Assembly (NCBI GenBank): GCA_965238005.1
Contig: OZ250165.1
Coordinates: 1,312,001-1,376,000 of the forward strand
Source of the DNA: Longimicrobiales bacterium
Lineage (GTDB): Bacteria; Gemmatimonadota; Gemmatimonadetes; Longimicrobiales; Gaopeijiaceae
Direction of reading: 5' to 3'
Length of the DNA: 64,000 nt
In this document: in pieces, positions 1 through 64,000 of the stretch
How the letters are laid out: each line of letters opens with the position of its first letter
Position numbering within the stretch: the first letter of the stretch is position 1
Position numbers and translations under genes: made by a program
The notes under the pieces: model-generated
Told to the model about the DNA's origin: nothing
Databases searched by the model: none
The model's input: the letters and a program-made list of their open reading frames with translations, nothing else

Positions 1-653
1 GCGGGCTCTTCCTGGCCCGGCTTCGCCGTCTCGATGGCGATGGCGATGGCAGTGGCGATGTCGATGACGATATCGACGCGGGGGGGGCGGCCGGACCAGC
101 ACTTCCGGTGAGTGCCGCCGAGGAGCTTCCGGGCTGGAGCCCGGTCCCGGTGGCGTTCCCCGATGGGAGGACCGATCCCGAGGCGGCGGCCCGCGCCATA
201 GAAGAGGGGCTCGACAGGCTCAGGTCCTTCTTCGGCGTGGGGGAAGGTGCGATGAAGGATCTCCAATGGATGGCCAGGGGGGATGACCTGTGGGTGCACC
301 GCTGTAGGAGTTGGCCCCTGGACGTATGGGGCGAGTCCGACCGGTGGCGCGTCGTGTCCGTCGGCCTCCGAGCCATGGTGCCGGACTACAGGGACAGACC
401 CAGGCCGACGAACGACCTTCTACGACTCCTCGAAGGGGCCGTGGCACAAAAGCTCGTCTCCCTTTCGCGGGACGAGTGGAAGACGCTCCTCGGTGACGAG
501 GAAGTCGAGGTGACCGGTGTCGAGCCGGGCTTCGTGCCCCTGGGGCTCGATGGCCACGTGGCGGGGCGGGGGCTGGTTCGGGGAGGGCGCGTTCGTCACG
601 AGATACCGAAGGTCCAGGCCCGTTGGCTCGCCAAGATCCTGGAGGGTGGCTGA
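1..653 (+). CDS. 3' part of an RsmB/RsmF/NOP2-family RNA m5C methyltransferase with C-terminal accessory domain (starts before the window)
   Basis: Frame is open from position 3: GLFLARLRR resembles the family's G(F/L)F(I/L)A.L.K end-of-core motif and runs in frame into the 108..653 ORF. Confidence 0.6.
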   Translation, partial: GLFLARLRRLDGDGDGSGDVDDDIDAGGAAGPALPVSAAEELPGWSPVPVAFPDGRTDPEAAARAIEEGLDRLRSFFGVGEGAMKDLQWMARGDDLWVHRCRSWPLDVWGESDRWRVVSVGLRAMVPDYRDRPRPTNDLLRLLEGAVAQKLVSLSRDEWKTLLGDEEVEVTGVEPGFVPLGLDGHVAGRGLVRGGRVRHEIPKVQARWLAKILEGG

Positions 654-676
654 CCGGACGGCCGGCCGGGCCGTCC

Positions 677-1066
677 TCAGGGTCTGGGCGCCAGGAGGTG
701 CTGAGCGACGAAGCGGGCGTCGGAGGGAGCGAGCTGTAGATCCTGTAGGGCGCTCGGGTCGAACCAGCCGATCTCGGGGTGCTCGAGGGCGGTGGGATCA
801 CCATCGACCTCCACCTCGACGAACCGGATCAGGAACGGCGCTTCGGGATCGGAGCTCTCGAAGAGGACGCTGCCGACCGAGACGGTTCTGAGCTCGAGCT
901 CTTCGGCCAGCTCTCGCTCCAGGGCCTGGAAGTCCGTCTCGCCGTCGTGGAGTTTTCCGCCGGGGAACTCCCAGAGGCCTCCGTGACGCTTGTGCTCGGG
1001 GCGTCGACCCAGAAGAACTCGTCCACCCCTCCGGATGACCGCCGCCACGACCGGGATTTCGTCCAT
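677..1066 (-). CDS. NUDIX hydrolase, MutT/NudG-like
   Basis: WEFPGGK...GETDFQALERELAEEL NUDIX box. Confidence 0.9.
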   Translation of the reverse strand: MDEIPVVAAVIRRGGRVLLGRRPEHKRHGGLWEFPGGKLHDGETDFQALERELAEELELRTVSVGSVLFESSDPEAPFLIRFVEVEVDGDPTALEHPEIGWFDPSALQDLQLAPSDARFVAQHLLAPRP

Positions 1067-1233
1067 GGCGCACGGTAACTCCGGGGGCTCCGCCCAGCGA
1101 ATCCACGCCGCCGGGAACCTGAGTTGATCCCGGTGGTCCCCCGGACCCCGCGCGACCCCTTCGCCCAGGCGACGTGACAGGGCGTGGATGCGCGACCATA
1201 CTTCCTCAGGTCACGAGAAACGGGTCGGACGGC

Positions 1234-2343
1234 ATGGAGTACGGATCGGATCAGGCCGGCGTAGCCGGCGTGGTGGACACCTCCCACTGGCACCGCCTTG
1301 ATGATGGTCGGGTCCAGTGCGACATCTGCCCGCGGGCGTGCAAGCTCAGGCCCGGTCAGAGGGGCCTCTGCTTCGTTCGGGCGAACCATGACGGCGCCGT
1401 CGTCCTGACCACATACGGTCGCTCCAGCGGCTACTGCATCGATCCCGTCGAGAAGAAGCCGCTCAATCACTTCCTCCCGGGAACGCCGATCCTCTCCTTC
1501 GGGACCGCCGGCTGCAACCTCGCCTGCAAGTTCTGCCAGAACTGGGACATCAGTAAGTCGAGGCAGATGGACACGCTCATGGATAGGGCCTCTCCGGAGC
1601 TCATCGCCCGCGCGGCGGAGTCCCTCGGGTGCGGGGCTGTGGCATTCACCTATAACGATCCGGTCATCTTCCACGAGTATGCCATCGACGTCGCGCTGGC
1701 GTGCCGAGAGCGAGGCGTGAAGAGCGTGGCTGTGACGGCGGGCTATGTCTGCCCCGAGCCACGGGCCGAGTTCTACGCACACATGGACGCCGCCAACGTT
1801 GACCTCAAGGCCTTCACGGAGCGCTTCTATCACAAGGTCTGCGCGGCGCACTTGGAGCCGGTCCTGGAGACGTTGCTCTACCTCAGGTACGAGACCGACG
1901 TGTGGTTCGAGCTGACCACGCTCCTCATCCCCGGAGAGAACGACTCCGATGAGGAGATTGATGCCATGACCGGCTGGGTGGTGGAGCGATTGGGACCCGA
2001 CGTGCCCATGCATTTCACGGCGTTTCATCCCGACTGGAAGATGATGGATCGTCCACCGACGCCACCTTCGACCCTTCGGCGGGCACGCGGCATCGCATTG
2101 AGGAACGGCGTTCGCTACGCCTACGTCGGCAACGTGAGTGACCGGGACGGTAGCAGCACATACTGCCATGCCTGCGGGCAACGGCTCATCGAACGGGATC
2201 GGTACAGCATTCTCGGCTGGGACGTGACGGCGGGCGGGGCGTGCGGGCGATGTGGGACCCGGATCCCAGGAGTGTTCGAGGCCGGGCCGGGTCACTGGGG
2301 GACCCGCAGGAAGCTGGTCCGCCTCCAAGGCTTCGAGGCCTGA
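1234..2343 (+). CDS. amrS: AmmeMemoRadiSam system radical SAM enzyme
   Basis: CDICPRAC N-terminus, IDPVEKKPL, GCNLACKFCQNW, C-terminal CxxC pairs; start uncertain (1174 or 1234). Confidence 0.9.
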   Translation: MEYGSDQAGVAGVVDTSHWHRLDDGRVQCDICPRACKLRPGQRGLCFVRANHDGAVVLTTYGRSSGYCIDPVEKKPLNHFLPGTPILSFGTAGCNLACKFCQNWDISKSRQMDTLMDRASPELIARAAESLGCGAVAFTYNDPVIFHEYAIDVALACRERGVKSVAVTAGYVCPEPRAEFYAHMDAANVDLKAFTERFYHKVCAAHLEPVLETLLYLRYETDVWFELTTLLIPGENDSDEEIDAMTGWVVERLGPDVPMHFTAFHPDWKMMDRPPTPPSTLRRARGIALRNGVRYAYVGNVSDRDGSSTYCHACGQRLIERDRYSILGWDVTAGGACGRCGTRIPGVFEAGPGHWGTRRKLVRLQGFEA

Positions 2344-2348
2344 TCTCC

Positions 2349-3155
2349 TCAGGCCGCGAAGGCCCAGGCACCGTAGCCGACGACCCGGTGCCGGCTGCCC
2401 ACCGTGTCGCCCGAGTTCCGCAGATCCAGCGTCCGAGCCCGGAGCCCTCTTTCCCGGGCGACCTGGAGGAGTCCGATGATGGGCACGCGGCCGCAGGCAT
2501 GGTGATAGCCGATCGCGGCCGGGTCCAGCGCCTCGATGGCCTGGGCCGTGGCCTTGTCCAGCTCGCAGGCGACCGGGTAGCGCTGGTAATGGCTGAGGTC
2601 GGAGCTGATTACGACAAGCGTCTCGGGCCCGCCCCAGAGAGCGTCGAGGACCTCCGCAACACGCTCGGGCTCCGGGTCGCCGACGACCATGGGGACGATG
2701 GTGAAGTCGTCGAGCACGACCTGCAGAAACGGGAGGTGCACCTCCAGGCTGTGCTCCCCGTCGTGGGCCTTCGGGAGCATGAATACCGGGCGAAGCCCAT
2801 GAGCGACGCGGACGCCCTCCTCGTCCAGGGGCACGTCGCCGAGAGGGGTGGCGAGAGCCGAGCCTCCGGGAAGGGCGAGCCCGTGAATGGGAAGGGCGTG
2901 GCAGGGTCCCAATAGCACGACCCGCTCGACGGTGGTCCGAGCTCGTGCTACCTCCGCATAAGCGGCGGCTGCGGTGGGGCCGGAGTAGACATAGCCCGCG
3001 TGTGGTGCGATGATGGCTTTCGGTGGTGGCGCGTCGCCGTCTTGGTCCACCGGGGAAACGGACTCCAGAAGCTCCTCCACCGTGCGGCGCAGCTCGGTTG
3101 GGTCGTCCGGGTAAAAGTGCCCGGCGGCGGCCGGCTGTCGAACGTCAGGTTTCAT
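2349..3155 (-). CDS. amrB: AmmeMemoRadiSam protein B (MEMO1 family)
   Basis: AGHFYP, PHAGYVYSG, EHSLEVHLPF, SSDLSHY, VVGYGA. Confidence 0.93.
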   Translation of the reverse strand: MKPDVRQPAAAGHFYPDDPTELRRTVEELLESVSPVDQDGDAPPPKAIIAPHAGYVYSGPTAAAAYAEVARARTTVERVVLLGPCHALPIHGLALPGGSALATPLGDVPLDEEGVRVAHGLRPVFMLPKAHDGEHSLEVHLPFLQVVLDDFTIVPMVVGDPEPERVAEVLDALWGGPETLVVISSDLSHYQRYPVACELDKATAQAIEALDPAAIGYHHACGRVPIIGLLQVARERGLRARTLDLRNSGDTVGSRHRVVGYGAWAFAA

Positions 3156-3172
3156 CTCAGGGCCTCAGCATC

Positions 3173-4117
3173 ATGCTTCCTGCGTACCTCTGGCTCAGCC
3201 GCTCCGAGCTCAAGGAGCGCTCCCTCCAGGCGGTGGCGTCTCTGGCCGACTGCCGTGCTTGCCCTCGTGATTGTCGCGTCGATCGGCTGCACGGGAAGTG
3301 GTCGGCCTGTAAGACCGGACGCTACGCGGTCGTGGGCAGCGCCTTCCCCCACTTTGGAGAGGAGGACTGCCTCAGGGGTTGGAACGGCTCCGGAACGATC
3401 TTCTTCTCCCACTGCAACCTCCGCTGCGTCTTCTGCCAGAACTTCGACATCAGCCAGGGTGTGCGCCCCGGCCCCGCCCAGCCCGGACTGCCACCCGAGG
3501 AGCTGGCCTCCCTAATGTTGGGCCTCCAGAGCCACGGCTGCCACAACATCAACTTCGTCACCCCCGAGCACGTGGTTCCTCAAGTCCTCGAGGCGGTCTG
3601 CCTGGCGGTGGACGGCGGGCTTGTCCTTCCCATCGTCTACAACACCTCTGCGTACGATTCTCTCGAGAGCCTCACCTGGATGGATGGCGTGGTAGACATC
3701 TACATGCCCGACTTCAAGCTCTGGAGCCCCGAGCAGAGCCGGGAGTACCTGAAGGCGGAGGATTATCCGGAGGCCGCCAGGGCCGCCATTCGGGAGATGC
3801 ACAAGCAGGTGGGTGACCTGGTCATCGATGGCGACGGACTGGCCGAGCGAGGACTGCTGATCCGACACCTCGTCATGCCGGGGTGCCTGGACGAGACGCG
3901 CAACATCCTGGAGTGGATCGTCGAGGAGCTCGGGCCCGATACGTACGTGAACCTCATGGATCAGTACTATCCGGCCGGCAAGGTGTCAGGGGACCGCTAC
4001 GCCCAGCTCGATCGCCGCTTGCACCCCGACGAATTCCTCGAGGCGCTGGAGATCGCTGCCGAGGTCGGCCTCCGGCGCCTGGACGAGCGGAGGGCCGTGG
4101 CGTTCCAGGATCCTTGA
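3173..4117 (+). CDS. PflX-family radical SAM protein
   Basis: CRACPRDCRVDR, HFGEE, GSGTIFFSHCNLRCVFCQN, YMPDFK. Confidence 0.88.
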   Translation: MLPAYLWLSRSELKERSLQAVASLADCRACPRDCRVDRLHGKWSACKTGRYAVVGSAFPHFGEEDCLRGWNGSGTIFFSHCNLRCVFCQNFDISQGVRPGPAQPGLPPEELASLMLGLQSHGCHNINFVTPEHVVPQVLEAVCLAVDGGLVLPIVYNTSAYDSLESLTWMDGVVDIYMPDFKLWSPEQSREYLKAEDYPEAARAAIREMHKQVGDLVIDGDGLAERGLLIRHLVMPGCLDETRNILEWIVEELGPDTYVNLMDQYYPAGKVSGDRYAQLDRRLHPDEFLEALEIAAEVGLRRLDERRAVAFQDP

Positions 4118-4396
4118 CCCCCTGAAGGGCGCGGCGTAGAGTCAACTCCCCCGCAAGCAGCCTCCCCCGCGTCGCCCCCCCCGAGGGTCCTGCGGCACTG
4201 GCAGACGAGCAGCGCCGGAAGGAGGCGTGAGACCCGTGCACTACCGAAGAGTCACTTTCCGAGGCTGGAGTTGCATCTGGTTCCTTTGGCTCTCGGGCTG
4301 CGCCAGCGTCCCGAAAGAAAGCGTAGCCGTCGGCGGCGCCCCTTGACCTCTTCGGCCCGTCGTCAGAAAGTTACGGAGAACCGAGAGGCGACCCCG

Positions 4397-5125
4397 ATGA
4401 AGCCTTATCTCGCGGGCGTGCTGGCGCTGGCCGTATGCACCGCGAACCCATCGAATGCAGCGGGACAGAATCCAGATGATCCCGCGGATGCCCTCTTCCG
4501 CCAGCAGAGGGCGGAGATGGTGTCGGTCATTCGGAGCGACGGCATCGTGGACACGGAGACGCTTCGCGCCATCGGCGCCGTCCCTCGTCACGAGTTCGTT
4601 CCAGCCGAGTACCGGCCGCACGCCTACGAGAACCGTCCCCTTCCCATCGGTCACGGGCAGACGATCTCCCAGCCGTACATCGTGGCGCTCATGACGGAGA
4701 TCCTCCAGCTCTCGCCGGGTATGAAGGTCCTCGAGGTAGGAACGGGATCCGGCTACCAAACGGCCGTCTTGGCCGAGGTCGGGTGCGACGTCTACACCAT
4801 GGAGATCTTCGAGGCCCTTGCGACGCAAGCGACGGAGCGCCTTCAGCGCCTCGGTTTCGGCGACGTCACCACCCGGCATGCCGACGGGCGCTACGGATGG
4901 AGCAGACATGCTCCCTACGACGCCGTCATCGTAACGGCGGCGGGCGGCTCCATTCCGCCGGCTCTGATCGAGCAGCTCAAGGTGGGTGGCCGCATGATCA
5001 TCCCGGTGGGGAGCCTCTACGGCGTGCAGCACCTGATCCTGGTGGAGAAGGTGACCCACGACGAGGTCCGCACGCGAAACGTGCTCCCGGTGAGATTCGT
5101 ACCGATACTCAAAGGCCTCCGCTGA
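4397..5125 (+). CDS. pcm: Protein-L-isoaspartate O-methyltransferase with signal-peptide-like N-terminus
   Basis: VPRHEF, GQTISQPY, VLEVGTGSGY, APYDAVIVTA, VRFVP. Confidence 0.92.
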   Translation: MKPYLAGVLALAVCTANPSNAAGQNPDDPADALFRQQRAEMVSVIRSDGIVDTETLRAIGAVPRHEFVPAEYRPHAYENRPLPIGHGQTISQPYIVALMTEILQLSPGMKVLEVGTGSGYQTAVLAEVGCDVYTMEIFEALATQATERLQRLGFGDVTTRHADGRYGWSRHAPYDAVIVTAAGGSIPPALIEQLKVGGRMIIPVGSLYGVQHLILVEKVTHDEVRTRNVLPVRFVPILKGLR

Positions 5126-5128
5126 CCC

Positions 5129-7528
5129 GTGACCCGGCATCGGAGGTCGGTCGCTGTCGCGCTGCTCTCCGCTGCTGTCCTGGCGTACGAAGTGCTGCTG
5201 GTGCGGGTCTTCGCCATCGAGCAGTTCCACCACTTCGCCTACATGGCGGTGGGCGTCGCCATGCTGGGGTTCGGGGCCGCCGGTACGCTCGTCGCAATGG
5301 CGGGGCGCCTCCCTCTCCACAGCGCCAGCCGTTGGCTGGCCTTCTCCGCGGCGGCGGCGGCGGCGCTGATCGCAAGTCCTGCGCTGACCCACACCGTGTC
5401 CCTGGATCCGACGCAGATCGCATGGGGCCTCGGCCAGTTGCTAAGGCTCGGGCTGGTATACCTCCTCCTTGCGCTCCCCTTCGGCTTGGCGGCGGTAACG
5501 ATCCTGCTCGCGATCACGCTGGAGTCGGAGCGGCCAGGCCTCATCTACGGCGCGAGCTTCCTTGGCTCCGGGGCCGGTGCTCTCTTGGCCACGGCTGCGC
5601 TGGTCTGGTTTCTTCCGGAGCGGGCTCTGGCGGTACCTGCTGTGCTCGGGGCGATGGCCGCGGTGGTGGTCCCGCGGGTCGATTCCCGTGTGCCCGCGGG
5701 AGTGGGATGGATCGCCGTGGCAGCCTCGCTGGCCGTGCTGGTGCACCCTCTCTGGCGGCTGGATGTCACGCCCTACAAGGCACTACCTCAGGTCGAGGCC
5801 TTCCCGGATGCCCGCCGCGTCGCCGAGTACGCATCCCCCATCGGCTGGGTCGTGGCCGTGGAAGCACCCGCGTTTCGCAGTGCCCCCGGTCTCTCCCTCG
5901 GGTACCGTGGATCGCTCCCCCCGCAGACCGGGATCTTCGTGGACGGACAACTTGTCGGAGCTCTGGCAGACTGGGCAGACGACGGCGTGGACACCGGCGT
6001 TCTCGATTGGCTGCCGTCCGCTCTGCCGTACGCCTTGGGAGGACGTGAGCGCGTGCTCGTGTTGGGGGCTGGGGGAGGGACCGAGCTCTGGAATGCGGCT
6101 GTACACGGGGCTCGCGAAGTCTCGGCGGTCGAGCTCCATCCCGACGTGGCCCGACTGGCGGCGACCTCCGAGCGCATTCTCGACGCCGAAATCGAATGGG
6201 TGATCGGTGACGCCCGGGCCTTCGTGGCGCGGACGCGGGAGCGGTTCGACCTCGTCACTCTCGGCGCGGGTGGCGGATTCGGGACAACCGCCGCCGGCGT
6301 TCACGCGCTCAACGAGGACTTCCTTCACACCGTTGACGCCTATGTCGCCTATCTCGATCTACTGGGCCCCGGGGGAGTCCTGGCGGTCACCAGGTGGCTG
6401 AGCATCCCACCGCGGGAGTCGATTCGGGTCATCCTGACTGCCGCGGAGGCGTTGCGTCGTACGGCGCCCCAGGCCGTGGCGAACGGACTGGTAGTGATGC
6501 GGAGTTGGGCGACGGCGACCGTGCTGGTGAAGCGGTCTGGCTTCACCTCTACCGATGTCGCTGCCCTCGAGGAATGGACCGGGAGGAGAGCATTCGACAT
6601 CGACTGGCGCCCCGATCTCACCACTCCGGCGACCACATATCACCTGATCGACGACCCCCTGCTCTTCGAGGCTGCGGCTACGGCTACAGTCGGTCGCGAC
6701 GAGGCGACCGAGTGGGCGGCGACCTACCCATTCAACGTCGAGCCCGTCGACGACGCACGCCCGTATCCGCACCAGTTTCTCCGTGCCGGCTCCATCGGCG
6801 TGTTCCTGCGCGGCGACCGAAGCGACTGGCTCCCGTTCGCCGAGTGGGGATACATCGCCTTGCTGGCGACGCTCCTCCAAAGCGTGGTGCTCGCGGCCGG
6901 TGCCATCCTGGTGCCGGCGGCGCTGGGCGTGGGCTCGGTCGGTTCGGGCCGGTTGGTGCCGATCCTGGGGTATTTCGCGGCCATCGGCCTGGCCTATCTG
7001 GCGGCCGAGATCGCCGCCATCCAGCAGCTCAGCCTTCTCCTCGGACATCCGGTGTACGCCGTGACGGCCGTTCTGGTCGCGTTCCTCACCAGCTCTGGCT
7101 TGGGGAGCATCTGGTCGGACCGGATCGCGGTCCATCGCGGATGGATGCTGCTCCTGGGAATAGCGGCGCTGTTGTTGGTCTACTCGGGAGCACTGCTCCA
7201 CCTCGTGCATCTCCTCCAACCGCTGCCGCTGGCGGCGCGGGCGGGCTTCGGGGTGTTCGCCGTGGCGCCGTTGGGATTCCTCATGGGGGCGCCCTTTCCG
7301 GTGGGGCTGCGAGCTCTCGCCGGGGGCGACGTGCCCTGCACGGCGTGGGCGTGGGCCGCCAACGGCTTCGCCTCGGTAGTGGCCGCTCCGCTGGCCGCCC
7401 TCATCGCCGTCGAGGCAGGATCTCCGGTAGTGCTGCTGGTGGGCGGGATCTCGTACGGGATGGCTGCGGCCGTCCTCTTCCGTGGGGGGAGCATTGCCGT
7501 GGAGCCTCAGCCGATGACGGCGCGGTAG
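5129..7528 (+). CDS. Multi-TM membrane protein with central spermidine-synthase-like SAM methyltransferase domain
   Basis: N- and C-terminal TM bundles; VLVLGAGGG, VELHP, GDAR, DDARPY. Confidence 0.8.
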   Translation: MTRHRRSVAVALLSAAVLAYEVLLVRVFAIEQFHHFAYMAVGVAMLGFGAAGTLVAMAGRLPLHSASRWLAFSAAAAAALIASPALTHTVSLDPTQIAWGLGQLLRLGLVYLLLALPFGLAAVTILLAITLESERPGLIYGASFLGSGAGALLATAALVWFLPERALAVPAVLGAMAAVVVPRVDSRVPAGVGWIAVAASLAVLVHPLWRLDVTPYKALPQVEAFPDARRVAEYASPIGWVVAVEAPAFRSAPGLSLGYRGSLPPQTGIFVDGQLVGALADWADDGVDTGVLDWLPSALPYALGGRERVLVLGAGGGTELWNAAVHGAREVSAVELHPDVARLAATSERILDAEIEWVIGDARAFVARTRERFDLVTLGAGGGFGTTAAGVHALNEDFLHTVDAYVAYLDLLGPGGVLAVTRWLSIPPRESIRVILTAAEALRRTAPQAVANGLVVMRSWATATVLVKRSGFTSTDVAALEEWTGRRAFDIDWRPDLTTPATTYHLIDDPLLFEAAATATVGRDEATEWAATYPFNVEPVDDARPYPHQFLRAGSIGVFLRGDRSDWLPFAEWGYIALLATLLQSVVLAAGAILVPAALGVGSVGSGRLVPILGYFAAIGLAYLAAEIAAIQQLSLLLGHPVYAVTAVLVAFLTSSGLGSIWSDRIAVHRGWMLLLGIAALLLVYSGALLHLVHLLQPLPLAARAGFGVFAVAPLGFLMGAPFPVGLRALAGGDVPCTAWAWAANGFASVVAAPLAALIAVEAGSPVVLLVGGISYGMAAAVLFRGGSIAVEPQPMTAR

Positions 7529-7713
7529 AGCCGGTTGAGGCCAGGCCCATGATCCGCTTCACGTCGTTCTCCGAGTAGCCTCGGAACTCGAGGCCGTCCC
7601 AGACCACTGTCATCCGTGGGGCGCGGAGAAGCGCGTACCCCCGCCACCTCAGCGGTCAGGGGGGTGGCGAGAGCGGAGGCGGCCGCAGTCCTGAGGAAGG
7701 CTCTACGGTGCAT
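7507..7713 (-). pseudogene. Internally deleted Tat-signal M19 membrane dipeptidase remnant
   Basis: Tat signal HRRAFL; a shifted frame gives VVWDGL then RGYSENDVKRIMGL; first frame ends LNRLYRAVIG. Confidence 0.5.
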
Positions 7714-7722
7714 ACTGATCTC

Positions 7723-8472
7723 TCAAGGCGTGTCTGCCGAGAACCTGCCTTCCCGGACGAAATGGATGGTCTGATCCGCCACGTCACGGCGGTTCATGAT
7801 GAACGTATGGGTGGCCCCGATGACGAGGAACGCTGCAGCCCCCTCGAGGCGGGCTCGATCCACCGCCACCTTGCCGTCGTCAGGACCGGGGATGAGCCAC
7901 GAGCCGATGGGGTTCATGCTCCGATTCCCGGTGATGATCCCCAGCTCGAAGTTGGCCGGACCGAGCTGCTGTGCGATCCCTGTGCTGTCCGTTCCGAGGC
8001 GTGATCCGGTCGGCCCCAGGATCCTGCTGAGGGCGGGTGACTCGGCGACGAGATCGGCGACGAAGTCGGCGATCTCGCTCCCCTGGTTGGGAGGGGCGAG
8101 CATCACGACCCGTCCGACGTGATCCGGCGAGTACTCCGCGAGATAGAGTCGCACGAGAATGCCTCCCATGGAGTGGGTCACGAAGTGGACGCGTTCCATC
8201 CCCTGGGCACAGCACTCCTCCAACTGGCCCCTGAGGCTGGCGACCAGGCTCTCGATGGGCTCCTCGGTGGACGGGTAGCCGAAGTTCAGCACCCGGAATC
8301 CGGCGGCCTCGAGTCGCTCGACGAGGATCGCCATCGACGCGGGCGTCCGGCGGAGCCCGTGAACGACGATGACGGTCTCGGCGTCGGCGTCGGGCGGCGG
8401 TGACCAGCACCCGGCGACGAGCGCAGCGACAGCCGCGGCGGCGAGCAGAAATGGGTGCATCGTTGTCGGCAA
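7723..8472 (-). CDS. Alpha/beta hydrolase lipoprotein (lipase/esterase-like)
   Basis: LVAGC lipobox, VHGL, THSMGG, PPNQGS, DDGKV, HTF. Confidence 0.85.
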   Translation of the reverse strand: MPTTMHPFLLAAAAVAALVAGCWSPPPDADAETVIVVHGLRRTPASMAILVERLEAAGFRVLNFGYPSTEEPIESLVASLRGQLEECCAQGMERVHFVTHSMGGILVRLYLAEYSPDHVGRVVMLAPPNQGSEIADFVADLVAESPALSRILGPTGSRLGTDSTGIAQQLGPANFELGIITGNRSMNPIGSWLIPGPDDGKVAVDRARLEGAAAFLVIGATHTFIMNRRDVADQTIHFVREGRFSADTP

Positions 8473-8661
8473 GGCTCCTCCACCTCTTTGGTGCTTCCAC
8501 TACTAACGGTACGAGCATCCGCCCGCGTCGCACAGAGGCCGTGGCCCCCTTGGGGGCCCACCATTGCAGAAATGTCCGAGGCGGTGGTATGTCCCATCGG
8601 GGCGGACGCTCCTCGTACAGGAGCGATCGTTCGCTGGTTCCCCAGTCGGCAAGGAACGACC

Positions 8662-9894
8662 ATGACGACCCGCAGATCCTTTCTCCAAGGTGCGGCGGTG
8701 CTCCCACTCGGGACACTGCTCCCTCTCGAAGACGCAGGCTCACCTCTCCGGTCCATCACCAGGCAGGCTGACACCAGGCGGGCGGACCGAGACTACTTCG
8801 AGGAGCTTGGGCTCGGCTCGTTCATCAATGCGGCGGCCCCGTACTCCTCGCTATCGGGCTCGCCCATGTGGCCCGAGGTCATCGAAGCGATGGACTACGC
8901 GATGGCCAGGCGCGCCCGGATGAAGGATCTGCACGACGCCGTCGGCCAACGGATCGCCGAGATGGCGGGAAGCGACGCAGCAATGGTCACGGCCGGTGCG
9001 ACCTCCGCCATAACCCTCGGGACGGCGGCATGCCTGACCGGCACGAACGAAGATTTCATCCATCGCCTTCCCGACACGACGGGCATGAAGGACGAGGTGA
9101 TCATCCAGAAGGGCCACCGCTACAGCTACGAGCACGCCGTCCGGAACTGCGGCGTGCGACTGGTGGAGGTGGAGACGATGGGCGACGTGGAGTGGGCCAT
9201 CGGTGCGGGCACGGCCATGCTGATTTTCAACTACAGCCAGGTGGACCGCGGACTCGTCGGGGCCGAAGAGTGGGTAGAGATCGGCCGGACGCGTGGGATA
9301 CCGACCTTCTGCGACGGAGCCACCATGCTCCCACCCATCGAGAATATGTACGAGCTGGTGAGCTTCGGATTCGACCTGCTGTGCTTCTCCGGCGGGAAGG
9401 GGCTGCGGGGCCCCTACAGCGCGGGACTCCTCATGGGTCGTCCGGACCTCATTGCGGCGGCTCGCCTGAACTCGGCGCCCAACGATGACACCATCGGCCG
9501 GGGCATGAAGGTCGCCAAGGAGGAGCTCCTCGGGGCCATGGTGGCGCTCGAGGCCACCGTCGCCTTCGACTACGAGAGTGACATCAGGAAGAGGAGGGAG
9601 TGGGTCGACGCCATCTCCGGAGAGGTGGACAAGGTCCCCGGCGTGGAGACCCTGGTGCACTACCCCAAGGGCGACAATCACCAGCCCCAGCTGCGCATCA
9701 CGTGGGATGAATCTAGGATCCGGCTCACACCCGCCGAGGCGAAGCAGCGGCTCAGGGATGGGGATCCGGTCGTGGAGGTCCACTCCCTGGGCCTGACCGA
9801 CGGGCATCTGGAGCTCACGGCATGGGTCCTCGAGGCCGACGAGGTCGAGATCGTGGGCCGCCGCGTCCGTGAGGTTCTCGAGGCGGCGTCATGA
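8662..9894 (+). CDS. SelA/DgaE-like PLP-dependent enzyme with Tat signal
   Basis: TRRSFL signal; FINAA, FSGGKGLRGP (PLP Lys), IGRGMKVAKEE. Confidence 0.8.
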   Translation: MTTRRSFLQGAAVLPLGTLLPLEDAGSPLRSITRQADTRRADRDYFEELGLGSFINAAAPYSSLSGSPMWPEVIEAMDYAMARRARMKDLHDAVGQRIAEMAGSDAAMVTAGATSAITLGTAACLTGTNEDFIHRLPDTTGMKDEVIIQKGHRYSYEHAVRNCGVRLVEVETMGDVEWAIGAGTAMLIFNYSQVDRGLVGAEEWVEIGRTRGIPTFCDGATMLPPIENMYELVSFGFDLLCFSGGKGLRGPYSAGLLMGRPDLIAAARLNSAPNDDTIGRGMKVAKEELLGAMVALEATVAFDYESDIRKRREWVDAISGEVDKVPGVETLVHYPKGDNHQPQLRITWDESRIRLTPAEAKQRLRDGDPVVEVHSLGLTDGHLELTAWVLEADEVEIVGRRVREVLEAAS

Positions 9895-11669
9895 GGGAGC
9901 CACTCGCTTGGAGATGTCGACCGACGAAGAACCGTATTCCGCGTCTCGCCCTCCTGCTCATGGTTCTTGCCATGACCGCTTGCGCTTCCGGTGAAGCTGG
10001 TCAGCCCGGCGATGCCGGATCCCTGGAAACCGAGACCCGCGTGGAGTTTCCTGCCACCAACCGCCCCGACGTCCGGGGCACGCACGGCGCCGTGAGCTCG
10101 GATCACTCGCTCGCGACGGCCGTCGGCTACACGGTGCTCCAAAACGGTGGCAACGCTGTCGACGCGGTGGTGGCCATGGCCGGGGTTCTGGCGGTCGTAC
10201 GGCCCCACATGAACGGGGTGGGCGGAGATGCCTTCGGCATCTTCTACGACGGCGAGACCGGCGATGTGGTGGGGATGAACGGCAGCGGCAGGGCGGGCGC
10301 CTTGGCCACGCCCGCATTCTTCAAGGAGGCCGGACACGAGGACATTCCCGGGTCTGGACCGCTCTCGGTGAGCGTTCCCGGGGCGGTGGCGGCCTGGGAC
10401 GACGCGCTGGCCCGCTTCGGCACGATGTCCCTCGGCGAGGTCCTGGCGCCGGCCATCGCCTACGCGAGAGACGGCTTCCCGGTCTCCAGCCGGCTGGCCA
10501 GCGACATCGAGGGCGCGTCACAGGGCCTCAACGACGCGGCGCGAGGCATCTACCTGCCTGGGGGCGAGCCCCCACGCGTGGGCTCGCTCTTCAAGAACCC
10601 GGCGCTGGCCGCCACCCTCGAGCGGATCGCCACCGGCGGAAAGGACGCGTTCTACAAGGGGGCGCCGGCCGAGGCCATCTCCCGGTTCCTGGAGAAGGAG
10701 GGTGGCTACCTGCGGGCGGGCGACTTCGCCGCTCACAGCACCACCTGGACGGAGCCTCTGGAAGGGTCATACGTGGACCACCGCATCCTGGTCTTGCCCC
10801 CCAACACGCAGGGGCTCGCGCAGCTCCAGCTGATGGAGATGGCCAAGGCCCACGATCTGGGCAGGATGGGCCACAACTCGGCGGACTACCTCCACACCTT
10901 GATCGAGCTCAAGAAGCTCGCCTTCGCGGACCGCGATCGCTGGGTGGCCGATCCCGAGCACGCCGACTTGCCCATCGATGCGCTTCTCGACACGGACTAC
11001 CTGCGTGAGCGCGCCGGCCTCGTCGGACCCGCGGCCGCGGACGAGGTCGCTCCCGGCATCCAGGGTGCGGTGGCCGCGGACCCCTCCCGGGGGGGGGACC
11101 ACGACGACGCGGGCGACACCGTCTACCTCACGGCGGTGGACCAGTGGGGCAACGGGGTGAGCTGGATCCAGAGCCTCTTCGGATCCTTCGGGTCCGGGCT
11201 CCTGGAGCCGGAGACGGGGGTGGTGCTCCAAAACCGCGGCGCGCTCTTCACCATGAACCCCGCCCACCCCAACCTCGTCGGTCCGGGCAAGCGCCCCTAC
11301 CACACGCTCACGCCCTTGATGGCGCTCAACGCCGACGGCAGCCTGGCTTTCACCCTCGGCACGCCAGGTGGCGACAGCCAAACCCAGTCGCTGATCCAGA
11401 TCGTGAACAACCTCTTCCTATTCGGGATGACGCCTCAGGAGAGCATCGAAGCGCCCCGCTTCCGGAGCTACGACGACCTCAGTGTGGCCTTCGAGGATCG
11501 ATTCCCGGGAGCGGTCCTCGCGGAGCTGGCGGCGCGCGGCCACGAGCCGCGGGTGACGCACGGCTGGACGGCCACCTTCGGTGGGGCTCAGATGATCCGT
11601 ATCGAGCCGTCCGGGACGCTTACGGCGGCGGCGGACCCCCGACGGGAGGCGTACGCCATGGCGTACTGA
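9891..11669 (+). CDS. ggt: Gamma-glutamyltransferase (lipoprotein)
   Basis: GGNAVDA, GVGGDAF, DT nucleophile site, GKRPYHTL, GTPGGD, ADPRR. Confidence 0.92.
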   Translation: MREPLAWRCRPTKNRIPRLALLLMVLAMTACASGEAGQPGDAGSLETETRVEFPATNRPDVRGTHGAVSSDHSLATAVGYTVLQNGGNAVDAVVAMAGVLAVVRPHMNGVGGDAFGIFYDGETGDVVGMNGSGRAGALATPAFFKEAGHEDIPGSGPLSVSVPGAVAAWDDALARFGTMSLGEVLAPAIAYARDGFPVSSRLASDIEGASQGLNDAARGIYLPGGEPPRVGSLFKNPALAATLERIATGGKDAFYKGAPAEAISRFLEKEGGYLRAGDFAAHSTTWTEPLEGSYVDHRILVLPPNTQGLAQLQLMEMAKAHDLGRMGHNSADYLHTLIELKKLAFADRDRWVADPEHADLPIDALLDTDYLRERAGLVGPAAADEVAPGIQGAVAADPSRGGDHDDAGDTVYLTAVDQWGNGVSWIQSLFGSFGSGLLEPETGVVLQNRGALFTMNPAHPNLVGPGKRPYHTLTPLMALNADGSLAFTLGTPGGDSQTQSLIQIVNNLFLFGMTPQESIEAPRFRSYDDLSVAFEDRFPGAVLAELAARGHEPRVTHGWTATFGGAQMIRIEPSGTLTAAADPRREAYAMAY

Positions 11670-11849
11670 GGCGGCCGGTTGTGGGTGGCGAAAACCCCAT
11701 CCAAGTGGCGCGAGGGACTACGGGTGACTCAAGAGCGGCACGCCGATGGGTCAAAGGGTTGTCGAGAGCCGATGCCTACGCCTTTCGTGGCACAAAGTTC
11801 TCGCCACCGCGCTGGGCGACAAACCAGTCATGGACAAGAACGACACGCA

Positions 11850-13013
11850 TTATATTTGCTCGCGAGCAACCAAGGCAGCGTACACATCGAAGGTTTTACT
11901 GCCCATCGCCTCGACGCTACGGCGTCGGGCACGCCTACGACCAAATTCCCTTAGACGTTCCTGCGTCATGGGGTCTCCCAGGATATCCCGAATCGCTTTC
12001 CCGAGCTGAGGCAGGTCGCCGATGGGCACGAGAACATCTTGTTCCTCACTCCATTCACCCAAGAGTTCCCGGGCTCCCACCGTGTCAGTGGCAACGCATG
12101 GCCTTCCCACAGCCATGGCTTCGAGGAGTGCGAGCGGTTCACCTTCCCAGCGGGAGCTGAGCACAAAAAGGTCACTGGCTGTGAGTACGGTGGGGATGTC
12201 CGTCCTCTCTCCGAGAAAGAACGCGCACACGCCAAGGGTATCCGCCAGGCTTTCGAGCCGTCCTCGCTCGGGTCCGTCGCCGGCGATCACGATGCCCACT
12301 CCAGCAGAACCGGCAGCGCGAATTGCCACGTCAACACTCTTTTGCTTAACCAACCTAGCGACCGTGCAGACGAGCGGTTCTCGCTCGGGCAAGCCGAGGG
12401 CGTGACGGGCACGGAGCTTGTCTCCAGGTGCAAAGCGCCTCGTATCGATTCCATTCGGGATGTAGGTCGTGCGATCAACGGGAACGAATCTGGACACGAT
12501 GTCTCGTACGTCTGCGCGAGAAACACCGATCACCGCATCGGCATTGGAGCAGGCTGCCCGCTCTGCACTCGTGAGCAGGCGCTTTCGCAGCGGTCCGACG
12601 TCCTGACGATATGCCAAACCATGCACCGTATAGACGATCCTTGGAAAACTCCCCGCCAGGCGTCGAGCGAGAGCAGCAAAGAACCCAGCCCTGGTGCCGT
12701 GCAGATGCAGCAGATCCGGTTCAACGTCTCGCACCAGGCGAGCAATACGCCTTGGAGCGAGAACATCCCAGCGCGAGCGGAGCAAGTCGATCGAGCGCAC
12801 ATCCATCGTCTCGCGCTCCAACATGTGAGCCAGAGGGCCATCCGAGCCGACCGCGACAACCTGCTCCAATCGATCACGTAGCTGTCGCACCAAGCCCTGT
12901 AGATGCGAGGCTCCCCCACTCAGGGCACCCGTGGCCATCACATGCAGCACTCGGATTCGGGGGGATTCGCACCCCTCCGCTCGGTTGCCAACCAACTCCT
13001 CGGACCCCGTCAA
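11850..13013 (-). CDS. Glycosyltransferase family 4
   Basis: IPNGID, VARLVKQK, EGEPLALLEAMAVGRPCVAT. Confidence 0.9.
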   Translation of the reverse strand: MTGSEELVGNRAEGCESPRIRVLHVMATGALSGGASHLQGLVRQLRDRLEQVVAVGSDGPLAHMLERETMDVRSIDLLRSRWDVLAPRRIARLVRDVEPDLLHLHGTRAGFFAALARRLAGSFPRIVYTVHGLAYRQDVGPLRKRLLTSAERAACSNADAVIGVSRADVRDIVSRFVPVDRTTYIPNGIDTRRFAPGDKLRARHALGLPEREPLVCTVARLVKQKSVDVAIRAAGSAGVGIVIAGDGPERGRLESLADTLGVCAFFLGERTDIPTVLTASDLFVLSSRWEGEPLALLEAMAVGRPCVATDTVGARELLGEWSEEQDVLVPIGDLPQLGKAIRDILGDPMTQERLREFGRRRARRRSVEAMGSKTFDVYAALVAREQI

Positions 13014-13834
13014 GGATGAAGCCCTCGCAACCTTAAATAGAGTCGCACGAGGAAGAGCCCCCCTGGTCCTCGATGCTTCTGCCAGTATAGCAGTTGGCTA
13101 TGTCGGTAGGCCCTCCGTGCAGACTCTGGTGACGTAGCAGCACTCTGTCCCCGCTCATGAACCACGGTGACCGTGGGGTCGTAGTATATGCGCCCGCTTC
13201 CCTCTATTAGGCGCATGCAAAAGTCTATGTCTTCGAAGTAAAGAAAATAGTCTTCATCAAAACCTGAAATCGCCTCGAATTCCGACCTCCAAACCAACAT
13301 TGCCGCTCCGCTCACCCACGCAACGGGCCTGGGTGTGCGATAAAGCCGATCGATTAGCCGTGCCGTGATTGTCCCTTTGGGGTCGAGCCTCTTCTGTACC
13401 CACTTTCTCAGCAATTCCGTTGTCAACGTCGGTTTGAGTCCAAAAGAGAGCTGAAAGAATCCTCGGCTATCGACTTGCCTGAAACCGATCGCCTTTGCAT
13501 CCTCCCGATCCTCCAGGGCCGCTTCCATCAGATCAAGCGCGCCAGCACTTAGTTCCGTGTCAGGATTTAGCAGCAGGATCTTCTCACCCTTCGTCACACT
13601 CGCTCCCGCGTTTACTGCCGCGGCGAAGCCACGATTCTGGTCGAACCGAACGAGGTTGAAGCCCGGAAACTCCTCTTGAACAAGACGAGCTGAGTCATCA
13701 CTTGAGGCGTTGTCCACAACAACCACCTCTGCGGACCGCGGAATAGAACGCAAACACCGACGCAGTAGTGCCGCCACGTTGTAGCTCACAACAATGACGG
13801 AAACAGGCCTGGCGGCCGCCCCATGGGGTATCAA
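13010..13834 (-). CDS. Glycosyltransferase family 2 (WbbL-like)
   Basis: VVDNASSD, NRGFAAAVN, LLNPD, GFDEDYFLYFEDIDFC. Confidence 0.9.
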   Translation of the reverse strand: MIPHGAAARPVSVIVVSYNVAALLRRCLRSIPRSAEVVVVDNASSDDSARLVQEEFPGFNLVRFDQNRGFAAAVNAGASVTKGEKILLLNPDTELSAGALDLMEAALEDREDAKAIGFRQVDSRGFFQLSFGLKPTLTTELLRKWVQKRLDPKGTITARLIDRLYRTPRPVAWVSGAAMLVWRSEFEAISGFDEDYFLYFEDIDFCMRLIEGSGRIYYDPTVTVVHERGQSAATSPESARRAYRHSQLLYWQKHRGPGGLFLVRLYLRLRGLHP

Positions 13835-14117
13835 ACCTTGGATGGCAAGTCCTGAACGTTCCCGTGCGCCTTCTGTGAGTTCAGTTCAGCAACGAGAACT
13901 CCGTGAGAACATCGTGCATGACGTTGGTCGAATCGCACCGAGCTCGCAACCCTGCTTCGCATAGAACCTACAAGCGGGGTCGTTGATGTTCTGGCGTGTG
14001 TGTCTCCTGCCCATTCTGACCTCCTCGCTGAAAGCTGCGACCAAAGCCGGATCCTAACATCAACTTTGGTCTCGTTTCACGGGGTCACGTCACCTGCGGA
14101 GGCTCGTCGGATAGGCG

Positions 14118-16337
14118 CTACCGGGCCCCGGCGGCGCGGGCGCGGATTATGTCGATGGCCGCCTGCTCGGTACTGGTGAAGCGCACCGCGTTCTCGCGGG
14201 CCCGCTCGAGCACCTCCTTCGCCTGCTGGTGCTGGTTCAGCTGGCTGAGGTGCCCGGCCAGCCGCACGTAGCCGGCGCTCTGGTCCGGCGCGAGGTCGAC
14301 CACTTCGCGGAAGAGCTGGAGCGCCTCGGGGGGCTTTTTCAGCATGATCTTCACCCAGGCGAGCTCGGTGAGCAGCTGCTGTCGCTCAGGCGAAAGGTGG
14401 CGGCTCTGCTCGAGCAGGGCCTCAACCTCATGCAGCTGAAGGCCGCCGGACCCGAGCACCTGAACCACCCGCGTCCACTCGGACACCTGGATCACGGTGC
14501 GCACATCGAGCGGGTGCAGGGCGAGGTTCTTCTGGAACTCGTTGAACGCCTGCCGGGCAAGCGGGGCGACCGGATCGGTCCAGCCGATTTCCGCATAGTG
14601 CTCAACGGCCTTCGCGACCTGCTCGAGCAGGAGCCCGCGGGCTCCGTCGTTGTGGGGCGAGCCGAGCGCGAGCGACCGCTCGAACCGGGGACCCGCCTCC
14701 TGACTCACGTTGCCGATCGACCGGATCCACTCGGCGGTCTCGTCGCGGCTTCCCGCCGCGATCTCGCCGGCCCGCAGCTTCACCATCGCCTCCTTCGGGT
14801 CCATGCCCGAGCGCCGCGCCCACAGGGCGAGCTGCTCAACCCGGTGGCTCGCGTTGGCGACCACGGCGTACGTCTTGAGCGCCCGCATGTTCGCGAGCGC
14901 GGGAAGGACGTTCAGCCAGACCACGAGCGCCGCCACTACTCCGAAGACGCCTAGCGCGTGACCGGATCGAACGCGCGCGAGCCCCAAGTAGGGCGCGTCC
15001 TCTTCCGGGCTTAGCCACCGGTTGAGCATCGCCAGGAAGAAGAAGAAGTAGAGGTACGACGTCGCGTTCTCGAACCCGAACGTGACGTGGGCGAGGTGCC
15101 CCAGCATGAACGCGACCGCAGTCGCCGCGAAGGGACGGGAGACCGCGCCGCGCCGATACGCGCTGAGGCTGAGATAGACCGCCAGCGCGAACAGCCCGAG
15201 GTAGAGCACCAGGCCCACGGTCCCCTGCACCGCGAGGGTGTTCATGATCACGTTGTGCGCGTTGTCGAACCAGGTCTCCTGGACGCCGTACTTGAGGAAG
15301 TCCGGCCGGTAGTAGCGGTTGAACGCGTGGTAGTAGTTGTTCGGCCCCCAGCCGAGCACCGGGTGCTCTCGCCACGCCTCGGTGGCTATGCCCCAGGCCA
15401 TGACGCGGGTGTGCACGGTGAAGCTCGCGAGGGTGAGCCCCGAGAAGCGCCGGAGCCCGGGTGTCTTCTCGACGATCTCCGAGTCGCGAAAGACCGCCGC
15501 GAGGCTCCCGGCCAGGATCCCGATCAGCAGAGCGACCCAGAGCGCGACCCGCATGAGGCGCCTCTCGCGGAGCGTGATCGCGTACCAGAGGAGCAAGACG
15601 AACAGGCCGACCGTGAGCCCTATGAACGTGCCGCGCGTCTCGCTTAGAACGATGCCGACCGCGCCGAGCAAGGCCATCCCGAACGCGAGCGCCTTCGCCC
15701 ATGGTGTACGCTCCTTGAAGCCGAGCCACAGGCCGGAGAACACCACGTAGAGCCCGAAGCCGCCCAGGTAGCTCGCGTGGCCCAGCGTCGAGGACACGCG
15801 CTCGTCACCACGGTTCAGCAGGATCTGTGGGTCGAGCTTCTGGGCAATCGCGAGCACGCAGACGATCGTCCCGCAAAACAGTAACGCCTTCGTGAGTCGC
15901 GTCCAGGCGAGCTCGGTGCGGACGATCTGCGTCGCCGCAAGGTAGAAGAGCCCGTAACACAGGAGCGTCGCCATCCCGAGCATCCGCTCGTGGGTATCCC
16001 AGAGCGATCGGTGGACGTCGACGCCGAAGAGGGTGGACAGGCAGAAGCTCAGGAGGAAGAGCCCCACGGCGATGCTGAGCGGCGTCCGCCGTGGCCGGTA
16101 GCGCTCGGGGTGCACGATCCAGAGTGTCGCGTAGACCCCGCCCAGGGCGAGCGCGACCGTGCGGAAGAAGAGGATCTTCGGAACGACGAACGGGAAGATG
16201 AAAAGCTTCGGCAGCACAATCAGGGGCGTGACGAGCGCTAGCGCGATCAGCGCCACGGCCGTCCCCTCCAACCGACGCACACTCACGGCGAGCGGTCTCT
16301 TCGAGGTGGCGTCCTTCTTCTTCGGGGCTCGAGCCAC
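14118..16337 (-). CDS. O-antigen ligase (Wzy_C) family membrane protein with C-terminal TPR
   Basis: Many TM segments; STLGH, TRG, PVLGWG, NAHN; TPR-like helices. GTG start at 16337 with GAGG upstream. Confidence 0.82.
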   Translation of the reverse strand: MARAPKKKDATSKRPLAVSVRRLEGTAVALIALALVTPLIVLPKLFIFPFVVPKILFFRTVALALGGVYATLWIVHPERYRPRRTPLSIAVGLFLLSFCLSTLFGVDVHRSLWDTHERMLGMATLLCYGLFYLAATQIVRTELAWTRLTKALLFCGTIVCVLAIAQKLDPQILLNRGDERVSSTLGHASYLGGFGLYVVFSGLWLGFKERTPWAKALAFGMALLGAVGIVLSETRGTFIGLTVGLFVLLLWYAITLRERRLMRVALWVALLIGILAGSLAAVFRDSEIVEKTPGLRRFSGLTLASFTVHTRVMAWGIATEAWREHPVLGWGPNNYYHAFNRYYRPDFLKYGVQETWFDNAHNVIMNTLAVQGTVGLVLYLGLFALAVYLSLSAYRRGAVSRPFAATAVAFMLGHLAHVTFGFENATSYLYFFFFLAMLNRWLSPEEDAPYLGLARVRSGHALGVFGVVAALVVWLNVLPALANMRALKTYAVVANASHRVEQLALWARRSGMDPKEAMVKLRAGEIAAGSRDETAEWIRSIGNVSQEAGPRFERSLALGSPHNDGARGLLLEQVAKAVEHYAEIGWTDPVAPLARQAFNEFQKNLALHPLDVRTVIQVSEWTRVVQVLGSGGLQLHEVEALLEQSRHLSPERQQLLTELAWVKIMLKKPPEALQLFREVVDLAPDQSAGYVRLAGHLSQLNQHQQAKEVLERARENAVRFTSTEQAAIDIIRARAAGAR

Positions 16338-16347
16338 GAGGTGCCTC

Positions 16348-16480
16348 TCAGGTTCCGTAGTAGGCGCGGTACCAGCCGACGAACCGCTGGAGGCCGACCT
16401 CGAGCGGCGTGGATGGGCTGAAGCCGGAGTCGCGCCGCGCCGGTGTCTCCGAACGTGGCGGGCACATCGCCCGGGGGTTT
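16348..16480 (-). pseudogene. 3' remnant of NAD-dependent sugar epimerase (UDP-glucuronate 4-epimerase-like)
   Basis: PGDVPATFGD and RRDSGFSPSTPLEVGLQRFVGWYRAYY in two frames; no GxxGxxG N-terminus upstream. Confidence 0.72.
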
Positions 16481-16901
16481 GCGCGCACCCGCCAGAAAAG
16501 GTCTGCTGCCAAGGTAGGATAGGACTCTTGGCGCGCCAAGCGGACATGTCAGAGGTGGTGCTGGCCGATTTCTCGACGTCATGCGATCGGCGCGGGCGGT
16601 GGGGGGTCGCAATGAGTATCCGGGGAATGTTCGCTACTTCGCGGTAGGTGGGTCCCCAGTTTTGCCACGTTGATGCATCCGAGCATAGAGAAGAAACAGA
16701 GAGCCCCTGCCCCGCCAGACCCTTCGGGCGTCCACGCCGGAATCCACCCGTGTCTTGAGAGATTTGCGCGAGGACCGACTGTAGTCCCACTTTGACGTGT
16801 CGGACAGCCCCCCTTCCCCGAGGCCACCATTGGAGCGAACCGGACCGGCGAGCCCGCTTGAAGCGCCACGTAACATGCGGCGCCAGGCGAGGTAACCGGC
16901 G

Positions 16902-19900
16902 ATGAAGTTGAGGTTCGCCCAACTCGGAGCTACCGCGCTCATTCTTCTCCTGTCGTGCACGACGGGGGACTCGCCGTCTGGGTTCGAGGGAGCGGGCATT
17001 ACGCGGCTATCTCTGTCGGTAGCGTATCCCACCGAGGTCTCTCCTGCCTCCTCGGCCGACATCAGCCGGATCCGCGTGACGGTTCGACGTGCCTCAGACC
17101 GGACGGTCCTTGACGTGATCGTGACGGAGGTGGAGCCGACGGCGAGCGAGTGGACGCTCGACCTGGAGCTCACGGTTCTGGACGGGGACCCGACGGTGAT
17201 CCTTTTGATCGAGTTGATCTCGGTGGAGAACGGGGTGGAGACCGTCGAGTGGTCGGGCGAGACGGGGCCGATCGGGCTGGCGCCGGGGCAGACGAGCGTG
17301 ATCCAGAACGTGGAAGTCGTGCAGGGCCCGCCGGGGAACCTAGCGGTGACATCAGTGACGATCGGACACCCTGGGGCGCTGGTGGAGGGGATGACGGTCC
17401 AGCTTCAGGCGGCGGTCGAGACGGACCAGCCGGGAGCGCAGACGCGCCTTCTGTGGGAGAGTTCGGACGCGACGAGGGCACGGGTGAGCGCGGACGGGTT
17501 CCTGGAAACCCTCTTGCCGGGGACGGTCCAGATCCGAGCGATGGCAGGCGCCGTAGCGGACGAGATCGAGGTGACAATCGACGCGAGGCCGGTGGGCCTG
17601 CGGTTCGTGGTGGAGCCCACGGATGTAGAGGTGGGTCAGCCCTTCGATTTGGCACCGAGCGTGGAAGCCATCGACACACGTGGGGACCGCGTGACGAACT
17701 TCACTGGTCTGGTGAGCATCGAGCTTCTGGACGCGGCGGCAGCCGGAGGGGGCGCGAGCGTGGGATCGGGCCAAGAGGGAGCGCCCGGCCCCGGGGCGAC
17801 GACTCAGGCCGAGGGGTGTCCGGAGGCACGGCCATGGTTGAACGGCACGACGGAGACAAATGCCGTGAACGGGCTGGCGGAATTCCCAGATGTCACGGTC
17901 GACGCACAATGCGAGTTTCAGATGGTTGCCCGGTCGAGTGGGCTCACTCAGGCGGTCAGCCTCCCGATCACGGCCTCGCCTCAAGAATTCGATCTCTCGG
18001 TCGGCAAGACGGTCCAGAAGGTGTCCGCCGTTGGGGTTTTGAGCATCGATGAGGGTGGCCCCACGGTGACCGTCGATGAGGGTGACGTCGTGCAGTTCAC
18101 AGTCACCGTAACAGACGAGCGGCCCGGCATCATATCGACCTTAGGTGCAGAGATAGACCCCGAAGCTGTAACTGGTGCTACCGTCGTGGATTTCCTGCCA
18201 CCTGGGCTGGTTTACGGTGATCACGAAATTACTACCGGCTCCACAACGTCGTCTACAGCGCCTTTAGCGGGCGCCTATTCTCACTTCGGGGGTGAAGCTG
18301 ACCCCTCGTACAATCCGGAGACTGGAGAGTGGGACGTCGGGGAGTTGCGGGGAACCGTGAGTCTCATCATTTGGGCGACAGTGGGCCCCGGTACCCAGGG
18401 CCAGGTGTTGGTCAACGAGGCGAATTTGACCCGGCAGGGTGACACGAATCCGGACAACAACGCCAGCAGCGCCACGGTGACCGTCAGGGCGAAGATGGCG
18501 GATCTGGGGCTAGGCAAGAGCGTGAGCGAGACGAGCCCGCTGGAAGGCCAAGAAGTGGCCTACACGATCACGGTCACGAACGGCGGTCCGCACCAGGCCG
18601 ATGACATCGTCATCGAAGGGCTAGTGCCGGACGGTCTCTCGATCACGGGAGGAATCGACCTGAATGCCGTCGGACGATTCGACCCCGACACGCGCCTCTG
18701 GCGTATCCCGACGCTCGCCCCGGGCGCGACGACCAGACTCAACGTGGAGGCAACGCCGGGCATGGGGTCAGCGGGCCAGGTGCTGACGAACACGGTGCGG
18801 GTCGCCTCGGTCGGGACGACCGACCCGAATGCTAGTAATGACGAGGCGAGCATATCGATCGACGTCCAGCCGGCGCCGACCCTGCCACCCATAGGAGAAC
18901 CGCTTGGCCCGTCGTACACGACGGTAGGGAATACCGATCTGGTGGCGGGAAGCTTCAGTCTCCCCACGACGCCCCACGTCGCGGATCCGGACAACCTGTT
19001 GTTCAACACCACATTCACCATGGTCACGACAACCGGCACGTTGCCGACGGCCAACGGCGGGACCGTCACCATCGAGGCGGACGGGGACTTCAGGTTCATG
19101 CCGGCTCCCGGTGACATAGATCCGGACGAGTTCTCCTACATGGTGAACACGGGCCAGACCGTGACGACCACCATCGCAATGCAGGACATGGTCTGGTACG
19201 TCGACAACTCTGCGGCCTTCGGCGGCAGTGGAACCTCCGCTCTCCCCTTCACTCAGCTCTCCGAGGCAGAGGCGGCATCCGGGGTGGGCGACCACATCTT
19301 CGTATTCGAAGGGAACGGATTCACGACGGGGATGGGCGACGGGATCACTCTGAAAGACGACCAAAAGATTGTGGGCGAGGGGCAGGGCCTCACGATCGCC
19401 CCGTTCCCCGCCCTCGTACCGGTCGGCAATGACCCTCAGCTCAGCAACATCTCTGGACCTGGCATCACTCTGGCCGACAACAACCTGGTTAGAGGGTTGA
19501 CCTTGGTCGGATCCCAGGGGCCTGCGATCCTGGGCAGTGGGATCATCGGGGGAACGATCGACAATGTTCTCATCGACGCACCGAGCGGCCCTGGCATCCT
19601 TTCTAAGCTCCACCACGGGTTTCTTCACCATCAGCGGTGTGACCACGGACGATACCTCGGGTGCCGGTCTCGAGATCGCGTCCGGAAGCCCCAGTGCGAC
19701 CGTGTTTGGGCTTACGGTCAACAACTCCTTGGGAGAAGGCATATTGCTGAATTCTACCACCTCAACCACCATCATTTTCAATTCGGTGGACATCACGAAC
19801 GCGGGCGGAACAGGCATGTTGTTTGACGAGGTCGGTGGAACCGTGACGATAAACTCCACGTCGGTCAGCGGGAGCTTTTTCGACAACCTGCTTCAGGTGA

Positions 19901-20751
19901 CCACCACCACAACGCCGCCGGTGTTCCTCGACATCGCGGGCTCGTCCTTCGACGGGTCGACCACTGGGAATGGGCTCAACCTGGTGAATCTCGGGGGCGA
20001 CGTGACCCTGACGTTCGACGGGGGGAGCGTGTCCAGCAACAATGCGGCCGCCGGCATTTTCATCGATGCGACCGGGGGGACCACCGACGCGACGATCCTG
20101 AACGGAACCCAGTTTACGGGAGGGTTCACGGGCTTCCGCGCGCGTCACTTGGCAACCACTAGTAGCACCGTCGTCGCCGACATCGACGGCGCGACGTTCG
20201 ATTTCCAGAACGGCTCGGCGATCGAGTTCGAAGGGATATCAACTTCCCTCGACGCGCAGTTCTTTATAACGGTACGCAACACTACCATCAATGGCCCGAG
20301 CGACAATGGCATCAGCATGACACACCAAGAGGATGAGCGGATAAAAATGCTCGCCGCGAACAACGCGATAACCGGAGTGGGGCAGGTCGCAATCCAGTTG
20401 CTATGCGGCACGCAATCGGGGGACCAGCCCGGTTGCGACACGACACTCCTGAACAACACGATCATCGGATCCGCCTTTTTTCCAGGCATCCTGTTGGACA
20501 ACCAATTCGGCTCCACAGTGTGCTACGATATACGTTCGAACGTGGTCACCCCGACCCGCGGAATTGAACTGAATCAGTCCGGCACCGGATTGGTCCGTAT
20601 CGAGCGTCAGGACGGCGTTGTGGGTTCGGAAGGCACGGCGTCGGTCATCGAGGCGCTCATTAAAGGGGAAAACCCGTCGGCAGCGACCGTGACCGTGAAC
20701 AACAGTTCGTTCTTCCTCTGGGGGTCCCCCGGAGCCTGCCCGGAGCCGTAG
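16902..20751 (+). CDS. Large surface lipoprotein (Ig-like, DUF11 repeats, beta-helix), split by a frameshift near 19598
   Basis: LLLSC lipobox; DLSVGK/DLGLGK...YTITVTNGGP...DPNASND; WYVDNS; removing one C from GGCATCCTTTCTA joins 16902..19826 and 19537..20751. Confidence 0.72.
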
Positions 20752-21708
20752 TCAGGATCCGAGGAGAAAAGCGGCGTGCCGGGCCAAGCCTTGTGCTCCC
20801 AGCGACCGGTTGCGCAGGACACGGAGCTTCCTCGGCAAGAATGGCAGGCCCGGAATCTCTGAGTACGCCCGGAGGAGTCGTTGGTCCTCGGTCGAGAGCA
20901 GAGGGCCGTACTGGAGGAGGAACGCCTCGGCCTGTCTGGCAGTGGTCTGAATGCAGCGGCGGATCTCCTCGCCTCGACTTCTGGTGCGGAACGCCATTCC
21001 GGCCATCCGCAACAGACTCCACGGGCCGCCGCGATCCCTCCCGGTACTATTCGACTCATGGCGGCGATACAGCACGGTGGGTTCATGCAACGCAATAGCA
21101 CGTCCGAACGCCGAGGCGACCAGGGCGATCCACGTGTCTTGGTAGACGGCTCCTTCGGGGATCGGGCGAGCGAGGTCGAGGAGCGGGCGGTTGATCAGCA
21201 TCGTCGGACCCGTCACGACATTATGAGCGAGGAGTCGGCACAAGGAGACCGGCTCAGGACTGATCCGAAGGTGGCGCCAGAGTGAGTCCCGGATGGTCTG
21301 GAGCCGCTCGTCCACGACTACTAAGTCCGTGTGAACGAGGACCGGCCCTGGATGTGACTCGGCGCGGAGCATGGCAGCCAACGACAGCTCCATCTTCTCG
21401 GGCATCCAGACGTCGTCGGCGTCTGAGAAAAAGACGTATCGGGACTCACCCGAAAGCTGCTCCAGGAGCCACCCGAAACCGGGTCCCGCGCCGAGGCGCT
21501 GTCCGTCGGGCGGGAATACGTGGATTCGGTCATCCTCGCCGGCTATTTGCTCCACGACCTTCAGGCTGTCGTCCGAAGAACCGTCGTCTCTGATCCAGAG
21601 GCGCCAGTCCTGGTGCGTTTGGCTCTGAATGCTCCGGATCTGCTCGGCGATGAACCGCGCTCCGTTGTGGACGCAGAGAACGATATCCACCGCCACCGCG
21701 CGAGTCAT
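20752..21708 (-). CDS. Glycosyltransferase family 2 (RgpB-like rhamnosyltransferase)
   Basis: HNGARFIAEQIRSI, DDGSSD, FSDADDVW, YRRHESN. Confidence 0.88.
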   Translation of the reverse strand: MTRAVAVDIVLCVHNGARFIAEQIRSIQSQTHQDWRLWIRDDGSSDDSLKVVEQIAGEDDRIHVFPPDGQRLGAGPGFGWLLEQLSGESRYVFFSDADDVWMPEKMELSLAAMLRAESHPGPVLVHTDLVVVDERLQTIRDSLWRHLRISPEPVSLCRLLAHNVVTGPTMLINRPLLDLARPIPEGAVYQDTWIALVASAFGRAIALHEPTVLYRRHESNSTGRDRGGPWSLLRMAGMAFRTRSRGEEIRRCIQTTARQAEAFLLQYGPLLSTEDQRLLRAYSEIPGLPFLPRKLRVLRNRSLGAQGLARHAAFLLGS

Positions 21709-23045
21709 GCGCTCATCTCCGGCCCAGACCTCATCTCCGACCCAGGCCCAGCCGAGCCGAAGGATCCGCCCTTCCTCTTGAAGAGGGCCACCAGACAGCC
21801 CGCCACGAAGAGCTCAGCCATCATGACGGAGATGGCCATGCCCATGGCTCCGTAACGGGGCACGAGGAACACCGCCAGGATAATGTTGAGCATGCCCGCC
21901 GCCAACACAAACAGGTAGAAGGGCCTCTCCAACCCCACAGGGAGGGCCCATTGAATTCCGAGCAACGTGCCCACGGCGATGGTTGGAGGAAGGATGGCGA
22001 GGATCCTGAGCACCGGAATGGCAGCCTCATATCCCGGACCCAAGATCACCCTGACGAGAAGGGGCGCCCCGACGGCCGCCGCGGTTCCCATCAAGATCCC
22101 CAATCCCCCGAGGCCCACCATACCCGCCGTCAAGAGCCGACCGGCACGCCTAGTGTCCGTGACGGCCAGGTGGCTCATGCGCGGAAACAGCGTCTGGGAG
22201 AGGGGGTGCAGAAGGTTGATGGCAGCCCGGATGATTCTCTCCGCTCCTCCGAAAAACGCGACGACTTGGGGGGTGGTGAGCAGCCCCAGTACCAAGGCGT
22301 TAGCCTGCTGATAAAGGCCCGAGGAGGCCCGAAAAACGAACACCCCTGCGGAATCTTTCAGAGTCTGAACGGCGTGAGCGAGTCCGGGTCGCCGGAGCGG
22401 GATCTCCCTGTACATCCAGGTGGTAAGCCAAATCAGGGCTACGGTCGCCGCAATCGCCTGAAGGGCCAGAACCCGCCATCCGTGCTCTGGAGTCCTCACC
22501 CAAATGAACACCCCGAGCGCAGCCAGGATCTTTGCACCGGCATCCAATGCCGAGGGGGCCCGCATACGTTCCAGGCCCAGGAAATACCAGATCGGGCTTA
22601 GCCCGCGGGCCACGGCAAAGGCGCCGGCCCAGAGTAGGAGGGCAGGTTCTCGCTGAAACGTCGGAGCGGCCATGTACACGGCGATAAGGCCAACCGGTAC
22701 GCAGGGGAGGATCAAGAGCTTGGCCCCCTGCACGCCGGCCACGACCTCGGAGAGTCGTGACTGATCTGCGCCGACTCGAGCCACGGCCCGCGTACCTGAC
22801 AGATCGAAGCCATACTCCGTGACGAGGGCCAACCATGCTCCAAACGATTGGGCGAATAACACGAGCCCCCAACCTGTCGGCCTAAGAACCCGGGCCAGAT
22901 ACGGGATCGTCAGAAGGGGAACGATCAGTCCGGCGACATGAGCGGCGTAGAGGGCCGTAGCGTTCGCAGCCATGCCGCTCCCCCTGACTTCCGCGAGCAG
23001 GTTCCCGTACCGGTGGTCTGGAGGTCTCTCGTTCGGTTCTTCCAT
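21705..23045 (-). CDS. Wzx-type oligosaccharide flippase
   Basis: PLLTIPYLARVL, EYGF, about 12 TM segments. Confidence 0.85.
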   Translation of the reverse strand: MEEPNERPPDHRYGNLLAEVRGSGMAANATALYAAHVAGLIVPLLTIPYLARVLRPTGWGLVLFAQSFGAWLALVTEYGFDLSGTRAVARVGADQSRLSEVVAGVQGAKLLILPCVPVGLIAVYMAAPTFQREPALLLWAGAFAVARGLSPIWYFLGLERMRAPSALDAGAKILAALGVFIWVRTPEHGWRVLALQAIAATVALIWLTTWMYREIPLRRPGLAHAVQTLKDSAGVFVFRASSGLYQQANALVLGLLTTPQVVAFFGGAERIIRAAINLLHPLSQTLFPRMSHLAVTDTRRAGRLLTAGMVGLGGLGILMGTAAAVGAPLLVRVILGPGYEAAIPVLRILAILPPTIAVGTLLGIQWALPVGLERPFYLFVLAAGMLNIILAVFLVPRYGAMGMAISVMMAELFVAGCLVALFKRKGGSFGSAGPGSEMRSGPEMSA

Positions 23046-23254
23046 GTGGGCATGAAGCTATGCGGCGCACCGGGGATGGCACAGGCGGGTTACTCCAACA
23101 GAAGCGGATGTCCCGGCCGTCCTCTTCAGTCGTCTGGGCTCATAAGCCGCAGCGTGGAGGCAACGGCTCGGAGGAAGATGCCCAGGGCGCCATGTCCAGT
23201 AGGAACTGAGAGGCCCGCCCACCAGGCCGCCGATTCTTCCGAGTTCAGCTTCGG

Positions 23255-23270
23255 AGAGATACGTATCTCT
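23255..23270. promoter_or_regulatory. Perfect 16-bp palindrome, candidate operator
   Basis: AGAGATACGTATCTCT upstream of the PIN remnant and divergent from the flippase. Confidence 0.45.
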
Positions 23271-23319
23271 ATATCGTGAGTATACGTACGAACGTTGCAT
23301 GTCCAAGAAGGTCCGGTAA

Positions 23320-23480
23320 GTGCTCACCGACCTCCTTCACGTGGTCAAAGTCGTCCCCGTAGACGAGGACCGCGTTCGGCATCCTCTGGTACTGAACGGG
23401 ACGGATTTCGACGATGCTGTTCAGGCAGCCTGCGCAGAGAAGGCCGAGGCCGACTATCTCGTGACCGAGACAAGGAGGCG
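23320..23480 (+). pseudogene. C-terminal fragment of a PIN-domain toxin
   Basis: DFDDAVQAACAEKAEADYLVT resembles the PIN C-terminal DFEDA..AA.....AD.IVT pattern; N-terminus absent. Confidence 0.6.
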
Positions 23481-23641
23481 CACTGTGGGCCGGTGCCCGG
23501 CCAACGAGATGGGCGTATCGGGGCCCTCGGGTTGCCGCCAACATCTGGCATGGCCCCGAGCGGGTTACTACGTTGCGCATCCGCCTCAATGAACCATCAC
23601 CCGTCGACTTCGTTGGACTGCCCCAGCGGGAGGAACCGCTC

Positions 23642-24991
23642 ATGTCACACCCCCGGACCAGCATCCTAGGCGCTGTTGCCGTCGTGGTTGCTCTAGCCAC
23701 CCTCGCCCCAAGGCCTTCCGAGGCTCAGTGGACCCCCATGAAGCGGGGGAGCGACAACATCGAAGTGCTGGGACACCTGCCCTTGGGCCCCGCCCTCAAC
23801 GTCGCGGACATGGACGTGGAGCAGGAGCTCTCCCGGCCCTATGCGTACGTGGGCCGTATGGTCTATGGGGGCGTGGGCGAGAAGGGCATGGACGTCATCA
23901 GCATCGAGGACCCGGGGCATCCTGAGCTCCTCTACGAGTGGCGCATCGACGAGCCGGATCTGCACCTCGGCCGGGGCGGGATGGACGTCAAGCACTTCAA
24001 GGTGAACGGCCGCTACTACGTGATCCAGTCGGTCCAGTTCGGCCAGGGTGGTCCGGATTCGGACATGGGCGGCGTCGTCCTCGACGTCACCGGCCTGCCC
24101 GACGTGTCCACGGTTCGCGAGGTCGCCAGGATCCGAGAGCCTCTCATGCCGGGTGGCTTCCACAACATCTTCGTCTACAAGCACTCCGACGGCCGCGTGC
24201 TGCTGTTCGCCACCGTGTCAGGCCCCTTTGCCCAAGTGTACGACCTCGGCAAGGTCGTTCAGGGCGCTTCCGCCGAGGAGGCCCTTGCCGGCCGTGTGCC
24301 CAATCCCAGCGCTGGTGAGGGCCGGGGCAACCGGGGCTACCACGACTTCTACGTGGGCTACCATCCCGACACTGACCAGGATCGCTTCTATGGTGGCGGC
24401 GGTGGCGGCTACTACATCTACAACGTCACCGACCTCGAGGAGCCTGAGCTACTGATCACCCTCACGGGCGTCAGTGGGGTTCGGGGCGGGCACACGTTCA
24501 CGCCGGGACCCAATGGCAGGTACGTGGTGGCCGAGACGGAGTACCAGTTCGCACCGCTCCGGATCTTCGACCTGCAGCCCGCCCTGGATGGGGAGACCAC
24601 CAACCTCCGCCGACCCATCTCGGGCTGGACGGCCGACTACAGGAACCTGACCCACAACCACGAGATTCGGTGGCCGCTGGTGTTCGTGTCCGGTTACCTG
24701 GACGGACTGCAGATCTTCAGCCTACAGGATCCCCACAATCCGGTGACCGTGGGCTACTACGACACGTACATCGGCCCTCGCGCGACCGAGACCAACCCCG
24801 TGTTCAACGGTGCGTTCGGAGTCGATGTCCGGAACGCCGACGGCCTGATCATGATCAGCGACATGAGCACCGGGTTCTGGACGTTCCGCATGGACGGCTT
24901 CCAGGGCTGGAACGGGAAGCAGTGGGGTGTGCCCGATATCTCCAGCGCCCAGAAGTGGGACGAGCCCGTACGGCGCCCCATCAGCGAGTAG
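23642..24991 (+). CDS. Secreted LVIVD-like beta-propeller protein, copy 1
   Basis: Signal peptide ending SEA-Q; repeated LDVTG/YNVTD/LQIFSLQDP blades; FHN, YHD, GHT, HNHE. Confidence 0.8.
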   Translation: MSHPRTSILGAVAVVVALATLAPRPSEAQWTPMKRGSDNIEVLGHLPLGPALNVADMDVEQELSRPYAYVGRMVYGGVGEKGMDVISIEDPGHPELLYEWRIDEPDLHLGRGGMDVKHFKVNGRYYVIQSVQFGQGGPDSDMGGVVLDVTGLPDVSTVREVARIREPLMPGGFHNIFVYKHSDGRVLLFATVSGPFAQVYDLGKVVQGASAEEALAGRVPNPSAGEGRGNRGYHDFYVGYHPDTDQDRFYGGGGGGYYIYNVTDLEEPELLITLTGVSGVRGGHTFTPGPNGRYVVAETEYQFAPLRIFDLQPALDGETTNLRRPISGWTADYRNLTHNHEIRWPLVFVSGYLDGLQIFSLQDPHNPVTVGYYDTYIGPRATETNPVFNGAFGVDVRNADGLIMISDMSTGFWTFRMDGFQGWNGKQWGVPDISSAQKWDEPVRRPISE

Positions 24992-25365
24992 AGCGAGTCG
25001 ACGGACTTTTCAGCGTAAGGACTTTTCGGGCCGAGCGCGGTGGCCGCGTTGCTATTCCTCGTCGTCGCGCCTGACCCACGCCTAACGGCGCGGGTACCTT
25101 GGATCCGGCGCCTCGGCACTCTCGGTGGCTCGCGAACTCCTGAGACACCACACCAGTAGCGGGAGGGGAGGAGTGCCCCGTAGCTTGTCGGGCACTTCGA
25201 CCGACGCGTGCCGGCCCGAACGGCGCTTCATCTACACTGAGAGAGTTCTCCATGTCACGTCCACAGACCAGCATCTCGGGGGGGAGCGCGGCCCTAGGTT
25301 GTCTCGTCCGTTTTATCTTTGTTGCGCCCCCGCCAGGCACGTCATCTCCATCGGGAGGACCGCTC

Positions 25366-26712
25366 ATGTGGTACCGTCCTTCAACCCTCGTCGGCGCGGC
25401 CTCGACCGTCTTCGCTCTGCTCGTCTTTTCCGGGGCTCCGGCGTCCGCGCAGTGGACGGCCCTGAACCGGGGCAGCGACAACGTCGAGGTACTGGGGCAT
25501 CTTCCTCTGGGTCCGCACCTCAACGTCTCGGACATGGACGTGGAGCAGGAGCTCTCCCGACCCTACGCCTATGTTTCCCGCATGGTTTGGGGAGACGGCG
25601 GCGAAAAGGGCATGGACATCGTCAGCATCGAGGACCCTGAGCATCCTGAGCTCATCTATGAGTGGCGCATCGAGGAGCAGGACCTGCACGTAGGGACCGG
25701 TGGGATGGACGTGAAGCACTTCAAGGTGAACGGCCGCTATTACGTGGTGCAGTCCGTGCAATTCGGGCAGGGCGGCCCCGATTCGGACATGGGCGCGGTC
25801 GTGCTGGACGTGACGGGCCTTCCCGATCCCTCGACGGTGCGGGAGGTGGCGAGGATCCGGGAGCCACTCCTTCCTGGTGGGTTCCACAACATCTTCGTCT
25901 ACAAACACTCCGACGGTAGGGTCTTGCTGTTCACCACGGTTTCGGGACCCTACTCCCACGTGTACGACCTCGGTCTAGTGGTGGAGGGCGAGAGCGCCGA
26001 GAACGCCCTAGTGGGCCGCGTGCCCGGTCCCGAGCGCCAAGGCGGCGGGTCGGCCTATCACGACATCTACGTGGGCTACCATCCCGACACCGACCAGGAC
26101 CGTTTCTACGGGGGTGGAACGGGCGGCTACTACATCTACGACGTCACGGACATCGAGAACCCAAAATTGGAGATCACCTTGACGGGGATCCGAGGGGTAG
26201 GCCGCGGGCATACGTTCACGCCGAGTCCCGACGGGCGCTACGTCGTGGCCGAGGTCGAGTACCAGTTCGCGCCGCTCAGGATCTTCGACTTGCAGCCGGC
26301 CCTGGACGGCAGGGTGACGAATATCAACCAGCCCATCGCGGGCTGGACGGCCGACTACGAGAACCTGGTGCACAATCACGAAGTCCGCTGGCCCTTCGTC
26401 TTCGCAGCGTCCTACCTGGACGGGCTCTCGATCTTCAACCTGCAGGATCCGTCGAATCCGGTGACCGTGGGTTACTACGACACCTACATCGGTCCCCGGG
26501 GGACCAGGAGCGCCATCGTCGGAGGTGCTTTCGGGGTGGACATCCGCAACGCCGACGGCCTGATCGTCGTGAGCGACATGAGCACCGGCCTCTGGACCTT
26601 CCGCATGGATGGCTTCCAGGGGTGGAACGGGGAGCAGTGGGGCATGCCCGACATCTCCAGCGCCCAGAAGTGGGACGAGCCGCGGCGGAGGCCTATCAGC
26701 GAGCAGCACTAG
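25366..26712 (+). CDS. Secreted LVIVD-like beta-propeller protein, copy 2
   Basis: Close paralog of copy 1; GGGAGG RBS. Confidence 0.8.
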   Translation: MWYRPSTLVGAASTVFALLVFSGAPASAQWTALNRGSDNVEVLGHLPLGPHLNVSDMDVEQELSRPYAYVSRMVWGDGGEKGMDIVSIEDPEHPELIYEWRIEEQDLHVGTGGMDVKHFKVNGRYYVVQSVQFGQGGPDSDMGAVVLDVTGLPDPSTVREVARIREPLLPGGFHNIFVYKHSDGRVLLFTTVSGPYSHVYDLGLVVEGESAENALVGRVPGPERQGGGSAYHDIYVGYHPDTDQDRFYGGGTGGYYIYDVTDIENPKLEITLTGIRGVGRGHTFTPSPDGRYVVAEVEYQFAPLRIFDLQPALDGRVTNINQPIAGWTADYENLVHNHEVRWPFVFAASYLDGLSIFNLQDPSNPVTVGYYDTYIGPRGTRSAIVGGAFGVDIRNADGLIVVSDMSTGLWTFRMDGFQGWNGEQWGMPDISSAQKWDEPRRRPISEQH

Positions 26713-26746
26713 ACCATCACATCATCTTCAGCGGGAGGGACCGCTC

Positions 26747-28093
26747 ATGTCGCACACTCGGCCAACCCTCATCTCCGTGGCGTTCGTGATCGCGGTAATG
26801 ATCGCCCTGGTCGTGGCACCCGTTTCGGCACAGTGGACTCCCATGAAGCGGGGCAGCGACAACATCGAGGTCGTGGGCCACCTGCCGCTGGGGCCGCCCT
26901 TGAGCGTCTCGGACATGGACGTGGAGCAGGAGCTGTCCCGTCCGTACGCCTACGTGTCACGGATGCGCTACGGCGTCGCCGGCCCCAAGGGCATGGACAT
27001 CATCAGCATCGAGGACCCGGCCAACCCCCAGATCATCTACGAGTGGCGGATCGAAGAGCAGGATCTGCACCTCGGGACGGGCGGGATGGACGCCAAGCAC
27101 TTCAAGCTGGGCGATCGCTACTACGTGGTGCAGTCGACCCAGTTCGGCCAGGGTGGACCCAACTCCGACATGGGCGCCGTGGTGCTCGACGTCACAGGAC
27201 TACCCGATCCGTCGACGGTTCGGGAGGTGGCGCGGATCCGGGAGCCGCTCCGCCCCGGCGGCTTCCACAACATCTTCATCTACAAGCACTCCGATGGCCG
27301 TGTGCTTCTGTTCGCCACCGTTTCCGGGCCTGTCGCCAACATCTATGACCTCGCGCTCGTGGTGGATGGTGCGGACGCCGAGACCGCGCTCGTGGGGGAG
27401 GTCCCCGTGCCAGAGCAGCCCGAGGGCAGCTTCACGATGGGCTATCACGACTTCTACGTCGCATACCACCCCGACACCGACCAGGACCGCTTCTACGGGG
27501 GTGGTGGGGGCGGCTACTACATCTACGACGTGAGCGACCCGGCGAATCCCGAGCTTGCCATCTCCCTGACTGGAATCCGCGGCGTGTCCTGGGGACACAC
27601 CTTCACCCCGAGCCCTGACGGGCGCTACGTCGTCGCCGAGGCCGAGTACCGCTTCGCCCCGCTGCGGATCTTCGACCTGCAGCCAGCCCTGGATGGCCGG
27701 GTGAGCAACATCAACCGGCCCATCTCGGGTTGGACGGCGGACTACGACAACCTGGTCCACAACCACGAGGTCCGCTGGCCATGGCTGTTCGTGACGGGCT
27801 ACCTGGACGGGCTCCAGGTGGTGAACCTGCAGGATCCGTCGAACCCCGTGACGGTGGGGTACTATGACACCTACCTGGGCGTCCGGGACCCGGCCCGGTG
27901 CCAGGAGTGCAACGGCTCCTTCGGAATCGACGTCCGGAACGCCGACGGCCTCATCGTAATGAGCGACATGAGCACCGGCTTCTGGACCTTCCGGATGGAC
28001 GGCTTCCAGGGCTGGAACGGCGAGCAGTGGATGCCCGATATCTCGAGCGCCCAGAAGTGGGACGAGCCGGTGCGGAGGCCCATCAGCCAGTAG
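26747..28093 (+). CDS. Secreted LVIVD-like beta-propeller protein, copy 3 (CQEC loop)
   Basis: Close paralog of copy 1; GGGAGG RBS. Confidence 0.8.
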   Translation: MSHTRPTLISVAFVIAVMIALVVAPVSAQWTPMKRGSDNIEVVGHLPLGPPLSVSDMDVEQELSRPYAYVSRMRYGVAGPKGMDIISIEDPANPQIIYEWRIEEQDLHLGTGGMDAKHFKLGDRYYVVQSTQFGQGGPNSDMGAVVLDVTGLPDPSTVREVARIREPLRPGGFHNIFIYKHSDGRVLLFATVSGPVANIYDLALVVDGADAETALVGEVPVPEQPEGSFTMGYHDFYVAYHPDTDQDRFYGGGGGGYYIYDVSDPANPELAISLTGIRGVSWGHTFTPSPDGRYVVAEAEYRFAPLRIFDLQPALDGRVSNINRPISGWTADYDNLVHNHEVRWPWLFVTGYLDGLQVVNLQDPSNPVTVGYYDTYLGVRDPARCQECNGSFGIDVRNADGLIVMSDMSTGFWTFRMDGFQGWNGEQWMPDISSAQKWDEPVRRPISQ

Positions 28094-28266
28094 CTCTCCC
28101 TACCTCGGTGAGCAGGTCCCCGGGGGTCCATCGGCGTCAACAAACAGCACGCGCGAGCCGTCTACATATGCTTACTGGCGACGTTCACCGCGCCTTGTAC
28201 ATTATGGTGCACGTCAGTGACAGCACTCACTGAAGGCAGCGCTTCACTCAAGTGGGAGAATGACCC

Positions 28267-29616
28267 ATGCAGCGCCCTCGGACTAGCAGTCTCGTTACGG
28301 TTGCTATCCTCACGACTCTCGCGATCACCCTGCCCGCCCAGGCGTCGGCGCAGTCGACCCCCCTGAAGCGGGGTAGTGACAATATTCATGTGCTGGGGCA
28401 TCTCCCCCTGGGGCCCGCCCTGAACGTGTCGGACATGGACGTGGAGCAGGAGCTGTCCCGTCCGTACGCGTACGTCGGCCGGATGCGGTACGGTGATGCC
28501 GGTCCGCGAGGGCTCGACATCATCAGCATCGAGGACCCCTCGCACCCGGAGATCCTCTACGAGTGGCGTATCGAGGACCAGGAGCTCCACTTGGGCACGG
28601 GTGCCATGGACGTGAAGCACTTCAAGGTCGACGGACGCTACTACGTGGTGCAGTCGCTACAATTCGGCCAGGGTGGCCCGGACTCGGATCTGGGAGCGGT
28701 CGTCCTGGACGTCAACGGACTACCCGACCCGTCCACGGTTCGTGAGGTCGCGCGGATCCGGGAGCCCCTGCTTCCCGGCGGCTTCCACAACATATTCATC
28801 TACAAGCACTCCGACGGCAGGGTGCTACTCTTCGCCACCGTCAGCGGGCCGTATGCAAACGTGTACGACCTGGGCAAGGTCGTTCGGGGAGCCTCGGCCG
28901 AGGAGGCCCTGGCCGGTCGGGTGCCCAACCCGCAGTCGGCCGAGACAGGCGGCAACCGGGGGTACCACGATTTCTACGTCGGCTACCATCCCGACACCGA
29001 TGAGGACCGCTTCTACGGTGGCGGCGGAGGCGGCTACTACATCCTCGACATCACGGATCTGTCGGATCCGCAGGTGCGCATCACGCTCACGGGCGTCAGC
29101 GGTGTGCGCGGTGGCCATACCTTCACTCCGAGCCCCGACGGCCGGTACGTGGTCGCGGAGACCGAATACGAATTCGCCCCCCTCAGATTCTTCGACCTGA
29201 AGCCGGCGCTGGACGGCGAAACGACCAACATCAGGCGGCCCATCTCCGGATGGACATCCAACTACAAGAACCTGGTCCACAACCACGAGGTCCGGTGGCC
29301 CTGGCTGTTCGTGTCCGGATATCTGGACGGCCTTCAGGTCGTGAACCTGCAGGATCCGACGAATCCCGTTTCAGTGGGGTACTACGACACCTATATCGGG
29401 CCGCGCAGCACCACCCGCACGCCCGTGTTCAACGGCGCCTTCGGTATAGACGTCAGAAACGCGGACGGGCTAATTTTGATCAGCGATATGAGCACGGGGT
29501 TCTGGACCTTCCGGATGGATGGGTTCCAGGGCTGGAACGGTGAGCAGTGGGGGATGCCCGACATCTCCAGTGCTCAGAAGTGGGATGCGCCCGTGCGTCG
29601 TCCTATCAGCGAGTAG
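28267..29616 (+). CDS. Secreted LVIVD-like beta-propeller protein, copy 4
   Basis: Close paralog of copy 1; GGAG RBS. Confidence 0.8.
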   Translation: MQRPRTSSLVTVAILTTLAITLPAQASAQSTPLKRGSDNIHVLGHLPLGPALNVSDMDVEQELSRPYAYVGRMRYGDAGPRGLDIISIEDPSHPEILYEWRIEDQELHLGTGAMDVKHFKVDGRYYVVQSLQFGQGGPDSDLGAVVLDVNGLPDPSTVREVARIREPLLPGGFHNIFIYKHSDGRVLLFATVSGPYANVYDLGKVVRGASAEEALAGRVPNPQSAETGGNRGYHDFYVGYHPDTDEDRFYGGGGGGYYILDITDLSDPQVRITLTGVSGVRGGHTFTPSPDGRYVVAETEYEFAPLRFFDLKPALDGETTNIRRPISGWTSNYKNLVHNHEVRWPWLFVSGYLDGLQVVNLQDPTNPVSVGYYDTYIGPRSTTRTPVFNGAFGIDVRNADGLILISDMSTGFWTFRMDGFQGWNGEQWGMPDISSAQKWDAPVRRPISE

Positions 29617-29619
29617 ATC

Positions 29620-30156
29620 ATGACCGTCTTTATTCCTCTCGCGGTGGCCATACTGGAGGCTGTCGGTCCGGTGACGCCCGGCATGTGTGTCGCCACCTTC
29701 AGCGATTCTCCGGTGTTCTACCAGGTGGAGCTGGTGACCACCAAGCGGGTCGCCGGCTCGGGGATGGCCACGGGCGTGGGCGAAGTCACGTTCACTCCTT
29801 CGCCCTTTGGCGTGAACCTGACCCAGAACGGTGACTACGTCCGCGATGTCGCGATCAGCGTAACCGCTTTGAAGGCACCATCCAAGGGCTCGTACGTGGC
29901 CTGGGTGACGACTCCCTCGTTGGACCGGACGAAGCGGCTCGGCGTCCTGGGTGCCGACGGTAGGGTCCACGGTCAGGTCGAGTACAACAAGTTCCTCCTG
30001 GTCATCTCTCTGGAAGACGACGACGGCTCGTCCTCCGAGCGCTGGAAGGGTCCGATCGTGCTCCGAGGCATGTCCAGGAGTGGGGCGATGCACACCTCCG
30101 CCGGGCATGGTCCCTTCGTGCAGGAGAATTGCATCGGGTACGGCTTCAACGGGTAG
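29620..30156 (+). CDS. Small, probably exported hypothetical protein (weak RskA C-terminal-like pattern)
   Basis: Starts 3 bp after copy 4; YVAW...FLLVISLE...GPIVLRG; MHTSAGH. Confidence 0.65.
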   Translation: MTVFIPLAVAILEAVGPVTPGMCVATFSDSPVFYQVELVTTKRVAGSGMATGVGEVTFTPSPFGVNLTQNGDYVRDVAISVTALKAPSKGSYVAWVTTPSLDRTKRLGVLGADGRVHGQVEYNKFLLVISLEDDDGSSSERWKGPIVLRGMSRSGAMHTSAGHGPFVQENCIGYGFNG

Positions 30157-30237
30157 GCAGACGACTCGTTCACACCGGTCATCCCCGTCGGTCTCGGTCA
30201 TCCGTGGGCCGACGGGGATGTTTCGCTTTCAACTGAA

Positions 30238-32004
30238 GTGATGCGCATGCGCAAGACGGACAGCCGGCGGTCCACCGGATGGGGGAGAGCATATCGGATT
30301 TCGGGGGCACTGGTCCTCGGCCTCGCTCTCCTCGCAGGTCAGGTGCGGGGCCAGGAGATGGACCACGCCGCCCACGCCATGGATATGGGCGACAGCCTGG
30401 TGTGGACGATGCCGCCGCACCCCGCGTGGATGAATCCAGCCATGATGGCCCCGTTCATGGGGATCCTACCGAACGTCTCGCCGTTTCTGCCAGGTCCGGA
30501 CTTGGACATCGGCGTACTGCCGATGGCCCGTGCTCCCGAGGTGGTACAACTGGTCGACGGGGATACGCTGCGGCTCGACGCCGGGGTGCTGCATGGGATG
30601 ATCGGCAGCCGGATGGTCAAGGTGTACGGTTTCAACGGCCAGTTCCCGGGCCCGACGCTCAGAGTGCCCCAGGACGCGACCATCGTGGTGGAGTTCACGA
30701 ACAACATCGATTTCGCGACCACCCTGCGCTGGCATGGGGTGCGGGTCGAGAACCGATACGACGGGGTTCCGGGCCTGACCCAGAGGCCCGTCCGGGTGGG
30801 GAGCACCTACACCGCGCAGGTCCGTTTCCCGGATGCTGGAGTGTTCTGGTATCACCCGCATCAGCGTGGGCACATCGCGCAGGATCTGGGACTGTACGGC
30901 AGCATCATCGTCGACTCGCCGGATCCCGACTACTACGGCTCCGCCAACTCCGAGGAGTCGCTGATCATCGATGACGCCCTCATGACGGAGACGGGCTGGA
31001 CACCCTTCGGACTCGAGGCGCCGACTAACGCACTCATGGGGCGGTTCGGCAACGTCATTCTGGTCAACGGGCGACCCGGATTCCGGAAGACCGTCAAGAA
31101 AGGCGACGTCGTGCGGCTCTTCCTGACCAACGCGTCGAATACGAGGAACTACAACCTCAGGATCGAGGGCGGGGTCCCGATGAAGCTCTTGGCTGGGGGG
31201 CTCAGTCGGTTCGAACGCGAAGAGATGACGCCCACCGTGATAATCGCTCCCGGCCAGCGCTACGTCGTCGCCGCCAAGTTCGACGAGCCGGGCGAGTACG
31301 CGCTCACCAACCGGATCACCGCCGTCGATCACTGGATGGGAGAGTACTTCTACCAGGTCGATACGCTGGGTGTGTTCGTGGTGTCCGATGAAAGCACCGA
31401 TCAGGACTTCAGCGCGGCGTTCGAGACCCTGCGGTCCAACGACGAGGTAATCGCCGAGTTCGAGGCCGTGCGCGCCGAGGCGAACCGGCAAGTGGACGAG
31501 GAGCTCGTCCTGTCCCTCAACATCGGCGAGCTTCCCATCCCGGTCATCCTGATGATGGAGATAGACACGCTCTTTTACCCGCCGGTGGAGTTCAACGACG
31601 CCATGCCGATGATGAACTGGCTTTCCACCGGCATCAACTTGACGTGGCTCATGCACGAGCCCGACCCCGACGCGTCACGCCGCGACCTCGGGCCGGCGTT
31701 CGGGTGGCGGTTCAAGGAAGGGGACATCGTCAAGATCCGCATCTACAACACACACGAGTCCTGGCATCCCATGAGCCATCCGCTGCACCTCCACGGTCAA
31801 CGGTTCGCGGTGATCGAGCAGGACGGAGTGCAGACAACGAATCTCGTGTGGAGGGACACCGTCCTGATCCCGGTCGGCACCACCATGGATCTTCTGGTGG
31901 AGATGTCGAACCCCGGGACCTGGATGTTCAATTGCCAGATCCCGGAGCACGTGGGGTCCGGCATGTCCATGAACTTCACCGTGGAGCCGGCCCCCCCAGG
32001 ATAG
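30238..32004 (+). CDS. Multicopper oxidase family protein with degenerate trinuclear site
   Basis: FNGQFPGPTL, RWHG, WYHPH, HPLHLHG, NCQIPEHVGSGM; Met/His-rich N-terminus. Confidence 0.9.
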   Translation: MMRMRKTDSRRSTGWGRAYRISGALVLGLALLAGQVRGQEMDHAAHAMDMGDSLVWTMPPHPAWMNPAMMAPFMGILPNVSPFLPGPDLDIGVLPMARAPEVVQLVDGDTLRLDAGVLHGMIGSRMVKVYGFNGQFPGPTLRVPQDATIVVEFTNNIDFATTLRWHGVRVENRYDGVPGLTQRPVRVGSTYTAQVRFPDAGVFWYHPHQRGHIAQDLGLYGSIIVDSPDPDYYGSANSEESLIIDDALMTETGWTPFGLEAPTNALMGRFGNVILVNGRPGFRKTVKKGDVVRLFLTNASNTRNYNLRIEGGVPMKLLAGGLSRFEREEMTPTVIIAPGQRYVVAAKFDEPGEYALTNRITAVDHWMGEYFYQVDTLGVFVVSDESTDQDFSAAFETLRSNDEVIAEFEAVRAEANRQVDEELVLSLNIGELPIPVILMMEIDTLFYPPVEFNDAMPMMNWLSTGINLTWLMHEPDPDASRRDLGPAFGWRFKEGDIVKIRIYNTHESWHPMSHPLHLHGQRFAVIEQDGVQTTNLVWRDTVLIPVGTTMDLLVEMSNPGTWMFNCQIPEHVGSGMSMNFTVEPAPPG

Positions 32005-32080
32005 CCCTGTTCGGGCACTCCGCAGCGAGAGGGGGCGAGCCCACCTGACCCACCCCCTCCAATTCGGCTGCGGACAGCCG

Positions 32081-34510
32081 CTAGAACACCGGCTGCCTCC
32101 GCTTCCGCACCACGAAGAGCCCTTCACGCATGCTGGTGAAGACGATCACTCCGCTCTCGAAGAACGGGTAGTTGCTCCAGGAGCCCGCGAACCCGGGAGA
32201 GTTCTCGCCCACCGGAACACTGTCGAAGAATCCTACTTCCTTCGGGTTGGCGGGATCGGAGATGTCCAGGATTCGGAGACCGCTCACGTAGTTGGACTGA
32301 TACATGAACTGGCCCTGGATGTAGAGGTTGTGGTCGGATGACGACGTCTCGCCCATGTGCTCCTTGACCAGAACGGGGTCATCCAGGTCCTCGATGTCCC
32401 ACACCAGCGTCCGAGTCCGCTCCACTCCGGAGAGCTCGTCCAGCTCGTCGTTGACGTAGAAGTAGCGGTGGTCGTCCGAGATCCAGCCCTGGTGGACGTA
32501 GCCTGGGTTGGGGTAGGTCGCCGTGGCGATCGGAACGGGGTTCGATTTGTCCGAGACGTCGGAGATGCTGATCGCCGTCTCGTTGGCACCGAAGCACACT
32601 TCCTTCCCCTGATGCTGCGTGTCTGGACCCTTGTACACGATGCACTGGGCGTCGTGGCTGTATCCGGTTCCGGTATTCCCCGTGGCCGGGTCCGAAAAGC
32701 ACCCGGCGAAGGTGGGGTTGGTGGGATCGCGGACGTCGATCATGTGGAGACCGCCACCGCACGTCTCGCCACCCATGCTCGCGCCGACGACATAAGCGAA
32801 GCCCGAGCCCTCGTTCATCACGATGTTGTGGGCACTGAAGATACCGTCGTAGTGGGCCGTCTCTCCGAACGTCACGGGCGGATTCTCCACGTCGCGGAGC
32901 TGACGGAGATCGAAGATCTGGACTCCGTGCGGCCCGGCGCCGTCTGCTACGATAAAGGCATGGTCGGCGTACACCTTCACGTCGCGCCACATGTTCGCCG
33001 TGGCACCTTCGGTAAGGGGAAGCTCGCCCAGGTAGAGTGGGTTGGCCGGATCCTGGAGGCTGACGAAGGTCATGGCGTCCATGCGCCCCACCAGGGCGTA
33101 CTCGATTCCAGTGTCGGGATCGGTCCAACCCCAGATGTCGTTCACCATGATTCCCCGGGCTCCGCCCAGGTCCTTTACCGGCAGGAAAGAGACCAGGTCG
33201 ACCTCGGAACAGTCGAAGCCACCGACGGTCCCGACGTCACTGCAGTCCTCGGGTGACCCGAGGATCCCCTCCATGCCACCGCCCTCGTCGATGAGCGATT
33301 CGATCACCCCCCACTCCCCGACGGCGCTCTCGCGTCCATACAGGTTGCCCACTCCCTCGAAGAAGTCGGCTCCCGGGGCTCCCACGACGGCGAGGTCCTC
33401 GCCGCCGGCGATGGCCATTCCCATGAAGGACCTCGGAGACGTCATAGTCAGTGTCTGCAGCTCCTGCCAATCACCCCCACTGGAAGCCCGGAAGACAAAG
33501 GCCATTCCGGCAAGGGGTGCACCCACGAAGAGATCCTCGCCGGCCCTGGCCACGGCCATGCCGAACCCGGACTGGCGAACGGCCGTCGAGGCCGTGATGC
33601 GCCCGGCCTCCGACCACTCCCCCGCGGCGCTCGGAGCGAAGCGGTGCACCACCCCGTTGATCTCGTTCCCTAGGGGCGCCCCGATGAGCGCCTCGTCACC
33701 GTCGAGAACGACCGAATGGCCGAACAGGCCGGGCCCCTCTCTACCGGACGTGACCCGGGCGACTTCCACGAAGTCGCCAGCCTCGAGCTCGAAGATGTAG
33801 GCGGATCCGGCCGCCGGCGGTGGGCCTCCGGGAAGCATGCCGGGGAAAGGTCCCGGTGCCCCGACGAGGAGCCGCTCCCCGTCGAAGGCCAGGGCGGCGC
33901 CGAACCTCTCACCCGCCCGGACGTCCGAGCCTCCGATCGTGGCGATCTCGGTCCAGGCTCCGCCGAGCATCCGGAAGACGACGACCGCGCCGCCTTGCTC
34001 CGCATGACCCGGCGCCCCCACCAGCGCGAAATCGCCGCTCAGCACTACGGAGCCCCCGAGCTCGTCTCCAGCCGTCCGCGTCGCCGTCCGCAATACGGCA
34101 GTCTGCTGCCACTGTGCCTCCGGCTCGGAACGCCGGAACATGTAGGCTGCGCCCCGCCCTTCCTGCGTCTTGGGGGCCCCCACGAGCATGGTGTTGCCGT
34201 CCACGGCCAGCGCCTGTCCGAAGCCGTCACCCACCTCGACGGAGTCCGAGGTCACCACGGCCTTCTCCTCCCACCTGTTGTCGGTGTTCCCGAAGACGTG
34301 GACGCTGCCCGTATGGTTCGGGGGGATGGGGAAGAAGGAGATTTCCCCCGGACGACCAACGAATACCTCACCGCCCTGGACGACGACGGCCGCTCCGAAG
34401 CCTGCGGAGCCCATGGAGCGTCCGCCGGTCACGGAGGTCTGTGCCGCAACCGGCGTGCTCGAAAGGAAAAGGCCGAAGCCTAGAGCGATCAAACGAAAGG
34501 TGCTCTGCAT
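32081..34510 (-). CDS. Choice-of-anchor B family protein (FG-GAP repeats plus LVIVD-type propeller)
   Basis: FG...VGAP repeats; NDIWGWTD, WRDVKVY, AHNI, YSHDAQC, HQGW, HNLY, GSWSNYPFFESG. Confidence 0.88.
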   Translation of the reverse strand: MQSTFRLIALGFGLFLSSTPVAAQTSVTGGRSMGSAGFGAAVVVQGGEVFVGRPGEISFFPIPPNHTGSVHVFGNTDNRWEEKAVVTSDSVEVGDGFGQALAVDGNTMLVGAPKTQEGRGAAYMFRRSEPEAQWQQTAVLRTATRTAGDELGGSVVLSGDFALVGAPGHAEQGGAVVVFRMLGGAWTEIATIGGSDVRAGERFGAALAFDGERLLVGAPGPFPGMLPGGPPPAAGSAYIFELEAGDFVEVARVTSGREGPGLFGHSVVLDGDEALIGAPLGNEINGVVHRFAPSAAGEWSEAGRITASTAVRQSGFGMAVARAGEDLFVGAPLAGMAFVFRASSGGDWQELQTLTMTSPRSFMGMAIAGGEDLAVVGAPGADFFEGVGNLYGRESAVGEWGVIESLIDEGGGMEGILGSPEDCSDVGTVGGFDCSEVDLVSFLPVKDLGGARGIMVNDIWGWTDPDTGIEYALVGRMDAMTFVSLQDPANPLYLGELPLTEGATANMWRDVKVYADHAFIVADGAGPHGVQIFDLRQLRDVENPPVTFGETAHYDGIFSAHNIVMNEGSGFAYVVGASMGGETCGGGLHMIDVRDPTNPTFAGCFSDPATGNTGTGYSHDAQCIVYKGPDTQHQGKEVCFGANETAISISDVSDKSNPVPIATATYPNPGYVHQGWISDDHRYFYVNDELDELSGVERTRTLVWDIEDLDDPVLVKEHMGETSSSDHNLYIQGQFMYQSNYVSGLRILDISDPANPKEVGFFDSVPVGENSPGFAGSWSNYPFFESGVIVFTSMREGLFVVRKRRQPVF

Positions 34511-34689
34511 CTGTCGTGCTCCTAGCGAATGCGGCCCTCAATCTCGAAAAGGAGGCCCGCTTGCGCCAGAGTCCATACGAGCGGCGAAGGCTCGGAGGTT
34601 CGACCGTACGACGGAGGATTGAAGCCGCACTGCGGTCGATACATGTTCCCGAAGGGCCGTTCACGCCCTCCTCTAACAGGGGTCGGGAC

Positions 34690-35691
34690 ATGCGCGCAGC
34701 CGTCCTGGAGACAACCGCCGACATCGATAGTGATCCACTCCACGTCCGTGAGGTGGACGATCCGAGCCCGGGACCCGACGAGGTCCGAGTCCGGGTCCGT
34801 GCTTGTGCGGTCTGCCGGACCGACCTCCACGTCATCGAGGGCGACCTTCCGGAGCAGAGGAGACCGGTCATACTCGGGCACCAGGTGGTGGGTATCGTGG
34901 ACCAGGTAGGGCAGGGCTGCACCCGATTGGAGCACGGGATGCGCGTGGGGATCGCCTGGCTTCGTGAGACCGACGGGACGTGTCGATTCTGCCTGAGCGG
35001 GCGGGAGAACCTCTGCGCAGATTCTCGATACACGGGATATCATGCGGACGGCGGATACGCGGACTTCGCAACGGTGCCGGAGGCGTTCGCCTACGACCTT
35101 CCAGAGGGCTTCGACGACGTATCCGGTGCGCCCCTCCTTTGCGCAGGCCTAGTGGGATACAGGGCTCTCGAGCGGGCGGAGGTGCCAGAGGGAGGAAGGC
35201 TCCTGCTCGTCGGCTTCGGATCGTCCGCCCACATCGTGCTTCAGCTCGCTCTTGGTCGTGGTCATGAAGTCTTCGTTGTCACTCGGAGTGACAACCACGT
35301 GCGACATGCTCTCGAGATGGGGGCGGGATGGGCCGGAAACGATCTCCGGGATCTGCCCGTGAAGGTGGATAGCGCTGTGCTCTTCGCTCCGGTGGGGCAT
35401 CTGGTACCGCCCATCATGGCCGCACTCGAGCGGGGAGGCACGCTGTCCATTGCCGGGATCTATCTGAGCGACGTGCCCCCGATGGAGTACGAGGCGCACC
35501 TCTTCCACGAGAAGCAGATCCGATCGGTCGAGGCCAATACGCGGGACGATGGCCGTCGACTGCTCGAAGAGGCGGGGTCGGCGGGCGTCCGTCCCCACGT
35601 GACGACGTACGATCTGGGAGACGCCAACCGGGCGCTTCAAGACATGAAGCACTCGCGGCTCCGCGGAACGGGAGTTCTGGTGCTGGAGTAG
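34690..35691 (+). CDS. Zinc-dependent alcohol dehydrogenase family protein
   Basis: CAVCRTDLH, GHQVVG, CRFCLSGRENLC, PLLCAG. Confidence 0.9.
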   Translation: MRAAVLETTADIDSDPLHVREVDDPSPGPDEVRVRVRACAVCRTDLHVIEGDLPEQRRPVILGHQVVGIVDQVGQGCTRLEHGMRVGIAWLRETDGTCRFCLSGRENLCADSRYTGYHADGGYADFATVPEAFAYDLPEGFDDVSGAPLLCAGLVGYRALERAEVPEGGRLLLVGFGSSAHIVLQLALGRGHEVFVVTRSDNHVRHALEMGAGWAGNDLRDLPVKVDSAVLFAPVGHLVPPIMAALERGGTLSIAGIYLSDVPPMEYEAHLFHEKQIRSVEANTRDDGRRLLEEAGSAGVRPHVTTYDLGDANRALQDMKHSRLRGTGVLVLE

Positions 35692-36026
35692 AGGGCGAGG
35701 TCGCATGCTCGCTCCCTTTGCTTCGGCCGGCACGTTACGTGCCCACCGTTTCTTGTGTGAGGAAGAGAGGTACGCGAACTCCATGCTCCGCTGTGGAACG
35801 GCCTTGCCGAGAAGCGTGGTGAGTCGCCGACGGGCCGCTGCGCCGCTGGCGATCGCCGTCGCCGTTGCGTTCGCACTGACCCCAGCGGGCGCGGCGGCTC
35901 AAGGAAGCTCGCGGAAGGTGTCCTGCCCGTCCCCGGCAAGACGCGATCTCAGCACCCGCTATTTCTTTTTCGACCAGGTCGCTCGTATACTGGGCGCCTG
36001 ACGTCACAAACGAGAGGGGAGCCGAC

Positions 36027-36671
36027 ATGAGCAAGATGCGATTTCTTCTAGCCGCCGTTCCGCTGGTCTTGCTGGGCTCGAGCCCGAGGTCCGTTCAAGA
36101 GCCCGCCATGAGTTTTTTCCTTACGAGCACGGGTCCCGGAAACGGAGCCGACCTGGGTGGTCTCGAGGGCGCAGACCGGTACTGCCAAATGCTGGCCCGG
36201 GCCGTGGGCGGCGATGACGAACGCACGTGGCGGGCCTACCTGAGCACCACCGGAGGGGGTGGGGTCGACGCACGAGACCGTATCGGTGACGGCCCGTGGT
36301 ACAACTCCCGTGGCGTCCGGATCGCCGACAACGGGGCGAACCTGCACAGCGACTCGAACAACCTCACCAAGGAGACCCAGCTCTCCGAGATGGGTTTGAC
36401 GATCAACGGCCGGGGCGATAGCCCCAACCGCCACGACATCATCACGGGCTCTCAAATGGATGGCACAGCGGCTTCAGCCGGAGACGACACGACCTGCTCC
36501 AATTGGACCAGTCACGGAGAGGGTAGTGCACTGGTGGGCCATCACGACCGTCAAGGCGGCGGGACGAACCCCACGTCCTGGAACTTCGCGCACGCCTCCA
36601 GGGGCTGCAGCCAGGAGAAACTCCAGGGCACGGGCGGCGACGGCCTCTTCTACTGCTTCGCCATCAACTGA
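36027..36671 (+). CDS. Secreted lectin/endostatin-like conserved hypothetical protein
   Basis: SFFLTS, GADLGGLEGADRYCQ, WRAYLS, DARDRIG.GPW, GLFYCFA. Confidence 0.75.
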   Translation: MSKMRFLLAAVPLVLLGSSPRSVQEPAMSFFLTSTGPGNGADLGGLEGADRYCQMLARAVGGDDERTWRAYLSTTGGGGVDARDRIGDGPWYNSRGVRIADNGANLHSDSNNLTKETQLSEMGLTINGRGDSPNRHDIITGSQMDGTAASAGDDTTCSNWTSHGEGSALVGHHDRQGGGTNPTSWNFAHASRGCSQEKLQGTGGDGLFYCFAIN

Positions 36672-36865
36672 CGCGGTGGGCTCCTCCGGAGCTGGGGGAG
36701 TCCAAGTCCTCGATGAAGTCCGTCGCCTCTTCGGCGCTCGGGCGGATGACGGAGAGGACGCCCAAGGTGGCCAGGATGAGAGCGAGAATAATGCGCGTCA
36801 TGCTGTGTGTGCGTATACTAAAGTCTCACGTAGGTTCCTGGCACCGACGAGAAGGAGGGCTCCCC

Positions 36866-37525
36866 ATGCGACTACGCTGTACTGCGTTCATCTTCATCAT
36901 TTCCTTGGGACTCGCTTTCGCCCAACCCGCGGCCGCGCAGGACGAAGGATCCACCCTCATCGCCGTGGGTGAGATGGCGCCGGACTTCTCCCTGCCCGGT
37001 GCAACCCGGTACGGAATCCTACAGGATCCGGTCCGCTTGTCGGATTTGAGGGGAGAGGCGGTGGTACTGGCGTTCTTCTTCAGAGCGCGAACGCGTGGCT
37101 GAACGATCCAAATGGAAGCGTACCGTGATCAGTACGCAAGCGTATTCCGGGGCGGCCGAGGAGTAACGGTCATCGGCATCAGCGACGACTCGCCCGAAGA
37201 GCTGGCCTCTTGGGCTGCCGACGCCGACTTTCCCGTCCTGTTCGCCCACGACAAGGGTCACGCAGTGGCCCAGGCCTATGGTCTCGGGCTCCGCTCCAGC
37301 GGGAACATCGCGTCCCGGTCGGTGATCGTGGTCGGTCCGGATGGCAGGGTCGCGTGGACCGCCCTCCAGTTCCGGGGGATCGACCCCTCGGCCTACGAGG
37401 AGCTCGGAGCCGAAGTCGCCCGTGTGGCGCCGGCACTGGACGAAGGCATGGAGGATCTCCCGCAGGCCATGGACGACGGGTTCGATGGAGAGCGGCTCGA
37501 GGGAATCGGACTCCCCGACTGCTAG
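36866..37525 (+). CDS. Exported AhpC/TSA (BCP-like) peroxiredoxin, predicted selenoprotein (UGA 37100-37102)
   Basis: Signal peptide, VGEMAPDFSL, AFFFRARTRG-TGA-TIQMEAYRD, VIGISDD; both track ORFs are in the same frame. Confidence 0.8.
37118..37137 (+). promoter_or_regulatory. Candidate bacterial SECIS hairpin
   Basis: GCGTAC-CGTGATCA-GTACGC; loop begins 21 nt after the UGA, with G as second loop base. Confidence 0.6.
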
Positions 37526-37531
37526 CCTAGC

Positions 37532-38095
37532 CTAGTCGGTCCCCTCCAGGGCGGTCATGACCGCCGCCTCGATGTCCTGGTCCGGTCCGACTCCCGTATA
37601 GGTCACGACGCCCTCGGTGTCCAGGACCACGATGTAGGACGTGGCAGGGGCCAGGAAGGCCCGCACCGCACGGCCACCTTCGTCCCAGACCGTAGCATAG
37701 TCGACGGGATGCTCCTCGAGTGCTCGCTTGACCGATCGGGGCGACTGCGACACGGCAACGCTGATTGCCAGGAACTCGATCCGGTCCCGGTACCGGTCGT
37801 ACACGTCGATCATCTGCGGGAGGAGCGCCTCGCAGATCTCGCACCATCGGGCGTAGAACTCGATCAGGAGGGGCTTTTCCCCGACGTGGTCCGCCAGCTT
37901 GAACGGATTCCCATCCAGGTCCTCGATCTCCACCAGCTCCGGTCGCTCGCCCAGGGCGATGCCCACTTCTCCCCGCTTTTGTGCGGAGGCATCGGCGGGC
38001 AGGATCGCGACCATCGCGAGTGCCATGGTAGCGGCCAAAGAGGGAAGGGCATCCGTAAACGGACGCCACGGGCTACGGCGATCGATCGTGTTCAC
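37532..38095 (-). CDS. TlpA-like thiol-disulfide oxidoreductase
   Basis: Signal peptide; EFYARWCEIC; GTG start overlaps the ccdA stop (GTGA). Confidence 0.85.
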   Translation of the reverse strand: MNTIDRRSPWRPFTDALPSLAATMALAMVAILPADASAQKRGEVGIALGERPELVEIEDLDGNPFKLADHVGEKPLLIEFYARWCEICEALLPQMIDVYDRYRDRIEFLAISVAVSQSPRSVKRALEEHPVDYATVWDEGGRAVRAFLAPATSYIVVLDTEGVVTYTGVGPDQDIEAAVMTALEGTD

Positions 38096-38811
38096 AGTAC
38101 CATGCCCACCTGTACGAAGTAGTACTCGGCCATCACCAGCATAATCACCGCAGCGGCCCTTTTGATCCAGACCATCCAGGCACCGGACGATGGGAGGGCC
38201 ACTCCGAAGCCGGAGAACAGGCCCACGCCCACCAGCAGAGCCGTCATTCCAAGAGAGAAGACGAAGAGGTAGAGGAAGCCCATCGCTCCCCCCTGGGTCG
38301 CTGCCACCCAGGTGAGGACCACGGCGAACGCCGGAGCCCCACAGGGTGCCGCCACGATCCCCGATGTGGCTCCCAGGAGAAACACCGCGGGGTAGGAGCC
38401 GCCTCCCAAGCCACCGGCCCATTCGAGCCAGCGCTTCGGCGCGGAAACCGGGATGATGTCGAACATGGCCAGGCCGAAGACCAGGAGCAGGTTGCCGATG
38501 GCGAAACGAGCCCACGGGCTGGCGCTGACCGTCCCGAACAGGGTACCCGTCAGGCCGGCGATGAGCCCTACCGTGGCGTAGAGCAGGGCCAGGCCCAGGA
38601 CGTACGTGAGCGTGAGACCCACGACCCTGGACTTCGGAGCGTCCTGTTCCGCCGTACCTGCCAGTATCGACGCCGTGATGGGGATCATCGGATAGATGCA
38701 GGGTGTCAGGCTGGTCAGGACGCCGGCGCCGAACAGCGTCGCCAGCGACAGGAGCGGGCTCTGGGAGAGGCTCTCCGACAGGCCGGCACTCTGAAGCATC
38801 AGGTAGGGCAT
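38092..38811 (-). CDS. ccdA: CcdA/DsbD-beta membrane electron transporter
   Basis: SLTPCIYPMIP and APCGAP; about 6 TM segments. Confidence 0.88.
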   Translation of the reverse strand: MPYLMLQSAGLSESLSQSPLLSLATLFGAGVLTSLTPCIYPMIPITASILAGTAEQDAPKSRVVGLTLTYVLGLALLYATVGLIAGLTGTLFGTVSASPWARFAIGNLLLVFGLAMFDIIPVSAPKRWLEWAGGLGGGSYPAVFLLGATSGIVAAPCGAPAFAVVLTWVAATQGGAMGFLYLFVFSLGMTALLVGVGLFSGFGVALPSSGAWMVWIKRAAAVIMLVMAEYYFVQVGMVL

Positions 38812-38994
38812 GGTGGCATTCTAGTCGCAGTCGTAACTGTGGGACAGCCATTCTTGCAGGCGGGGCGGCTACCGAAAGCGCGTGGCTCGCGAATTGACTC
38901 GAAGCGAGCGTCAGCTTTAACTGGTAGTCGTTTCCAGCCCTGCCCTGGCGCCGAGGGCTTTCACACTGTCCTTCGCACTCTAAGGATCCCCGAC

Positions 38995-41490
38995 TTGCGA
39001 AACTCCGCTTTCCGGAGGCTTGTTCCCTGGTCCGTAGCTCTTTCACCGAGCCTCACGAGCTGCGGTGGGGGAGACGGGACGGCCCCGGAGCCCCCCAGGG
39101 CCACATCCATGTCGGTTACCCCGAGCTCCCTGGCGCTGACGTTCTTTGGCGAGACCCGGAGCGTGACGGCCTCGGTGCGCGATCAAAACGGCCAGCCCTT
39201 CAATACGAGCGTCTCCTGGACCAGCGACGACCCGGCGGTGGCTACCGTGAGCACAACCGGAGTCGTGACGGCCACGGGCAACGGAGCCACCACGGTGCGG
39301 GGGACGGCAGGGTCAATCTCGGCCACGGTGTCGGTGTCGGTCCAACAGGTGGCCAGCCAGGTCACGATCGTATCGGGGGATGGACAGACCGCCGTCGTCG
39401 GGACGGCACTGGTAGACGAGCTGGTGGCCCAAAGCAGCGACGCCGGGGGATCTCCTGTGCCCCTCATCGACATCTCCTTCAGCGTATCGACGGGTGGTGG
39501 CTTCCTCACCGTGACGTCCGTGACCACCGACACCCCGGGGAGAGCGTCGTCGGCGTGGACGCTGGGCACCACCGCCGGCGTTCAGCAGGTCAAGGAATCG
39601 ATCGTGGGAGTGACAGGCGGCGACGCGACCTTCTCGGCCACGGCGAACCCTGGACCGGCGACCGAGCTGCTCATGGTGTCAGGTGACGAGCAGGTCGCCA
39701 GCAAGGGGACTGCCCTCGCGAGCCCGGTGGTCGTTCGCTTGGTGGACGAGTTCACCAACGGAGTGCCCGGCAGAACGGTCGCCTTCGCGGTAACCGGCGG
39801 CTTCGGCTTCGTCGACGCGACGACGGTCCAGACCGGCTCGGATGGCTCCGCCCAAGCCGTCTGGACCGTCGGGCTGATACTGGGGGACAACACGCTCACC
39901 GCCACGGTCGATGGATTGGATCCGGTGACGTTCACCGCCACCTCCTTGGGGACTCCCGATCTGGCCGTAAGCGCCCTCACTGCCAACCCCACGAGCCCGA
40001 CCTTGGAACAGACGGTCAATCTCCAGGCTAGCGTGGCCAACTTGGGCGACGGGCCCACCGGAACGGGCTTCAACGCGCGCCTCGAGCTGGACGGGACCGT
40101 CGTCGGTAACGCCGCCGTCGGGCCCCTCGATCCCGGCGGCCTCGCCGTCCTGTCGTTCTCCGACGTGGGGCCTCTGACCGAAGGTGGTCACACCTTCCGA
40201 CTGGTGGCGGACGCGGGCGGAGCCATCCTGGAGTCCGACGAATCCAACAACAGCTCGGAGCTCCAGATCACGGCGGTCCAGGCCACAGCGCTCGAGGCAG
40301 GGACCCCGGTGCCCAACCTCGCCGGCGCCGCCGGCAGCATGACCTTCTTCACCGTGGAAGGGCCCGCGGCTACCGAGGCGCCCCAGAAGGCGCCGACCCT
40401 GGCCCCCGTCGCCTCGCTCGACGTGACCTTGTCCGGCGGCACCGGAAACGCGGACCTTTACGTGCACTTCGGCGAGCGCCCGAGCCTGCTCGCCGACTAC
40501 GACTGTGCGTCGGCCGGTTCGACGACTGCGGAGTCGTGTGCCATCGCGAGCCCGACTCCCGGAACGTATCACATCGCCGTGCACGGCCTTGCCGACTACT
40601 CGGGCGTGTCGCTCCTCGCGTCGACCACGGAGAGCACGGTGGGTGCCTTCGACATCGAGCTGGTGTTCATCAACAGCGGAACCGCCACCCAGAATGCGGC
40701 GTTTACGGCGGCCGAGGTCCGCTGGGAGAGCTTCATCCAGAGCGACCTGCCCGATGTCAATTTTGCCACGAGCCCCAGGGCGGCGGATGAATGTATCGAG
40801 GGCCAGCCCCTCATCGACGACCTCGTCGACGACTTGCGGATCTACGTCGACATAGTCACCATCGACGGTCCGTTGGGCGTCCTTGCCGAGGCTGGTCCGT
40901 GCCTGATTCGACTCGGCAGCTCCCTGCCCGTCGTCGGATCCATGCGGATCGACGTGGCGGACCTGGCGTTCCTCGAGGTGAACAACGAGATGGTGACGGT
41001 GGTCCTCCACGAGATGGGGCACGTGCTCGGGATCGGGACCCTCTGGGGCGAGCTGGGGCTCGTCCAGAACCCTTCGCTTCCGTCGAGTCCCGGCGTGGAT
41101 ACCCACTTCACCGGACCAAGGGCGATCGCCGCGTTCGACGTCGCCGGAGGAACGGGTTACACCGGAGGAGAAAAAGTGCCCGTCGAGAACGAGCTCGGCG
41201 AAGGCTCCGGCGATGCCCACTGGAGGGAATCCGTCCTGGGCGAGGAGCTCATGACGCCGAGTCTCAACAGTGGACAGGCGATCCCGTTGAGCGCCATATC
41301 GACGGAGTCGCTGGCCGATTTGGGATACACGGTGGACAGCTCGGGAGCAGACCCCTACAGCAAGGCCTTTACGGGCCCGGCCCGTGCTCCACTGGGCGGC
41401 CGGGTCATCGTCTTGGAAAACGATATCTACAAGGGGCCGTTGATCGTGGTGGACCCGAGTGGGCGGGCGCTTAGGGTGATCCGACGATGA
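38995..41490 (+). CDS. Surface lipoprotein with Ig-like, CARDB, PPC and leishmanolysin (M8)-like Zn-peptidase domains
   Basis: LTSC lipobox; PDLAV...ESDESNN; GGTGNADLYV; HEMGHVLG...HWRE...ELM. Confidence 0.85.
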   Translation: MRNSAFRRLVPWSVALSPSLTSCGGGDGTAPEPPRATSMSVTPSSLALTFFGETRSVTASVRDQNGQPFNTSVSWTSDDPAVATVSTTGVVTATGNGATTVRGTAGSISATVSVSVQQVASQVTIVSGDGQTAVVGTALVDELVAQSSDAGGSPVPLIDISFSVSTGGGFLTVTSVTTDTPGRASSAWTLGTTAGVQQVKESIVGVTGGDATFSATANPGPATELLMVSGDEQVASKGTALASPVVVRLVDEFTNGVPGRTVAFAVTGGFGFVDATTVQTGSDGSAQAVWTVGLILGDNTLTATVDGLDPVTFTATSLGTPDLAVSALTANPTSPTLEQTVNLQASVANLGDGPTGTGFNARLELDGTVVGNAAVGPLDPGGLAVLSFSDVGPLTEGGHTFRLVADAGGAILESDESNNSSELQITAVQATALEAGTPVPNLAGAAGSMTFFTVEGPAATEAPQKAPTLAPVASLDVTLSGGTGNADLYVHFGERPSLLADYDCASAGSTTAESCAIASPTPGTYHIAVHGLADYSGVSLLASTTESTVGAFDIELVFINSGTATQNAAFTAAEVRWESFIQSDLPDVNFATSPRAADECIEGQPLIDDLVDDLRIYVDIVTIDGPLGVLAEAGPCLIRLGSSLPVVGSMRIDVADLAFLEVNNEMVTVVLHEMGHVLGIGTLWGELGLVQNPSLPSSPGVDTHFTGPRAIAAFDVAGGTGYTGGEKVPVENELGEGSGDAHWRESVLGEELMTPSLNSGQAIPLSAISTESLADLGYTVDSSGADPYSKAFTGPARAPLGGRVIVLENDIYKGPLIVVDPSGRALRVIRR

Positions 41491-42185
41491 GCCGGCGGAC
41501 GAACGCGGGTTCGACGATGCGCCGGAGGACGTGCCTGGCCGCGTGGCGGGCCGGACGCCCGTTCATGGCTCTCCTACCCGCCGGGGTCCTCGCCGCCGCT
41601 TGCACCTCGTCGGGGGGCGACGCCGAGTCGGCTGGCGCCGGTGAGGTCGGAGCGCCCGCCGGGGATCGGCCTCTGCCGACGTGCGTGCCACCCTCGGGCG
41701 AGCTGGCCGCCGACGCCACCCTCGACGGCCGGGCCGGCGAGTACACGTTGAGGATGGTGGGGGGCGCGGAGGGGGACGACGCCGCATCCATTCAGGGGAC
41801 CCTCATCCTACACCAGCAGTCGGCTGACCTCCGGCAGTTCTCGGGCAGCGATGGAAGCGCGATCCCGGGGGTTGTCGCTCCGCTCTTCGGCACCACCGAC
41901 GTGGGCGTCGAGGCCGTGGGTGCGCTCCGCGTCGGCGATCTCTCGAGCGCCGATCCCGCCGCCCCCGGCGTTCTCGTGATCGAGAGTGAGACCGCTCAGG
42001 GACCCAGCATCCTCCTGCGCTTTGGATCGGACGCCAACCGCCGGGACATGGTGCGCTTCGACGGTGGGTTCACGGTCCTGGAGCTCCGGGAGATCGGAGG
42101 CGACGGGTTCAGCGGGACCTGGACCAGCGGGGCCTGGGGGCGGGCGACGGGCGGGTATTTCTGTGCCGAGCGGGTGGCGGGCTAG
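41487..42185 (+). CDS. Hypothetical lipoprotein
   Basis: LAAAC lipobox; ATGA overlap with the upstream gene. Confidence 0.6.
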   Translation: MSRRTNAGSTMRRRTCLAAWRAGRPFMALLPAGVLAAACTSSGGDAESAGAGEVGAPAGDRPLPTCVPPSGELAADATLDGRAGEYTLRMVGGAEGDDAASIQGTLILHQQSADLRQFSGSDGSAIPGVVAPLFGTTDVGVEAVGALRVGDLSSADPAAPGVLVIESETAQGPSILLRFGSDANRRDMVRFDGGFTVLELREIGGDGFSGTWTSGAWGRATGGYFCAERVAG

Positions 42186-42217
42186 GACTGCCCCCACCCG
42201 CTACCGACACGGCGGCC

Positions 42218-43943
42218 CTAGAAGTAGTACCGCAGCCCGAGCTGGACCTGGAACTGCAGCACGAGGTTGTTCCCCAACAGGCCCTCGGTTCCGAAGGTGT
42301 CGTTCACGCCGTAGACGATGCGCTGGCCCGCCGCATCGAACCGGGCCGGCACCAGCAGGTCCGAGTCCGCCCCAAAAACGCCCGTCCAGCGGCCCAGGCC
42401 ACACACGCCCGACGTGAAGTCGGCGTCGTCCGCCGATGCGTCGCAGAATAGCTGGCCGATGCCGTTCAGCACGTTGAACAGGTCCACCTGCACCTCGAGC
42501 CTCTGGGAGCTCTGGAATTCGAACCCCTTGGAGAGTCTCATGTCCAGCTGGTGCGTCCAGGGGAAGCGGCACGTGTTCCGCTCCAGGATCCTGCCCTGGA
42601 AGTCGCCGATGCAGCTGTACTCCTCCAAGATCGATCGGTACACGTCCCGGTCCTCGTCGTCGTCGGTCGGGAGATTCGCGGCGCTGAAGACAAATAGCCG
42701 GTCGTTGAACCGGACTCCGTCACCATTCAGGTCGTCGTCGCCCACGGGCGACCACGGGCGGCCGCTCTGGCTCCGGAGGATCGCACTGGCCTGGATCCCC
42801 CAGGGGAAATTCACGAAGCTGGAAAAGACCAAAGTGTGCTCGCGGGAGAAGCTGCTACGGCCCCATCCCCTGTCGAAGTCGCCGATCCCGCCGATGTCGT
42901 TGGGGCCGAAGATGCCGATGCTGGTGCGTGAGTAGCCCCTGCCTGCGGTGCAGCATGTGTACGGCGAGTTGTCCCAGGCCCGGGTCCAGGTGTAGGAGCC
43001 CTGGAGCTGGAAGTTGTCGTTGACCTGTTGCCTGGCGTTGGCGGTGAGGGTCCAGGTCCGTGCTCGACCGTCGTTGAAGTTCACCAGGACGTCGCCGAAC
43101 TCGAGGTTTCGGCGAGAGGCTGTGCTGTTTGCTTGAGTGGGGTCGAACTCGGTTGCGGGGCTGAAGATCCGGCGGCCGGCCTCGCCGTCCAGCGTGAACT
43201 GGGGCTCGCGGAGGTTGAGGTTGCGAACCGTGTAGAGGCTGTTGCTCTGGCTGTAGATGAGGTCCACCGAGAGCTGGGTCCGGTCCCCGATCAGGGTCTC
43301 GAATCCCACGTTGGCCTTGAGGTGCTCGGGGAGCTCGAAGCTTTCGCTCCAGAGCGTGTACACCGGAACCCCGCCGGCACCCGCGTCTGCACAGGTGATG
43401 GGATTGTCGAAGCCGTCTATGCCCCAGCCGCTGAAGCCCTGCGGGGACGGTGGAGCGTCGGGGTCGCCATCCAGGATGGAGCCGTTACAGATCACCTCGA
43501 GGATGGGGCGCTCGGTCTGGAGGACGTCCCCCCCCACGACCCCCGGCACGGTTCCGTAGAAGAGGCCCGCTCCCGCGCGGATCACACGTCGGCCATCACC
43601 GTCGACGTCATACGCGATGGAAACCCTGGGGGAGATGTTGTTGTCGTCGGTGGGCGCGAATCCGGTCTGGAACCCGAAGGCGCGCTCCACGTCGACCACG
43701 GGCGTCGGGCTGTCGCGGAACGACTGGAGGTCGTACCGGAGGCCCAGGATGGCCGTCAGCCTCGGCGAAACCTGCCACTCGTCCTGCACGTAGGCCGACC
43801 ACTCCATGACGTCGAACGCCGCCCGCGCGATCCCGCCTCCTTCCTGGAAGGGACGGAAGTACGCCGACGGCCGGAAGCTGCGGAAGTCGTCCAGGTTGGC
43901 GAAACGGAATTCGCCGGCGCCCTCGTTCTGTGAGCCCGGGTTC
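42218..43943 (-). pseudogene. C-terminal half of an Oar-type TonB-dependent receptor; plug and N-terminus missing
   Basis: YVQDEW, GLRYD, NISPRVSIAYD, DLFNVLN, terminal LRYYF; frame closed upstream by TAG near 43945. Confidence 0.8.
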
Positions 43944-43981
43944 TAAAGAAACGCCCAACCCGCAAGAGCACGGAGTCGAGA

Positions 43982-44365
43982 ATGAGACACACTCGAAGAA
44001 AGTTTCTCGCGACCATCTTGACCGTTCTCGCCACCAGCGCGTTGTCGTGTGGCGGCGGCGGCGACGAGGGCTCCGACGGCCTCACCCCACCGACCGATGT
44101 GGACTGCCTTTCCAACGGAGCTACGGCGGACATTGGGGGATTTGGACCAACGAGCCACGCGCTGTCGGTCTCCCCAGAAGACGTGCGGGCAGGCGTGGCC
44201 AAGACCTACGAAGTCTTTAGCCCGAGCAACCACCCACACAACGTGACGCTCACGGCCGACCACTTCGCCTCGCTCCAGGCCAATCAGTCCGTAACGGTCC
44301 CCGTCAGCATCTTCCAGGGCCGATTTAGTGACCACACTCACAACGCAGTGGTCAGCTGCCTCTGA
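43982..44365 (+). CDS. Tat-like lipoprotein with paired HxH motifs
   Basis: TRRKFL, ALSC; HPHNV...HTHNAVVSC. Confidence 0.65.
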   Translation: MRHTRRKFLATILTVLATSALSCGGGGDEGSDGLTPPTDVDCLSNGATADIGGFGPTSHALSVSPEDVRAGVAKTYEVFSPSNHPHNVTLTADHFASLQANQSVTVPVSIFQGRFSDHTHNAVVSCL

Positions 44366-44925
44366 CGAGTGGAGCTAATCACCTTGCTGCGCGTGCCAGC
44401 GCCTGGTCCATGCCCGACGCCAGCGTCTCGGAGTCTCGTCGAAGAGCTGTGAAGCGTTCCGCAGGTTTGTTCTCGACGAATGCCCGGCCATGGAGACGAT
44501 GCAATGCATCTGTGAGGGCTCGAAACACTTCGGAGGAACGACGGGCGAGAGTGTTACCATGACGCGGGAACACGGTGGAGCCTCGAAGGTTCCTCTCTGT
44601 CCTCAAATCCAACCGATGCCCCCCATTGAGGCTCCATTCGCACCCTTTAGATATGAATAAAGCCGTTTCGCAGCATGGGCTTCGTCTCGGTGATCATCGC
44701 GTCGGGGATCTTCGCGCTGGGGCTGCCGTTGGTGTTGCTGTAGGCGCGTACGGATCAGCAAGCCGATAACGGTCCTCTAAGCCACGAGGACGCTCCAGCC
44801 TAACCTGGATACCGAATAAACCCCGAAGACGCATAGACGGCGATTCTGGGCGTGTGACGGGCGTCTGCTTGCGCCTCCCGGCCCGCTCTCGGATGTTGAC
44901 CTCGGTCTGATCCCGGAGTGTCCCT

Positions 44926-47640
44926 GTGTCCGATCCAGTTATCCGCCTGAACGTCGCTCTTCAGGGCCGCTACCGCGTAGAGCGTGAGCTGGGCGAAGGC
45001 GGCATGGCGACGGTGTTTCTGGCCGACGATCTCAAGCACGAGCGCAAGGTCGCGCTGAAGGTGCTGAAGCCGGAGTTGGCAGCCGTCGTCGGAGCCGAGC
45101 GTTTCCTGGCCGAGATCAAGACGACGGCGAACCTCCAGCATCCGCACATCCTGCCGCTCTTCGATTCGGGAGAAGCGAACGGGTTCCTCTTTTACGTGAT
45201 GCCCTACGTGGAAGGCGAGTCGCTTCGAGATCGGATCGACCGCGAGAAGCAGCTTCCGGTGGATGAGGCCGTGCGGATCGCCACGGCGGTGGCTAACGCA
45301 CTGGACCACGCCCATCGTCACAACGTCATCCACCGCGACATCAAGCCTGCCAACATCCTGCTCCAAGACGGCGAGCCGGTGGTGGCCGACTTCGGGATCG
45401 CGTTGGCTGTCGGAGCGGGAGGAGGCGACCGACTCACCGAGACGGGACTGAGCCTAGGCACCCCGTTCTACATGAGCCCGGAACAGGCGACGGGTGATCA
45501 GCCAGTGGGATCGTCCACCGATACCTACGCACTTGGCTCAGTCCTATATGAGATGCTCACTGGTGATCCACCGTACATGGGGAGCACGGCGCAGGCTGTG
45601 CTGGGCCAGATCATCTCGGCCAAACCGATCTCGGCCACGGATAAGCGTCCGTCGATCCCAGCCAATGTGGACGCTACGGTGCGGAAGGCACTGGAGAAGC
45701 TACCGGCGGATCGGTTTAAGTCGGCCCAGGACTTCGCGAGGGCCTTAGGTGATGGGCACTTCCGGTATGGGGAGGCCGAGGTGGGAGTTGGTGCGGCCGC
45801 AAGTCCGTGGAATCGGCTGACGATCGCCACGACGACGCTCACAGCGTTGCTCGCGCTCACCCTCGGATGGTCGCTCCTGCGTCCCGAGCCTCCACAACCT
45901 CCCGAGCCGGTCACCCGGGTCTCCGTGCTGATGGGAGAAGATGAGTCCTTTCATCCCAACTTCGGAGAACTCGACCTTTCGACCGATGGATCGCTCATGG
46001 TCTACAGAGGTCGAGGTGATGAAGGGCAATCTCAGCTGTGGGTGAGGCGGTGGGATGCCTTGGAAGCCACTCCGATCCGGAATACGGACAGGGGCGGGGC
46101 TTGGGACCCGGCGATCTCTCCTGACGGTCGCGAGGTGGCTTTTAGAGCGGGTTACTCGATTCGGGTCGTGCCGCTTGAAGGCGGGGCATCGCGGACCCTC
46201 CTCACCGACTCAGCCAGATGCTGCCTAAGCTGGAGTCCGGAGGGTGATTGGGTCTATTACACCAGACTGTCGCAAGGACTGAGCCGCGTGCCAGCGAGCG
46301 GTGGACCGTCCGAGGTTGTCACCCAGGTGGATACCGCAGCCGGAGACTTGTTCCATGGGTCCGCGGATGCGGTGCCGGGTGGCAGGGTCGTCTTGTTCAC
46401 GACGGGAGATGGTTCCATCCCAAGAATCCAAGCCCTGGACCTGGAAACCGGCGAACTCAGGGACCTCACACCAGGCAGAACCCCACGCTACAGCCCCACC
46501 GGCCATCTGCTCTTCATGGACGCGAACGAGGGCACCCTTTCGGCTGCTCCCTTCGATGTGAAGAACCTGGAGCTTACGGGCGCAGCGGTGCCGATGGCGG
46601 AGGGAGTGCTGCAAAACCCGCAGGGATCGCGTTTCTTCGACATATCCGCGTCGGGCAGGCTTGTGTACCGGACAGGTGCCACGGCTGGCATTTACACCCC
46701 TGTGTGGGTGGAGCGTAACGGGACCTTCCGAGAAATCGATACCGAGTGGACGTTCGATCCCGGGTCCGATCCCGGAGGCCCCATTGATTACCGAGGGCTA
46801 TCTCTGTCGCCCGACGGCACACGCTTGGCTGTGACGATCCTCGACGACGCGAACTACGATATCTGGATCAAAGAGCTGCCGAGAGGCCCCCTCACTCGAT
46901 TGACGTTCGATGAGGGCGCGGATTTCCGTCCCCGGTGGACCCCGGACGGGAACGCAGTCACGTTTCTGTCCGATCGGAGGGAAGCTCTCAGCACGGATAT
47001 TTTCTTGAAGCGAACGTCCTTCACCGGCGACGCGCAGTTGATCATGGACCACGAGTTGCCGTTTAGGGAGGGAGCCTATTCTCCGGACGGCGCTTGGCTA
47101 ATCGCACGGACGGATAGGGGTACTCTAAATGCTGGTGGAGATATCTGGAGCTTCCGTCCAGATCGCGACACCGTGCCCGCGCCACTCGTCGTCACCGACT
47201 ACGACGTGAAGGCGATCTCCATTTCGCCCAACGGCCGCTGGCTGATGTACGAATCGAACGAAACCGGACGCAACGAAGTGTACGTCCGCCCCTTGCCCGA
47301 TGTGGACGAAGGAAAGTGGACCGTCTCGACCGCGGGAGGCGTTATGCCCCGGTGGGCGCACAGCGGACGCGAGGTCTTCTACGTCAATGCAGACAACGAG
47401 ATGGTGGCCGCTCAGGTACTGCCTGGAGCGGTCTTCCAGGTCGGTGACCGCTCGGTCCTGTTCCCTCTAGACGACGACTTTCTCTTCCTACAGTATGAGC
47501 GGTACGCCCTTTACGATGTCGCACCGGGTGACGATCGGTTCATCTGGCTGGGGGCGAGAACCAACGAAACCGTCGCTACCCACGAACTGATTCTCGTCGA
47601 GAACTTCTTCGAGGAGTTGAAGGAGCGGGTGCCCAACTAA
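44926..47640 (+). CDS. Hanks-type Ser/Thr kinase, TM segment and TolB/PD40-like propeller
   Basis: LGEGGMATV, VALK, HRDIKPAN, DFG, YMSPEQ, SPDG repeats. Confidence 0.93.
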   Translation: MSDPVIRLNVALQGRYRVERELGEGGMATVFLADDLKHERKVALKVLKPELAAVVGAERFLAEIKTTANLQHPHILPLFDSGEANGFLFYVMPYVEGESLRDRIDREKQLPVDEAVRIATAVANALDHAHRHNVIHRDIKPANILLQDGEPVVADFGIALAVGAGGGDRLTETGLSLGTPFYMSPEQATGDQPVGSSTDTYALGSVLYEMLTGDPPYMGSTAQAVLGQIISAKPISATDKRPSIPANVDATVRKALEKLPADRFKSAQDFARALGDGHFRYGEAEVGVGAAASPWNRLTIATTTLTALLALTLGWSLLRPEPPQPPEPVTRVSVLMGEDESFHPNFGELDLSTDGSLMVYRGRGDEGQSQLWVRRWDALEATPIRNTDRGGAWDPAISPDGREVAFRAGYSIRVVPLEGGASRTLLTDSARCCLSWSPEGDWVYYTRLSQGLSRVPASGGPSEVVTQVDTAAGDLFHGSADAVPGGRVVLFTTGDGSIPRIQALDLETGELRDLTPGRTPRYSPTGHLLFMDANEGTLSAAPFDVKNLELTGAAVPMAEGVLQNPQGSRFFDISASGRLVYRTGATAGIYTPVWVERNGTFREIDTEWTFDPGSDPGGPIDYRGLSLSPDGTRLAVTILDDANYDIWIKELPRGPLTRLTFDEGADFRPRWTPDGNAVTFLSDRREALSTDIFLKRTSFTGDAQLIMDHELPFREGAYSPDGAWLIARTDRGTLNAGGDIWSFRPDRDTVPAPLVVTDYDVKAISISPNGRWLMYESNETGRNEVYVRPLPDVDEGKWTVSTAGGVMPRWAHSGREVFYVNADNEMVAAQVLPGAVFQVGDRSVLFPLDDDFLFLQYERYALYDVAPGDDRFIWLGARTNETVATHELILVENFFEELKERVPN

Positions 47641-48019
47641 CGGCCTCGCATCAGTCCCATCCAGCAATCGCCCAACCTCAGCATCACCCATAGCTTGAGC
47701 GCATGGGCAGGTACTCCTGGGGCGACTTCGGGTTTGGCTCAGTTCAGCCGCAGACTCGCACTCCTCGGCTGACGGTTCGCTGCGAGTATCAAGGCAGCAG
47801 CATGGAGCCGATTCAGGTGACGTTCAGAATCTCACCTCGCTACGGCATCTACGCTGCTCACGAAGCCCACAACTGGTTCCTCGCGATGATGCAGGAGCTT
47901 GAAGAGTTCGAGGTAGTGACGGATGAGCCTGGGCAGTTGCCGATGCCGTTTTGTAGTGACACGGTCAGGAGAATCACGAGTCTGTAATCATGCAAGATTC
48001 TCGGTCAGGGAGGGCGTCT

Positions 48020-48047
48020 ACTTTACATAATACTTCTTATACGCACG
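48020..48047 (-). other. dif-like XerC/XerD recombination site
   Basis: Minus strand CGTGCGTATAA-GAAGTA-TTATGTAAAGT versus E. coli dif GGTGCGCATAA-TGTATA-TTATGTTAAAT. Confidence 0.72.
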
Positions 48048-48443
48048 TCAGGAATCTAGGAAATCCACCATTTGACCGGAGAATTCCGGCTCTGTGGCCC
48101 AGACCGTATAGTTATCCACGTCTGATACGGGCTAGGGGCCGAATATTCATACGCTGCGCCGGTGCCATTTCAAGGGGGGTAGAGCGCGTAGAGCGGCGAC
48201 CGTGAATGAGGCCCGGATCATTCGACGAAGGCAACCAACGACCTATGAGAATCCCACCAATCGAGCACTTCGTTGATTCGTCCTTCTTTCGCCGCTATGT
48301 CGGGGAGGTGGTGAATCGTGATCCAGCGATGCTTACGCAAGGTGGCCCCCGGTGCCCAAGGGTGATTCCTCAAGCTCGGACGCCAACGCGGCGTTGACCA
48401 GGTGGGGTGAGGCGATGTATCTCCGATTTTGGAGGTTTTCTGC

Positions 48444-48869
48444 GTGAAAGCAATCGGCAGCTTTATCGCCATCCCAGCCATCCTGTTCCTGGCAGGATGT
48501 TCTGGACCGACTGGCCCAGAGTCTGTTGCTGGCCACTACGACCTAGTGTCGGTGGATGGGGAACCACTGCCGATCATGGGTCCCAACTTTCTGCTTTGTG
48601 CTTTCGGGGGTCCATGCGATCAACTCATTGAATATGTGAGTTCGGGCTTCATCCTACTCCGCGCCGATGGTACGTATTCGTACAACGAAGATGTGTGGCC
48701 CACCGTGGACAAAGAAGGCGAAGGAGCTTTCAGAATTGATGGAGGCTCGTTGACGTTCACGTGGTCTGTCGGGGATACGCCAACCAACCAGCCCGTCTGG
48801 AGAGCTACCATCACCGACAATAGGGTCACGGTTCCCGACGACAACAACCGGGTGTACATCAAACGCTAG
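48444..48869 (+). CDS. Hypothetical lipoprotein (lipocalin-like beta-barrel)
   Basis: GGAGG RBS; LAGC; GHYDLVSVDG...ADGTYSY. Confidence 0.65.
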   Translation: MKAIGSFIAIPAILFLAGCSGPTGPESVAGHYDLVSVDGEPLPIMGPNFLLCAFGGPCDQLIEYVSSGFILLRADGTYSYNEDVWPTVDKEGEGAFRIDGGSLTFTWSVGDTPTNQPVWRATITDNRVTVPDDNNRVYIKR

Positions 48870-48938
48870 GCAGCCTTCGGTCGATAGCCCGTTGGCACCC
48901 CCCGCGGGGGTCGCTCAAGCTGCTTCCGGTCGTCCGCC

Positions 48939-50624
48939 TCAAAACGGGTACCTCCGCCGAAGGCGTTTTTGACGTTCCCGACGCTCGCACATCCGCTCCC
49001 ACCCGTAGTCCGTATTCCGATCCCGCTTCGGCAACTTCTCGGGCTTCGTGAACTTCGGGCGTGGGCGCACCCAGTTCCACATCACTACCGCGTCAGCCCG
49101 ATCGGGACTGCGACCCAGCCGCTTGCGGATTTCCTCCTTCGGCTCGACGAAGATTTTGCCGCCGCGAGTAAACCACGTGGGAGTCGTGAGGTCGTCGAAC
49201 AGCTCGTGGTCGTCGCACAAGGCGATGTGGCCACGTTCGAGATCCCGCCGAAATCTCCACCACATCGCCGCCCTCAAGTTCGCGAACTCTTCGGCGCCCC
49301 AAGCGCCCTTTCCCGTTCGCGCCCTCGCCTCCCGGTCCGCGGAGCCCACTGCCCGCGAGCCGGCGTTCAAGGCCCTGATGGGGTATCCCATTTCACGTAG
49401 TCTTCCAACCGTTCCGGCGCCGACGCCGATGCTGTCGATCGCCACGCGTCTCGGGTCGATGCCATCCACCTTGATCTCGGTCCCAACGTCTACGCCCAAT
49501 TGGACCGAGTCAGGACAGGGGAACGATCTGACCTCGAGCAGGCACGCACCTTGGCCACGCGCAATGGCGGCCCGGTCCCCCGCCTCCGAGTTCGCGACAT
49601 CGACACCAAGCGCGAGCGGGCCTTCACGAAACGCGGGGTCCGAATATCTGCCAACCGCCTCCTCGCACCATTTCAACTGGATCAGTGCGTCCTGCGCTTC
49701 TGGCGGCGAGATGCCACGGACCCGCGACAGGTAAATCCGCGAGCCTTCGCCATATTTCTCTCGTCGCCTCGCGATCGACTTCCGCGACACCGCGCCCGGC
49801 ACCACCGCGACGTCGTTATCCAGATCCTCCCACTTCGGATCGCGGACGTTGTTCGTAACGATGTTTGGGTGATCCAACGCGCTGATTCGGATGTGGCGAA
49901 CGCCGGGGCTCGTGCAGAATTCGTGGAGCGTATCGTGCTGATGATCAGGATTCCCAATGTACGCCCGGAGATTGTGGACGTCCGTGACTGTATTCTCGAT
50001 CGCAGCCGACACGGGCAGCGGCACGCCGGACGCCTCTTCGACGAGGATGAGCATGTGCTCCGCGTGCATACCCGCAGCTTTCGTACTCACCTGTTCGTGT
50101 GCACCGACTCCGATCGAGCGCCCAACCGCGCCCCATCCCGCCCCCTCACCCTCTTCTCGTGCCCCATCCATCCTGATCCGTAGCCGGGTAAGATCGGCGG
50201 TCGGAAAGAGACGCTTGAAGGCCGGCCAGAGCTTCTTGATTTCGGTCCATGCGTAGAGATCGAGCTGCTCCTCCTTGGCGGCGAACGAGAAAGTTCTGCT
50301 TGCCGGCCAGGTCGCGGCAAACCAAAGCGTCAACCAGCCAAGGCTGTGGCTTTTCCCCGTACCCGTCGCGCTCTCGACGCCCACGTCCTTCCAGTCCACA
50401 AGGGCCTCGGCGATGGCCACGATCGGCTCAGGTGTGCCGTCCCAAAAGTGGTTGTCGTATCCAGGGTTGAGCCCCCACCTGAGCGTCTCCTCACGGATGC
50501 CCAGGTGGTCTACCGCGAAAGCGATCGGATCCCGTTGGTACTCGACGAGAGCCTTAACCTTCTCGGAGTCACGCCTGGCCAACTCGGCGATCGCCAGCAA
50601 CCGGATGTGGTCGGGGCTAAGCAT
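48939..50624 (-). CDS. Phage terminase large subunit
   Basis: SATGTGKS Walker A, LVEEASG Walker B, IGNP, LGVDVA, IDSIGVGAG, SPDRADA. Confidence 0.88.
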   Translation of the reverse strand: MLSPDHIRLLAIAELARRDSEKVKALVEYQRDPIAFAVDHLGIREETLRWGLNPGYDNHFWDGTPEPIVAIAEALVDWKDVGVESATGTGKSHSLGWLTLWFAATWPASRTFSFAAKEEQLDLYAWTEIKKLWPAFKRLFPTADLTRLRIRMDGAREEGEGAGWGAVGRSIGVGAHEQVSTKAAGMHAEHMLILVEEASGVPLPVSAAIENTVTDVHNLRAYIGNPDHQHDTLHEFCTSPGVRHIRISALDHPNIVTNNVRDPKWEDLDNDVAVVPGAVSRKSIARRREKYGEGSRIYLSRVRGISPPEAQDALIQLKWCEEAVGRYSDPAFREGPLALGVDVANSEAGDRAAIARGQGACLLEVRSFPCPDSVQLGVDVGTEIKVDGIDPRRVAIDSIGVGAGTVGRLREMGYPIRALNAGSRAVGSADREARARTGKGAWGAEEFANLRAAMWWRFRRDLERGHIALCDDHELFDDLTTPTWFTRGGKIFVEPKEEIRKRLGRSPDRADAVVMWNWVRPRPKFTKPEKLPKRDRNTDYGWERMCERRERQKRLRRRYPF

Positions 50625-51063
50625 GACCCACCTGCCCTAGGCGAGCCACGATCTCTTCGTCGCTACCGAGCTCGAGGAGTTCGCGAACTTCAGCCTCGCC
50701 CATCGCGGCGATCCGATCAGCGAGTCCCTTCACCTCGACCTGGCTCTTGTCCACGAACATCGCCTTGTGGCGCCCGAGCCAACTGAGTGCTTGGACACGA
50801 GCTGAATGGGAGCTGCCCTCGCCCGTGAAATTGGCTTCTCGCCTCAACCCCTCGATCACCTCGTTCGCCGTCAACTCAACGTGTTCGGCCCGTTCCGTGA
50901 GAGCACTTTCGATCGCCTCTTGGATTTCAGGTTTGTTCAGGTTCTCATGACCAATGGAGCCGGCGGTCTTCTGGGAGTCACCAGCACGGATAGCCGCCTG
51001 TGTGGCGTTAAGGTCAATGAGGTATTCTCGGACGAACGCCTGTTGTTTCGCTGTCATGCTCAT
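50617..51063 (-). CDS. Phage terminase small subunit
   Basis: KQQAFVREYLIDLNATQAAIRAG...L.KPEI. Confidence 0.92.
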   Translation of the reverse strand: MSMTAKQQAFVREYLIDLNATQAAIRAGDSQKTAGSIGHENLNKPEIQEAIESALTERAEHVELTANEVIEGLRREANFTGEGSSHSARVQALSWLGRHKAMFVDKSQVEVKGLADRIAAMGEAEVRELLELGSDEEIVARLGQVGHA

Positions 51064-51332
51064 CTGGGGATTGTTCGAAATTTGCGCAGGTGGTCCAGCG
51101 TGAGGTGATCGAGGGTGGCGGTCATGTGAGCGACACCTTCGGGTACTCGCTCGCAGCCTTGGGCCAAGCGTTCATCTCCTACAGGTCGTGACCTGCCACG
51201 GTGCAGCCAGATCGGCTGGCGGCGTATTCACACACGACTTACCGGCCCCCGAAAGTCGCCACCGCAGCAGGTCCCATTCAATGTTCGAGCGTTTGGGCGA
51301 GCGCCCGTTTTTTTTGCACTTCTTTACTGATT

Positions 51333-51950
51333 TCACTGGTCCGTCCGACCTTGTTTCTTGCTGCCCCGTCTCTGTCTAGGTCGTATGGGCTTCGTCCGTT
51401 TCCGCAAGCGGCTGCCACCCTCCCCTACCGCCCCCCTCCCATACTGTCTAGATCCTGGGCCTGGCTCGGTAAGAAGATCGACTTTGATTCTCTCGCCGAG
51501 CTCATGAGCAAACGAAGCGTGCCGGGCGAGCTGTTCCGTAGCGTCAAGGAGCCAATCTCCCCCAAGGCCATATTGCTCTGCGATCTCGGGCAGCCGTTTT
51601 CGTGAGATGAGGAGATACCAGACATCGTGGGCGAATGGATCAGTGGCCCAGCGGAACACAGTCGGAATCCGCATGGCCGAGCCTCTAGGTCGTTTGACCT
51701 CGAAGAGCAATCCGGGAACCGAGCGGAGCCCAGCCATGCGACTCCGAACTGTCTCCCGAGAGCGACCGATCGTCTTGGCGAGAGTAGTCTCAGATGCAAA
51801 GCAGGGCCGGTACGGGGTCCCGTTGATCGACCAGATGGTCGCCCACAAGAACATTGACTCTCCAAGATGGCTGAGTGCATCAATTGAGCCCGGTCGGACG
51901 ACCCAACAGGGGATCGTCAAATCACCACCGGGTGAGCCAAGGGCCTCCAT
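51333..51950 (-). CDS. HTH protein, phage replication-initiator-like
   Basis: CFASETTLAKTIGRSRETVRSRMAGL. Confidence 0.55.
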   Translation of the reverse strand: MEALGSPGGDLTIPCWVVRPGSIDALSHLGESMFLWATIWSINGTPYRPCFASETTLAKTIGRSRETVRSRMAGLRSVPGLLFEVKRPRGSAMRIPTVFRWATDPFAHDVWYLLISRKRLPEIAEQYGLGGDWLLDATEQLARHASFAHELGERIKVDLLTEPGPGSRQYGRGAVGEGGSRLRKRTKPIRPRQRRGSKKQGRTDQ

Positions 51951-52148
51951 CTACCGACCTAGCAGACCAAGGGGTGCCGAAAGAGGAAGCGAGGCGCAAC
52001 CAGTGCCAGTCCTCTCAGCGATCAACGACTGAGGACTCAGAACCCAGATAGATCGTCGCCCACTCATCTTCGCAGTAGGCGTCACATCTCACCTCTATGT
52101 AACGACTGCGGGTCTAGGAGCTCGGGGAAAGCGGTGAGGGCGAATCCG

Positions 52149-52175
52149 TTCACGTGTCGATTCACGTGTCGATTC
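52149..52175 (+). repeat. Tandem 12-bp direct repeat (candidate integrase arm sites)
   Basis: TTCACGTGTCGA x2 plus TTC. Confidence 0.6.
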
Positions 52176-52279
52176 GTTGCTGTATGGGGCGATAAAGGGG
52201 GGCGCGGGTTATCGCCCAGACCTATATATATAGAGCGGCTAGTGGGCCTTACCGGGAAAGGTGCCACCGCCTGTGTTTT

Positions 52280-52323
52280 GGTCTTTGGCACCGGCGGTGA
52301 TGGTTCGAATCCATCCGGGCCAA
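52280..52323 (+). pseudogene. 3' half of tRNA-Gln(UUG), att duplication
   Basis: GGT-CTTTGGC-ACCGG, T arm GATGG-TTCGAAT-CCATC, acceptor strand CGGGCCA; no matching 5' strand or D arm. Confidence 0.8.
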
Positions 52324-52489
52324 CTCTACAGAACCCCCGTGATCGTTCGGCTTTCCCGGGGTTGTTCTTGCCCATCCAGGGGGCCGGGGCAACCTTTCCT
52401 CCGATGTCGCGCCCTAGGAGGTCGACCCGTCATCGCTAAACAGATGCCACTGGATTTCGATCGCCTCGCATGATACACGGACACGGATC

Positions 52490-54340
52490 ATGATCCGGAT
52501 CCTGATCGGGCCTGCACTCTTCGTGGCCGTGGGATTGGGTTTCGGACCCGGGGAGAGCAGAGCCCTCGCCACCGCCGCGCGGGATTCGACTCCGGGGGTT
52601 CTACAGGAGCCTCCCCGGCCCATGGGCCCCGACTCCTCCGACGTGCTCGGAAAGGCCCGAGACGCCCAGGCTCGTTTCGAGCGCCGACGCCATCGCCTCC
52701 TGCCGTGGGCTTTTGCCGAGAGCGGCCGCCCCTGCGAGAACCGAGTAGGGCGGTTCTGCATGTGGCACTCCGGGGACGACAGCTGGAAACCCATTCCGGA
52801 TCCACCGGAGCTGGTGGACTTGCGGGAAGCACTGCTGACCGAGCTCTCCGAGTTCTCCGCGCAGATTCCGGGTGACAGGTGGATACTCGGGCAGCGGGTC
52901 TTCTACCTGGCCGAGGCGGGCCGCTGGAGCGAGGCTGCGCATTTGGCCGGAGCGTCCCACGTCGAGCCGAGCTGGTGGTGTGACGTCCTCGCGGGGTTCG
53001 CTCTTCACGGTGCGGGGGATTACGGGCCGGCCATGGCGGCCTTCCGGCACGGACTCGCCGACATGGATCCGGAAGAGGCGCGTAAGTGGCGGGATCCCGA
53101 GATCCTCCTGGACGGGAAGGCCCAGGACCTGATGAACGACGCCTCCGAAGAGGAGTGGGAGGCGCTGAGGGCCACGTTCTGGCATCTCGCCGATCCACTC
53201 TACCTGATGCCGGGAAACGATCGAGAGACAGAGCACTATGCTCGGTGGACGTTCTCCCGGATGAGCGATCGCGCCCGCAACCCGCATGGACTTCGCTGGG
53301 GAAGCGATCTCGAGGAGCTGACGGTTCGCTACGGATGGGAGAAGGGTTGGGAGAGACGCCGACCGAACGTGGGTTTCGTCCGTCCCGACGGGAGCACCAT
53401 CGGACACTCCCACCCGGATGCGCGGGAGTTCGTGCCACCCGGGTTCGTGCTGGGGCGGCCGTCGCAGACCGAGCCCGGTGCGTGGATTCCGGCCGAGCAC
53501 CCCCGGAGCGCCCACGTCGCGGCGTACTCTCCCGATCTCGAGCCGGGGGTCGGGCAGGTAGCCGTTTTTCACCGGGGGGACTCCATCCTGGTGGCAGCCG
53601 CCACGAGGATGCCTGAGCCATCAGACTCTTCGGCCGCGCAGTCGTTTCCCAGCGAGGTCCCCTCCGACGAGCCGGATGGCCCGTTTGCGTGGGCGCAGCC
53701 GGGGCTCCTGGACGAGCCCGACCAGGTAGGCCTCTTCCTGATCGATTCCGAGAGGCGATTCAGGGAAGCGCGGCATCGAGGCGACCGCGAGGGCGTGCTC
53801 GCACTCTCCGTGCCGGCGGGTCAGTACCTTGCGAGCGTCGAGGCCTGGGTGCCAACGACAGGTCGGGGTGGACGCCTGCGGCACGGGATCGTGACGGATA
53901 CGATCCCCGAGGATCTGGCCACCCTCTCCGACCTGATCATTCTCTACTCCGCCGATTCACTGCCGCAGCAGCTCGACCTGGCCCTGCCGCTCATGCGACC
54001 GTCACTCGAGTTGTCCTCGGGGCAAGAGATAGCGGTCGGTTGGGAGATCTTCGGGTTAGGCTGGCGGCAGGAGAATGTGGACTTCGAGTTGAGCCTCTAC
54101 AAAGAAGGGGAAGGGTTCTTCGGCAAGGTGGGGCGCTGGCTGGGCTTCGGCGGAGGACGTGACGAGCCTCTCCAGATCGGTTGGAGAGAGCCCGGTCCCG
54201 TCGAGACGGGACCCTGGTTCCGCTCTGTGAAGGTGGACATGCCCGACCTGGAGCCCGGGGAGTATCTCTTTCGACTCCAGGTGTCCATTCGAGGCCGCGA
54301 ACCGCTGGTTCGAACCAGGGCCGTCGGCGTCTCTCCTTGA
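52490..54340 (+). CDS. Secreted hypothetical protein (GWxTD-like)
   Basis: Signal peptide; FWHLADPLY...NDRETEHYAR, WGSD...VRYGW. Confidence 0.65.
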   Translation: MIRILIGPALFVAVGLGFGPGESRALATAARDSTPGVLQEPPRPMGPDSSDVLGKARDAQARFERRRHRLLPWAFAESGRPCENRVGRFCMWHSGDDSWKPIPDPPELVDLREALLTELSEFSAQIPGDRWILGQRVFYLAEAGRWSEAAHLAGASHVEPSWWCDVLAGFALHGAGDYGPAMAAFRHGLADMDPEEARKWRDPEILLDGKAQDLMNDASEEEWEALRATFWHLADPLYLMPGNDRETEHYARWTFSRMSDRARNPHGLRWGSDLEELTVRYGWEKGWERRRPNVGFVRPDGSTIGHSHPDAREFVPPGFVLGRPSQTEPGAWIPAEHPRSAHVAAYSPDLEPGVGQVAVFHRGDSILVAAATRMPEPSDSSAAQSFPSEVPSDEPDGPFAWAQPGLLDEPDQVGLFLIDSERRFREARHRGDREGVLALSVPAGQYLASVEAWVPTTGRGGRLRHGIVTDTIPEDLATLSDLIILYSADSLPQQLDLALPLMRPSLELSSGQEIAVGWEIFGLGWRQENVDFELSLYKEGEGFFGKVGRWLGFGGGRDEPLQIGWREPGPVETGPWFRSVKVDMPDLEPGEYLFRLQVSIRGREPLVRTRAVGVSP

Positions 54341-54447
54341 AGGCCCGAACGTCAGCCAGCCACAAGGGGTTTGGCGTTGACGCCCCCCCTCCTAAGATCT
54401 AGCTTTTCAGGCTGTTGCGGTCTGGCGCCACATTCGGGCTGAGGTCA

Positions 54448-55413
54448 ATGGACGACACGTTTCGCAGAGGACCGCTCCTCCTGCTTACAGGACGGGCCAA
54501 CCGCCCGCTCGGAGTAGAGATCGGACAGATTCTCGGGGAGGACGCCGAGTCGGCCACTATCCGTGATTTCGCCGACGGGGAGATCTTCGTTCGTATCGAT
54601 CGGAATGCCCGTGGACGCGACGTTTACATCATTCAGCCGACCGTGGCTCCGGCCGACAGTATCATGGAGCTGCTCTTGTTGATCGATGCCGCGAAACGCG
54701 CGTCGGCGGCTCAGGTCACGGCAGTCGTCCCGTACTTCGGGTACGGCCGGCAGGACCGCAAGGACCAACCTCGTGTGGCCATCGGGGCGAAACTGGTGGC
54801 GAATCTCATGGTGGCGGCCGGTGCGGACCGACTCATCGGGATGGACTTCCATCAGCATCAGATCCAGGGGTTCTTCGACATCCCGGTGGACCATCTGTAC
54901 GCCGCGCCGGTCCTGACCCACTACTTCCGGGAGAAGAGACTGCCGGATCTGGTAGTGGTGGCGCCCGATGTGGGTTCGGCGAAGATGGCCAGGGGATTCG
55001 CGAAGCGGCTCGACGGGACCTTCGCCATCATCGACAAGAGGCGACCCGCCGCGAACGAAGCCGAGGTTCTGAATGTGGTCGGTGAGGTCGACGGCCGGAC
55101 ATGCCTTCTCGTGGACGACATGGTCGATACGAGTGGGACGCTGGCAAACGCCGTGCAGGCGCTGTCCGACCGAGGGGCGAGGAGTGTCTACGCAGGCGCC
55201 ACCCACGCCCTCCTCTCCGGGAACGCGGTGGAGAAGCTGGCCGCGGCCCCCCTCGAAGAGTTCGTGGTGACCAACACGATCCACGTTCCGGAGGAGCGGC
55301 GCTTCGAGGGCCTGAAGATACTTTCGGTGGCCAGTCTTTTCGCGAAGGCCATCGAGTGCGTTCACAAGAACGAATCGGTGACCAAGCTGTTCGAGCTGGC
55401 CGTCGAGGCGTAG
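54448..55413 (+). CDS. prs: Ribose-phosphate pyrophosphokinase
   Basis: FADGE, PYFGYGRQDRK, VDDMVDTSGT. Confidence 0.97.
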   Translation: MDDTFRRGPLLLLTGRANRPLGVEIGQILGEDAESATIRDFADGEIFVRIDRNARGRDVYIIQPTVAPADSIMELLLLIDAAKRASAAQVTAVVPYFGYGRQDRKDQPRVAIGAKLVANLMVAAGADRLIGMDFHQHQIQGFFDIPVDHLYAAPVLTHYFREKRLPDLVVVAPDVGSAKMARGFAKRLDGTFAIIDKRRPAANEAEVLNVVGEVDGRTCLLVDDMVDTSGTLANAVQALSDRGARSVYAGATHALLSGNAVEKLAAAPLEEFVVTNTIHVPEERRFEGLKILSVASLFAKAIECVHKNESVTKLFELAVEA

Positions 55414-55463
55414 CCGAGAGGCCCCATCTCTCGGCGGAACTACAAGAGACCAGGAACGAGAAA

Positions 55464-56159
55464 ATGAGTGTTAAGTCGGGACTTACGGCGAAGCGGCGCA
55501 GCGAGACCGGTAAGGGTGCGGCGCGGAGGATTCGGGCGGCGGGTCAGATCCCGGCTGTGCTCTACGGCAAGGATCAGGATTCCATCGCGCTTACGGTCGA
55601 TGCTCAGGAAACCGGTCACCTTTTCCACTCCATCTCCGTGGAGAACACGATCGTCAACGTGAAGATCGAGGACGAGGCCGAGGAGTTGGAAACGCTGGTG
55701 CGCGAGATCCAGATGCACCCGTTCCGGCCGGACATCGTCCACGTCGATTTCTACCGCATCCAGAGAGGTGTGGCTATCGAAGTCGACGTTCCCGTCAACT
55801 ACATGGGGACTCCAGAGGGCGTGAAGCATGGCGGCGTTCTGGAAGTGATCCTCCATGAGCTCCGGGTCAAGTGCGTCCCGTCCAAGATCCCCGAGATCAT
55901 TGAGGTCGACGTCTCCGGGCTGGCGATCGGTGACTCGATCCACGCCAGTGAGATCGAGGTCGAGGAGGATGTGGAGTTCCTGACCGATCCCATCCGGACA
56001 CTGTGCCTCGTGGCTGTGCCCAAGGTCGAGGTCGTCGAAGAGGAAGAGGAGGAGGAGCTGGAAGAGGGCGTCGAGGTCGAAGGGGAAGAGGGTGCAGAGG
56101 GAGCCCCCGCCGCCGATGCCGATGCTTCGGCGGGTGGAGACGAGGACTCCGAGGGCTGA
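55464..56159 (+). CDS. rplY: 50S ribosomal protein L25/Ctc
   Basis: GKGAARRIR, IPAVLYG, HVDF, acidic tail. Confidence 0.96.
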   Translation: MSVKSGLTAKRRSETGKGAARRIRAAGQIPAVLYGKDQDSIALTVDAQETGHLFHSISVENTIVNVKIEDEAEELETLVREIQMHPFRPDIVHVDFYRIQRGVAIEVDVPVNYMGTPEGVKHGGVLEVILHELRVKCVPSKIPEIIEVDVSGLAIGDSIHASEIEVEEDVEFLTDPIRTLCLVAVPKVEVVEEEEEEELEEGVEVEGEEGAEGAPAADADASAGGDEDSEG

Positions 56160-56182
56160 TCGCACTCGTCGGATCTGGTGTC

Positions 56183-56746
56183 GTGAAGGTGATCGTCGGG
56201 CTCGGCAATCCCGGGCCTGAATACGACGCCACCCGGCACAACGTGGGCTGGTGGGTCGTGGACCGACTCGCCTACGACTGGGGCTTCGGGGCCTTCGAGA
56301 AGAAAGGCCGAAGCCTGCAGGTAGACGGTATGGTGGGCGACGTTCCAGCCTGCCTCATGAAGCCAACCACATTCATGAACAATAGCGGGGCGGCCCTCGT
56401 CACCCTCGCTACGATTTCGGAATTCGACATCGGCCAAGACCTGTTGGTCGTGTCGGATGACGCGGCGCTGGACCTGGGCCGTGTACGCTTCCGAGCCGGA
56501 GGTGGGTCCGGTGGCCACAAGGGTCTGAAGTCGGTATCCGGTGCTCTCGGCACCGAGGAGTACGGGCGGTTGCGCGTGGGAGTCGGGCAGGCGCAGGATG
56601 GCGAGGACCTCTCCGACTGGGTGCTGTCACCCATGGGGAGTGCGGACGAGGACGTGGTGGTAGCGCTTCTTCCAGAGCTCAGCAAGGCCGTGGAGGTCTG
56701 GATGACGGATGGTATCGAGGAGGCGATGAACCAGTGCAACCGGTGA
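56183..56746 (+). CDS. pth: Peptidyl-tRNA hydrolase
   Basis: [28 protein letters not shown]. Confidence 0.96.
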
Positions 56747-56813
56747 TGCGCGCGGAGGCCGTGCGGCTCACGCTGATGCTGTCAAAGACGCTGTCAACAG
56801 CACGAGGAACCTG

Positions 56814-58931
56814 ATGAGCCAATTCGTGACGATTACCAGCTGGTCCTGGGCGCTGGGCCTCGTGGGCCTGGTGGTGGCCGGGATCATCTATCGCTACGTG
56901 AAGGGTCAGTCGGTGGGAAGCGAGGTGATGGATGAGCTGGCCGACCAGATCTATCAGGGGGCCATGGCCTTCCTGCGCCGAGAGTACTCCATGCTGGGCG
57001 TTTTCGTCGTGATGGTGGCCGCCCTGTTGGCATGGGCGGTCTCGGGCCTGACGGCCCTCGCCTACCTGGTGGGGGCCCTCTGCTCGGTCATGGCCGGCTT
57101 CTTCGGCATGACCGCGGCCACGCGGGCGAACGTACGCACCTCGGCCGCGGCCAACCAGGAAGGGCAGGGCAAGGCGCTCCGGGTCGCGTTCTTCGGTGGA
57201 GCGGTGATGGGACTCTGCGTGGCGGCCCTCGGTCTGGTGGGCATAGGGGTGCTCTACTGGTTCTTCGGCGCCACGGCCATCGGTGCCGCCGAGCACGCCG
57301 GGTTTGCGGAGATCATCTCCGGATTTGCCATGGGCGCCAGTTCCATCGCCCTCTTCGCCCGCGTCGGAGGTGGGATCTACACCAAGGCCGCAGACGTCGG
57401 AGCGGATCTCGTGGGGAAGGTCGAGGAGGGGATTCCGGAGGACGACCCCCGGAACCCGGCCACCATCGCCGACAACGTCGGCGACAACGTCGGCGATGTG
57501 GCGGGCATGGGGGCGGACATCTTCGAGTCTTATGTCGGCTCGGTCATCGCCACCATCGCCATCGCGGCGACTTCGGCGTCTCTGGCCGGCAACGTCGGCA
57601 ATGCCATAGCGCTCCCAATCGTGACGGTCATGGTGGGTCTCATCGCCTCGCTGGTCGGAGTCGGCATGATGAAGGCCCTCGAGCGCACGGACCCGGCCGC
57701 GGCTCTTCGGAACGTCACCTTCATCGCCGCTGGCCTCTTCCTCGTGGCCATGTTCTTCATCGTCCGCGCGCTGGACCTCCAGATGGTGGAGGGTGGCCGG
57801 ATCTATCCTGCCCTGGGGCCCTGGTTCGCCATCGTCGCGGGCACCCTGGTGGGCGCAGCCATCGGGCTTGTGACCGAGTACTACACGTCCTCGAGGCCCG
57901 TCAGGAAGATCGCCGAGGCCAGCAAGACCGGCGCGGCCACGAACCTCATAACCGGGTTGGCCGTGGGCATGGAGTCGACGGCCGTCCCCATGCTGCTCAT
58001 CTGTATCGCCATCTACGCATCGTTCACGTCCGCCGGCCTCTACGGCATCGGCATCGCCGCTGTCGGCATGCTGGCCACGGTGGGTGTCACCATGTCCGTG
58101 GACGCCTACGGGCCCATTGCCGACAACGCGGGTGGTATCAGCGAGATGAGCGGCCTGGGACCGGAGACTCGCGCGATCACCGACTCGCTGGACGCCATCG
58201 GCAACACGACCGCCGCCCAGGGTAAGGGCTTCGCCATCGGCTCCGCCGCGCTCACGGCGCTGGCTCTGTTCTCGGCGTACAGCTCGAAGGTCGGGCTGGC
58301 GGAGACGGGGATCGATCTCGTGAAGCCCATCGTCGTCATCGGCCTGTTCCTCGGTGGCGTGCTCCCGTTCTTCATCGCTGCGCTCACCATGACCGCTGTG
58401 GGGCGCGCCGCTCAGGGCATGGTCGAGGAGGTCCGTCGGCAGTTCCGGGAGAGGCCGGGCATCATGGAGGGAACCGAGAGGCCGGATTCGGCACGGTGTG
58501 TAGAGATTTCCACCGATGCCGCGCTTCGCGAGATGATCCTCCCCGGCGTGATCGCCATCGTCTCTCCGGTGCTGGTGGGCCGCTTCCTGGGCGTCGAGGC
58601 CTTGGGTGGGCTCCTGGCCGGTGCCACGGTCACCGGCGTCCTCATGGCGCTCTTCATGGCCAATGCCGGGGGCGCATGGGACAACGCCAAGAAGCTCATC
58701 GAGGGTGGCGCCCATGGAGGGAAGGGATCCGAGCCCCACAAGGCCGCGATCGTCGGTGACACGGTGGGAGACCCGTTCAAGGACACCTCGGGGCCGTCTC
58801 TCAACATTCTCATCAAGCTGATGAGCGTCGTGTCACTGGTGCTCGCGCCGTGGTTCGTGCGAGTGCACGAGATCGACGCGGGCGGCCAGATCTCCAGTCT
58901 CATTGGCTGGGTTGCCCGCCTGTTCGGGTAG
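56814..58931 (+). CDS. hppA: Membrane pyrophosphatase, K+-dependent type (probably Na+-translocating)
   Basis: [26 protein letters not shown] (Ala marks the K+-dependent type). Confidence 0.94.
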
Positions 58932-58991
58932 AGCCGCCCAGCTTTCTTCCACTGAGGGGGTTCGGTCGCGGGGCGGCCGGACCCACGAGCC

Positions 58992-60188
58992 ATGGCAAAA
59001 GATCCCAGCTTCGAGAACGCCCTGGCGTTCGCCCAGGACCTGATCCGTATCCCCTCGCCCTCGGGGCAGGAAGGTGAAGTAGCCGATCGGATTCGCGGCG
59101 AGATGGAGGCCCTGGGCCTACAAGACATTCATATCGACGAGGTGGGGAACGTCATGGGCCGTGTGACGGGCCGGGGGGCCGCCCCGCCCGTGCTCCTCAA
59201 CTGCCACACCGATGTGGTGGCCGAGGGCGATCATGCCGAGTGGGAGCACCCGCCTTTCGGGGGAGACATCTCGGCGGGTTTCCTTCATGGTCGCGGGTCC
59301 ATGGATATCAAGGGTCCACTGGCCCTGCAGACGTACGCTGCCGCCGCCTTGACCGGGCGTGCCGCGGGAGACGTGATCGTGGCGCACACGGTCTTCGAGG
59401 AGCGGGGTGGTCTGGGCATGAAGCACCTCCTCGAGTCCGGGAGTGTGGAGCCGGGCGCCGTGGTGATCGGGGAATCGACGCAAGGAGACGTCTGCATCGG
59501 CCACCGGGGGCGGGGAGAGGTCGAGGTGGTGGTGCACGGCCTCGCTGGTCACGCCTCCGCCCCGGACCGGGCCCACAACGCCCTGGACCCCGTCCCTGAA
59601 GTGCTCGCCGCCGTCCACGAGCTAGCACGTGACCAGCCGGAGGATCCGGTTCTAGGTGCGTCTAGCCTGGTGGCGACCGGTGTGGACGTCCTGCCGGAGA
59701 GCCGGAACGTGATTCCCGACCGCGTCACCATCGTCCTGGACTGGAGGGTTCTGCCTGGCACGGACGACGAGGCCATGACCTCGCGCGTGCGGGAGGCCGT
59801 GAATCGTCGGCTCGGGGAGCTTCCGGACGGGTTCAGCCTAACCATATCCATGGCCAGGGAACGGCAGGCGACCTACACGGGAGTAACGTACGAGCGGAGC
59901 CTGTTCACTCCCGGCTTCCTCATGGAGCCCCTCGATCCCCTGGTCCTAGCCGCGGCTTCTGCGGTGGGGCGCCGCGACGGCGAGGGGCCAGCCAGGGTGC
60001 GTCCGTGGACGTTCGCCACCGACGGTGGATGGAGTCGAGGCGTTTTCGGCATCCCCACTGTGGGGTTCGCTCCGGGTGAGGAGCGTTTCGCTCACACCAA
60101 TCGCGAGCGGCTCGACGTAGAGGAAGCCCGTTGGGCCTACGCCCGTTACCCGGACCTGATCCTCGCGCTACAGGAGGAGCTCTCTTAG
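58992..60188 (+). CDS. M20/ArgE/DapE family metallohydrolase
   Basis: HTDVV, GRGSMDIKG, FEE, IGE, GHAS, AHT. Confidence 0.88.
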   Translation: MAKDPSFENALAFAQDLIRIPSPSGQEGEVADRIRGEMEALGLQDIHIDEVGNVMGRVTGRGAAPPVLLNCHTDVVAEGDHAEWEHPPFGGDISAGFLHGRGSMDIKGPLALQTYAAAALTGRAAGDVIVAHTVFEERGGLGMKHLLESGSVEPGAVVIGESTQGDVCIGHRGRGEVEVVVHGLAGHASAPDRAHNALDPVPEVLAAVHELARDQPEDPVLGASSLVATGVDVLPESRNVIPDRVTIVLDWRVLPGTDDEAMTSRVREAVNRRLGELPDGFSLTISMARERQATYTGVTYERSLFTPGFLMEPLDPLVLAAASAVGRRDGEGPARVRPWTFATDGGWSRGVFGIPTVGFAPGEERFAHTNRERLDVEEARWAYARYPDLILALQEELS

Positions 60189-60295
60189 GAGCGGTCCCGC
60201 GGGCGCTCTTGGAACTTTATCCCCGGTAGCTCGCCACCCTCATGCCGGTGGCTGTGCGGGGGTACAAAACGCACGGGCATGGCATATATTAAGCG

Positions 60296-60358
60296 GCTCA
60301 TCCCGCTCCGCCCGCGTGGCGGGGCCCGTGTGTACATACGGACCGTGGGAGAAAAACC
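60296..60358 (+). promoter_or_regulatory. Candidate S6:S18 autoregulatory mRNA leader
   Basis: TCCC can pair with the GGGA of the SD; internal hairpins; GACC before the SD; TATATT -10 at 60285. Confidence 0.5.
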
Positions 60359-61021
60359 ATGCGGCTATACGAGATCGTCTACATCTTCGACGCTACCCTC
60401 GACGAAGATGCGGTCAATAAGAAGCTGGAGAAGTTCCATCCCCTCGTGATCGGAAGCGACGGCGAAGTCATGGCTGTCGATCACTGGGGGGTGCGTCAGA
60501 TGGCCTACCCCGTGAAGAAGCAGAAGACAGGCAATTACGTGGTGGCGCAGGTTCGCGCCGGCTCCGACGGACTTCCGGAGTTCGAGCGGGTGCTCAGACT
60601 CGATACCGACCTCATGCGGTACCTGGTCGTCGTGAACGAGGGGGAGCCTACGTCGGGGAGGTCGATCCTCGGAGAGCCCCCCCCCCGCGCCCAAGAAGAC
60701 GCTGATGACGACGATGACGATGACGACCATGCGGATCCTGATGACGAAGCGTCCGAGATCGATGATAACGCCGCCGTGCGGCACAGCCCTCCTGAGTTCA
60801 GCGGTGGCCGGGGACGCCGGCGTCGTATGGAGGGGCCGGTCATCGAGCTCCTCAACTACAAGGACGTTTCGACGCTGTCTCAGTTCATGACCGAGCAGGG
60901 AAAGATCTTGCCGAAGCGTACGACGAAGGTCACGGCCCGCTTCCAGCGACAGCTCGGACGCGCCATCAAGCGGGCCCGGTATCTGGCGCTGATCCCATAC
61001 GTCCGGGACCACGAGGTCTAG
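60359..61021 (+). CDS. rpsF-rpsR: Fused 30S ribosomal proteins bS6-bS18
   Basis: S6 YEIVYI...WG.RQMAYP, acidic linker, then S18 NYKDV...GKILPKRTT...QRQL..AIKRARYLALIPY in one frame. Confidence 0.9.
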   Translation: MRLYEIVYIFDATLDEDAVNKKLEKFHPLVIGSDGEVMAVDHWGVRQMAYPVKKQKTGNYVVAQVRAGSDGLPEFERVLRLDTDLMRYLVVVNEGEPTSGRSILGEPPPRAQEDADDDDDDDDHADPDDEASEIDDNAAVRHSPPEFSGGRGRRRRMEGPVIELLNYKDVSTLSQFMTEQGKILPKRTTKVTARFQRQLGRAIKRARYLALIPYVRDHEV

Positions 61022-61042
61022 GCCTCCTCGGAGCGAGATCTC

Positions 61043-61984
61043 TTGGATTCCACGGCGCGGCCGGAGCGAACATGGCTACGGGCCGCCGCACTCCTGCTCG
61101 TCACTCTCGCGCTGGCAGTTGTCAGTGCAGGGGTGTTGGTGGCGGTACCGTTCCTGGTCCTCGCGCTGGTCTTGGGCGCCCGCAGGTTTCCGACGGTGAT
61201 GGCCGCCATTCTGGCCGTGATGGTCACATTGGGGGTTACAGCACGTGGCGGTATCTGGTATCTGGAGCGCGGGTGGGCGGTCGTCTTGGCGGGATGGTTC
61301 GTGGTCCTGACGATGCGCTGGCCCGGCAGCCGGTTCTTCCCGCGAGCCTTGGGGGCCGTCCTGGGCACCTTCGCCCTCGTAGCGGCACTTCTGGCGCTCC
61401 AACCGGGCTCCTGGGCCATGGTGGACTGGCTCGTTACCGAGGGAATCATGAAGAGTGTCAGTCTGGCCATGAGCCTGCTGACGGTCCTGAACCCCGAACG
61501 GGACATCCCGACTGCCATGGTCAACAAAGTGTTCGCGACCGCGGCGCAGCAGGGAAGGCTCTTCCCGGCGCTTCTCGGTCTGTCGTCACTAGCGGGACTC
61601 GGAGTGGCCTGGTGGGGCTACGTTAGACTCTCTGCGGGGAATGACCAGGGATTGGGGCCGCTCAAGGATTTCCGGTTCAACGACCACTTTCTGTGGCTGT
61701 TACTGGTGGGGCTGACCTTGATCGTGCTCGGATTGGGTGAGGCATGGACGTTGGCGGGGACCAACGCCGTCGTGTTCATGGGCGGGCTCTATGCCATCCG
61801 AGGGGCCGCCGTGGTTCTGTTCTTCAACGGTGGTATCTCGCTGTTCGGTTTCTTGGCGGTGGCGCTCGGCATGTTGTTCCTTGCGCCTGTATTGATCATA
61901 GGGGCGCTGGTCATCGGCGTCGGCGATACTTGGCTCGACCTACGCGCCAAGGCCGAGGCGTTGGCCAGCGGCACTGACTCGTAG
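61043..61984 (+). CDS. YybS/DUF2232 family membrane protein
   Basis: Multi-TM; C-terminal D.WLDLR; usual position between rpsR and rplI. Confidence 0.8.
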   Translation: MDSTARPERTWLRAAALLLVTLALAVVSAGVLVAVPFLVLALVLGARRFPTVMAAILAVMVTLGVTARGGIWYLERGWAVVLAGWFVVLTMRWPGSRFFPRALGAVLGTFALVAALLALQPGSWAMVDWLVTEGIMKSVSLAMSLLTVLNPERDIPTAMVNKVFATAAQQGRLFPALLGLSSLAGLGVAWWGYVRLSAGNDQGLGPLKDFRFNDHFLWLLLVGLTLIVLGLGEAWTLAGTNAVVFMGGLYAIRGAAVVLFFNGGISLFGFLAVALGMLFLAPVLIIGALVIGVGDTWLDLRAKAEALASGTDS

Positions 61985-61997
61985 ACGGAGACGGTCC

Positions 61998-62453
61998 ATG
62001 AAGCTCATTATGAGGAAGACGGTGGAGACGCTCGGAGGTGAGGGCGACATCATCGACGTAAGGCCGGGTTACGCGCGCAACTATCTGATTCCCCAAGGAC
62101 TCGCGTACGTGGCGAGTGACGCCAACCTGAAGAGGTTGGAGGAGGAGCATGCGCGGGCCGAGGAGAGCGCCAGGCACGACTACCTGGAGGCGCGTCGTCG
62201 GGCGTCCCAGCTCGAAGGCACGTCGCTCGTATTTCACGTCAGAGCGGGGGATGACGGCAAGATGTTCGGCTCCGTAACGAACGCCGACGTCGCCGATCAG
62301 TTGAACCATGGAGAGCTGGACTTCGAGGTGGACCGACGCACCGTCATACTCGAAGAGCCGTTGAAACTCCTGGGGACCTTCAAGGTGCCGGTTCGCCTCC
62401 ACAGTCAGGTCGAGGTCGACGTGGAGGTTCGTATGGAGCGAGGCGAGGAGTAA
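61998..62453 (+). CDS. rplI: 50S ribosomal protein L9
   Basis: VRPGYARNYLIPQG, GKMFGSVT. Confidence 0.97.
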   Translation: MKLIMRKTVETLGGEGDIIDVRPGYARNYLIPQGLAYVASDANLKRLEEEHARAEESARHDYLEARRRASQLEGTSLVFHVRAGDDGKMFGSVTNADVADQLNHGELDFEVDRRTVILEEPLKLLGTFKVPVRLHSQVEVDVEVRMERGEE

Positions 62454-62493
62454 GCCTCTAGAGGTCGGGATGTGAGATCAGTCGAGCACCGAC

Positions 62494-62838
62494 GTGTCCG
62501 AGATTGGCCAAGACGTGCAGCGAGCAGCGGAGTTCGCCCTCGAACGCAAGGCAGCCGACGTGGTTGCACTCGACCTGAGGGGCATCTCGAGCGCCACGGA
62601 CTACTTCCTGCTCGCCACCGGGCAGTCCGACGTCCAGGTGAAAGCCATCGCCGACCACGTCATCGGGGAACTGAAGAAGGAGGGTATCCGACCGGCCCAT
62701 GTCGAGGGGCTGCAGGGGGGCCGCTGGGTCCTCGTCGATTACATCGAGTTCGTGGTGCACGTCTTCCACCCGGGGGCACGGGAATTCTACCAGCTCGAGG
62801 TTCTTTGGGGGGACGCTACGATGCATGAGTTCAAGTGA
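62494..62838 (+). CDS. rsfS: Ribosome silencing factor
   Basis: DYFLLATG, WVLVDY, VHVF, REFYQLE.LW. Confidence 0.95.
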   Translation: MSEIGQDVQRAAEFALERKAADVVALDLRGISSATDYFLLATGQSDVQVKAIADHVIGELKKEGIRPAHVEGLQGGRWVLVDYIEFVVHVFHPGAREFYQLEVLWGDATMHEFK

Positions 62839-62986
62839 CGAGGACTGCCGTACCGCACCCCTTGTCAAGCCCTTGTTTACAAGCGTCCGGGTGGACATGT
62901 AGCTTGAGGTGGCAGCCGAAACGAGCTGCCCAACGGACGCATCGACGGAGGCTGCAATCCAACCCTCGCTAGGAGCGTAGGGCCCG

Positions 62987-64000
62987 TTGGATCGGGGCCA
63001 CTCGCGACTGTACCCGTTCGACCCCGACTCCGGTCGTCTACCGGAGGTCGCGGCACCCGGCGCACTCCTCTCCGGCGCCGGGAGGGGCGTCGTCACCCTC
63101 ATCGTCGCCCCGGACGTCATCCGGTCATCCTGGAGTCCCGCTGCTGCCGTGGCCCTCGCCCGAGCTTGGTTCGGTCAGGGCCACCGTGTCCTCCTCTGCG
63201 ATCTGTCACTCACCCGGCCCGTGCTTCACGAGAAGTTGGGGCTACCGAATGCCGTTGGCATCATCGACGTCGTCCTCCGGGAGGCACCGATCCCTTCAGT
63301 GGCACAACAGGCGGGGACGCCGGGCTTCCAGTTCGTTTCCGTCGGGACGCCGATCGAGGATCCCACAGAAGTCACTCTGAGCGATGAATGGGCCGCCTTC
63401 GTGGAGGAGGTGGTGGACGCTCAGGCCACGGTCCTGTTCTATGTGCCCTCAGACCTACCGGGTGTGGATGCTCTGGTAGCCCGCAGCGCTGCGACGCTGC
63501 TCTTGGCCGGCGACCCCGCCGAGGCGGAATGGGTGGCCCAGTCCTTCGCTCTCGACGATGTGGCAGGCCTCGTGGAGGACCGGGGTGAGGAGGGGGCGCA
63601 GGCGGCGGAGCCGCCGGAGCAGGCGGCAGAGCCGCTGGAGCAGGCGGCAGAGCCGCTGGAGCAGGCGGCAGAGCCGCTGGAGCAGGCGGCAGAGCCGCTG
63701 GAGCAGGCGGCAGAGCCGCTGGAGCAGGCGGCAGAGCCGCTGGAGGCACCCCGGCAGGCCGCTGCGGACGACTTCGGCTCCACTGCTGATTCGGGCGCCC
63801 TTGCAGAAGTGCAGGAGGGGACCGAGAACATGAGTGAGGAGCCCGATCCTGAGCCGAGGGTCATCCCGTGGCGGCCGGCGCTGGCCGGGACCCTAGTGGG
63901 GCTGGGGGCCCTGGCCTTGTGGCAGATCATGTTCACAACGCCGGAACCCGTACCGCCGTTGGTAGAGCCTGCTGCTCCCCAGCCACCCGTTTCCTCGGCG
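62987..64000 (+). CDS. Membrane protein with degenerate CpsD/MinD-like domain, acidic repeat linker and TM segment (runs off the window; not in the ORF track)
   Basis: TTG start after AGGAG; ALARAW...RVLLCDLSLTRPVLH..LG.PNAVGIIDV; TM near 63880-63935. Confidence 0.65.
   Translation, partial: MDRGHSRLYPFDPDSGRLPEVAAPGALLSGAGRGVVTLIVAPDVIRSSWSPAAAVALARAWFGQGHRVLLCDLSLTRPVLHEKLGLPNAVGIIDVVLREAPIPSVAQQAGTPGFQFVSVGTPIEDPTEVTLSDEWAAFVEEVVDAQATVLFYVPSDLPGVDALVARSAATLLLAGDPAEAEWVAQSFALDDVAGLVEDRGEEGAQAAEPPEQAAEPLEQAAEPLEQAAEPLEQAAEPLEQAAEPLEQAAEPLEAPRQAAADDFGSTADSGALAEVQEGTENMSEEPDPEPRVIPWRPALAGTLVGLGALALWQIMFTTPEPVPPLVEPAAPQPPVSSA
63598..63744 (+). repeat. 21-bp coding tandem repeat x7 (QAAEPLE)
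   Basis: GCAGGCGGCAGAGCCGCTGGA, six identical copies plus one variant. Confidence 0.95.

Follow-up and report, generated by a model that had tools for sequence, protein, structure and literature searches.

The seven-bladed propeller Sb-PTE, a haloalkylphosphorus hydrolase from Sphingobium sp. TCM1 (PDB 5HRM/5IOJ), hydrolyses organophosphate triesters, and both it and the amidohydrolases use Mn/Zn-type metals. NosZ, also seven-bladed, takes His ligands from its propeller blades for a site that uses seven His, and works with a cupredoxin-type centre. CueO and the Thermus-type multicopper oxidases (MCOs) have three cupredoxin domains, a full type-1 site and a Met-rich segment, and CCS carries a Cys-x-Cys tail. 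The window, by which we mean the whole stretch of 64,000 nucleotides analysed, contains genes with likenesses to each of these, and we compare them here.

An ORF check of the window confirmed all seven ORFs at the positions given below. As an earlier note had claimed, four co-directional propeller genes lie on the + strand, beginning at 23642, 25366, 26747 and 28267; their products have signal-peptide-like N-termini, as judged by eye. The ORF of a 178-aa protein begins 3 bp past the stop of the fourth, also as claimed, and is followed by an MCO gene and a convergent fifth propeller gene. A scan for promoters and terminators returned 0 promoter-like and 3 terminator-like sites, which is not above shuffled sequence. 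In metatranscriptomes (three runs from two studies) only 6-8% of the sequence words were present, the matches being scattered short contigs of relatives across the propeller, small-protein, MCO and fifth-propeller sequence that are uninformative on expression level or co-transcription. The source genome carries a haem-copper oxidase.

Family, fold and putative metal ring of the propellers

Propeller 1 (23642..24991, +, 449 aa) is a secreted LVIVD/choice-of-anchor-B-like protein, predicted by AlphaFold (pLDDT 94.4) to form one seven-bladed propeller plus a tail. Paralogs 2 (25366..26712, +, 448 aa), 3 (26747..28093, +, 448 aa) and 4 (28267..29616, +, 449 aa) are 74-80% identical to it and share its ligand set. 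The length of paralog 2 is counted from an ATG preceded by a ribosome-binding site. A search of NCBIfam and Pfam at E<=0.01 returned only matches to choice-of-anchor B (TIGR04312) and the LVIVD repeat (PF08309), and since the four score 37.5-42.5 bits against TIGR04312, where the curated cut-off is 100, we place them in a separate, unnamed family. This family comprises at least 2628 clusters among the 8000 scored, with 11 copies in the source genome, and the paralogs persist as distinct orthologous types across species, which fits the claim that they have differing substrates. Our literature searches, in which most subscription papers fell outside the coverage, found no paper joining LVIVD with multicopper oxidase, none addressing LVIVD function (judged by title or abstract start), none on the function of choice-of-anchor B, and only unrelated work for the LVIVD repeat with propeller and metal.

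Sb-PTE is the top Foldseek match of the propeller (E 5.8e-12, TM 0.62) and the sole PDB sequence match of the family profile at E<0.1 (E 1.8e-4). Two observations count against an Sb-PTE-type reading: in two VIA-align lists WD40 proteins lead with Z about 31 and Sb-PTE is absent among the best 50, and among the HMMER matches to Sb-PTE the weak middle ones do not keep to the blade register. We fixed the register by counting inward from the two end matches. In this register the propellers have four His and a Glu at Sb-PTE-equivalent positions, the His opening successive inner strands and the Glu following the second strand of blade 5. Sb-PTE H258, H389, E407 and E201 were identified in alignment fragments; we take H317 and H475 to be the remaining residues, and we presume the ligand roles of all of them, the bridging Glu included. 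The propellers differ from Sb-PTE in their low identity (16%), a Trp-rich C-terminal extension, an invariant extra His (H108) and the small protein and MCO encoded alongside.

The earlier note had drawn attention to the His motifs KHF, FHN, YHD, GHT and HNHE. All are present in the four paralogs, but invariance among proteins 74-80% identical to the first carries little information, and we looked to 66 homologs of 49-100% identity. H174, H234, H284 and H338 are each kept in 66/66, as is H108, with E300 in 62 and H340 in 63; the ring H174/H234/H284/E300/H338 is complete at every position in 74/74 close homologs. The KHF His (H118) was ruled out as a ring ligand, being kept in just 34 of the 66. 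The position equivalent to the sixth ligand, Glu201 of Sb-PTE, holds Met in 45, Leu in 8, Lys in 7 and other residues in 6, so that this ligand is not kept, and M114 or H108 of propeller 1 lies near it. From this conservation we conclude that the propellers probably carry a two-metal active site, in keeping with the claim that they are metal-dependent, and blade positions argue that the ring His would converge at the channel. Against this, the ring His are kept in only 24-38% of a set of 21 more distant proteins of >=380 aa, some of them seemingly frameshifted.

The departures from Sb-PTE at the ring also fit an electron chain. This explanation is the nearest to that of the earlier note, and we consider it rather unlikely. 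Here the propellers would be Cu- or Fe-dependent oxidases or dehydrogenases whose electrons travel through the small protein, reach the type-1 copper of the MCO and end on O2 in intact MCOs, or on a cytochrome or cupredoxin in rebuilt ones. In 45/66 propellers Met stands near the ring where Sb-PTE has a carboxylate, and the extra H108 is present in 66/66; both would favour such a chain, although the sole solved propeller relative is a hydrolase. NosZ, which the earlier note had offered as the model, was not borne out: there was no NosZ family match at E<=0.01, the modelled single propeller and tail leave no CuA domain, and the nearest relative is the binuclear hydrolase Sb-PTE. The structural lists leave room for a lower-ranking NosZ, which did not appear among the Foldseek matches listed or the best 50 of VIA-align. 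The likeness to NosZ lies in seven blades with blade-borne His ligands; the propellers here differ in having four ring His and a Glu, and the adjoining genes are not nos genes.

The convergent gene (32081..34510, -, 809 aa) encodes an FG-GAP and choice-of-anchor B protein that is a full member of TIGR04312 (439 bits against the curated cut-off of 100) and matches the Sb-PTE sequence at E 1e-3. The four paralogs are homologous to it (HHalign 97.9%), and its ring H561, H619, H673, E689 and H727 aligns with theirs, so the similar His pattern claimed for this fifth propeller holds. Its proposed membership in the system does not, since a choice-of-anchor B gene is found at 6/28 loci with the rebuilt MCO and at 0/16 wide loci with an intact MCO; these counts rule it out as a core gene and leave it a homologous, loosely linked neighbour.

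The small protein and the rebuilt multicopper oxidase

The small secreted protein (29620..30156, +) is predicted to be a SOD/CCS-like beta-barrel with a flexible tail. Its best 12 VIA-align matches were all SOD or CCS (best Z 9.2, rmsd 3.2, 105 aligned), a modest Z, and Foldseek gave no match at E<=0.001. Likeness to the RskA C-terminal domain (PF10099) is weak, at 13.6 bits against a gathering cut-off of 29.4, with matches in 22 of 110 members at E<=0.1 (best 0.001). The protein has three His in total, two of them in the tail, and thus lacks a SOD active site. In the tail, M157, H158, H163 and C171 (30088..30132, +) are invariant in all 110 aligned free-standing homologs and are a likely copper site, with C171 perhaps paired to C23. 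A barrel with a flexible metal-ligand tail recalls CCS and Cu,Zn-SOD, with the difference that this tail uses Met and His. In many relatives the small protein and MCO form one fused chain, and the His/Met tail is confined to the free-standing form.

The MCO homolog (30238..32004, +, 588 aa) has three domains and a Met-rich N-terminus. Its closest solved structures are bacterial laccases, and it falls below the cut-offs of the CueO (131 bits against 525) and SufI (67 bits against 581) family models. The type-1 ligands H514, C566, H571 and M576 are intact, but three of the eight trinuclear His are replaced: R164 (30727..30729, +) stands in place of the first type-2 copper His, and N565 and Q567 flank C566 (31930..31938, +) in place of the His-Cys-His link joining the type-1 and type-3 coppers. 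This upholds the part of the earlier note that described an intact type-1 site and altered O2-reducing ligands; with five trinuclear His retained, the protein is not simply a type-1-only MCO. The rebuilt form accounts for 47/120 MCO homolog clusters and makes one clade (support 100/100), in which the type-1 ligands, N565 and Q567 are each 48/48, R164 is 47/48 and the remaining five His are 47-48/48, at a median pairwise identity of 57%. It is a lineage-specific version, most relatives (73/120 clusters) having all copper ligands. Because the swaps are fixed in one clade and dN/dS is 0.11-0.23, compared with 0.15-0.19 for intact pairs, the MCO has been rebuilt rather than left to decay, and the same evidence rules out a pseudogene or sequencing error as their origin. 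Literature on MCO with pseudoenzyme was unrelated work only.

The swaps suggest that four-electron O2 reduction has been lost. R164 occupies what we take to be the position of Fet3p H81. A His-to-Gln change at Fet3p H81 removes type-2 copper, giving 2.7 rather than 3.8 Cu (PMC5796215). In addition to its Arg, Asn and Gln, the window MCO type differs from CueO in being always paired or fused with a SOD-fold protein.

The Met-rich N-terminus of the MCO and the His/Met tail of the small protein could also reflect copper resistance or storage, with the MCO a CueO-like Cu(I) oxidase, the small protein a shuttle, the propellers non-catalytic copper sinks and the rebuilt MCO a scaffold heading to a SufI-like state. 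Genes for copper chaperones, DUF411 and PpoB2, each seen beside a single locus, would fit, and SufI/FtsP, which shares the MCO fold minus the cluster ligands, is a precedent for a non-catalytic MCO. Yet SufI binds no copper and keeps 2/12 ligands (PMC2661564), whereas the rebuilt clade retains 9/12, all type-1 ligands included, with the other three fixed. Separate orthologous propeller types across species fit substrate specialisation more than storage, and no copper exporter or regulator recurred among the clustered or scanned neighbours. We think this reading improbable.

Linkage of the module and its switch of partner

The conserved unit is the propeller, the 178-aa protein and the MCO, and the association with the MCO expected elsewhere by the earlier note was found: the propeller is linked to the small protein and MCO in other genomes. 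The propeller occurs in 21/41 genomes, all 21 of which have the full-length MCO, and in 0/13 genomes without it, counts in which kin are not independent. At 21/28 loci the rebuilt MCO lies within about 9 kb of propellers, and an intact module appears to be present in a named Rhodothermota species. A propeller ortholog is encoded by Rhodocaloribacter litoris (QXD13954.1), and QXD13952.1 is an intact MCO.

The partner differs between free and fused small proteins, an observation new to this analysis. Of 24 free small genes, 19 lie within 4.5 kb of a propeller gene and none within that distance of an amidohydrolase gene; of 18 fused to the MCO, 16 have the amidohydrolase as neighbour and one a propeller. 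These amidohydrolases carry a His-x-His/Lys/His/His/Asp set, which we take to be the binuclear amidohydrolase motif.

The pairing with amidohydrolases, which are non-redox enzymes, speaks against the electron chain. Type-1 ligands kept in 48/48 of the rebuilt clade would suit it, as would the genome's haem-copper oxidase, a cupredoxin-like gene that follows the MCO co-directionally at locus L048, a convergent cupredoxin-domain gene at L064 and a nearby cytochrome c at L041. A co-directional blue-copper acceptor was found at only 1/28 loci, where 54 + 5 chosen neighbours were scanned and others could be missed, and a general dedicated blue-copper partner of the rebuilt MCO finds no support in this count.

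Two unrelated partners, both hydrolase-type, would be expected of a sequential pathway in which an ester or amide is first cleaved by the propeller or amidohydrolase, after which the phenol, amine or thiol set free is oxidised by a laccase-like MCO. The closeness of the MCO to bacterial laccases and the 73/120 homolog clusters with all copper ligands agree with it. The rebuilt clade, however, should not reduce O2 and has nonetheless kept its linkage (21/28) and purifying selection; no intact three-domain MCO was found in the source genome; and the free small protein's His/Met tail is left unexplained. We give the pathway little credence.

A possible service role for the small protein and MCO

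The explanation we favour, with a little less than even confidence, is that the small protein and MCO together service enzymes with His-rich two-metal sites, acting as a copper/redox unit. The propellers would be periplasmic two-metal enzymes of the Sb-PTE type, holding their metals atop the channel by four His at the inner-strand starts of blades 3-6 and the blade-5 Glu. Hydrolysis would be their most likely chemistry, and variable top-face loops would set each paralog's own substrate, although loop entropy is only modestly higher on the top face (1.0) than on the bottom (0.76). The small protein would be a copper carrier or adaptor resembling CCS, with a SOD-type barrel and a flexible His/Met/Cys tail. 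The MCO would be an accessory of the partner enzyme and not mainly a substrate oxidase, binding or oxidising copper or another metal and so loading, protecting or resetting the partner's His-rich centre. Having presumably lost O2 reduction but retained its type-1 copper and a pair of sites each made of two His and an amide, the rebuilt form would hold or relay copper or electrons without O2.

Regarding the cupredoxin electron carrier or Cu chaperone that the earlier note had the propellers share, a copper-carrier role within the module is plausible, while the nearest evidence on the propellers leans to hydrolysis and not to redox chemistry. Several points count against the service unit: 7 of the 11 propellers of the source genome are >13 kb away from any MCO gene, the amidohydrolase family is present in 6/13 genomes without the full-length MCO, and the Mn/Zn-type metals of Sb-PTE and amidohydrolases mean that a copper requirement is not obvious. 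In an extension that we hold to be unlikely, the trinuclear cluster of the Arg/Asn/Gln clade has become a symmetrical two-metal site wired to the blue copper (two His and an amide each, with Arg in the type-2 hole), which with the SOD-fold carrier would be a general periplasmic maturase or reactivase for His-rich binuclear enzymes of unrelated folds, namely propellers and amidohydrolases.

Since the partner switches cleanly between the free and fused small proteins, the accessory role is directly testable. The native chemistry of the propellers, if found, would annotate a family with one distant solved relative. A natural MCO that carries three fixed swaps and is held by purifying selection would reveal what role the scaffold has without oxygen, and it offers itself as a probe for studying the trinuclear cluster.

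Gene content and the propeller fold

The window spans G000:C1:1312001-1376000, and all seven ORFs lie where the earlier note had placed them. Four secreted propeller paralogs of 448-449 aa (23642..29616, +) are followed by a 178-aa secreted protein, here called the small protein (29620..30156, +), and a 588-aa multicopper oxidase (MCO) homolog (30238..32004, +), and a convergent choice-of-anchor B gene (32081..34510, -) encodes a fifth propeller. Pfam gave almost nothing for the four propellers beyond one sub-threshold LVIVD match, no match for the small protein, three Cu-oxidase domains for the MCO and FG-GAP plus LVIVD for the fifth propeller. The latter scores 439 bits against TIGR04312 and is a genuine member of that family; the scores of the four propellers are 37-42 bits. 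The source genome (G000) carries 11 propellers of the four-propeller family, 8 choice-of-anchor B genes and 3 small protein-MCO units. At L021:6494-7987, in the close relative G001, the choice-of-anchor B ortholog is broken into separate ORFs. Elsewhere in the window, two AhpC/TSA ORFs in the same frame with a single TGA between them (36713-37525, +; TGA at 37100-37102) resemble a selenocysteine peroxiredoxin-like gene, and a DUF11/Ig-domain protein (16902-20751, +) runs on in an overlapping ORF of another frame (19537-20751), possibly a frameshift.

The AlphaFold model of the propeller (alignment of 106 sequences, pLDDT 94.4) is seven-bladed. Foldseek ranked the Sphingobium sp. TCM1 phosphotriesterase (Sb-PTE, PDB 5HRM) first (E 5.8e-12, TM 0.62, 16% identity), and 5HRM was the sole PDB sequence matching the family profile below E 0.1 (1.8e-4); a PDB sequence search with the fifth propeller also matched it (E 1e-3). 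Counting against this likeness, two VIA-align lists were headed by WD40 proteins, with 5HRM not among the best 50. The metal ligands of Sb-PTE are E201, H258, H317, H389, E407 and H475. In the aligned Sb-PTE fragments, E201, H258, H389 and E407 fall at blade-start or second-strand positions. With the register set by blade count from the two end matches, these four together with H317 and H475 correspond to M114, H174, H234, H284, E300 and H338 of propeller 1.

The earlier claim of invariant His on successive blades stands in part: in the secondary structure of the model the ring His of blades 3-6 are predicted to lie at the inner strand or immediately ahead of it, on a single face, but the His of the KHF motif is present in only 34 of 66 distinct propellers (source genome plus fetched loci, 49-100% identity). 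In this set H108, H174, H181, H234, H284, E298, H338 and E341 are found in 66/66, E300 in 62, H340 in 63 and M114 in 45. The fifth propeller does have the similar pattern ascribed to it, with H561, H619, H673, E689 and H727 in the same columns (HHalign 97.9%). Because the ring His are kept in just 24-38% of 21 more distant representatives, part of the wider propeller family is without the metal site. Eight distant propeller relatives (P0143, P0147, P0149, from a Rhodothermia record, P0166, P0169, P0174, P0177 and P0196) keep the scaffold with varied residues at the His positions and probably form a metal-free subfamily. A further subclade (G000:C1:1160184, 3036468, 3150458 and 3151909; relatives' loci L043 and L044) has Lys at the sixth Sb-PTE ligand position, conceivably a carbamylated ligand by analogy with amidohydrolases.

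Each of the four paralogs clusters with its counterparts in other genomes and not with its neighbours (FastTree support 0.99-1.0), with dN/dS of 0.10-0.12 in four ortholog pairs. The paralogs differ at 50 of 109 top-face loop positions versus 27 of 89 bottom-loop positions, a somewhat richer top face that is consistent with different substrates for each.

An MCO with a rebuilt trinuclear site

The type-1 ligands of the MCO are intact, and R164, N565 and Q567 stand in place of three cluster His, in line with the broken O2-reducing ligands that the earlier note had seen. That note's label T1-only is not secured, since 47-48 of 48 rebuilt MCOs retain the other five cluster His. Among the best 120 MCO homolog clusters, Asn-Cys-Gln occurs in 47 (46 also with Arg) and the ligands are intact in 73. 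The altered MCOs form a single branch (7 of 32 tree rows, support 100/100), within which R164, N565 and Q567 are fixed in 47, 48 and 48 of 48 sequences (median identity 57%), against a background of 164 of 525 equally conserved columns. Values of dN/dS were 0.11-0.23 in seven rebuilt pairs versus 0.15-0.19 in three intact pairs. From the CueO ligand map, the type-2 copper has presumably lost one of its two His, and each type-3 copper presumably has one His exchanged for an amide.

The clade is rare, a single exact pattern finding it in 28 stretches of a species-genome collection, all titled Gemmatimonadota, and in 4 of 401 sampled Gemmatimonadota genomes from three families. Two papers report that a single His-to-Gln change strips type-2 copper from Fet3p (PMC5796215) and that MCOs depleted of type-2 copper stall (PMC10107611), from which we strongly infer that the rebuilt MCO would not reduce O2. 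SufI retains two ligands and binds no copper (PMC2661564), in contrast to the five conserved cluster His here. No intact three-domain MCO was found in the source genome; a Tat-type two-domain multicopper oxidase lies at G000:C1:4609457-4610545. The source genome's other two small protein-MCO units (G000:C1:3189152-3191332 and 3060080-3062762) also have Arg/Asn/Gln and no adjacent partner; their counterparts in relatives (L043/L044; L024) do have one, which suggests local deletions.

The small protein and the switch of partner

In its model the small protein forms a beta-barrel, and its tail is predicted with low confidence. Its best 12 structural matches are all Cu,Zn-SOD or CCS chains (top Z 9.2, rmsd 3.2 over 105); Foldseek returned no significant match. 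M157, H158, H163 and C171 are invariant in 110/110 rows of an alignment that joins 109 of the 120 hits to the window protein; 106 of these rows have exactly two Cys, and the M157-C171 tail is missing where the small domain is fused to the MCO. A second tail Met at residue 160 (window 30097-30099) occurs in 11/11 tailed intact-MCO loci versus 1/16 rebuilt-MCO loci, a difference that may reflect one shared event.

The most informative linkage result is a switch of partner. Free small genes (n=24) have a propeller nearby in 19 cases and an amidohydrolase in none; of the fused small-MCO genes (n=18), 16 are accompanied by an amidohydrolase on the same strand, all from one secreted family, and one by a propeller that belongs to a back-to-back module (one duplicate small-gene fragment excluded; genome G038 scored as free). 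These amidohydrolases are akin to binuclear peptidases and amide hydrolases and carry the usual amidohydrolase ligand motif, His-x-His/Lys/His/His/Asp. The family lies directly downstream of the fused gene at L030, L031, L032, L034, L036, L037, L038, L043 and L044 (46-58% identical to the seed); L043 and L044 hold propeller, fused rebuilt MCO and amidohydrolase consecutively.

Linkage across genomes and a possible role

The proposed propeller-MCO association recurs elsewhere: 21 of the 28 rebuilt-MCO loci have propellers at a distance of about 9 kb or less. Among 41 related genomes, a set of non-independent kin with several fragmented assemblies, 21 encode propellers, 28 the full-length MCO and 27 the small domain. 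The MCO is present wherever a propeller is (21/21), the 13 MCO-less genomes contain no propeller, and 18 of the 21 propeller genomes place a propeller no more than 4.5 kb from a small gene. Choice-of-anchor B, which the earlier note had counted in the system, drops out of it, being present at only 6/28 rebuilt-MCO loci and 0/16 wide intact-MCO loci. In Rhodocaloribacter litoris an intact MCO (QXD13952.1) and a propeller (QXD13954.1) are two accessions apart, and the module therefore probably extends to Rhodothermota. DUF5916-type outer-membrane proteins lie near the rebuilt MCO at four loci (L043, L044, L045 and L051).

An electron chain starting at a redox-active propeller appears unlikely. 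Among the subset of neighbours scanned, a co-directional, dedicated blue-copper acceptor gene is found at only 1 of 28 rebuilt-MCO loci. More doubtful than the electron chain, and equally so, are a copper-resistance locus and a pathway in which a hydrolase is followed by a laccase. A literature search gave no paper on the propeller family or the module among the matches listed. All of the module's parts have known folds; the family and module themselves are real and uncharacterised. New here are the partner switch, the SOD/CCS-like fold and the tail of the small protein, and a test for selection on the MCO. An accessory unit made up of small protein plus MCO accompanies two folds that are unrelated to each other, each with a probable His-rich centre for two metals. 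Its linkage, and the selection on it, persist even where its O2 site has been altered. The simplest reading, held tentatively and at a little under even probability, is that the small protein and MCO service the partner's metal centre, whether through transport, oxidation or scavenging of copper or through a reset of its redox state, and that the propellers would be metallohydrolases of differing substrates.

Follow-up and report, generated by a model that had tools for sequence, protein, structure and literature searches.

Two open reading frames of a Longimicrobiales bacterium as a probable single gene for an exported selenocysteine peroxiredoxin

Two open reading frames in a 64,000-nucleotide window (the whole stretch of DNA that was analysed) are best explained, with high confidence in the explanation as a whole, as a single gene for a Sec-exported, BCP/PrxQ-like peroxiredoxin that carries a predicted selenocysteine (Sec, U in motifs) at an in-frame TGA. 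A hidden exported selenocysteine peroxiredoxin had been proposed here in a first-pass annotation, and this core reading was supported by the conservation of the TGA, by purifying selection and by a hairpin. The features of the gene are given below by position in the window, strand, description and basis.

36852–36858, plus strand: AAGGAGG resembling a Shine-Dalgarno sequence, separated from the start codon by 7 nt (direct sequence reading).
36866–37525, plus strand: complete peroxiredoxin gene, 219 residues, Sec predicted at codon 79 (translation with TGA read as U).
36866–36937, plus strand: predicted Sec-type signal peptide, residues 1–19 or 1–24, ending AFA or AAA before Q (heuristic).
37079–37081, plus strand: codon of Phe72, which takes the place of the conserved Pro in PxxxTxxC (alignment to Cys forms).
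37100–37102, plus strand: in-frame TGA, predicted selenocysteine 79, the peroxidatic residue (alignment to the catalytic Cys).
37118–37137, plus strand: SECIS-like hairpin with stem 37118–37123/37132–37137 and the 8-nt loop CGUGAUCA at 37124–37131 (comparative RNA analysis).
37316–37318, plus strand: codon of Arg151 (no variation at this column of alignments A1 and A3).
37433–37522, plus strand: acidic tail, residues 190–219, ending in Pro-Asp-Cys219 (pLDDT 61–71, low confidence).

The frame that starts with the ATG at 36866 and stops with the TAG at 37523–37525 is interrupted once only, by the TGA of codon 79, which stands in the motif FFF-RAR-T-RG-U-TIQ. An AAGGAGG-type start context was also found in the relatives L001, L002, L004 and L005. 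The N terminus consists of MRLR, a hydrophobic core and then AFA/AAA-Q, and a hydrophobic segment followed by AxA-Q was recovered by a scripted heuristic in all 74 evaluable TGA forms (81 in total). A signal peptide had been claimed for the protein, and an N terminus of Sec-type appearance is indeed present by this hydropathy heuristic, which is not a dedicated predictor; it suggests that the peroxiredoxin is exported.

The translated product was matched by the Pfam AhpC/TSA model (PF00578; E 2.4e-25, 89.3 bits against a cut-off of 26) and also by Redoxin. The AhpC/TSA match runs unbroken over the TGA, residues 34–164 corresponding to model positions 1–123 of 124, and codon 79 aligns with the catalytic Cys of T-x-x-C in solved BCP-type peroxiredoxins (nearest PDB entries by sequence 2ywn/4g2e and 2cx3, E about 1e-10). 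An AlphaFold2 model built from 71 sequences gave a mean pLDDT of 86.2, with values of at least 94 across nearly all of residues 31–190. In this model position 79 opens helix 77–88, and T76-R-G-U79 takes the place of T-x-x-Cp at the N terminus of helix α2, with Sec/UGA replacing Cys. The top structural matches were BCP (9a4d_B), Bcp4 (3hjp), Bcp1 (3drn), a Burkholderia AhpC/TSA protein and AhpE, with E values down to 4.6e-13 and target-normalised TM scores of 0.8–0.88 (0.84–0.86 for BCP, Bcp4 and Bcp1). Arg151 is presumably the conserved active-site (catalytic) Arg of peroxiredoxins. The placement of the TGA at the peroxidatic Cys and the continuation of the fold past it, both put forward from the single sequence, are borne out by the alignment to these structures and to Cys-form homologues, by the one Pfam stretch across the TGA and by the confident predicted fold.

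Species-representative genomes were scanned for relatives of the gene; 511 were found, and the best 80 loci were analysed. In all of these 80 loci (best 80 of 511; identity 48–95 %) a TGA stands at the position of codon 79, located with a first pattern in 72 loci and with a looser pattern in eight. The loci all come from metagenome-assembled genomes (MAGs), most of them labelled Gemmatimonadota, Longimicrobiales or Gemmatimonadales; three were binned outside Gemmatimonadota and three had no phylum in the title. An alignment of Cys and TGA homologues had been suggested as a check, and it came out in favour of the reading: the TGA is kept throughout these best 80 of the 511 loci, and the Cys forms have Cys at that site. 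Synonymous changes exceeded non-synonymous ones on both the 5′ and the 3′ side of the TGA, in comparisons with close as well as mid-distance relatives. Against L004, 36 of the 46 upstream codons were identical, eight differed synonymously and two non-synonymously, and the 50 downstream codons were divided into 31, 16 and 3, respectively. Against L007 the corresponding numbers were 23, 15 and 8 upstream and 20, 22 and 8 downstream. Judged from these codon comparisons, selection on both sides of the TGA is purifying.

The hairpin that had been noticed downstream of the TGA was located at the positions given above as GCGUAC-CGUGAUCA-GUACGC (20 nt, beginning 15 nt past the TGA); it is invariant among relatives and agrees with the bSECIS model. 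Folding of the single sequence gave z scores against shuffles of +0.23 (61 nt), −1.69 (46 nt) and −2.48 (28 nt); the 28-nt core had a minimum free energy (MFE) of −8.5 kcal/mol, and one of 200 shuffles was as stable. The fold of one sequence alone leaves the matter undecided, and it is the comparative sequence evidence that is decisive for the element. Counted from the T of the TGA, positions +18 to +37 (GCGTACCGTGATCAGTACGC, 20 nt) are practically invariant in a set of 79 distinct sequences, third positions included; about 95 % of sequences carry the whole element without any nucleotide change, at synonymous sites as well. Within the element Ala is encoded by GCG in 79/79 sequences, Arg by CGT in 76/79 and Asp by GAT in 78/79; CGT and GAT are rare codons in a genome with about 80 % G+C at third positions. 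The third-base entropy of codons +6 to +11 after the TGA was 0–0.23 bit, compared with 1.0–1.8 bit where Ala, Arg or Gly is invariant elsewhere in the gene. The peptide encoded by the hairpin region, AYRDQY, is conserved in Cys forms too. As a synonymous-site control, DNA of a Cys form was sought among the best 80 of the 511 loci and none was found; only a second, TGA-form paralogue was present, in L022.

RNAalifold returned the same 6-bp stem and 8-nt loop. The six stem pairs are invariant in all of 74 distinct sequences and therefore yield no covariation evidence. A seventh pair, 37117/37138, both positions of which are synonymous sites, covaries (CG 21, UA 18, AU 2, GC 1, unpaired 32); its covariation score was matched by none of 500 shuffles, and the resulting 7-bp stem is formed in 42 of the 74 sequences. 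The bSECIS model, as set out in a 2026 review (PMC13188914, Fig. 2 legend), has a loop of 3–9 nt on a stem of 4–16 bp, a G within the first two loop positions, a UGA-to-loop distance of 16–37 nt and an MFE of −7.5 kcal/mol or lower. The hairpin lies within these four limits as stated there, with an 8-nt loop on a 6–7 bp stem, G and U in positions 2 and 3 of the loop (C-G-U...), a spacing of 21 nt and the MFE of the core given above.

The residue decoded at UGA79 is very probably selenocysteine. SelB and tRNA-Sec would be recruited by the hairpin that starts 15 nt 3′ of UGA79 and would insert selenocysteine at this codon. An alternative with a small but real share of the probability is that UGA79 is read through in a selenium-free manner, by a suppressor or near-cognate tRNA (for Cys, Trp or Gly) or under a partly reassigned UGA, the hairpin serving to stimulate read-through. 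This alternative draws on the outcome of the searches for Sec machinery. No selA, selB, selC or selD was detected in the 64-kb window by Pfam, by an Rfam gathering scan and by ARAGORN, nor were any tRNA (ARAGORN) or Rfam families found there. In the 1.26 Mb covered by the related loci, motif searches and ARAGORN likewise gave no sel genes or tRNA-Sec. The motif searches, with signatures of SelD, SelA and EF-type G domains, took in the window and the 80 loci, and their outcome is a weak negative. An Rfam scan of L068, L016, L021, L001 and L002 was empty. A 96-nt “tRNA-Ala(cgc)” that ARAGORN reported in L068 was considered as a possible tRNA-Sec and was dropped, being unconfirmed by Rfam. The selenium-free alternative also gains from Gemmatimonas aurantiaca T-27, the sole Gemmatimonadetes genome in a 2016 survey, which is given there as without SelD and without the Sec trait (PMC5029168). 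In addition, a few database entries of the family have W or L at codon 79 together with F/Y at the Pro site, and the use of other genetic codes in gene calling is the probable source of these entries.

Against read-through of this kind stands the use of TGA elsewhere in the window. TGA terminates 12 of the 24 other Pfam-supported genes, and a scan of the window for in-frame TGAs flanked by coding-like sequence returned only the target and a junction at 5123. The latter was considered as a further selenoprotein and rejected, as it is merely a gene junction. Since TGA ends half of these genes and no other gene has an internal one, TGA in this genome is an ordinary stop and not a sense codon. The position, loop and energy of the hairpin fit the SelB-dependent model, and a UGA aligned with a redox Cys of Cys-form homologues is the standard selenoprotein signature according to the 2026 review (PMC13188914). 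The MAG contigs of L016 and L021 furthermore carry a second TGA-containing AhpC/TSA gene (FYRGHW-U-PWC, a UxxC motif; Pfam E 1e-28) with its own hairpin and a GGU loop. This second candidate lends partial, indirect support to the use of Sec, and selenocysteine is retained as the preferred reading of codon 79.

It is very unlikely that the two open reading frames are translated as separate polypeptides, namely an exported N-terminal fragment of 78 residues and a protein of 137 residues initiated at the ATG at 37112. Gene callers yield exactly these two ORFs, and the contents of the public protein sets agree with them. A search with the read-through protein returned two types of relatives: full-length proteins of 190–201 residues with FFP-xxx-T-x-G-C-TIQM, and proteins of 120–137 residues with 70–95 % identity, the majority beginning with the Met that lies four codons past the TGA. 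A search restricted to short lengths returned 5131 homologues, and the best 120 of these were all consistent with a break at the TGA: 102 begin at that Met, six begin later and 12 are N-terminal pieces of 77–78 residues ending in ...RTRG. The sources name such fragments “peroxiredoxin Q/BCP” or “redoxin domain-containing protein”. The expectation that annotation pipelines would split the gene was thus correct, since public sets contain N-terminal as well as C-terminal pieces that break off at the TGA. As a description of the products, however, the division is opposed by the initiation signals, since AAGGAGG precedes the ATG at 36866 and no Shine-Dalgarno-like site was found upstream of the ATG at 37112. 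Between the TGA and that ATG lie three conserved codons (Thr, Ile/Val and Gln), the C-terminal piece would have neither a signal peptide nor a catalytic residue, and the thioredoxin fold is one domain across the break. A pseudogene, in which the codon for the catalytic Cys would simply have mutated to a stop by a one-base change (TGC/TGT to TGA) and which a single sequence is insufficient to exclude, is refuted for practical purposes because the same TGA recurs in many species (80/80 of the best 80 of 511 loci), synonymous changes are in excess on both sides of it and a nucleotide-invariant element is kept downstream.

The replacement by Phe of the Pro of PxxxTxxC, pointed out in the first-pass annotation, was confirmed as Phe72 in the window gene, and it extends to the family: of 81 TGA forms, 76 have Phe at this site and five have Tyr (non-Pro in 81/81), as opposed to Pro in 104 of 105 Cys-form homologues, P0003 being the exception. 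Sec and Cys forms are interleaved on unrooted trees. On a FastTree phylogeny of 186 rows, 6–8 Sec/Cys changes were needed, at least five of them on starred branches; a quick IQ-TREE run with 67 rows (after removal of those with fewer than 140 residues and of those with 78 % identity or more to a retained row) needed seven, at least three of them on starred branches. Monophyly of the Sec forms was considered and was set aside on account of the interleaving on both unrooted trees. Four independent contrasts for the coupling of Sec with Phe/Tyr could be drawn on supported branches; three pointed in the same direction and one showed no difference (sign test, p = 0.25). The coupling, striking in the counts, is therefore not statistically established. 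Because the SECIS element is identical in all Sec forms, we tentatively favour a single origin of the Sec form, which would have been followed by repeated replacement by Cys plus Pro. The presence of Phe or Tyr instead of Pro wherever Sec is used suggests an active-site pocket re-tuned for selenium, and Phe72 would be part of such a pocket.

The mature protein had been described as free of Cys, which is incorrect for this gene: its final residue is Cys219, encoded by TGC at 37520–37522. The related description as a 1-Sec protein with no Cys fails for the window copy, which ends in Cys219, and holds for most family members, which are without the tail. Among the best 80 of the 511 loci a terminal Cys was found in six (L001, L004, L009, L011, L016 and L021) and a penultimate one in L030, and eight database fragments end in PDC. 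The Cys-ended tail is absent from every aligned Cys form. The tail is optional, for L002 and L005 have lost it by deletion and in L003 its frame is shifted. In this copy and its sub-clade Cys219 may act as a resolving residue; standing at the end of a flexible acidic tail, it may trap the selenenic acid as a selenenyl-sulfide.

Two further genes adjoin the peroxiredoxin gene on its 3′ side, both on the opposite strand.

37532–38095, minus strand: exported TlpA-like thioredoxin with WCEIC, convergent (Pfam Redoxin, AhpC-TSA and Thioredoxin matches).
38092–38811, minus strand: CcdA-type DsbD-family membrane electron transporter (Pfam DsbD_TM, E 2e-39).

The TlpA-like gene ends 6 bases past the peroxiredoxin stop, and its GTG start overlaps the ccdA stop in the sequence GTGA. 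In 74 of the 80 loci (best 80 of 511) a TlpA-like homologue follows closely on the opposite strand, and CcdA adjoins the TlpA-like gene in 70 of them; in five of the ten loci counted as lacking CcdA the contig stops within 1 kb on the downstream side. A peroxiredoxin and a CxxC thioredoxin, both predicted to be exported (signal peptides by heuristic), and a DsbD-family transporter are hence encoded together, the TlpA and CcdA genes being convergent with the peroxiredoxin gene and not co-transcribed with it. The conserved adjacency suggests an electron relay in the cell envelope, and the TlpA-like thioredoxin is the likely reductant of the peroxiredoxin, by analogy with the system discussed below. 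In the chemistry that we propose, the selenolate would attack H2O2 or an organic hydroperoxide in the cell envelope and would be converted to selenenic acid. In most family members the selenenic acid would be reduced directly, as in a 1-Sec enzyme. Electrons would pass from cytoplasmic thioredoxin to CcdA, from there to the exported TlpA-like thioredoxin and finally to the peroxiredoxin.

An envelope peroxide-reduction pathway, ScsB-TlpA-PprX, is documented for Caulobacter (PMC3322552, in the part of the paper available). Because of the analogy with this pathway, an exported selenoperoxidase recycled by the TlpA-like protein and CcdA is the most likely mechanism. As far as the Caulobacter pathway is described in that part, an exported peroxiredoxin is combined in both systems with a TlpA-like thioredoxin, likewise exported, and with a transporter of the DsbD family; in the window the three genes lie side by side, and this arrangement is conserved. 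Differences are that the transporter of the window is a minimal CcdA (DsbD_TM only) instead of ScsB, that the window peroxiredoxin is predicted to use Sec, unlike the Caulobacter pathway, and that electron transfer is a prediction here.

Peroxiredoxins with TxxU are an established bacterial selenoprotein family, listed in tables of three sources (PMC2398784, Table 2; PMC5029168, top-20 table; PMC13188914, Table 1). With this family, the prototype of which is PrxU of Eubacterium acidaminophilum, the window protein has in common the AhpC/TSA domain and Sec in T-x-x-U, and the genes share a hairpin closely 3′ of the UGA and the existence of Cys-form homologues. Its score against the NCBIfam PrxU equivalog NF040737 was 36.9 bits, below the cut-off of 270. 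The motif of the window family is F/YxxxTxxU, whereas the 2026 review describes a “highly conserved PxxxTxxU” for Sec-peroxiredoxins (PMC13188914). The window protein also differs from PrxU in its predicted export signal and in its host phylum, Gemmatimonadota. By sequence and fold the closest subfamily is that of the BCP/PrxQ thioredoxin-dependent thiol peroxidases, with which the window protein shares a single domain of monomer size, and the scores against the BCP/PrxQ equivalogs were again below the cut-offs (NF006960, 56.2 against 140; NF053650, 33.2 against 260). Compared with BCP/PrxQ, the window protein has Sec for Cys and Phe for Pro and is predicted to be exported; a Cys outside the active site is located only in the C-terminal tail, whereas BCP/PrxQ proteins have it in helix α2 or α3.

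No NCBIfam model was found to claim the window family. Full-text literature searches on selenoproteins or selenocysteine combined with Gemmatimonadetes or Gemmatimonadota returned nothing specific to an exported F/YxxxTxxU family, nor, among the papers covered, any that ties selenoproteins to this phylum in particular. The text of the BSepDB paper does not mention Gemmatimonadota, and the family may already be listed in the tables of that database. Sec-peroxiredoxins as such are already known; the exported F/YxxxTxxU clade is apparently distinct and undescribed.

A wider proposal may be drawn from these results, which we put forward tentatively, as its parts taken jointly fall somewhat short of being probable. 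According to it, Gemmatimonadota would widely encode an envelope selenoperoxidase in which Sec is tied to the change of Pro to Phe/Tyr, with a 20-nt SECIS element frozen across the phylum, Cys-plus-Pro forms derived several times, a resolving C-terminal Cys added in some lineages, and electrons fed in by CcdA and TlpA. If real, the combination of an exported selenoperoxidase with CcdA and TlpA would extend envelope peroxide reduction of the Caulobacter type to another phylum, and with selenium chemistry. Since the best short matches are gene halves and no NCBIfam model covers the family, inventories of selenoproteins and antioxidant enzymes from Gemmatimonadota MAGs are probably understated; were the proposal true, thousands of database “peroxiredoxin” fragments would be halves of one selenoprotein. 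The near-perfect association of Sec with Phe/Tyr and of Cys with Pro, at a hallmark residue of the active site, is relevant to the reasons for which, and the ways in which, enzymes make use of selenium, and the envelope selenoperoxidase, if true, would constitute a natural experiment on the requirements for selenium use in a peroxiredoxin active site.

Two neighbouring genes convergent with the selenocysteine (Sec) peroxiredoxin gene, encoding a TlpA-like protein and the CcdA-type transporter, share the sequence GTGA at window positions 38092-38095 (-): GTG is the start codon of the TlpA-like gene, and the overlapping TGA is the stop codon of ccdA; this overlap suggests that the two genes are translationally coupled. 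Two further genes of the window were listed as follows:

36027-36671 (+), upstream neighbour of the peroxiredoxin gene, 214 residues, N-terminus resembling a signal peptide
60359-61021 (+), ORF of 220 residues, ribosomal protein S6 domain, poly-Asp linker and ribosomal protein S18 domain

The upstream neighbour gave no match in a Pfam search, and is kept 5′ of the peroxiredoxin gene in Longimicrobiales-type loci (61-97 % identity, n=16 loci). In the ORF at 60359-61021 the S6 and S18 domains lie in one frame, stop-free between them, and the ORF looks like an S6-S18 fusion.

Four full-length family entries in the database (P0016, P0037, P0045 and P0057) have Leu or Trp in place of Sec, combined with Phe or Tyr at the position of the Pro in PxxxTxxC. 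The Leu and Trp residues most likely represent TGA codons to which the depositing pipeline applied a different genetic code.

The following features were recorded in related loci (L handles; all from MAGs):

L022 14001-14567 (+), second TGA-form peroxiredoxin paralogue, in tandem, FFFRARGRG-TGA-TVQM
L068 7816-7911 (-), "tRNA-Ala(cgc)" called by ARAGORN, 96 nt, ∼630 nt 5′ of the TGA in the peroxiredoxin gene
L016 3487-4281 (-), second candidate selenoprotein, AhpC/TSA, motif FYRGHW-U-PWC (UxxC), with hairpin
L021 2902-3573 (-), second candidate selenoprotein, AhpC/TSA, same motif, with hairpin

The paralogue in L022 is located ∼3.8 kb downstream of the first peroxiredoxin copy. The acidic, Cys-ending C-terminal tail is removed by a deletion at the gene end in L002 and L005; in L003 (around 10535-10650) it remains encoded (...LLDC), in the +1 frame and 3′ of a TAA codon, which reflects a frameshift or else an indel in the assembly. 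The tRNA call in L068 is probably a false positive, because no tRNA was detected at this site by Rfam.

The contigs of L016 and L021 each carry both the UxxC candidate and the Sec-peroxiredoxin. The hairpin of the UxxC candidate is situated 17 nt 3′ of the UGA, with GGU in its loop, and the candidate protein is predicted to be exported or membrane-anchored.

Follow-up and report, generated by a model that had tools for sequence, protein, structure and literature searches.

A single open reading frame on the forward strand of the window (by which we mean the whole 64,000-nucleotide stretch of DNA that was analysed) joins ribosomal proteins bS6 and bS18 in one 220-aa polypeptide (60359-61021; 24,982 Da, predicted pI 5.15). 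We consider it very likely that this is a genuine rpsF-rpsR fusion, made as one chain, which arose a single time at the base of the family of the source genome (family f1, Gemmatimonadota) by loss of the stop codon between two abutting genes. S6 and S18 normally form a pair before they bind rRNA. The fused gene represents a covalent version of this obligate ribosomal heterodimer that is clean, shared by the whole family and probably of single origin, and its parts are ordinary bS6 and bS18. The features that are the fused gene's own are a conserved PPEFSGGRGRRRR motif, an internal acidic loop, a cysteine-free S18, and an extra hairpin in the leader.

The N-terminal part of the protein (aa 1-102; 60359-60664, + strand) comprises the bS6 domain and a conserved EGEPT-G-S segment, as delimited by Pfam and NCBIfam matches and by an AlphaFold2 (AF2) model, and the C-terminal part (aa 157-220; 60827-61018, +) is a bS18 core of the cysteine-free type, delimited by Pfam and NCBIfam matches and by alignment. 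Pfam Ribosomal_S6 (PF01250) matched aa 4-91 (E = 1.3e-23, 83.4 bits against a cut-off of 27) and Ribosomal_S18 (PF01084) matched aa 165-212 (E = 4.1e-21, 75.3 bits against a cut-off of 21). The NCBIfam equivalog models TIGR00166 (S6) and TIGR00165 (S18) matched aa 1-94 (78.3 bits, cut-off 42.9) and aa 162-217 (76.2 bits, cut-off 38.75), respectively. For the S6 half, the sequence cut-off was passed across the whole domain and the S6 fold was also recovered; for the S18 half, the sequence cut-off was passed and solved bS18 chains matched at E = 3.8e-17. According to the ORF list of the window and the translation, the frame from 60359 to 61021 holds no internal stop, and in place of the ordinary two-gene arrangement of rpsF and rpsR, in which S6 ends at a stop and S18 has a start of its own, there is one open frame. 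A Shine-Dalgarno-like GGGAG (60347-60351, +), read from the sequence, lies 7 nt before the ATG in a column that is conserved in our alignment of upstream regions (alignment A2). No other S6 or S18 gene was found in the one-contig 4.84 Mb genome when the whole of it was searched with both Pfam models, so the fused gene must supply both proteins. The sequence-only reading of this DNA had described one 220-aa ORF made of an S6 and an S18 domain, which the Pfam and NCBIfam matches bear out. Its further remarks on an Asp-rich linker, a GRGRRRR run and a protein free of cysteine agree with the translation, and neither ssb nor priB lies between the two halves, as it had stated.

We assessed how widely the fused arrangement occurs by searching 41 relatives and 151 genomes across the phylum, which yielded 39 genomes of family f1 (including the source genome) and 147 genomes of the eleven other families of the phylum (f2-f12). 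Both halves lay in one stop-free open frame in 39/39 f1 genomes, 34 of them with a single full-length alignment and five with two alignments in the same frame; for these five, which have the same open-frame length, G020 was checked on the DNA and G108, G124, G157 and G167 by coordinate arithmetic. Each of the 147 genomes from the other families gave either two separate matches or one match crossing stop codons, a count in which many genomes were judged by the number of matches alone (138 matches unlisted) and 27 were checked on the DNA; without two unpublished genomes (G025 and G095), it becomes 145/145 split. At the DNA level, all 18 f1-type loci examined were fused (213-257 aa), and all 31 other loci were split (27 f2-f11 genomes, two public Gemmatimonadota MAG records and two outgroups). 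Given that these total lengths vary and that all the frames are open, every linker indel must be in frame. The split arrangement extends to families f4 and f5, which account for most of the sampled genomes of the class and belong to another order than the source genome. In a maximum-likelihood tree of the S6 core and S18 core (29 loci), the 18 fused rows formed one clade (100/99 support) nested in split Gemmatimonadota, with the two outgroups across the midpoint root. One supported fused clade implies that the fusion arose once, and a single origin at the base of family f1 is the simplest reading of the sequences compared. These counts also substantiate the earlier suggestion that the fusion is a lineage marker, since it is present in every f1 genome and in none of the 147 genomes from other families.

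The gene order of split relatives points to a route by which the fusion came about. In these relatives, the S18 start touches or overlaps the S6 stop (junctions TAAatg, TGAtg and TAGccatg), S6 and S18 are already in the same frame in five split loci (L016 and L021-L024), and S6 ends in an acidic C-terminal tail (e.g. ...DDDDDDLEEED). From an in-frame, abutting arrangement of this kind, one stop-codon change gives a fused frame, and the comparison of loci indicates that stop loss between abutting genes was probably the route to the fusion. We propose that the ancestor would have had abutting rpsF and rpsR genes, with the S6 stop touching or overlapping the S18 start and sometimes with both genes in the same frame, and that loss of the stop would have caused the acidic S6 tail to be read into the basic N-terminus of S18. 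The old S6 tail would thereby have become an internal, disordered, length-variable acidic loop, with the S6 and S18 folds intact, and the Cys/His cluster at the S18 N-terminus would have been replaced by the conserved PPEFSGGRGRRRR segment. The RGR of the fused GGRGRRRR aligns with the MARGR at the N-terminus of split S18, which fits fusion in place and not an imported gene. The product would be a single 25-kDa chain and the only source of S6 and S18 in the cell; it would bind the platform of the 16S rRNA already paired, as a 'heterodimer' with an obligatory 1:1 ratio, would stay uncleaved in the ribosome, and may still act through the CCG-hairpin leader, which is retained, to repress its own mRNA. 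As a separate observation, the S6 proteins of family f7 (L021, L022, L024 and L049, corresponding to G096, G119, G123 and G169) have very long C-terminal tails rich in Ala, Glu, Asp and Thr (S6 of 181-234 aa). In L021, L022 and L024, the S6 stop is in frame with S18 and the ATG follows 0-3 nt later, placing these loci one mutation from a second fusion.

The two domains are joined by an acidic, predicted-disordered linker (aa 103-143; 60665-60787, +; net charge -16), assigned from pLDDT values and alignment, and by the family-specific conserved motif PPEFSGGRGRRRR (aa 144-156; 60788-60826, +), defined from an alignment of 38 fused proteins. In this alignment, the near-invariant parts are the S6 core including EGEPT-G-S, the PPEFSGGRGRRRR-EGP stretch and the S18 core, and the columns of the motif at P144, P145, E146, F147, S148, G149, G152, R153, R154, R155 and R156 are invariant or at least 90% conserved. 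The linker ranges from 30 to 123 aa among the same 38 proteins (median 46), its D+E fraction lying between 0.23 and 0.56, and on comparison with split relatives it is mostly their acidic C-terminal S6 tail, inherited. AF2, run on the 38-protein alignment, gave a pTM of 0.67, with pLDDT of 88-95 over S6 (aa 1-90), 80-92 over S18 and below 50 over aa 109-154. The predicted S6 fold comprises strands at aa 2-11, 36-52, 55-67 and 85-92 and helices at aa 16-31 and 72-81, and the best Foldseek match of the S6 half was the bS6 chain 8cwo_F (E = 6.7e-11, TM 0.90 on target); queried with the single-chain model, Foldseek returned matches to the S6 half only and none to the S18 half. Short strands predicted at aa 103-104 and 162-164 suggest that the start and end of the linker may be close together in the model. 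In a distant database protein (P0185), S6 and S18 are joined by about 3 residues, so a long linker is not needed for reach.

Besides the linker, the fused S18 is distinguished by its lack of cysteine, which is absent from the window protein and from all of the 38 fused proteins, and this loss coincides with fusion in the f1 lineage. All four presumed zinc ligands are missing from the fused S18: CxxC and CxxH are present in 26/31 split loci (24/29 when the two outgroup loci are set aside and Gemmatimonadota alone are counted), and the S18 half of the window protein reads KVTARFQR where split relatives have GMCARHQR. The CxxC and further Cys/His pair of the zinc-binding (C+) bS18 subtype are therefore not found in the fused protein. 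According to PMC5912738, S18 is among the ribosomal proteins with zinc-binding and zinc-free forms, and the CxxC/CxxH residues are the presumed zinc ligands. The fused S18 is like the zinc-free (C-) bS18 described in that paper, for example mycobacterial S18-2, in that it has also lost all Cys ligands; it differs from S18-2, however, in being the only S18 of its genome and joined to S6, not a Zur-regulated spare copy. Replacement of CxxC/CxxH was also seen in split S18 of families f4 and f5, at all four positions in L035 and L037 and at some in L038, L039 and L042. As these five split loci lost ligands without fusion, Cys loss is not tied to fusion, and the idea that fusion permitted loss of the S18 zinc ligands is weakened by this partial or full loss in 5/29 split Gemmatimonadota loci. 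The sequences indicate that the presumed zinc site was lost repeatedly within the phylum.

Upstream of the fused gene, alignment A2 revealed a leader hairpin (60302-60325, +) made of CCCG followed by the 8-bp stem GCTCCGCC / GGCGGGGC with a 5-nt loop. The hairpin is kept in 20/20 A2 loci (13 fused, 7 split), with 96.9% of cells paired in leader helix 1 and 3/8 pairs changed on both sides. The motif that binds the S6:S18 complex has been described as a conserved CCG beside a hairpin upstream of rpsF (Matelska 2013, PMC3854524), and in the window a CCG likewise stands beside a hairpin directly upstream of rpsF, in a leader that includes the ribosome-binding site (RBS). The likeness to the known rpsF leader (PMC3854524; Babina 2015, PMC4647458) thus lies in the CCG by a conserved hairpin, in the position upstream of rpsF and in the reach to the RBS; the differences are that the window leader is unmatched by Rfam, that the fused family adds a small hairpin, and that the repressor would be a single chain. 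Rfam searches gave no rpsF leader in 59800-62600 (E up to 1) or in 60230-60380 (E up to 10), and the matches to H19_2 and mir-1471 were rejected as chance only. The added hairpin (CCGT ... ACGG; 60326-60341, +), between the leader hairpin and the RBS, is confined to the fused family, being present in 13/13 fused rows and gapped in 7/7 split rows of A2; it shows no two-sided covariation, and its structure is suggested by the sequence. By analogy with known leaders, conservation of the main hairpin suggests that feedback control is retained, with a single-chain repressor. Alignment A2 also shows conservation of a TATATT-like box (60285-60290). No promoter emerged from a scan of 60150-62600 for the sigma-70 consensus, and the two terminator-like sites in that interval were no more than occur in shuffled sequence.

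The fused gene is flanked upstream by an M20 peptidase and downstream by a 313-aa membrane protein, rplI and rsfS. The membrane protein (61043-61984, +) is DUF2232-like, its nearest Atlas clusters being DUF2232 (score 0.95), and had no Pfam or NCBIfam match; it keeps its place between the S6-S18 locus and rplI in 22/30 loci, in fused and split lineages. We take the position of 61043-61984 to resemble the yybS-gdpP-rplI neighbourhood of Bacillus. The rplI gene (bL9; 61998-62453, +), the downstream cluster member, was identified by Pfam Ribosomal_L9_N and Ribosomal_L9_C. Further downstream, an ORF at 62987-64000 (+) that runs past the window end carries at least six tandem copies of the 7-residue AAEPLEQ (about 63560-63740).

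We questioned whether the continuous frame could be a sequencing or assembly artefact, in which an indel masks a real stop and S6 and S18 are separate genes. Ten consecutive C lie in the linker (60677-60686, +; coding EPPPR) and are a possible indel hotspot, an out-of-frame TGA TAA occurs at 60763-60768 (GAT GAT AAC read at offset 2), and some ORFs in public collections encode S6 or S18 alone, with 60-98% identity to the corresponding half. However, contigs from three other studies (X1, X2 and X3) cover 60636-60805, 60636-60806 and 60636-60772, respectively, with 0 differences, 0 gaps and the same length of the C run, one of them perhaps not being independent as it may be the window's own source sample. 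Across 60593-60910, a contig of a close relative from an RNA library (where presence does not prove transcription) shows no differences other than substitutions and a single 6-nt deletion, in frame, at 60710. In-frame fusion moreover persists, despite many linker indels, in every f1 genome and in the 120 best of 1738 database matches (214-225 aa), all 120 of which have both Pfam domains. The S6-only and S18-only ORFs themselves prove on inspection to be gene calls with a frame shift, a chimeric make-up or a truncation (some, for example, start MTMTMMTT or end RRRRTRTTRRTT), and their probable origin is errors within the repetitive GAT/GAC linker. We accordingly rejected the high-identity S6-only and S18-only proteins of the 50%-cluster library as natural splits within family f1; P0133, P0137, P0142, P0201, P0202 and others are such frame-shifted or chimeric public gene calls. 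An artefact therefore has a vanishingly small probability in our estimation. The sequence-only reading had named a stop-restoring indel, with close relatives having separate genes, as what would overturn its claim of a natural in-frame fusion. No such indel appeared in the three studies' contigs and close relatives are also fused, so the claim stands, and the search that it proposed, for proteins with both Ribosomal_S6 and Ribosomal_S18 domains, did recover such proteins.

A genuine open frame might nonetheless give two proteins, either by internal initiation near aa 140-157 or by cutting of the linker after translation. The in-frame internal start codons of the window are a GTG at aa 140 and an ATG at aa 157, neither of which is conserved. 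In favour of a separate S18 product, the codon at the position of M157 is a potential start (ATG or GTG) in 10/18 fused loci (including the window), and the linker, being predicted to be disordered, may be accessible to proteases. Against it, the same codon is GTC, ATC, CAC or ACG in the remaining 8/18, and two of the 18 loci have no in-frame ATG, GTG or TTG between residue 97 and the NYKD motif, and hence no start before the S18 core. The most conserved stretch of the protein sits upstream of M157, as does the conserved PPEFSGGRGRRRR, whose RGR aligns with the N-terminus of split S18. Nor is there a conserved cleavage-like motif in the hypervariable linker of the 38 fused proteins, and the near-linkerless joint of P0185 indicates that a covalent link is tolerated in other lineages. 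Production of two proteins is thus improbable, and the earlier remark that there is no clear internal RBS and start holds, the aa-157 position being a non-start codon in 8/18 fused loci. For the single chain that we favour, a purpose had also been suggested, namely that the fusion places an acidic tether at the mRNA exit/anti-SD platform and so alters translation initiation. In favour of such a role, strong acidity of the linker is seen in every one of the 38 fused proteins, an Arg-rich segment stands next to it, and in solved ribosome structures the N-terminus of S18 is close to the Shine-Dalgarno helix. Yet the acidic stretch predates the fusion, as the S6 of split relatives ends DDDD...EEED, the length and sequence of the linker drift freely (30 to 123 aa), and the ribosome-binding site of the fused gene is still a GGGAG, all of which make this purpose very improbable. 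A broader and more speculative version, which we rate as unlikely, is that the fusion is no mere frozen accident and that the covalent link altered the way in which the platform proteins work. The acidic loop would act as a cis RNA mimic, shielding the Arg-rich PPEFSGGRGRRRR until docking on 16S rRNA or the gene's own leader and then lying beside the anti-SD/mRNA exit to tune initiation, and the tether would have made the S18 zinc cluster dispensable.

The fused protein shares its folds and families with the canonical bS6:bS18 of E. coli and T. thermophilus (PDB 1G1X, 4YBB and 7K00). The S6 half of the model superposes on solved bS6 chains (TM 0.77-0.90 on target), the S18 half matches solved bS18 chains by sequence at E of about 1e-17, and by analogy the fused chain is expected to occupy the same rRNA site as the canonical pair. 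The canonical pair, in contrast, consists of two gene products, whereas the window encodes one polypeptide in which the C-terminus of S6 is internal and no free acidic tail exists; all 60 of the PDB sequence matches listed (of 114) are separate S6 or S18 chains. The split rpsF-rpsR of families f2-f12 occupies the same operon place and shares the leader hairpin and the acidic S6 tail (44-68% identity per half), but it keeps the stop between the genes and has neither the second leader hairpin nor the PPEFSGGRGRRRR motif. In E. coli, the ligase RimK extends the tail of S6. No TIGR00768 match above the cut-off was found in the genome (best 52.6 against 143.4 bits, with generic ATP-grasp matches), and with the S6 C-terminus internal and no RimK above the cut-off, the features of RimK-modified S6 of the E. 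coli type are not seen here. As many bacteria are without RimK, its absence says little.

The architecture is not confined to family f1 and, by sequence, recurs among distant database proteins. Both Pfam domains, in the order S6 then S18, were carried by 43/44 tested distant 50%-cluster representatives; these fusions are known from database proteins, and nine of the ten looked up are single-member clusters. Their linkers are unrelated, range from 3 to about 80 aa and are in many cases neutral or basic, and the PPEF motif is missing, so the distant fusions are probably independent events. Another distant representative (P0248, 189 aa) has two tandem S6 domains (Ribosomal_S6, 2 stretches, 158.9 bits) and no S18 domain. 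Atlas clusters from Gemmatimonadota also carry both Pfam domains, one of them automatically named 'Multifunctional fusion protein', and NCBI and JGI name fused proteins simply S6 or S18. In the literature accessible as main text (including part of PMC7203096), we came across no account of S6 and S18 being fused naturally.

The fusion leaves our understanding of the ribosome unchanged, and similar fusions occur elsewhere. Because the fused protein is named only 'S6' or 'S18', marker-gene pipelines may count either S6 or S18 as absent, and the frame-shifted S6-only and S18-only calls could mislead marker-gene counts. As a natural single chain, it offers a ready-made construct for studies of platform assembly and of S6:S18 autoregulation that is free of the stoichiometry problem. 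For the phylum, the S6-S18 fusion provides a clean rare genomic change by which one Gemmatimonadota family can be recognised, and its fixation as a single chain throughout a whole family of free-living bacteria (2-6 Mb genomes) means that the pairing step of S6 and S18 can be hard-wired.
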